Below, one piece after another: positions 1 to 32,773 of a DNA stretch of 32,773 nt. Numbering within the stretch: the first letter of the stretch is position 1; each line of letters opens with the position of its first letter. A program made the position numbers and the translations under genes. Origin of the DNA: Perkinsus olseni (taxonomy: Eukaryota); assembly GCA_013115125.1 (NCBI GenBank), contig JABANN010000397.1, forward strand, positions 1 to 32,773, written 5' to 3'. The notes beneath the pieces were generated by a model, which worked only from the letters and a program-made list of their open reading frames with translations, was not told the DNA's origin and made no database searches.

Positions 1-181
1 ATCGTAACTGGCACGTGGCCGTATTGAGGAATGTTCATTCAGATTCGAGCCAGAAGAGAGGGGAACGCCGAGGTAGAGAGAACCCCGAGAGAGGCTCCGC
101 ACTGAACACATCACAATCGTCTGACACCAACAGCGTAACATCATGAAGTGGTTGCATAGCCTAACATACCGTGGGCCTACA

Positions 182-2551
182 TCAGCTATACAAGACTCTG
201 TGTAGTTGTATCTTAACGGTGGACATAGTGAGATTCCCAGCTTGTCCAATAGGATCTATTCTATTGAACTTCAAATAACAATCGCTACCCGTTGCCCTAC
301 CACAAATACGGAAAGATGTTGGAGGAATAGACTGGGCTCTGATACATGCTTGGAGGATGGGGATGTCGAGTGAATGGACGTCGCCAGAGAGATCGAGTTG
401 AAGGCAGCCGTCGTCGTCCGGCACCGCCATCACGTCGTGGAAGTACAGTGGCTCCTCATAATTACACAGCATGAAGACCAGCTTCACCCAAAGACGATCG
501 GGGCCCGGCTCAGTTTTGACGTACATGGCGACTTCCTTCACGCTGTCGAGTCCAGTGGCGTCTGTCTCATAAGCACCATCGTGTATCTCTGTTGAAAGAG
601 ATGACGTATCATCCCCCTCATAAGGATACCTCTCAGCAACTCCTGTAGGGTCTATTGGAAGCGGGGAGTTGGTGGCGGGTGGTCGTGAGTCGACTGAAGG
701 CACACTAGGGCCTGTGTTCTGATGAGCTTCGATGCCGAACACTTCAGGGAGTTGATGCTCACCCAAACCAGATGTAGACCGCCTACCGCCTGACTCGCGA
801 TGATGCCCATCAAAGCCTGGTGCCAAGTCCATTACTTGATCAGGGAATGACGCGGAGACAGCTCCTGGCGGGTCGAATAAAGATTCCAGCAAATCCTCGT
901 TTGAGCTCGAATACTCTTTGTCGCTACTTTCGAGGCTACCGTCGTCACCATGATCATCATCAGTCTCTTTTGCGATCACTTCATAAAGTTTATGAAGTTT
1001 AACTACAGACGGACTAGACACTCCTTTGTCCTCTCCCATATCATCATTTTCATGTACGCCTACTGTCATGGCTCCCACTTGAGGTAATGGTGAATGCGCG
1101 ACGTCCGATGGCCTTATTGGCAAAATGGAGGAACCTCCAGGAGAGCGTGAAACTTGTTCAGGTCGTGCTATATTAGACATCCCAACGCCAGTGGGATTTT
1201 CCTTCAGGCTCCTCGCTGAAGGTCTCTCGTCTTTCTTGAGCCGTTTAATTGATGGTGTCGTTGGAGGGGCAGAACGCTTCCTTCTACTCATTGGAATAGC
1301 CCCTTTGGAAGGCTCTACCACACCTCGTTGATCATACCATGATGGCGGCGCCATAGGGTTAGGAGACAATAGGAAGCCGTAAGCAGAAGATTGCCAACGC
1401 GTGGCTCCATTCCTTCCCATACCAACAATGAAGCCGTCGTCTCTTACGCAAATGATGAGCTGCATGGACACTTTACCAAGTGGTGGTCTACCCTTGCCCA
1501 GAAACACGATCAGGCTTTTCACGAAGTCTTTAACTGCACCCTTATTAATCGGGGATAAGCATCTTGGGGGCCTACCGACTTCCATCAAGCCACACTTTTG
1601 CAAGGGGCGGACATGATCAACGCTATACCAGACTAGGTCCGCCTCGTCACTGCTAATAGACCACTGGCCGTCCGGTGACGCAGAGTCTAAGCCTCGAGCA
1701 GTGAAACTAGCTACCGGATCATCGCCATCCATACTGATCAGCATCTTGAAGTCCGTCAGGTTGGGGAATGGGGGGCTCACGATACTCCCGTGTACTTCAA
1801 TCGCCGTGTACGTCTCAGCTGGGAGGCTAACTGCCTGTACACGTTCCCTACCACCACCCCTCTTGATTCGATCTTCGGCTTCATTGAAGAGTATAGTATG
1901 GATGTGATCGTCCGTGCTCTCGGTCGCCCCAGATGTCGCAGACACGGCCGCCATATCCGCCGATTGTTGTCGCTCCAGCAGAATACCGTATTCAGTGTAG
2001 TTCCACTGTTTGCGTACATTTCCTTTAATACCAAGAATAATCCCTAATTCAGTATCGCAAACGATGATGTTCCTCGGAGATCTCGCCGATGACGGAGTCT
2101 GCAAGTGAAGCCTGGCGTAGAGTTCATCACCAAATTGATGGAGTAGAGTAGTGGTTCCAGAGGAGCCATGAAAGCACTTGGGTCGCCATCGGATTGAGAA
2201 GGACCCGAATCGTCTCAGAGAACGCACGGTGCCGGGCTCGTACCATACCAAATCAACCTCTCCGGCACTACCAATTGCCCACGGTGTACTGCTGCTGGAA
2301 GGTCCACCATCCAGGCCTCCCGCATAGAACCTGGCTACCTGGCCATGCAAACCGTCGGTAACCACCATCTTGAAGGCAGTAAGCATGGGAAGGTCGGGGC
2401 ATATGAAGCTCCCGCCCTGTATAACCGCGCTGTAATTCCCCGCGGGGAGGTCCACAGGCTTAATATATGACGGACCGGCTCCCATTTTTCTGTCGGCGGT
2501 TGCATACACTGTGCCCGCGAGGGAACAATACAGAAGAAGAGATGCTTTCAT
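182..2551 (-). CDS. Intronless lineage-specific secreted protein with two duplicated N-terminal domains, a basic NLS-like patch, an acidic low-complexity linker and a C-terminal globular domain
   Basis: Open frame of ~790 aa from ATG 2551 with a signal-peptide-like start (MKASLLLYCSLAGTVYA). Internal duplication: LPAGNYSA..PDLPMLTAFKM..EVDLVWY versus LPAETYTA..PPFPNLTDFKM..EADLVWY. Basic patch RRKRSAPPTTPSIKRLKK. Confidence 0.8.
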   Translation of the reverse strand: MKASLLLYCSLAGTVYATADRKMGAGPSYIKPVDLPAGNYSAVIQGGSFICPDLPMLTAFKMVVTDGLHGQVARFYAGGLDGGPSSSSTPWAIGSAGEVDLVWYEPGTVRSLRRFGSFSIRWRPKCFHGSSGTTTLLHQFGDELYARLHLQTPSSARSPRNIIVCDTELGIILGIKGNVRKQWNYTEYGILLERQQSADMAAVSATSGATESTDDHIHTILFNEAEDRIKRGGGRERVQAVSLPAETYTAIEVHGSIVSPPFPNLTDFKMLISMDGDDPVASFTARGLDSASPDGQWSISSDEADLVWYSVDHVRPLQKCGLMEVGRPPRCLSPINKGAVKDFVKSLIVFLGKGRPPLGKVSMQLIICVRDDGFIVGMGRNGATRWQSSAYGFLLSPNPMAPPSWYDQRGVVEPSKGAIPMSRRKRSAPPTTPSIKRLKKDERPSARSLKENPTGVGMSNIARPEQVSRSPGGSSILPIRPSDVAHSPLPQVGAMTVGVHENDDMGEDKGVSSPSVVKLHKLYEVIAKETDDDHGDDGSLESSDKEYSSSNEDLLESLFDPPGAVSASFPDQVMDLAPGFDGHHRESGGRRSTSGLGEHQLPEVFGIEAHQNTGPSVPSVDSRPPATNSPLPIDPTGVAERYPYEGDDTSSLSTEIHDGAYETDATGLDSVKEVAMYVKTEPGPDRLWVKLVFMLCNYEEPLYFHDVMAVPDDDGCLQLDLSGDVHSLDIPILQACIRAQSIPPTSFRICGRATGSDCYLKFNRIDPIGQAGNLTMSTVKIQLHRVLYS

Positions 2552-2710
2552 TGTTAAGGGCCGCACAAGACTTCCTGCAACTAGACTGCCAACCCGGAAA
2601 TGACACTTTTGGAGCTACTCAGGTGCGATGTCGATAGGAAATTCCAATTTGGAATAGTGGCAAAATTATCAGCAGCGCGCCCAGTTGGAACACTCGAAAA
2701 GAATTTTCCG

Positions 2711-2731
2711 GGTGGTGGTGGTGGTGGTGGT
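2711..2731. repeat. (GGT)7 microsatellite
   Basis: Read directly from the sequence, ~160 nt upstream of the 182-2551 gene. Confidence 0.9.
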
Positions 2732-3030
2732 GATAGCCGGGTAAATCCGAGCGGAATGGCGAAGATTCAAAGAAAGAGAAAAATTCACAAGACAACCGAA
2801 AGGCAGAGTTGCACGGAGCCGATCTGCCACTAAAGGCAACACGGACATCAGGACCTTTCTTGAAGAGTTTCAATTCTTCGACGGAAATCACTTCCCTGTG
2901 ATGAGTTTGTATGTACCCGGCCTCTGTTTTCTCCCCTCTCCGGACTTTATATGGCCAGTCTTGTGCTGAGTCTTTGAGGGACCCACTTCTTCTCTCTCAA
3001 TACTTTGATATTATCAAAGTACCTCGAGCG

Positions 3031-3052
3031 ACAAGAAGTTCTTGTCAAGAAC
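3031..3052. mobile_element. Putative hAT-type transposon excision footprint (target ACAAGAAC)
   Basis: ACAAGAA+GTTCTTGT+CAAGAAC = TSD[1-7]+revcomp(TSD)+TSD[2-8]. Confidence 0.65.
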
Positions 3053-4220
3053 GTGAGGCGAGTGCTGAGACTGCCTTAGCATGGTGAACTTCCTTCAATC
3101 TTCTTCTCGCGTTGTCATCACCTGATACCATGGGCACTGGAAATCCCTGCTCTCCGCTTATCGTCATCGTATTTGAACCGAGTTCAACTCGGTGCGGAGA
3201 GCTGGTGCGGTGTGAGAGCGGGATTGCGTCTGAGTATCCTATATCCGAGTTGGGGTAATTAGCTCGTGCGAGAAGAGTTATCTGCAAAGGAACGTGTCGG
3301 TGCTTCCAAATGAACCATATGGAACGGCCTAAACGGATAGGAAGGGCGGGAAGCGTAGTTTCAGATGGTGAAAGTCCGCTACTTACAGTCATGACGAGCG
3401 TGTTGAGATCAACGCCTGCCCGCGTGGCGTTATTGATAGCCTCCTCAGCAAAACGATCTGTGTTGAAAGTCGAGATCTCTTCAAAGTAGCTCGGTCCTAT
3501 GGTGACCAAGTAAGTGTCCGCTATCTTCCCCAATCCGTTATCGTTAACTATCTGCCACTCATGACTTGAAAACCTACGATCCGTCATCGAAGAACAAGCA
3601 CACCTCGATCAGAATGAGGCGAGAAGAATCATTCTCGAGTGCGGAGGTTACAAGTCTAACGAAGGCTTACCATAGTGAAGACTCTTCACTGAAGAGAGAA
3701 GGCTCAGTTCCTTGATGCCTTGAAGACTTCTTCAAGAAATGGAATCGAAGCGAACCCTTCGGTTAATAGCTGCAAGCCGTCCACAGGGAAGTCCTTGGTG
3801 AACATGGCCGCGCTCTCGAGAAAGGCTGCCTTGTCGAAACTTTCCTCGCCGTATCCTCTCAAGTCGGCCAGTATCCTCCCTCCTACTTTATCCACTTGCT
3901 TCCTCAACACCTCGGATCCTGTCTTATTCCAAGAGGCGTGGTACCCGAAATGTAATGTAATTCTGCTTGCTCTGATGGCGTATCCTTCGAGCGCGAATGT
4001 TCTCACGCCAATGTTGATAACCGGAATAGTAGTCCCAGGTGTAATTGGCTTCATCGGGCCACACAGTGTAACACGTCGGTGCTTCTTTGATGAACCACGG
4101 GTTTTTGATTGCCTTGTAGAGCTCTGGGTGGTTATTGATAGAAGAGCCAAATTCGGCTTTTCTCTGAGAAGTAGCCACGCCCAGGGAGCACAGTGGCAGG
4201 AGCTGCAGGATGGTCCTCAT
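3045..4220 (-). pseudogene. Frameshifted secreted GH18/chitinase-like (probably non-catalytic) gene
   Basis: Signal peptide MRTILQLLPLCSLGVA at 4220. The protein-like path switches frame near 4020 and near 3715, and has a +14 insertion at 3675-3696. VGGRILADLRG, FPVDGLQL and AGVDLNTLVMT resemble degenerate GH18 barrel strands without the DxDxE motif. GT-AG introns are present. The 3' end is uncertain. Confidence 0.5.
3675..3696. mobile_element. Putative hAT-type transposon excision footprint (target GTGAAGAG)
   Basis: GTGAAGA+CTCTTCAC+TGAAGAG. Removing 14 bp restores the frame across the adjacent intron (ELSLLSSL-W-FSSHEWQ). Confidence 0.7.
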
Positions 4221-4452
4221 GAGTAATGGAGGTTGCGGAACTGCCGAATACGGAGCAGACCGTTGGGTAGGTTATCTAGGGCGCTGCTCTATGGGCCCAT
4301 AGTATGGGCCAGCAGGAGCTTAGCGCAGCGTGTTCTCCTCAGGTGCGTTGTTTCTTCTGAATCGTGTGACACGGTGGCAAGGAACACGATTCGTTTCCCT
4401 TGGCGCCATGTCTCTTCTCCATGGCGGCTCATCAGGCCCTATGGCCGACGCA

Positions 4453-5540
4453 TTAACGAGAAAGACGAACCCTCAGGGTAAGCAGTCTCCCATGCCTGTT
4501 CTGCCTGGTCTTACGGGTAGCTCGCATAGCAAGGCGGGAAGGGACAAAATTTGTGTCTTTCCCCAGGAACCTGTTTTTCACACGAAGGTCCTCGGCAGAA
4601 GTATTCCAGCTCCGCAGAGCATCTCTCTTTGTACCCTCTCGGTTAAAGCAAATGTTCCAGAGTCTGGGCCCCGGGGTCTCGATTTTGGATTTGGTCTCGG
4701 TATGGAGACGATTGTTCGAGGCAATGGTTGGAGGGAGGCATCGTGCCTCCCTTTCCTCAGGCATGAATACCGAGTCCAGCCATCATCTTTCTCAATGAGA
4801 CGTGTCCGTCGCGCCGTTTGCGCCTGCCTGTCGGACAGACTCTGTCCCCCATATTCACCAGTGGCAAAGCAACACTGCGTTCCCTGGCGAGACAGGCCAA
4901 ATCTCAGCCCGGGTTCACTGCATGTACACCCAGTATAGATGTAGCAATCGTATTATTGAAGTACCAGGGTGGACGACCGTAATACACTGATACAGTGATA
5001 CAACAACGACGGATACGGCAAGCAACCAGCGCTAGAGACAGTTGATCTTTACACGCAGAAAACAAGCTCAGTCACATCTTATCTTCTTGCTGCCTCAGCG
5101 ATTCTCTGTTTCACACCGAAGCAGAGCTTCAATAACCCTGATGATCCCGATAGATATTTTGATGAGGAGGCGCCTTCGTTCAGTGGGAAGGGTACTTGTA
5201 CGTCCCCACTGACCGATTTCTGATGCAATTCCCTGTCTGTTCGCATTGAAAATCCTCGTGGCCCGGCTGATGAAATCCCGTCATTGACAGGATGTGTTCG
5301 TGTTGACAACACGCATATCCTTCAAGAAGCGTGTGGGCCGAAGGTGCGACGTTGCGTCTTACCGCCGTAGGGGCATCGATGACGACGGGGGAGAGAGTGG
5401 TCGCGTGGCAATCTCCTCAACCGAGCTCATCTTCATACAGGGTGCCAGCGTAAAAAGGGCCCACCCCTCATAAAATGTTGGGTCGGACGAGTTAGAAGTT
5501 GTAACGTACACCAATCGAGAGCACTCGTCGAGCTCTACAT
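4453..5540 (-). pseudogene. Possible degraded gene relic of unknown family
   Basis: Short protein-like minus-strand fragments (RLVYVTTSNSSDPTFYEGWALFTL; PRLWNICFNREG) that cannot be joined into an intact model. Confidence 0.25.
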
Positions 5541-5735
5541 AACTCGGTTCTCACATAACTTGGTTTCTTTTGATTACATTCACTAGTAGATAAGCCCATT
5601 GTTTTGGATTTGGAGATGCTCGATAACAACAATAGAAACCAAGCGGGAGGAGTTTTTCGTTCGCCGGTGACAAGTTGCCCTGTCAGCTCAGAGCAGCCCT
5701 AAGCTCCCACCAAATTCCCTCCGCTCCCGGAAGTA

Positions 5736-5757
5736 GTAGCAACTTGCTACTAGCAAG
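5736..5757. mobile_element. Putative hAT-type transposon excision footprint (target GTAGCAAG)
   Basis: GTAGCAA+CTTGCTAC+TAGCAAG = TSD[1-7]+revcomp(TSD)+TSD[2-8]. Confidence 0.65.
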
Positions 5758-5937
5758 TTTTGCCCACGAAACGGCGTCCACCGGGACCCAGCCACCGCAG
5801 CACTATCGATCAGCGAATCATTGAGGTGCCGTTCGCCTTCCCTGGATGCGGCTATGAAGTGACCCATCCGTCTTTCACTCGGAGCCTCAAACAAAGCAAG
5901 ATAGAACATTGGAAACAACGATACAGCGCTTGACATG

Positions 5938-8900
5938 TTACATGACGGCAAAGACAATCATAGAAAGGACTAGCATGGGGTTGAGCGGAAGCCCCGAGGC
6001 TCTCCCTATGTGAGGGATGATCAAGTCCGTCACCCAGAACCCCTGCACTGTCATGTTGGCATCGACATTGCGGATAACACCTTCATTATTTACCTAAGCG
6101 CTGAGAATACCGACCGCTGCAGCATAATAGTTGCTCATACTCGGGTTGTGAAGGACCAAAATGGAGGGTTCGTATCAGTAATGGAACGATTAGCATTGGA
6201 CTTGGCGTTAATGACGTCAACTCGCATGACATATCGATATCGCTGCAGACCAGCCCCCGGGGGGAAACGTACTGTGAGGACGTTCTCCGAACCTCCGCAC
6301 TGATCAAGACGCATGCAGCTGGTGCCCTGAGCGAGAGCGGTCTCACCGTGGTCCCGACTGGAGGGAAGACATAGTCGTCTGGGATCTCGTAGCCCGGGAT
6401 ACCACTCGCCTCGGGCTTCATGTTGAAGTGGGAGCAATTGGTGGGAAAAGTAAATCCCTATGGAGAGCCATGTCAACCTCCAAGATACGCACAAATTACT
6501 GATGGTGCGGTAAGGACGATTTCGTTGCCAATATCTGCACGGTTCATAATAGTAGACGGGAGGAAGTGGACCGCGATGTTGTTCCGATGCCTTTTATACG
6601 TGAACTCGGGAACTATACTCGCCTGAAATCCGCAGAGCACCAAGCATTGAGACGCAACTCCACAGATACCTCCACTAAGCCGGTGATGTCGAAGCCCGGG
6701 ACACCAAGGCGAATGTCGATGAAGAGACCGAGCGGGGAGAGGAGACGGAAGTCCCATGTATTGGGTTGGGGAGTGAACTGCGGGTTACGGACATACCTGG
6801 AATTATTATGACCGAGGCGCCTGATAGCCGACGTACACTTTTATCTGAAACTCCTCGTTGGCCTCCTTCTCATCGAGGGCATCAAACTGGAACTGTACTT
6901 TATCAGAGTCGGGCGTGCAAGTGGTCGTAGGCCCCAAGTTAATATACGACACGAAGGCGCAGGTGAAGATAAAGCCCTGAAGGCCGACCGAAGGATGACT
7001 GACAAGTCGCGCGCTGCTCCCTCCCCCACCGGCGGCCCGTCTATCATAACGATCGTGTTGCCAGGTAGTATCTTCACGCTCTTTAAAGTGAAAGTGAGGA
7101 GATTCAGAGGCTCTCTCTGACTTGTCTTCTCAGCATCGATTTTGGCCGTATCCAAAAGCTTGAGTTCGAATCCTGGTACATCCTGACCAACCCAATAAAG
7201 CCGCTAATCAACCTAAGATTCTCACTTCTTTCAGGTGCAGTATGACGCCAGCCATTTGCGTCTCGAACTGGAAAACATTCTGCCCAGCAGGAGGGAGGGC
7301 CGGAGGATTTATGGCGCCCACTTGGAAGGCGTAGTCCAAACCATACTCCAGATTCTTGTCCACCTAACAAAGACTTGTGTGTATCTTATCCCACTTCAAC
7401 ACTAATTCCCTCGAAATTTGGTATTGACGATTGGATTCAGCCCAGAACCATACACTTTTCCAACGCAGCTTTCCTCCACTCACGGACCTCAAGATTTCGC
7501 AAGATATCGATCTCGGAAGTATACACGAGAGGGAGATGCTATACAGCGCCTCACAAGGAGCTCAACCACCGTCATCGAATTCAATGAACTTCTCCGACTC
7601 ACCGCCAACTCGACGAACATGAGGCCTTTTTCCGCGTCCATGCCTGACTCGCAGAGAGACCCCGCTGGAAGGGCCACGAAAGTTTTCGTCAGCTGGAAGA
7701 ACGAGTCCGTTCCCACGTATCTTGGAGGTTGGAAGAAGGCCGTCGCCCCCCCAGCAGCAGTACAGACTGAGTACCTCTGATATTCCAAGTTGAAACTCCT
7801 AAGGCCACAGCTGTCATCCACGGGTTCGAATCCTGGTGGGAACCATATTCGGAGATAAGAAGTCGGATTGACCTGATTCACCGAGCACCCCCTTTCGAAT
7901 GCCCGAAGCACTCAGAAGAGGGAGCCACTGCATGGCGAGGGCAGCATCGGAAGGCCTCATCCAGCTTCATGCAGGCTTCGTCCGACACGAGCGGAGTGCC
8001 AACCGAGTGAGGGCTACATTCGTCCTTTCCTCCGCCACTTACGTCTTCTCGCGGCAGGTCAGACTCCAAGACGAACCATATTCCGACCGTGTTCTCGACA
8101 GCTGGGGAGCTCACACGAGAGGCAACCTCGGCTCTGCGGAAGCTGCCATGAATCTTGAATCCCGGCACATCGTAGTTAACATCAGATTTATTGTACCTAC
8201 ACCGTCGATGACCATAGTCAACCTAAGGTGCGCAGCCTACAAGCTTAGTGGATTAAGCGATAGCGTTTCGAATCGCCAAATGTTGAGGTCATCGGGTGGT
8301 GAAATGTGAGGGTTCGAGACCGTCATTCTCAGCACCAACTCCACGTCCCTCCTCAAAGGCTCATCCTTGCTGTCTATCTGCACTTGATTACCGCTGAACC
8401 TAGCAGACAGGCCATCTACCGGCCGCTGTAAGCGCTGCTGCCCACCTCCAATCCACCTTCCTCGGGAAGTCGCCGGCAGTAGAAACCTCCCGAACCGTGG
8501 CGCTGTCCCGGGCGAACTCTGGCGGGTACGTGATAGCCAGCCGACAGGGCGGGTTAACCTACGTGTAGCTGCAGCGCCAAAACAAATAGGAGTCTCACTT
8601 GTGTCGACAGTCTCAGACGTATCTCAACAATGTTGTCGCTGATGCTGACTTTAGTCTGGTCCGGAGAGATGAGGTCCACGTAGATGACCCCCAGTTGGTC
8701 GAATCCCGTACTGGTCTTCCGATCGAGGATAGTCTTGGAGGAGTCCGAGTCCCGAGTAACGAAGCTCCAGCGATTGTCCAGTTGAGCTGAGGAAGAAGGT
8801 CAGCGCCAGCAGGACTTCTCAGAACCATGGACGAAGCGCAGAAAGGACCAAGTCGCAGCAGCCCAATAAAGTTGTTATAAGGGCATTCGAGAGTGTGTGT

Positions 8901-11900
8901 GGGCGTGAAGTCGAACGCCGATCCCCGGCTTAGTCAGACGAGTATCTTGATCTAACAGATTAGCCGGATTAACATAGGATTGCTTATGAAGTTTACAAAT
9001 CCTTTTTTATCCTTTTTTTGGCGTGGATATTTCAGAAGCACGCTTCTCATAGCCCGTCGGTCGGAGATGGACTTCTCAGCTTCTTCGTTGTGAAGTTGCG
9101 AAGGAGCCCTCTATAAGTAAACCGCCCGCAGTCCCTCCCTCTTACCCGCCTGTCCCTCTCCTGAGGTCGGAAGATCTGCGTTGTAACCCGTGACGGAGAA
9201 GGACAGCGGCGTGTCCTGGCAGACGACCACCCATCCCCCTTGCAGGTCGCGAGGTCAACCACCTTCTCAAGGACTGTGGTGGCGCCTAGTGTGACATCTA
9301 GTCTGCCGCCGCTAGACAAACAATAGAGAATCCTGTCGTTGCCGAACTCGAAGGTAGGTCCGTGAAAATCAGCGTGGTCGCAGAGATTTTTGAGCTCATC
9401 ACAGGCCAGCTGGTAACTGCAGCAGGGCTGCTTCCGATGGCTCCCCCAGAGAGTCCCCCTCCTCCCCTTACGCTGAGGGATCGTCAGCGGTAACGTCCGG
9501 CCTTTGGATCTGTTGCAGCTCCAGCACTTCCACTTGACGGCATGGCGTGAAGGTAAATGGACACGTCCATTCCTCCTCAGTGTCGAGTGGTGCAATTATC
9601 TGCAACAACCACATACCAGCTAGTGACAGCAGACAGCAACGCCGCGCTCATTCTCCAGCTCACCGTGCACGGAATCTCCTGGTCTGCTGGGGGCCTAGGC
9701 ATAGCCCCGCCAGCTGGAGGGGGCACGGCGCTGAGCAGATCGCTCGCCTCTGCTGGGTCTACTAAGCGGGGACCGAAGTAGTAGCCCGCCACTGGCGCGT
9801 GTATCAGTATCGACCCCGACTCGGGTATCTACGATGCATCAGGAACTGAGTGGCCATCAGGGCGACTCCTCCTACCCGAGAGATTGGGGTGAGGGAGAAG
9901 GTAAAAGTAGTAAAAAGACCATATGCAGGGTTCGAACTGACGACCGATGTCTCCGCCAGTTCAGGCAGTATCACATATCCCGTGGTGGCCCAGGTCTCCG
10001 GGGCACTTTCATGCAGCGTATGCGCTTCGATCCGCCAGAGGTTCAATTCCGGGGTCGACTGAGGGTTCATCACGTTAGTCAATATTTGCTCGTAGGTAGG
10101 CCCGGCCAACAGCGGCCTGCCCGTCCGCTCCTCCTCTTCATTTTTCAGCACTATCATGTTGCTCGTGATGAGTGTGCAGGAAATGTACCCGGGCAACTGG
10201 GCTGCGTCCGACAAGAGGGACTCGCCGAACTCCGCCCGAACGTCTTGAACGCTCACTAGCGTACTCGGATCGGTGCCCGGTATGGCATCTTCGATCTGCT
10301 CTGGCGTCGGATAGACGCAGGGCAAGCCGACCGCATCGACGGTGAGAGTATCCGGGGTCACTATCGTTATATTCGCCTGAGGTGGCAAAGTCTCGTACAG
10401 AGAGAAAGATATCTTCACCACAGTACGATACAGGCCGACTGGGCTCAAGGCTTGGATGAAGAAGTACCGGGCGCGGTGGCGGATCGGGAAGCCGTAGGCA
10501 GCTCCGTTGTAGTCGACCATAGTGCCATCAGCCAATGAGGTCTTCAGCTCCCATTTCTTCTCCTCAGTTTTGTAGTCCTCGAAGGGCGTCGATGGGTTTT
10601 CGATGAGTGCTCTGAACTGGTACGTCCCCGGCTCCAGGAAGGTCCCAGTAGGAGTCTTGAGGATAACAGTCCTCAGCCCGTCGCTACGACAGGTCGTCGC
10701 CGAGGGCAGTGCCCCCACGCCTTCTTCCTGTATCGCAGTGGAAAAGTAGCGGCAAACTGCTGGAAAATAGAAGCCCTCCGGAGCTGTCGCCATGATAAGG
10801 CCACCAGTGGGGTCCGACCGAGAGTTCGGCAGCAAAGTTGTGGTAGTGAACTTGATATCAATCGGGTTAGGCGCCGCCTCGCCGGGTATGGCATTGGCCG
10901 GATTGTAGGCGAAGACGCTGGGGTTGAGGATCTCCTGGATCTTCAGACCATCAATCCAACTCTCGCTCATGATGGTAGCCCGAGGGTTCTGCTCGTCCTT
11001 AATGAGTATGTTCCAGAAGTTGTGCGCCGGTGTCCCCATCGGGTTCGACACCCGAGCCTGGATGGCGTAGTCCCCTTTCGATAAAGTCCTCGGAAGGGTG
11101 ACCTCGGCTGTGTAGTCGTTGACCGGGCAGCGACAGACGAGGTCCTCAGGAGCAGGGAACTCCGCGTACCGCGTCCCCATCCCAGACGCTTCCTCGATCT
11201 CACAGCTCCGAGTGACAGCATTGCGCACCAGACTGAAGCCTTTAGGAGCGACGAGGATAAGAAGACCCCCAGCAGGGGCGTCGATCGTCAGCCCCATCAC
11301 GAACGTCACGACGTTGTCGGTTGAGCCCGCTCGACGATCTTCCCTGGTCGGCAAGGATATGTAGCGGGTATCGGACATCCGCTTGGTGAGACGAAAGCCA
11401 GGAATGGTTTTCTCTTCGACCACCTCACCACCGATGCGCGTTGAGAGAGTGAAGAAGTTGCTGGTCGGGTTGACATACAGCGAGTTAACCATATCAACGA
11501 CGAAAGAGTATCTAGTGTCCGCCTTCAAGCCTTGGTCAGGGTCGTCGAAATATCTGTCGGACAAGCAATGATCCCGACCGCGGAACGAGAGCCGCCACCT
11601 ACACGTGCAATTTGTTTCTAGCACTTTCCACTGAGTGTAAGACTGAGCACTCCTTCTCCTCGGGGAGGTGTCGTGTCGTTGTGTCAGTGGGCTCGATAGT
11701 AACCTCCTTGAGGGGGCAGATGAAGGTGAACCCCGGCGGGCCTTGGACCAGCAGCTCAGCCCTGCGACCTGCGGGGCGGCAGTGACCGCCACCTTGCAAA
11801 TTCGAGATTCCCACTTGACTGCGCACCCTGGGCGGGTACGGTAGAGACATCGCTGGTAGGCTCGAAGACGATCGTCGTTGGGTTCTCCCAGGCCTCTTTC

Positions 11901-14900
11901 ACTGAGCTGTAGGGCGTAACCGACACGTCCATCAAGACCTGGTGATAATGCACTTCGACGACGTGCGCGGCAAAGGACTCGCCTGTGTCCGGAATCCCTG
12001 GCCACCCATGCTGGCAACGTAGAGGAACGGTTCGTTGACATCCCCCGTAAGGCGATAGTGCTCCAACCACCATCGATTGGACACGGGGGCCTGGGCTGGC
12101 ACAGTGGCAACCGCCTTGAAACCGTACCTGCCGGTGATACAATCCAGGCCGGTGAGAGCGGGCGGGCCGAGCTCACTCGAAGCCCGCCTGCAGCTCCTCC
12201 AGGAGACGGAAGGAGAGGACGTTGGGCGTGAGGGGGTCCATGATGGGCTCGGTTGTGGCCATGGCAACGGCACCAGTATCAGCAGCAGTCGTGGAGAAGG
12301 CCAGGGCGGCTGCGACGGCCTCCGACCCACCAGTGCCATCGCCGGTGTACCTGGGAATGGATTTCAATACAACCGACGACGGATACGGCCCGCCTACCAG
12401 CTTATGCCCTCGGGGGCTCTGATCCTGAGGTAGTCATCATAGGGTATATTCTCGGCGGGCGAGAAGCGGATGACCACGTCCCTGTTGCCTTCATAACGGC
12501 TCTTTGGTACGACCACGAAAGAAGCAAACTCGCTAGGGTACAGCTCGAAGCCTGGTACTTTAGTAACATCCGCACCGATACCGTCTGGTCGGACTGTGTA
12601 CACGTACCACAAATTGCCCGACTCAGGCGGGGTTGAGGAGGGGTTCTCAAACTCTACGTCGAAGACCATCGTGTCACCAGCGATGACACTAGCTGGCTGA
12701 GGGAAGGTCAGTGTCATCTGCCTCCCTTCATTGCCCTTGCAGACAACCTCCGGCATCTTGACAGGGTTGAACTTGGGGCACCTTTTTTGCACTGTGAAGC
12801 CCTGCGGCGCGGTTATTATTATTTTAGCGTCCACAACATGGCCGAGGTACTGACTGGGAGTGAGGGTGAATCGAATGACGTTGGGGGCGCTGAGGACCTG
12901 GTTGGAGTGGGCCAGGCTGGCTACCATCTCCGCGTAGATCGGGAAGCCTCTGACGTCACGAGTGGCCGCTATGATGTTAGGGAAGGGCTCAGTAGCGTCC
13001 TGAAGGGTCCAGCAGGGGACCAGCTGCCAAACTGCGAAGATCCCTACCTGGACAATGATCTTCCAGCTGGTCGCACTGGCGGCCTCGGCAGGGTTCTCGA
13101 CCATCAGCCTCACAGTGTACTGTGTGTCCTTGAACGCGGTGGTCTGGACTATCTTCAGCTCCCATGTGTTATCAGCCACGTTCATCTCCCAGAGACCGAC
13201 CAAAGCGTCCTTGCCATCCACGGACTGTGGAGGGACACTCTCGACAATCTGACCAGGAGAGCTTCACAATGGCATTCGCCAGGAGTCGAACCGGGGACCT
13301 TTCGGTTAGCGGACCGACCTTGAAGCCTTGTGGGGGCTCAATGACGACGCTCCCAGCATGCGTTACCGTACTTCCTCTCACAGGCCGCAGTGGCTGTATC
13401 GTGTTGCCCGGGAAGAACTGTAAAGTAACCCATTGCTGAGAACTGGCCGCCTGATAATATTTCTCCAATCCACAGCGGAGTGATGCAAGTCCGTACTTGA
13501 AACTGCCAGGCCAGTATCTCGCCAATGGGCTCCCCAACGACATGAACCGGCCTGTCCAACAGCACTGTGTGGGGGTAACGGTCGATGTCTTGGTTTGAGT
13601 CACGAAGGCTCATGGCTACCCATACCATATTCACGGGCTCGGTGGGGTTGGGCAATCGCACCTACGGGAGGCGGGGGCAGGGCGATGTGGCAGCAGCAGC
13701 AGGGTGAAGATACACGGACTCGCTGTCATTTACAGTGCACGCCCGAGCCCACGGGTGACGAGTACCTGGAATTCGCTAGAGTGGTCCTGGGCGGGCGGGG
13801 AGTCGATGACGAGTCTGAAGCCGTTGGCCTGTGTCCCATCGGATCCTGGGTAAGCTCTTAGTATACAGCTACTGCCGGAGATGAACCGCTTAGTGGTGTA
13901 GCCCTGGCAGGCCGCGCCAGGGTTGCCTGGGAGAGACATCAACAGTAGCAGCGTTCCAGCCTGATACGAGACCGATGAGAATACTGAGACATCTATCTCC
14001 GATCTATCTGTGGCAGTTGTGATTAAGTTCATGCCATTCGTGACGAAGTATCGTGTCGTTTCTGTGTGTAAGTTGTCCCCTTGGCAACTCCTCCTCGGCG
14101 CAGCCTACTATCGACTATTCCTGTTCCAGTATAGTACCCCCACAATGGGTGACGAGGAAGGGACAACAACCCAGACCATCATTGAGCGAGCGTATCGGGA
14201 CGCCATAATCATCAACCCTACCAAGCCTCCACTTGTCGGTCGGGTGTGCTATAATGTCAATACTGTAAGCACTGTCCATGGTCCCCACCGTCTTCAAGGC
14301 GAATGTCATCAGCTGTATAACCCCAGTTTGGTAGGATTCCTGAAGGGCAACTGTGTCGACTGCCACCACCATCGCCCTCGGCAGCCCGCCACACTTGGGA
14401 ACGCAGTGTGAACTCGGTAACCCAGCCGTTGGTGTTCGAGGCCCCGTAGGTGTCCGCGTTCAACTTCACGATTCTCGTCAAAGCTCTGATGAGCAGGATG
14501 ATCCACAGGCAGCAGCAGAGGCGACCTCAGCACACTCACAGCGGAGACCTGGTCTGCTCCACGTAGCGAAGCTGATAGTACTCAATCATCAGACTGTAGG
14601 AGTTGAAGTTCCCTGAGGGACGCATCGCTCATCCAACCCGCCGTAGCCTTCTGGGTCGGACCTCCACTGTCTGGCAGTTCTACGCTGGGCATCATCATGA
14701 GGACGGTGAAGCTGTATCGCGTGGCCCTCTTCAGTCGCTTCTGTAGCTGTATCTTCATCTCTGTGGCGGAGGTCCTTGTTTTCCCCACTACCATCACTCA
14801 GCTGACTACTACCTCTGGTCGAGAAGTAACATGTCGACAGACCGGGGAAGCCCTCAGTAGCATCAATAACGTTAGCGCAGTCAGAAGCCTCCACAAAGCT

Positions 14901-15258
14901 GGCGAAGTCGAGGACAATACGTATCTGTAGAGCTCCAGTGGAGGAGGGCACGAGGATGCTGAGGAGCTATCACCTGCATGGCGGCTGAAACAGTGTCATC
15001 CTCATAGTCAGCATAGTCACTAGTCGTGAAGGTGAAGCGTACAGGGCCGAGCCTGCAACGACCAAGTCACGAGCAATGGCCCACTGCCCCCTCGCGACCT
15101 CACCCATCGGTATCATGAAAAGCACAGGTAGCGAAGGGGTCAGTAGTGAAGTACTGTTCCGAAGGGGGCAGAGTAGTGGTTGTAGTCGTTGGGGCTGTGG
15201 TCGTTGTTTGGGCGACCGCCACAGCCCACAGAAGGCTGCAGTAGACGGAAAGCAGCAT
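5938..15258 (-). CDS. Giant multi-exon cell-surface protein with repeated beta-rich modules, a signal peptide and a C-terminal hydrophobic (GPI-signal-like) tail
   Basis: Starts MLLSVYCSLLWAVAVAQTTTAPTTTTT at 15258. The junctions checked join in frame via short introns; not every junction was traced. Recurrent APxGF and NPxxxPxxNxW motifs. Ends GRASGLPLNPMLVLSMIVFAVM* at 5938. Confidence 0.75.
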
Positions 15259-15488
15259 GGTTACGGCTATGCCTGCTTATAGCGAACCTGATCTAACGCC
15301 TCGACTGTTGTTCACACTAATTCCACCCACTGTTCCAGCTCCCGCTGGGCCCGAATATCTTCCACGACCGACTTACCGATAAAAAGATACTAATCGTAAC
15401 AAACACTACACCAAGTGCTGGAACTAAAATGGCGATGAAATGAAGTGACATTTTACAACAGACATTTTAGTGATGATAAAATGAAGTA

Positions 15489-16411
15489 TCACGGATTGGA
15501 CAAGGACTTGTAGCGCAACACTTTCGCCACCGCCTTCTCGACGTCTCCTTTCGAAGAGATGAGCATACGGTCGGATACCTGTTGATGAAAACAGTATGAA
15601 CCGTCACTGCGCCACGAAATTGTCACAACCACAACTACGCAAGCGGCCAAATATCCTTTTCCCGCGTCAATCTCGTCCCTCTACTACGCTAACATATCGA
15701 TTATGCCGCCCCGTCCACGGTTGGAGTCCCATCAGGGGCACCGGCGAGCAATTCACTGCGCCACGAAATCGCCACCACCACTACCATACAGAAAGCCAAC
15801 TCTTCTCCTTCCATCCCAATTCTCCGGATTGGTCCGCGAAGATGCGTCGATGAAATCGATACTACTGGGCTACGAGAGTCTAGTATGCTGTCGTCCACAG
15901 CTAGAGTCCGAGTATCGGCACCCCAACTCACCCCAGAATGTAGCTCCGGGAACATCCGCTGCAGCTGGGCTAAGGCAAGCATGAGTGGTGAAGCTCGAAC
16001 CTCGATGATCTTCACCCCAGCCACGTCTGCAGTAGACGCGGCTGCCGCTGCTGCTGCCTCTGCTTCTTGGAAGCCTTCTAGATCTGTGAGAGAGGCGCCA
16101 GAGCTACTGACCGGCGCCGCCAGATCCTCCTCAGCGTTGCTGTTATGTCTCACACCCCCACGGTTCGGAAGGAACTCCAACGACGGTTGCCGTTGGACAT
16201 CCAGGGCGCCACCATGGCCCGCAGATTTCACCACTCCCTTGCTCGAAGAAGTGCTGGATACCGTCCGTTCCCTCGGCCCCGAGCCGCGTGCCCGGGCACG
16301 GTTCATTCGGGCGAAGACAGTCCTATTCTCAGCGGGTGTCACATCTGCACCAAAAGCAGAAGAGAAGAGATCGCCGTCGGACAAGGAGGCCTCCTGCTGT
16401 CGTGGGGGCAT
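15489..16411 (-). CDS. CUE-domain (ubiquitin-binding) protein, multi-exon
   Basis: Splicing 15931 (GTGAGT) to 15579 (CAG), together with the preceding short intron, yields IIERMFPELHSG|VSDRMLISSKGDVEKAVAKVLRY. This matches the CUE pattern MFP...L....GDVExA..LL. The N-terminus is low-complexity. Confidence 0.65.
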
Positions 16412-16641
16412 CGGCTGGCGACAGCACACAGAACCCTGCCGATGAGCGACACCGAGGCAGCCACGCTGCTGATGGAACCCAAGCAGGGGCGAGAAGATCG
16501 AAACAGCAAGTATCCACACCCTTAGAGGCAACAGCACTGACACGTGATGACGGAAGTGCCCCCCAGAGCACTCTGTACTACGATGACGTATAAACGCGAG
16601 CAACCACAAGCGAAAACAACAAAAGGTATCATCAACTTTTA

Positions 16642-18371
16642 TCAGATGTATCTACTGGGCGCTACTGAGGGGTAGTCCCTCTCAGCCAGTTGAGGAGGTG
16701 GACCAGCACTCATCGACGGCGGTCCATGGTCGTATTTTGGTATCCGGACGTTACGACCATCGGGCCCTCGGACGTACGCTCGTCCCTCGTAATCATAGAG
16801 CAGATCTCCGGTGGCAAAGTCGGCCTGGCCTTCCTCTCTGTGACGTCTGAGCGTGGTTCGATAATCACTTCACGATAAGTCCGCTGGCGATGATGTGTTA
16901 CCTCGGCGTGAAGAGAGATACTATTAGAAATGCTGGGAGGACCATGAACAACCACCCTCGGAAGGGACTCATACGATGCATGTCATAAGCATACCTGAAA
17001 TTACGGATTCGCGAATCGCTTCGCTCCGCTAAAGACGTACTGATCTTTCATCTGTTCTCCCCAAGCCATCCGCTCCCTCTCCATCCGTTGCCGACGGTAC
17101 TCCATCTCAATATCGTGCGCCCTCATTCTCGCGTGGAATCTGGCACGAGAAGGGCAGGCTTAGCACGAAAGCGCCATGAGCATGCTAAACCTTGAAGGGT
17201 GATGCCGAACGGAGCATACTAGGAGCACTGCTTTGCTACGCAGTAGTAAAGGCAGAAGGACAATAATCACCAGTAGCCACTTGACTCTTCATGGACGTTG
17301 TCGTCGCCCTAAATACTCCCACTACTGTGACAGCGGAACGAACGCGGACGCCTACGATGCATCTATCCACTGTAATATCACTCAGCGATGATATCAGTAT
17401 CGTCTGACCGCTCACCCGCTCCCTCCTATCATCATACTACTGCTGACAACAGGAGAGAGCGGCTCCTTCAATAGGACTACCGCAGTGCGACTCGTAATCT
17501 TTCGATTATTCTAATATGGATATACTATGAGGGGATTCAGAATGCATCTCCTCAGCCACTACGGCCACGAGAGGCTAATGACACGCTTGATTATCCCATA
17601 CGACCTACTACTACCGATGTCAGTGATTTACGAATCCTATTCTTCGTCGTAAAGCAAAACCGTACCACCGACTACCTTGCGTAACTCTCCTTCGGGCCAT
17701 GGAATCCAGCTCCTTCTCGTCTCTGCCATTCTTGGCCATAGGATGGGTTAGCAGCTAGTGGAAGAGGCATATACAGGCATGCCTCCTACCACTCCATGCC
17801 CTACTACTACCTTGATGATAAGCCTCATACGCCTCTCTGCTCCAAAACTGCTTCCCAGGCCCCCAAGGCTTGCCGTCATCCCGAGGCCGGCTTCCATTGT
17901 AGAACTGGCTGCCCCTGGCAGAAGATGATGAAGATGACGATGGGCCCTCCGTCGCTCGGAGCCTCTCATCGTATCTAAAGGTATCCTTCCCCAACCGCAC
18001 AGCTCATACCAACCATTTCGTAACCTATTCTACAATACAGCATATGGTACCATCGACTACATCACACAACGGCTTTACCCTCATTACTTATGCCGCTGAC
18101 CATCATCAGACAACACACTATAAGCCTCCTGTATCTCCTGGAAGAGCTTATCGGCTGAAACCACAACGCAGAGTCGGCCGACGCCGCCCCAACCAAGTCC
18201 ACTACCATTGGGCGCCTTGTTTACATCAGGATGATACTTCTTCGCTAGTGTAAGGTACGCCTTACGTATGGCCGGCTTACTAGCATCCTTCGCTACGTTC
18301 AAGGTTCTGTAGTAATTATGAACAGCCGACATGAAGGTGTCGCTGTGAACCACACAACACTTGGCAGCCAA
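16642..18371 (-). CDS. DnaJ/Hsp40 J-domain protein, multi-exon
   Basis: HNYYRTLNVAKDASKPAIRKAYLTLAKKYHPDVNK followed by ADKLFQEIQEAYSVLSD and YDE, with an intact HPD motif. The last exon reads DLLYDYEGRAYVRGPDGRNVRIPKYD. The start codon and internal exons are approximate. Confidence 0.8.
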
Positions 18372-18481
18372 TCTGACACCCTATAATTACCGCGCGCCAT
18401 TAAATCCATCAACGCAACAGCAGCTGACTTCTTTACGTAAGGAAACTATCGGACAGTAACGGTTGAGTAACCAACAGTAGC

Positions 18482-19820
18482 CTACTCTTCATCAGACGGT
18501 AGAGAAACTTTATTGCCAGACTTGCTAAGGTAAGCCTCGGGAATCTACACAGAAAAGCTACCAACCCTCATACGCAGGGAACCGTGCCTGGGATTACCTT
18601 GGAAAGCATGACATCATTAACATCCTCCCGTTTGCAACCCTTCCCAGCTGCTTCCTTCTTCAAATACCGAGTAACAACCTCGTCTCGAAGTTGTTTCCAA
18701 GGCATGCTGAGCATCGAGTCCATTATCCTACGGCTATCGACAACAGTACTACAACTACTACCTCTTCTCGGCAGTCCTCCTACGCTTGAGTGCTCGGTCA
18801 ATCTCTTCTTTCCAGCCACCCCACGCCTCATCCTCGACCGAACGCTTGTTATTGGGTGGGGGAGTAGCAGGCCCTGCACTCTGCACCAGCTGCCACAACT
18901 TCTTCATCTCCGATGGATTGTGCCTGGAGTCGCTTCAAGTCTGGTCTGTCGAATCTCTATAACGGCGCTACAATTTCAAACTGTTCTTGATGAAGTTATT
19001 GAACGCCTTCTCCTTCCTCGGAATATTATCATATCCCAACAAGGCGTCGACATAACCCCTCAATGGCCCTTGGTAGTTCTCAAATACCTACTTTTTCGCA
19101 ACTCCTACACAGTGAGAGTCCACTTTCTTACCTCCATAACGTTAGCCTGCCACCGGTCCTGCTTGGAACCCTCAGTGCTGCCCGATCCAGGCTTATAAAG
19201 CTTCCCCATGTACTTCTCCGCCTCCGATATGCACTTGTTATGTGCTGAGTACTCCTCACCGTAGAAGGTCTGGTTGCAGTCAACGCACGAGAGATACCTG
19301 ACAGCAGCCATTCAGGTGGTCGTCATCATAATCTTGATACTAAACAAACTACTCCGCGGCTCATAAACGAGTGAGCAAAGAATAATCAATCTTTTTAACA
19401 AGAAGTAGCGGTCGGGCCGAGAGGAGCTGTGTCTACGACCTACGCGTGCATTACCCTCTCTGGAGCGAACTCCCCCACACTGGACCACACCCTGGTGCAA
19501 AACCGAGGACTTCTAGGTCATCTGGCTGCCAGCCAGATGACCTAGAAGTCCTCGACAGGCCACTGAGTTTGTTAAGGGTTCAACGAATGACTTGACGATG
19601 GTAAGATCTAGGGAGCCGTAGCTTTCACACATACAATGAGAGATGCGTCTAAATACGCAAAACGCACTTGTTAGGTAGTAAGCTGGGTGCCGAAAAATGG
19701 ACCCCCGCGGAATAGAACCAGCGACCTTTTCCCGGATTACTCGCAATGCCTCTGCTGGAGATGATTTCGAACCTTGGGCTTCCTTATGGTCTCGCCACAG
19801 GCACATACGAAGGACACCAT
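18482..19820 (-). CDS. LYAR: LYAR-type C2HC zinc-finger nucleolar protein
   Basis: Exon 1 MVSFVCACGETIRKPKVRNHLQQRHC splices to EYLSCVDCNQTFYGEEYSAHNKCISEAEKY. A later exon has YDNIPRKEKAFNNFIKNSLK. Confidence 0.9.
19504..19554. repeat. Perfect 51-bp palindrome (25-bp arms, 1-nt centre) in LYAR intron 1
   Basis: CGAGGACTTCTAGGTCATCTGGCTG-C-CAGCCAGATGACCTAGAAGTCCTCG. Confidence 0.97.
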
Positions 19821-20140
19821 TGCAGGGCAGAGGGAACAACAACTACTGCCCAGCCGCCACATGTCCGTGGTCGTGCTTGGTGATCTCCCTCCCGATATTA
19901 ATGACTACCAACACAACACCTCATCAAGCACCGTGTATCTTCTGTCTACTCAGCTGAGGGTATCATTTCTCCCTGTATATCCTATTAAGAAACTGACCAG
20001 TCGCAAACTCAGGTGGGTAGACCGAGAAAATCGTCAGTCAGTACTGATAAGACAAAGCAAGGAACAATGATTTGTGTGATACAGAATGGTAGTGATGATG
20101 AAGTCAAATATAAGCAGAACGTTAGGAGGACCCCTGCCAC

Positions 20141-20488
20141 CTAGTAGGTAGCAGACGACGAAGTGGCGTTCACCACACGAGTGCAGGATAATAACAGACA
20201 GGTCACGAGAGCACTACTGAGAAGAACCGACAGCAACAGCGGCAGTAGGCGGGAGAGCGTGTCACCACGATGGGGTGACACACTCATCCACACCAGCTGG
20301 CTGCCACCGCCGAAAACAACTAAGGCAACCGTCAATGATGAGCCACTGTCAATGAGCATTGGCACCATAATCATCGATAGTTGAGGATAGACCAGACTCG
20401 CGATTGTGCCGAACTTAATTGCTTGGAAACTCGCGTTATAAACCGTCTCAATGAGAGTAGCTGATTTCTCCGCGATGAAACGCCTCAT
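20141..20488 (-). CDS. Possible small hydrophobic hypothetical protein
   Basis: ATG 20488 begins MRRFIAEKSATLIETVYNASFQAIKFGTIASL. The downstream exon structure is unresolved. Confidence 0.3.
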   Translation of the reverse strand: MRRFIAEKSATLIETVYNASFQAIKFGTIASLVYPQLSMIMVPMLIDSGSSLTVALVVFGGGSQLVWMSVSPHRGDTLSRLLPLLLSVLLSSALVTCLLLSCTRVVNATSSSATY

Positions 20489-20653
20489 CACCAGAGAACG
20501 GTAATAAGAGGATGTGGTGTTGTGGTGACTGGTGGTGATACGCTGGCAATCCCATAGTGATAACAGGTTGATATGATAACAGTCAACATCAACGACACAC
20601 ACTGGCTGCCGCTCGAGGTGGCAGCGGCATCATGACGGTAACAATAGTCTTGT

Positions 20654-22211
20654 CTACTTCGAGAGCTTCTTCTTGGCTTCGGCCACCTCATCCTCCAGGT
20701 CCTTCACCACCTCCCATGCGGGCATCAAGTCATCACGACCGAAATGACCATAGGCAGCCAATTTTTGGAACTGAGAAACAGCCATGGCGCGCACGACTGC
20801 AGCTCCTTGGCAGCTTACCTGGGGCTTTTTGAGTTCCAAGTCCCTTTGGATGCACCCTGGTCTGAAGTCGAAGTTGCGCTTGACAATATCACACAAGTCC
20901 TCATCGGTCAAGCCTGGCATCGCCGAACCGTACCTGAGCACGACCATATTAAACGGGAGCGGAAGAAGGGAGCCACTCACGAGTCGACGAAGAGACTCAA
21001 CGGCTGCACGACTCCGATGGCGTAGCTGACCTGCACCAAGCAGCGCTGGCACAAGCCCGCATGCACGAGGGACTTGGCAGCCCATCGAGCAGCGTAAGCG
21101 GCTGATCTATCAACCTGACTCACGAGACCGACTGATTTGAGAGAGACTGTTGCTGGACTTGCTTACCTTGGTAGAATCCTTGCCGGAGAAGGCTCCGCCA
21201 CCGTGTGCTCCCCAGCCACCGTAAGTATCAATGATGATCTTACGACCAGTAAGACCAGCATCACCGTGAGGGCCACCAATAGTGAAAGCCTTGCTAGGAT
21301 TCAGGTGATAGATGGTATCCTCATCAAGATACTGCTTAGGGACGATAGGCTTGATAATGTACTCCATCAGATCGGCATGGATCTGCTCTTGACTGACTTC
21401 GGGGCTGAAAAGCAGCAAAGTAACAGCAGTCTCAGCGGAGCGAGGCTGAACTCACCTGTGCTGAGTAGAAATAAGAATGGTGTGGACTCTAACGGGAATC
21501 ATCTCACCGCTAGTTCCCTTTTTGTACTCTACAGTTACTTGAGTCTTTCCATCAGGTCTCAACCACTTAACGGTACCGTTCTTTCTGCAAACAGTAAGCT
21601 GATGACCCAGCTTAGTGGCGAGACTGTGGCTCAAAGGCATGAGTTCAGGGGTCTCATTAGAGGCGTAACCAAACATATGGCCCTGGTCACCGGCACCGAT
21701 CTCTTCCGGAGCCTGAGAAATACTAAGGATAAAGACAATGCTCGGAGAGGGACGAGAAAGCCTACCTTGGTTCCCAAACCGTGGACGGACTGGCCGATCT
21801 CAGGGCTCTGTTCCTCCAGTTTGTTGATCACCTCCATGGTCCTGTAGTCGAGACCCTTTGCTTCGTCATCGTAACCGATCTCCTTGCAAGCATCGCGGAC
21901 TACTTGCACAAAATCCACCTACCAAAGAGCCTGCCTGCCAGACTTAAAGCGCGGGGAGAAGGGTTTACCTTAGCGTGCGTGGTGATCTCACCAAAAATCA
22001 TCACCATGCCCGTCTTGCAACAAGTCTCGCAGGCCACACGGGAATCAGGGTCCTGTGCAAGGCAAGCGTCCAAAACAGCATCGGAGACCTGGTCACAGAT
22101 CTTGTCAGGATGCCCTTCGTTGACCGACTCGGACGTGAAGAGGAAGTGCCCCGGATGAGGGGGGCGAATCACGGTCCCGGTCTGATTAGACATGGTCGTC
22201 GAAGGAGACAT
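20654..22211 (-). CDS. MAT: S-adenosylmethionine synthetase (methionine adenosyltransferase), canonical type, 7 exons
   Basis: Motifs [72 protein letters not shown] and AAYGHFGR. Introns include 21919-21968 and 21713-21765. The start may be ATG 22211 or 22193. Confidence 0.97.
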
Positions 22212-22232
22212 ACGTGTAACAATACACTGCCT

Positions 22233-22233
<1 letters not shown>

Positions 22234-22275
<42 letters not shown>
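22234..22275. repeat. (CAA)14 microsatellite, reading (TTG)14 on the sense strand next to a TAG upstream of MAT
   Basis: Read directly from the sequence. Confidence 0.95.
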
Positions 22276-22277
<2 letters not shown>

Positions 22278-22688
22278 CCCAATTTGCCCAAGGAGCGTCA
22301 GTTGAATCGAAGAGGGCGCTCCACAACTCCTCAGCCAATTTATGAAGAAGCACGATCCCCTCGAAATTTGAGTTTGATTTCTCTGCCAGGAGGCCTATCC
22401 CGAAACCCAGATGATTCCAAAGAAATTGCAGACTAAGCCCGTTGCTGGCAACCTCCCACCGGCACTGCCGTTGACGAAAGTTCTAAGGTAAACCACAAGG
22501 ACCCTGTGTCACGGGACAACCCTTGGGAATAGTAGAAAATCGCATCTCGCTGCGCCAAAGTGATCGATCTCGACGAAACAACCGCCGCCGAAAATCATCT
22601 TTGAAAGACTTTCTACTTACGCATCCGAACACCGCATCTGGGCCGATAGCCGCGAAAGCCTATCGTTACGTCAGCTGGCATCTTCAGG

Positions 22689-23580
22689 TCAGCTGGGAAA
22701 CTTGGCAGAATCGGATTGGAGCGGAAGCATCCCACACGAAGCTAACAATCTCGGAGACCTGTTTTCGCTGCCCGGTCTTATGCAACACAATGAGTGCGTC
22801 TCCGAGCTATTGGCCTGTCGAAAAGCATATAGTCGCGAGGACAATATCATAAATAATGTTGATTCGACATGATTTTCCACTTCTGTGAACTCGTGAAGGC
22901 GACCTTGACAGTGACCGTTGGTCCGCAGCCTTGCTATGCCTTTCTTTGCTCTGCTTTGCAAATCGAAAGGGTGCTCTTCATCGTCAACACAAACCGTCTC
23001 CTCAACCATAGGGGATTCGAACGCGTGAAGGCCTATTGCGTGCGAACCATTTTACGTCGCCTTCTCTCTCCAAAATCCTTCAACGGCCGGCGCGGAACAA
23101 TCTTCACCCAAGCTACGCTATGTCTACGGTTACCGAAATTCTCACCCGACTCGAATGCCATACCACTCTTCCGCCAGCTCGTGGCCACATGAGGCTCCCT
23201 GTGGGCTCATCTTCATCGGTGTGATAGTTCCTTCTGGTTCTATCATTGGCATGATGAGGTCCTTATCTGACCTCCTCTCTGGAGAGACTATGAATTGGCC
23301 TCCCTACCTTGTTACGCTTTGGCCCTGACTCAATACAAGCACCCAATTGCATCATCATATGCGGGATCAAAATCTGTCACATTTCATGAGGTCTTACTGA
23401 AAGACTTCTGGGGATGCCTAAGGCCTTCATAGGGAGTCAAACAAGTTCGATCGACGAATTCTTGAGGTAGTCTCTGATCGAGGCACTTCTAATGGCTTGT
23501 GGCGAAAGCGGTAACACTTCGTTGCTTGTGGCGGTACCGCTGTGTAGTAGTGGTATAATCGCTATGAGGGAGATCTGCAT
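22689..23580 (-). pseudogene. Possible disrupted secreted-protein gene
   Basis: Signal-like MQISLIAIIPLLHSGTA at 23580, followed by early stops and disjoint protein-like fragments. Confidence 0.25.
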
Positions 23581-23874
23581 CACGGCTGCTATTGAATTAT
23601 TATGAAAACGTTTTCGCGAGAGAACCACCAGTGGAAGATGAATCTCTCATTAGTTCGCCCTTCTGTTTTTGAGGCGTAACAGGCCCACTGCACTTCAACC
23701 ACAACACATTCTATAATGGACAACATCATTCTCAATAAAACTGCATGCTTCATCAAAAAATCCTATGACTGGTTAGAGTAGCTGGTGAACTCGCCATCTC
23801 CAGAGCACTATTGTTCGCAATCTCGGCAAGTTGTGATGCCGCCAAGCCCGGTCTGAAAAAGAACGATACATTCG

Positions 23875-25908
23875 TTAAGGCAATCGATCGCATATTCGAG
23901 GATGGGAGAGGCTAATACTTACAAGTGCGAAGAAAGCAACATCCGTCGTGGGGAAACCAGTTCCGCCCCAAGTAGGAGATATAACAGCTGGGCAGCGGTG
24001 AATGGCACACGCCATTTCTTCCTCATTCATAGTCGTCGTGAATCCAAACGTTTGCGAGGCACTCATCATCTCGCTATAGCTAAGGACGCCGTCTCCATCA
24101 AGGTCGGCGATTTCCATGACGCTCACAACAGCGGGACAGTGAGGTTTGCACTCGCCTGTATTTCCAACGGATGCCAGTTGTTGACAAGCCCGAACGATGA
24201 GCGATTCACCAGGATCGACAGAGCCATCACCTCGCACCGCACAGCGCTCCGTGGAGTTCGAACCTCCATCGGTGTCACCGCAGACTATTGGTACCGACTG
24301 GAATTCTTCCAAAGCCGTAGCGTTCGAACAGATAGGGTTAACATTCAGCACGAGTTCCTCCAGCTGTTTGAGGTCTCGTATGTTAGACGGCAACGACTCG
24401 ATTTTGTTGATCTCGAAAGTGAGGAATCTCAGCTTCGGCGAGTCTCGTACAAATGCTGGAGAGATGAAGCTGACCTCGTCGAAGGTGACCGAAAGGACTT
24501 GTAGGTTTGAGAGCCCCCTGAGGTCTATTCGTGTTACACCACCCGCGTCCGGTAACATGACAGATGTGAGGCTGCTGCCGTAAAGTTCCAGTGCATTCAG
24601 CTCTTCCTGCCCGAAAGCGAAGCCACAGTTTTGCAGCCATTCTCTAGGGGCACTGGAGAAGTACTCAATCCTCGTGTATGACTGTATCCGCTCGACTATC
24701 GGAACCGAGCAGTTCTCATCAGGAGTAAGATGCACCATGCGGCAATCACAGGACGGGAACTCGAGCAGAGGATGCACTTTTATATGACAGTCTTTACTGT
24801 AGTTAACCACCTCGGCGTCACAATCCCGTCCGTATTCTTGATAGGCCGTGAAAGCAACGAGACTTACACTCAGCGTAAGGGACACGAGCCAAGCCACTGC
24901 CTTACGGCCCGTGCTGAAATACCTGTTTCTCTCATTACATGCGCTACGCGCTGATGATGAGAGCATCAGGTAGTCCCACATGGAGTGAATGTCGTGCAGT
25001 GACTGGCCGAATGGAAATACACTCGTTAGCAATGCCATAAAGCTCCTCGCTCGTAAGACGTGCCAGGACCTCGGATTCTGTACCGAACTGATAGCACTCA
25101 ACTGAACCAGTACGAAGCCGATATCCGACAGCACGTCACCGGCCAGTGCGACGAGCCTGTTCTGATATAGGTAGATCATAGGCGCGAAGGTGATGTTGAA
25201 TGCCACGAGACATGCTTGCGCCATTATTGTTGCTGGAGGCTTCACAACACTAGCATCACCCCCACTGGCAGACCATGCCGAGCCACCAAAGCTAACCAGC
25301 TGCAACAGTTGCATGGTAACCTCTAGAGTTTCCGAGGCTATGTGCCGATACCAAAACCACTCGCCGGAAATCTCAAACTTGTCACTCGTGTGAACCACGA
25401 ATGTCTTTGCAGCCTTGGCCATGGAGAACCATTCTTTATCAGGCTCTGCTGTCTCCAAGTTCTCCTCAGATTGCACGCCCTGGCTCATCTTTGAAAGTGT
25501 TCTGAAGATCGAAGTGCTGCGAAGAACGCCCGACACACTGGCGCCCCTCAGAAGAGTCTTAAAAAGCATATGGAACCTTCTAATCAGCATCATACCGGCA
25601 GTGATAGCGACGAGGCCGTACACGACGGCAGCGAAAACACTCCAAGGATCCGATACATACTCGACCTCTGGCGGGATGAAGACGACATCAGGGTTGGCAT
25701 CCACCAATTCTTTCGGGTTCGGGGGTACCGGGACCTCCACCTGTGCGAAGGAGTATATGGAAGCGATGAGGCAAACGCCGGAGATGCCGGCAGCGGATGC
25801 ACAGAGGTAGGCTATGCGAACCCTCCTATTCTCGACAGCCTGTAGAGTCGAACCAAGCCGTCGGATAGTATCACGAGTATCGGTGAAGAACTCCTGAATA
25901 ACGAGCAT
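23875..25908 (-). CDS. Intronless multi-pass membrane protein with a Cys-capped leucine-rich-repeat region and an EF-hand-like loop
   Basis: 677 aa with several hydrophobic helices in the N-terminal half. LRRs LSNLQVLSV, PKLRFLTFEINKIESLP and LKQLEELVLNVNPIC. EF-hand-like loop DLDGDGVLSYSE. Confidence 0.85.
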   Translation of the reverse strand: MLVIQEFFTDTRDTIRRLGSTLQAVENRRVRIAYLCASAAGISGVCLIASIYSFAQVEVPVPPNPKELVDANPDVVFIPPEVEYVSDPWSVFAAVVYGLVAITAGMMLIRRFHMLFKTLLRGASVSGVLRSTSIFRTLSKMSQGVQSEENLETAEPDKEWFSMAKAAKTFVVHTSDKFEISGEWFWYRHIASETLEVTMQLLQLVSFGGSAWSASGGDASVVKPPATIMAQACLVAFNITFAPMIYLYQNRLVALAGDVLSDIGFVLVQLSAISSVQNPRSWHVLRARSFMALLTSVFPFGQSLHDIHSMWDYLMLSSSARSACNERNRYFSTGRKAVAWLVSLTLSVSLVAFTAYQEYGRDCDAEVVNYSKDCHIKVHPLLEFPSCDCRMVHLTPDENCSVPIVERIQSYTRIEYFSSAPREWLQNCGFAFGQEELNALELYGSSLTSVMLPDAGGVTRIDLRGLSNLQVLSVTFDEVSFISPAFVRDSPKLRFLTFEINKIESLPSNIRDLKQLEELVLNVNPICSNATALEEFQSVPIVCGDTDGGSNSTERCAVRGDGSVDPGESLIVRACQQLASVGNTGECKPHCPAVVSVMEIADLDGDGVLSYSEMMSASQTFGFTTTMNEEEMACAIHRCPAVISPTWGGTGFPTTDVAFFALVSISLSHPRICDRLP

Positions 25909-26669
25909 TGAATGATAACAAAGTCATTAAATGAGAACTGACCTCAAAGGACGCCCGACGAGAGCCGCGACGCGGCATGGAGGTGCTGTCCTCAGTTGAC
26001 ATTAAGAGCTAAGAACAACACCTGCAACGAGTGCAGGGGCAGTCTGATTAAGGCTACTGCTTCTTTTGTGCTATGGCGTGGCCCAAGGAAACGATGCTTG
26101 TCTCCTGACATGTCTACTTGATTGTCCACCGACACTTCCCTCAGCCATTTGTCGTCAACACAACTACCAGCAAAGCATTACCACAAACCTGCATCAACTG
26201 TAACGGAAACAGAACTACAAGTAACTCAGCCAATCACGCCAAAGCCAACCGCAGCATGCCGAGAGGGAAATATGGTCGCGGCTCAGAAATGACCTCAGAA
26301 CAACCCAGGCGAGACGAAACCGAAGAAAACGATGATGATGAATGCCACGGTATTCGGTTAGAGTAAGAAGCGATAGAAACGAGACAATACGAGCTGAGTG
26401 ACCGTAGCGTGGAGGGCAACAAATCCGGGCAGGAAAGCACCACCGACTCTCAAGGCGAGCAGCGACAATAGCGTGGACAATGATATAACCACTAATGGTC
26501 TTCATACAGGTCACTGCTTGCTTCCTGCATTACGAGACTGCCGTCGATGAGGTATCCAAAAAGCTAGCGCTACTACAGCTGCCGAAACCGCAACTACTCC
26601 CGCTATCAATGCCCCTCGCTTCAGTCGTGCATTCGTAGCTGCCTGAACGAGAGCGGCCCCTAGCGGAAG

Positions 26670-27329
26670 CTACTTTGCTGCGAGCATCACCTGTCTGTCT
26701 TGGTCGGCGTGGGCTTTGACCTGCTGCACTATCTGCTGAGCGCTATCTCTGTTAGTCGTAGGGAAGACAGCTCTAAATCCACACTCTTGCATCAGGAAAC
26801 TCGCCGCGTGATCTGAAGAACACCCCTTCATGCCCCTTGTAACTTTCTGGTCGAAGGGTTTTACTTGCTCGTGTGCCGTGGGCGCAATAAACCAGTACTG
26901 GCCGATCCTTCCTGATCTCATCAGATCGCTGCGGCAGCTCGGACAGGGGTATATGTACCGCGCCCTTCACAGGAGCTGAGAGGGCAGCACTATCACGCGA
27001 CCATCACGGTTGTGTAACCCCTTGGTGGACTCTGACCATGCCCCGCTCAGTCACTACTGGATTATACTTATTCGCGTATCAATCCCTCAGGGGTGCGAAT
27101 GAAAATAGTCATGAGAGAAGCAGACTCATGGAAAGGATCTAATAATCCTGTGATTTGTGAATGGTGTGGTATTATTACCACGCGCCTCTCAATACTAGCT
27201 GATGCCCATGTGAAAGCATGTCAACCCCGAGAGAGTACCTTCCCTTTTGACCTCATCATCATCCCGCACATCAAGCACTGTGAAGTCAGCATGACCACAG
27301 CTTGCTAACACCGCTTCGAAGGTAGACAT
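26670..27329 (-). CDS. Single-domain rhodanese/sulfurtransferase, paralog 3 (3 exons)
   Basis: MSTFEAV..VLDVRDDDEVKRE|APVKGAVHIPLSEL..VLVYCAHGTRA|NHAASFLMQECGF. Confidence 0.88.
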
Positions 27330-27716
27330 GGGAAGGCAACAACAGCAGGGAAAACAACAACAGAAGACTTAAACAAGAGACATAGCTCAAGAAGGTAGAT
27401 CAGCCTTCCAGGCCTCGAGCAAAAACAAGGGAATTTTGCTCATTTCGTCTCAGGCGGGTCATGAGCCACGCCCGATAAGCACACGATTCCTGGCTGGTCA
27501 CCAAGCATGCTCCTCTGTTCCAAGTAAGACAAATCCCCCCTTCGGTTGAGAACCCAATGCTGAGAGTCCATAGAAACACTACTAGTGATGATAAAGTGAA
27601 ATAATCGTCATACAGCAGAGGCCGACCATCCGCTCGCCATCGGCCATCGGGCACGTTATTTTTGGACAGCGCCAGAGGAGTCACGAGCGTCAGATCGGCC
27701 CAGCAGGCCATTCAAA

Positions 27717-28363
27717 TCACTGCGTCTTCTCTTCGGAAACAGCAGTAGCTCCCTCCTTAGCCAACTTCTCCACCTCATCGATGATCTTCGTGGCACTGTC
27801 GCAGTTCACTGTGCTCATAACCGGACTGTAACCGTGGCTACGAAGCACCCCGGCAGCGCGACCTACACACACTATGGCAACAACAACGCAGTGGGAGTGA
27901 CGAGCTTACCCGCTCTGATGCCAGAAGCGCAGTAGACGAGAACTGGACCATCCTTGGGAACCTCGGAGATCCTCGACTCGACCTCACCGACTGGGATAGC
28001 GATGGCGCCAGGAAGGGAAGCTGGAAGAACGTGGTATACACGAAGACATACCGACCCGAGACTTTTTGCGAAAGGAGTGGTACGAGATACAACACGCGCC
28101 CGCGAATGCTACTCACCCTTGGAGGCCACCTCTCCGGCACTTCTCACATCAAGAACCGATAGCTTCTTTCCCTTGGCGACGGCGGCGGCCAGATCAGCCG
28201 ACGTCGTAGAGTCACTCGACATCATAGAACCCATCACGGCAACAGCAATGACTCCAACAAGGGGCAACAATCTACCTACAGAACCCGTCAGCCAAGCGCC
28301 GAGGACCACGGCTGAGCCCAAGAGGACTACATTGACGAGAGGAAACGAAGAGGAAGCGGACAT
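27717..28363 (-). CDS. Single-domain rhodanese with an N-terminal hydrophobic extension, paralog 2 (3 exons)
   Basis: Hydrophobic leader, then VLDVRSAGEVASK|ASLPGAIAIPVGEV..VLVYCASGIRA|GRAAGVLRSHGY. Confidence 0.9.
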
Positions 28364-28592
28364 CTAGAAAGGAACAGAATACACTATGAACTGAGCGAGT
28401 GAACCTCATACCACAACACCGCCAAATCATGGCAACACCACGCTGTCTGTGGTAAACGAGAGACCGGTGTTTTTGGCCAGGTTCCTCAACCGCTGTCGCC
28501 GGACCGTCTACAGGCGGGCGGGGGACAGCGTGAAAACTATTATATGAGAATTAGCAGTCGAGAAACCTCTCGGAAGAAAGTGATTTTTAGAT

Positions 28593-29026
28593 TCACATTT
28601 TCTGAGCGAGCTCCTTGGCTTCCTCCACAGTCTTCCTCGCAGCATCGCGATCAGTAACATTCATAACGGGAGCATACCCAGCTGCTCTCAATGCATCACC
28701 AGCACGCTCTGATCACAACAACAACGACTACTGATCACAGCCGATGGCAGCCTCCAGGCTTACGAGCTCTCTTGCCAATAGCACAGTGCACAACAACAGG
28801 GCCCTTGGGGACTTCACTGATCCTATCGTTGAACTCAGCGATCGGGATATGGATGCTTCCAGGGTTCGAGGCTGATTCAGGAGAACAACGCTGAGGAAGG
28901 CTGTCGAGTACTCGAGGGAGTCCTACGCTTTTCCTTCACTTCATCATCGCTTCTAACATCCACAACAGAGACCTTCTCACCAGCCTTGATGGCCTTGGCG
29001 AGGTCCTCGATAGTAGCACTAGACAT
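28593..29026 (-). CDS. Single-domain rhodanese, paralog 1 (3 exons; absent from the ORF track)
   Basis: MSSATIEDLAKAIKAGEKVSVVDVRSDDEVKEK|PSNPGSIHIPIAEF..VVVHCAIGKRA|QRAGDALRAAGY. Confidence 0.88.
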
Positions 29027-29387
29027 AATCGTTATCAAAGTAAAAACAACCTTCGAGGGAGACCATTTGGACGTGACAGTGGCGAGAAGCCTTTAATAGA
29101 AGCCCATCACAACAGCTGTCTAGCCCTCAACCAAGCCATTCACCGACGATACCGACACAAAGGAGACAGCTGCACAAAGAGAGAGGATCAGAGGGAGCGA
29201 TGCTTCCCGCCGGTCGAAACACGCTTTGATGGTCATCACGATTGCTGCCGTGCGCAGGTTTGCAGACACTACAAGTTGTCCCTCATATTTATGAACTCGA
29301 CTGAGTGGTGAGATGAAAATGATCCTGATCTTCAGCCTTAACAGGGGCGAGGGCCGCCTTCACCGTCACCGAAATTGGCCCCATCTC

Positions 29388-30524
29388 CTATTCTGTCTTC
29401 AGCGCACTCCGTCTATGAGTCGCGAAACGACGGTAGAGGACATCGAAGCGAGTCAGCAGCTCTTGACCGTCCAACTCGCCGTCCTCGTGAAAGAAATTGC
29501 CAATACTCTCTTTGATCTCCTGACCATGACACAAAGATTTGCACGCATGCACACGAATATCCTGAGGTTACCTCTGACATATTTGGGTGGCTACTGCGCA
29601 ATCTCAACACCAGCTCCGAGCTGAAGCCTTGCATCTCCACATCAACGAAGATCCTGTCGCCAGTCTGAGGCGAGCACCATCCGTCACTCAAAGCAAACCT
29701 TGAAATCTACCTCCCGGTCATTGATCTGCACGTCGCTCGATTTGGTCCATATCATGTCCACCAGGCAGGTGACCCCAGAGAAAAAGAAGTAGCCCAAGAC
29801 GCAGAGTTTCAACGACGAGGACTCCTGAACGGTATAAAGGTATCCAAGGTTGATGCGTGCACAAGACAAGTAGTACAGCAGGGAACTTGACAAAAAACTG
29901 GCCGATAACACCCGCAGTGCAAGCCAGAGTCATCAGAAGTATTCTCACCCACGGCAGGCTGGTATCCTCGATATACCCTAAAGCGGGCAGTGCCTGAATT
30001 GGGCGAGGAGTGGTATCAGAAAGACGAAGAGGGATATCCTGCTATAATCCACCTCCTCCAAGAACTCATTAACAGCCTTAACAATCTCATACGACGAGTA
30101 GAGGTTGCTGGCCGTACCTGAGAAAATCACCCTTAGTCTAGGACCAGAAGGGTCGACCCGATAGTCTTCCCAGCGGATGAAACTACAGAATGTGATGACG
30201 AATACATATCTACAACAACATGGCTTGAAACAGGACTTTCCAGAGGGCTCTTAAAATCTGCCCATCGCGTTTAATTATTCGGCCGCAGCGCAGTGCAATC
30301 TCAAAAGGAATCCTTCAACATGTTGGCAGCCTACAAGTTCGTGAAGAATCTACGCTCACTGTCGCCCAGATACCCGTGGCTTGGGAAACGAGCAGGCTGA
30401 TACCCAACTTACGTGTCTCGATGCCATGGGGCACCTCTACGCGAGGACGGTTGCCGGTAGCAGCACTGCCCCCACGGTTATTGTGTTGCTTTCTATGAAC
30501 GGCAGTCGAAGAGCCTCCCGCCAT
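29388..30524 (-). CDS. SPCS2: Signal peptidase complex subunit 2 (SPC25 family), multi-exon
   Basis: NLYSSYEIVKAVNE..GYIEDTSLPWVRILLMTLAC..FVKFP..LKLCVLGYFFFSG forms a two-TM pattern. The C-terminus has SIGNFFHEDGEL. Confidence 0.75.
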
Positions 30525-30677
30525 CGTGAAACGCCAAAAAACTGACAGCCAAAACTGATGGCCGTCCCCGGAAATGCAACAGAAAGTGTGGTAACGACAA
30601 AAGCCTTGAACAATGGTTATCATGACATGGTAGTAATATACAGCACCCGTCGGTGGGCAGGTCTAATTTCCAGGGAC

Positions 30678-32573
30678 TTAGTCGCCCGGCGGCCGCGACG
30701 ATTTCGAGGACTCCCCAGATGATCGACGCGTCCGGTGGTTAGAGTTTGGTACATGATCTATCCGGTACCTGCGATAGAGAAGCTAACCTCTCCCGTATCT
30801 TGCACAAACCAACCTAAGATACCCGACCTACTTATCGAGGAGTTGTCTGATACTCAGTCCGGCCTCCTCCAGCGGCGGCGATCTCTTCTCGTCTTTGCTC
30901 CGCTGTTGCCTCTTACTATACCTTATTGCCTTCAGAGGGCTGCCGCTGAAAGCCTCCCCACCGGTGGTCAGGACCGACGAGCTCGACGGGAGGGCTGTCG
31001 AGTCCTGCATGAGGCTCCTCGCCGTCGCCGGCTTAGTGTCCCTCGTACCTGCATCATCAGCTCCTGTCACGGTTGGTCAGATAGATCCGTAGGCTCACAA
31101 GGCCGAGTGAGGCGGTCACCACCGCTCGCTGTTGTACTCGCAGTGAACGGCAGACGCGCCGAAAGAAAGCCTCCCTGAGAACTCGTTGCTTCACCAGACA
31201 ACCCAGCCCGCGACCACAGACTGACCATCCCCCAGGGACTCCGAGCCTGCCCTGCAGCCCGCTTCTTGGTCTCCTCCAGTACTAATGACAATTCATCAGG
31301 TTCCGAACCGCTTCCCTCATCGACCAGCTCCGAAACCCAGGAACAGCCCTACACCCACCAGACTACCAGGCCAGCAACAACCAGGAAAGCACCGACCTCG
31401 TCACTCGGCTGACTCGTCAATAACTCGTCCAATCCCGGACGCATCTGGAGATACACTACCGCGGCCGTCAACAGCGAGGCGCCCCACCTCTCGAACCTCC
31501 GCTCCCGTCACCTTCCGAGTCAACGAGCCAGATTGGGCTACGACTGAGCCTGCCCTCCTACCACGGTATAAGTCGAATCTGAGCCGGAAACTGCGCAAGG
31601 GCGGTAGCGGGTCAGAGCGAGCATCACAGTGTGAGTGTCATGGCCTCAGTGTTGCATACACAGTCCACCCTTGTTTCATCGTCGAGGACCTCAAGGGCCG
31701 GTACGAGCTCGAGGATCTCCTTCAGAGACGCCTTTCGGGTCACGGGATTGCCTTCAAGAGAGAGCTGCCAGACACTACTGCCTGACAGGGTATTGATAAG
31801 AAGCTGTGGATAGGCGAAGGTAGGGGCGTACAGGTGGCGAGAGCTGAGAGTTGGTCCAGGGACGGTATTGAATTGCCTTCAAGATCCACAATTTGTAGGG
31901 AGTCCATCCACTCGATGCCATTTATCGTCGTAAGGCAATTAAAGGCGAGGTACCTCCACAGGGGATCGATCTCGGGACCTCCCGGATGGTAACCCGAGCC
32001 GTTGACCTACAGCTCTTGTAAGGTGGGCAGCAACGAGCTCATGCCAGAGAGATCACTCAGATGACTTCGGGAAAGACTGAAAAGTCGACCGAGTCGACCA
32101 AGGACCCAGAAAGAATCTTACTTGAGTACGATAAGCCCGCTCAACTTCGTCCCGAGACTCCGTGCTTCGGTGATGTAGGAGCCAGCGAGGCTGCAACGGA
32201 AGGAGCCACTAGACCGAATCCTTCGAAGCAGCATGGACCCACTTTAAGACGGAAAGGGATGGCAAGTGGTCTCCTATGCTGCTGATATCGTGTGCGTCGG
32301 TGTTCAGCTGACAAAGTGCTCTCACCCTCCCCATACCACAACTTTCACTACTTTCATCGTAATCTCAGTCACCTTGTCCAGATCCGTGTCCTCGTCCTTC
32401 AAGTGTGCCTGTCACCAAGAAGCCCTACCAGTCCAACCGCCCCTTCCCACTACGACTGCTACCCGTAAGAACTCTTCGGTAATATCACCGCTCATGCACT
32501 CCAGTACATCGTTGACTAGATCACACCTCAAAGGAGGTAGGGCTGGGTGAGGGCCGTGGGCTGACGACGACAT
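30678..32573 (-). CDS. LRRC56: LRRC56/ODA8-like ciliary leucine-rich-repeat protein, multi-exon
   Basis: IGDHLPSLSVL..LAGSYITEARSLGTKLSGLIVL..LQELYLAFN..IVDLEGNSI..QLSLEGNPV..VPALEVLDD follows the LRRC56 repeat series. The C-terminal region has LTTGGEAFSGSPLKAIR. Confidence 0.8.
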
Positions 32574-32773
32574 GGCATGTTACTAAGTCAACTGCAGCAG
32601 CATTCCACCCGAGACCGGACGTATCATCGCCGAGCATCGGGAACGACAGAGCAAAGAGACGAGGAACTTAGGCGGGGCCGCGGAAATTCTGTTCTCGCGC
32701 TGTGGCTTGCATACGGTAGTACCTAGCCAGTAGTGAGTCTCGCCCGCCAGGGCATCTATTGTGTCGCTCGCCG

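Follow-up and report, generated by a model that had tools for sequence, protein, structure and literature searches.

Scars on an 8-base unit in Perkinsus olseni DNA look like hAT-like excision footprints of a known class with a new, uniform product

Palindromic additions to DNA arise when a covalently sealed hairpin is opened off its tip, as is the case for the P nucleotides of V(D)J recombination, and local inverted copies of neighbouring sequence, variable in length, are left at breaks or forks by template-switch mutations and by polymerase-theta snap-back. For hAT transposons, Zhou et al. 2004 are said to have described a first nick that is offset by one base, as well as the flank-hairpin chemistry of Hermes. 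PMC1978519 cites that work for flank hairpins and, like PMC5499845, draws the parallel between V(D)J recombination and flank-hairpin excision. Footprints of Ac/Ds are known from plants, Saccharomyces cerevisiae and Candida albicans, with palindrome arms of up to 20 nt in yeast; they are heterogeneous, with 28 types among 128 Candida revertants, where arms measure ≤3 nt (PMC5873905, PMC1978519), and their palindromes have as central base the complement of the one adjoining the element (PMC5873905). Hermes, according to PMC10368747, makes 8-bp duplications and prefers targets of the form 5'-nTnnnnAn-3'. Among Mutator-like elements (MULEs), which make duplications of 8–10 bp, Muta1 of Aedes aegypti (PMC5499845, PMC5225508) forms hairpins on the flanking DNA, as described in PMC5499845.

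Here we describe a set of short scars in the window, that is, the whole stretch of 32,773 nucleotides that was analysed (positions 1–32,773, forward strand, of contig JABANN010000397.1 in the Perkinsus olseni assembly GCA_013115125.1). The scar motif is X[1-7]+revcomp(X)+X[2-8], where X is an 8-mer, and comprises 22 bp with 14 constrained positions and a net gain of 14 bp; the general form used for scanning was X[1..n-1]+rc(X)+X[2..n], and all motif counts refer to the 32.8-kb window only. The original prediction had named three 22-mers of identical geometry, and both base reading and an exact scan of the window bore this out, with 3031–3052, 3675–3696 and 5736–5757 all matching exactly at n=8. 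Its estimate of roughly 1e-4 such sites per window likewise agrees with the computed value of 1.2e-4. Altogether, the window contains seven scars, all on an 8-base unit: three exact, two with one mismatch, one 21-mer and one 19-mer. They are listed here with the other features to which the text returns:

Positions 2634–2655: 22-base scar on ATTGGAAT, one mismatch (A at 2636)
Positions 2838–2845: unscarred 8-mer AACACGGA in the window; 14 extra letters in the second haplotype of sequencing runs X1 and X2 (see below)
Positions 3001–3021: stand-alone 10+1+10 palindrome; of the 7 bases to the left, 5 agree with the predicted duplication
Positions 3031–3052: exact 22-base scar, 7+8+7 on ACAAGAAC
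Positions 3675–3696: exact 22-base scar on GTGAAGAG
Positions 4289–4309: 21-base variant scar on CTATGGGC; X[1-7]+rc(X)[2-8]+X[2-8], the 22-mer minus one G of a G run
Positions 4826–4847: 22-base scar on GTCTGTCC, one mismatch (C at 4827)
Positions 5736–5757: exact 22-base scar on GTAGCAAG
Positions 18454–18472: 19-base scar of the classical two-sided footprint type on CAGTAACC
Positions 19504–19554: stand-alone perfect 25+1+25 palindrome, without target-duplication signature

The number of exact matches in the window declines from 146 at n=3 through 11, 2, 1 and 0 at n=4, 5, 6 and 7, then stands at 3 at n=8 and is 0 for each n from 9 to 15. Under uniform composition, the expectation per window is 0.031 at n=6, 0.002 at n=7, 1.2e-4 at n=8 and 7.6e-6 at n=9, and the sole exact n=6 match (~0.03 expected) lies at 22598–22613. 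When up to one mismatch was allowed in the 14 constrained positions, n=8 yielded 5 sites, adding 2634–2655 and 4826–4847, compared to 0.0 in 15 dinucleotide-model shuffles. At the same tolerance n=7 gave 0 (0.2 expected) and n=9–12 gave 0, and motifs of n=9 and n=10 numbered 0 in the window even with 2 mismatches. The anticipated peak at n=8 is thus sharp within the window. As for the two variants, the 21-mer has 13 constrained positions (~5e-4 expected) and the 19-mer 11 (~0.008 expected per class), the latter being composed of X[1-7], 3–4 left palindromic bases plus 1–2 right ones that share one T, and X[2-8]. In all seven scars, the insert is flanked by X[1-7] and X[2-8], each without just the element-touching base.

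Each scar can be read as two overlapping palindromes centred on x8' and x1'. Hairpin-type palindromes centred on one base had been foreseen, and the centres are indeed the complements of the bases presumed to abut the element. Across the window, perfect one-base-centred palindromes with arms of ≥7 number 14 compared to ~2.7 expected (30 shuffles), and those with a 0-, 2- or 4-base centre number 2, 2 and 1 compared to 2.6, 2.4 and 2.2 expected. Five stand-alone palindromes (978, 3001, 3177, 5299 and 19504) show no convincing flanking duplication, the best being 5/7 at 3001, and that at 3001–3021 is possibly a one-sided footprint. The outcome is less uniform than originally proposed: six of the seven duplication-type scars have one product, but these five further one-base-centred palindromes lack the target-duplication signature.

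With respect to target sequence, the seven 8-mers together offer 14 places for a T as second base or an A as seventh, and 9 of these are so occupied (binomial p=0.0014), a test that comprises only seven sites. To our knowledge, the nTnnnnAn preference is not universal among hAT families. Six of the seven scars fall inside 3102 bp (p=2e-4 under uniform placement), a clustering in keeping with hops that recur locally or with a non-coding zone preferred for landing. The scars adjoin genes: one of them contributes an open frame's stop codon, and others are found just outside open frames. Specifically, 3031–3052 supplies the stop codon (3045–3047) of the minus-strand open frame 3045–3608; 3675–3696 lies between the minus-strand open frames 3045–3608 and 3704–4216, possibly in an intron; 2634–2655 sits outside the minus-strand open frame 182–2566, ~70 bp past its start; and the 19-mer lies just beyond the minus-strand DnaJ-domain frame 18087–18380.

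The window was compared with assembled contigs of four public sequencing runs, denoted X1, X2, X7 and X8, which come from two studies and at least four samples. Aligned across the scar region, the haplotypes in these public contigs are 94–99% alike, and this likeness, along with the long open frames of the region, does not bear out its earlier description as a decaying accessory zone. Contigs of both studies contain the scars, so that the bases are backed by independent data and the scars are not assembly artefacts. The scar at 5736–5757 is spanned without gaps by contigs of all four runs, and that at 3031–3052 is spanned gap-free by X1 and X2 contigs with C>T at 3046, where X7 and X8 have the window's letter. 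The scar at 3675–3696 is present in the X1 and X2 contigs (only gap: +3 at 3449), and at 4289–4309 there is no gap among those listed for the X1, X2 and X8 contigs. At 2634–2655, an A>T change at 2636, carried by the second haplotype in both X1 and X2, results in a perfect scar; X7 and X8 also have T at 2636, but most have G>C at 2637, which is a different mismatch in the same scar. At 4826–4847, the 6 contigs of X7 and the 7 of X8 have C>T at 4827 at full depth, which again results in a perfect scar, and X1 and X2 share the window's C. Given that the one-mismatch copies are perfect in other haplotypes or strains, they are decayed scars and not chance near-matches.

Haplotypes or strains seem to be unequal in length, by 14 letters, at two sites. 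Across 3675–3696, the X7 contig has a net −14 letters and the X8 contig a net −13, values that give the net length and not the place of the gap; X7 and X8 probably represent the empty site. At the 2838 site, the second haplotype of X2 gains 10, 2 and 2 letters after positions 2838, 2840 and 2841, that of X1 has inserts of at least 2+6 letters, and X7 and X8 have no insert. When the X2 insert letters were placed by hand in the window sequence, they produced a perfect 22-mer on AAGTCGGA, which agrees with the window's 8-mer at 6/8 positions and differs at 2/8. A filled allele (X-element-X) was not seen among the contigs of the four runs. Near 3049, 2777/3131 and 5715, the contigs show loose ends as well as joints to the opposite strand, which could be structural variants or filled sites.

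Each 22-mer is probably the repair scar of one insertion–excision cycle of a hAT-type cut-and-paste transposon. According to this proposal, insertion across an 8-bp staggered cut would duplicate the 8-mer X on both sides. At excision, the transposase would nick one base into each flank, with the flank's 3' end becoming linked to the opposite strand. Both flanks would then be closed by hairpins with the complements of the element-touching bases at their tips (x8' for the left flank, x1' for the right one). Host enzymes would then open each hairpin at least 8 bases from the tip, so that 3' tails would be exposed, rc(X) at the left end and X at the right end; the tails would anneal, any extra flap would be trimmed, and the gaps would be filled and sealed. 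For any X, the product would always be X[1-7]+rc(X)+X[2-8], with a net +14 bp. The two tails would be perfectly complementary because both derive from one target duplication, and the suggestion that the opened hairpins annealed via the shared TSD, through complementary 8-base tails, works on paper. The hAT-like excision reading as a whole is supported by the n=8 peak, the contigs, the palindrome centres and the nTnnnnAn bias.

Compared to the described systems, the scars look like hAT-like excision footprints, a known class, but with a new uniform product. Ac/Ds footprints and the scars have in common that the 8-bp target duplication is kept on both sides and that the inserts are palindromic, with microhomology joining after hairpin opening, as proposed here for the scars. 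The Perkinsus scars differ in having a full 8-base inverted duplication with 7+7 flanks in 6/7 cases, and in being natural, fixed or polymorphic in the genome, with the element not found in the window. With Hermes they share the 8-bp duplication, the nTnnnnAn pattern (9/14 here) and flank hairpins, the last being proposed here; unlike for Hermes, the window contains no Hermes-like transposase or terminal repeats. P nucleotides resemble the scars in that a covalently sealed hairpin, again as proposed here, would be opened away from its tip, whereas the tip of the RAG hairpin lacks an unpaired base, a target duplication is absent and most P additions run to a few bases.

The statement of the original prediction that no transposase is visible in the window held in a Pfam scan of 114 stop-to-stop frames of ≥90 aa, which returned no transposase family; a Pfam scan of 12 ORFs in the window returned none either. 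No TIR-bounded element with an exact 8-bp duplication was found in the window, and 5 weak TIR candidates (one duplication mismatch, 11/16 terminal bases) were judged to be due to chance. No publication on hAT elements of Perkinsus came up in literature searches. The multi-copy stretch 5425–5553 has no convincing terminal repeats, and its being a known RNA gene was ruled out by Rfam and tRNA scans of the window, both with 0 matches. The introner elements of Amoebophrya (PMC7789003), whose direct repeats measure 3–5 nt, have no bearing on the scars. That there are many scars yet no visible element in the window is a puzzle.

The geometry might alternatively be due to a MULE, or to another flank-hairpin superfamily with long duplications, rather than to a hAT element. 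We regard this as unlikely: Muta1 does share with the scars its flank hairpins and the possibility of 8-bp duplications, but the published descriptions give it an even hairpin of 43+43 nt, which predicts centre-less palindromes (2 here vs 2.6 expected), and a mixture of 8- and 9-bp duplications, where the window has 0 motifs at n=9 and n=10. In the same descriptions, its excision is mostly precise (>90% of events when duplications are present) and it is reported without a target sequence preference, whereas the nTnnnnAn bias is that of Hermes. It is very unlikely that no transposon was involved and that a polymerase inverted 8 bases by a double template switch (snap-back or short switching) and then resumed, even though two strand switches would formally describe the product, the window yielded no element, and signature-less stand-alone palindromes occur in the same region. 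Template switching sets no length, yet 7/7 events are on 8 bases, with none on 7 or 9–12; it also differs in having no fixed 8-base unit, one-base turns or target-site bias. The T2/A7 bias is unexpected in such a process. A one-base turn at both switch points would mark a covalently closed hairpin and not fold-back priming, and a 19-mer with a different 1-base joint on an 8-bp duplication is not expected from a fixed-template copying error.

A transposase-derived host nuclease, such as a domesticated hAT-like or RAG-like enzyme, could make staggered, hairpin-sealed breaks in non-coding DNA in the absence of a mobile element. This would suit the many scars with zero elements in 32.8 kb and the clustering within one 3.1-kb stretch, and hairpin-forming domesticated hAT transposases do exist, Kat1 reportedly being one. 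However, a direct repeat of X around an inverted copy would need a prior 8-bp duplication, which an insertion would provide, a nuclease alone would presumably require additional fill-in and a second cut, and no domesticated-nuclease gene was seen in the window; we consider this origin highly improbable. Library chimeras can in principle yield small palindromes, but contigs of at least 4 samples, from 2 studies, share the scars and show ordinary substitutions within them, and a sequencing or assembly artefact is thus barely conceivable.

Returning to excision of a hAT-like element, a more tentative extension is that a still-active, very low-copy element of this kind (or a transposase mobilising tiny elements) may be hopping locally in non-coding Perkinsus DNA, with the host recording nearly each visit as a +14-bp scar, through hairpins that would be opened far from the tip and ends that would be joined by microhomology. 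Excision footprints are usually heterogeneous and studied with one reporter gene after another, whereas here nearly every excision seems to lead to one product. This would make it possible to count past transposon traffic, to compare it between strains and to date it by decay (perfect vs one-mismatch copies) from sequence alone. For a mollusc parasite of commercial importance, the scars provide indel markers that vary from one haplotype or strain to another. The product also bears on DNA repair in a poorly studied alveolate, namely on hairpins being opened at a distance from their tips and on ends being joined by 8-base microhomology. If the low-copy active element is real, the scars would constitute a countable, datable trail of transposon visits that varies among strains, and excision rates, landing-site choice and the parasite's break-repair pathway could be estimated directly from it.

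We found that three 22-mers of different sequence are each exactly X[1-7]+revcomp(X)+X[2-8] for an 8-mer X, a net gain of 14 bp; this geometry, reported in the original prediction, is borne out both by reading the bases and by an exact scan. The motif has no strand, because its reverse complement has the same form:

3031-3052, no strand, exact scar, X = ACAAGAAC
3675-3696, no strand, exact scar, X = GTGAAGAG
5736-5757, no strand, exact scar, X = GTAGCAAG

Varying n, the length of X, the exact scan of the window returned 146 matches at n = 3, 11 at n = 4, 2 at n = 5, 1 at n = 6, none at n = 7, 3 at n = 8 and none at each n from 9 to 15. The uniform expectation per window is 0.031 (n = 6), 0.002 (n = 7), 1.2e-4 (n = 8, in line with the roughly 1e-4 first estimated) and 7.6e-6 (n = 9). 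The three matches at n = 8 are far past chance, and the counts at short n are chance background. When one of the 14 constrained positions was allowed to mismatch, n = 8 gave 5 sites in the window vs 0.0 in 15 shuffles, and there were no sites at n = 7 (0.2 expected) or at n = 9-12. The sharp peak at n = 8 that had been looked for is thus present within the window, both exactly and with one mismatch. Variants were sought across the window through a general form, in which both flank hairpins of an 8-bp duplication have been opened, and the two scans added four sites:

2634-2655, one-mismatch scar (mismatch scan), X = ATTGGAAT
4826-4847, one-mismatch scar (mismatch scan), X = GTCTGTCC
4289-4309, 21-mer variant (general-form scan), X = CTATGGGC
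18454-18472, 19-mer variant (general-form scan), X = CAGTAACC

The 21-mer is the 22-mer minus one G from a G run; the 19-mer holds 3-4 palindromic bases from the left and 1-2 from the right, with one T in common. Duplication-type scars total seven in 32.8 kb, six of them inside 3102 bp (p = 2e-4 with uniform placement, or p = 0.018 if just 40% of the window can accept scars).

Eight public sequencing runs from two studies cover the stretch, and the contigs of four (X1, X2, X7 and X8), rather than raw reads, were compared with the window. The scar at 5736 is spanned by gap-free contigs in all four (records 8, 16, 24 and 32). That at 3031 is gap-free in X1 and X2 (records 3 and 11), where 3046 reads T instead of C at full depth; the window's letter stands there in X7 and X8. 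A 2636 A>T change makes the 2634 scar perfect in X1 and X2, in the second haplotype of each (140.8/206.6 and 230.1/319.8); X7 and X8 also have T at 2636, but mostly 2637 G>C, a different mismatch. In X7 and X8 it is the 4826 scar that is perfect (4827 C>T, full depth, 6 and 7 contigs). Both X1 and X2 have the scar at 3675 (records 4 and 12), and their sole gap is three letters at 3449. Across its region, 152 contig letters stand against 166 of the window in X7 record 18 (14 gaps, net -14) and 383 against 396 in X8 record 26 (15 gaps, net -13); this net loss, counted over each whole record, would fit an unscarred site in the two samples. A single contig of X1 and another of X2 have extra letters at 2838-2841 that are absent from X7, X8 and the window. 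The X2 inserts, 14 letters among those listed, gave a perfect 22-mer on AAGTCGGA when inserted manually at this point of the window, where the window itself has a single 8-mer, AACACGGA, matching AAGTCGGA at 6 of 8 bases. From this comparison, therefore, the scars are real DNA, decaying through ordinary substitution, and a scar seems to be present in some haplotypes or strains and absent from others at two places. Contigs from two studies carry the scars, so that their bases are backed by independent sequence and a sequencing or assembly artefact is ruled out.

The signal extends beyond the scars. The window holds 14 perfect palindromes centred on one base with arms no shorter than 7, compared with ~2.7 expected from 30 shuffles, and there is no excess of those with 0-, 2- or 4-base centres (2, 2 and 1 vs 2.6, 2.4 and 2.2 expected). 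Of these 14, nine belong to the six clustered scars as their halves, 13 lie between 978 and 5759, and five stand alone:

978-998, stand-alone palindrome, 10+1+10
3001-3021, stand-alone palindrome, 10+1+10
3177-3193, stand-alone palindrome, 8+1+8
5299-5313, stand-alone palindrome, 7+1+7
19504-19554, stand-alone palindrome, 25+1+25

The first four are within or adjoin the scar cluster. None of the five has a flanking duplication (the closest, at 3001, matches 5 of 7 bases); they may be one-sided products of the same process as the scars.

The first nick of hAT transposases has a one-base offset, and on it we build the following chemistry by inference, with x1..x8 the bases of X and primes their complements. 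The left flank hairpin would read x1..x7-x8'-x7'..x1' and the right one, on the bottom strand, x8'..x2'-x1-x2..x8. Nicks at least 8 bases from the tips would leave 3' tails that end in rc(X) on the left and in X on the right and could pair along the full 8 bases; once flaps were trimmed, gaps filled and ends ligated, the result would be X[1-7]+rc(X)+X[2-8], independent of sequence and nick positions. The target duplication itself would thus supply the longest microhomology, which would account for the product's uniformity. For the 19-mer at 18454 the events would have begun alike, with each hairpin nicked close to its tip and the ends joined over one base. Excision footprints are described as arising from opened and joined flank hairpins, often via microhomology, with arms of at most 20 nt in yeast (PMC5873905, PMC1978519). 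The two palindrome centres of each scar are x8' and x1', matching Ac/Ds footprints, in which the centre is the complement of the base that touched the element (PMC5873905). At 19504-19554 the arms, of 25 nt, are longer than the 20 nt given as the upper limit for yeast Ac/Ds footprints. Hermes prefers 5'-nTnnnnAn-3' targets (PMC10368747), and the seven scar 8-mers have T at position 2 in five cases and A at position 7 in four, together 9 of 14 positions, where the base rate is 0.235 (p = 0.0014; a small sample, with the pattern set beforehand).

The specificity for n = 8, the palindrome centres and the T2/A7 bias support the hAT-like excision originally proposed, which we consider probable. The nearest rival, a Mutator-like element (MULE), is unlikely: MULEs do make 8-10 bp duplications, and Muta1 forms flank hairpins, but these are of 43+43 nt (PMC5499845) and predict centreless palindromes, which are at expectation here. 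For Muta1, duplications of both 8 and 9 bp and mostly precise excision are reported (PMC5499845, PMC5225508), whereas n = 9 gives no match here. Polymerase template switching could write inverted copies of this kind but gives no reason for a constant 8 bases or for the T2/A7 preference, and is more doubtful still; a host nuclease acting without a mobile element, which would require extra steps to duplicate X, is slightly less probable again. As to the agent of hAT-like excision, a search of the window for terminal repeats flanked by an 8-bp duplication found no such element, 114 stop-to-stop frames of at least 90 aa match no transposase family, the latter in agreement with the earlier reading, and no filled allele was seen in the contigs of X1, X2, X7 and X8. 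Our literature search yielded no paper that treats hAT elements in Perkinsus or their excision footprints; for Perkinsus marinus, it showed Dada elements with 6-7 bp duplications (PMC3706591) and Merlin remnants.

All seven scars lie outside long open frames. The 2634 scar is ~70 bp past the start of frame 182-2566 (-), whose best relatives all carry the source name Perkinsus olseni (at most 86% identity), and the 4289 variant is ~70 bp past the ATG (4218-4220) of a minus-strand frame. The 3675 scar, between two minus-strand frames, may be intronic. Frame 3045-3608 (-) ends within the 3031 scar, at a stop codon (3045-3047) that stays a stop with the 3046 C>T of X1 and X2; without the 14 extra bases this frame would extend for ~30 more codons. 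The source gene model P0001 fuses part of 3045-3608 to 182-2338 (-), and if it is right the scars at 2634 and 3031 would be in an intron. P0001 joins residues of frame 3045-3608 to frame 182-2614 (-) at residue 93 and may be two neighbouring genes merged, because it passes over an apparent signal-peptide start near 2551. Of the 'decaying accessory zone' first suggested we saw no sign, haplotypes being 94-99% alike in the region.

The stretch 5425-5553 is multi-copy (summed contig depth 547-966 vs ~78-113 alongside in X1, X2, X7 and X8), with no Rfam match, tRNA match or clear terminal repeats, and many contigs diverge at 5543/5553. Opposite-strand contig joins in other haplotypes or strains (2777/3131, 5468/5543, and 5038 or 5122/5715) may mark inverted duplications or inversions of small size, and two of them adjoin scars. 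Elsewhere are a DnaJ-domain frame (18087-18380, -), an LRR/EF-hand frame (23878-25923, -) and an S-adenosylmethionine synthetase gene (20657-22394, -) that occupies five or more reading frames, with several short introns presumably dividing it. A CAA repeat run lies at 22221-22282. For the lone n = 6 motif (22598-22613, exact 5+6+5, 0.03 expected), ~200 bp past the synthetase frames, the 6-7 bp duplications of the Perkinsus marinus Dada transposons (PMC3706591) are a possible parallel, but one hit alone may be chance.

As far as our literature search reaches, such scars in Perkinsus olseni are not in print; the chemistry is already known, and the natural outcome is unusually uniform and dense.
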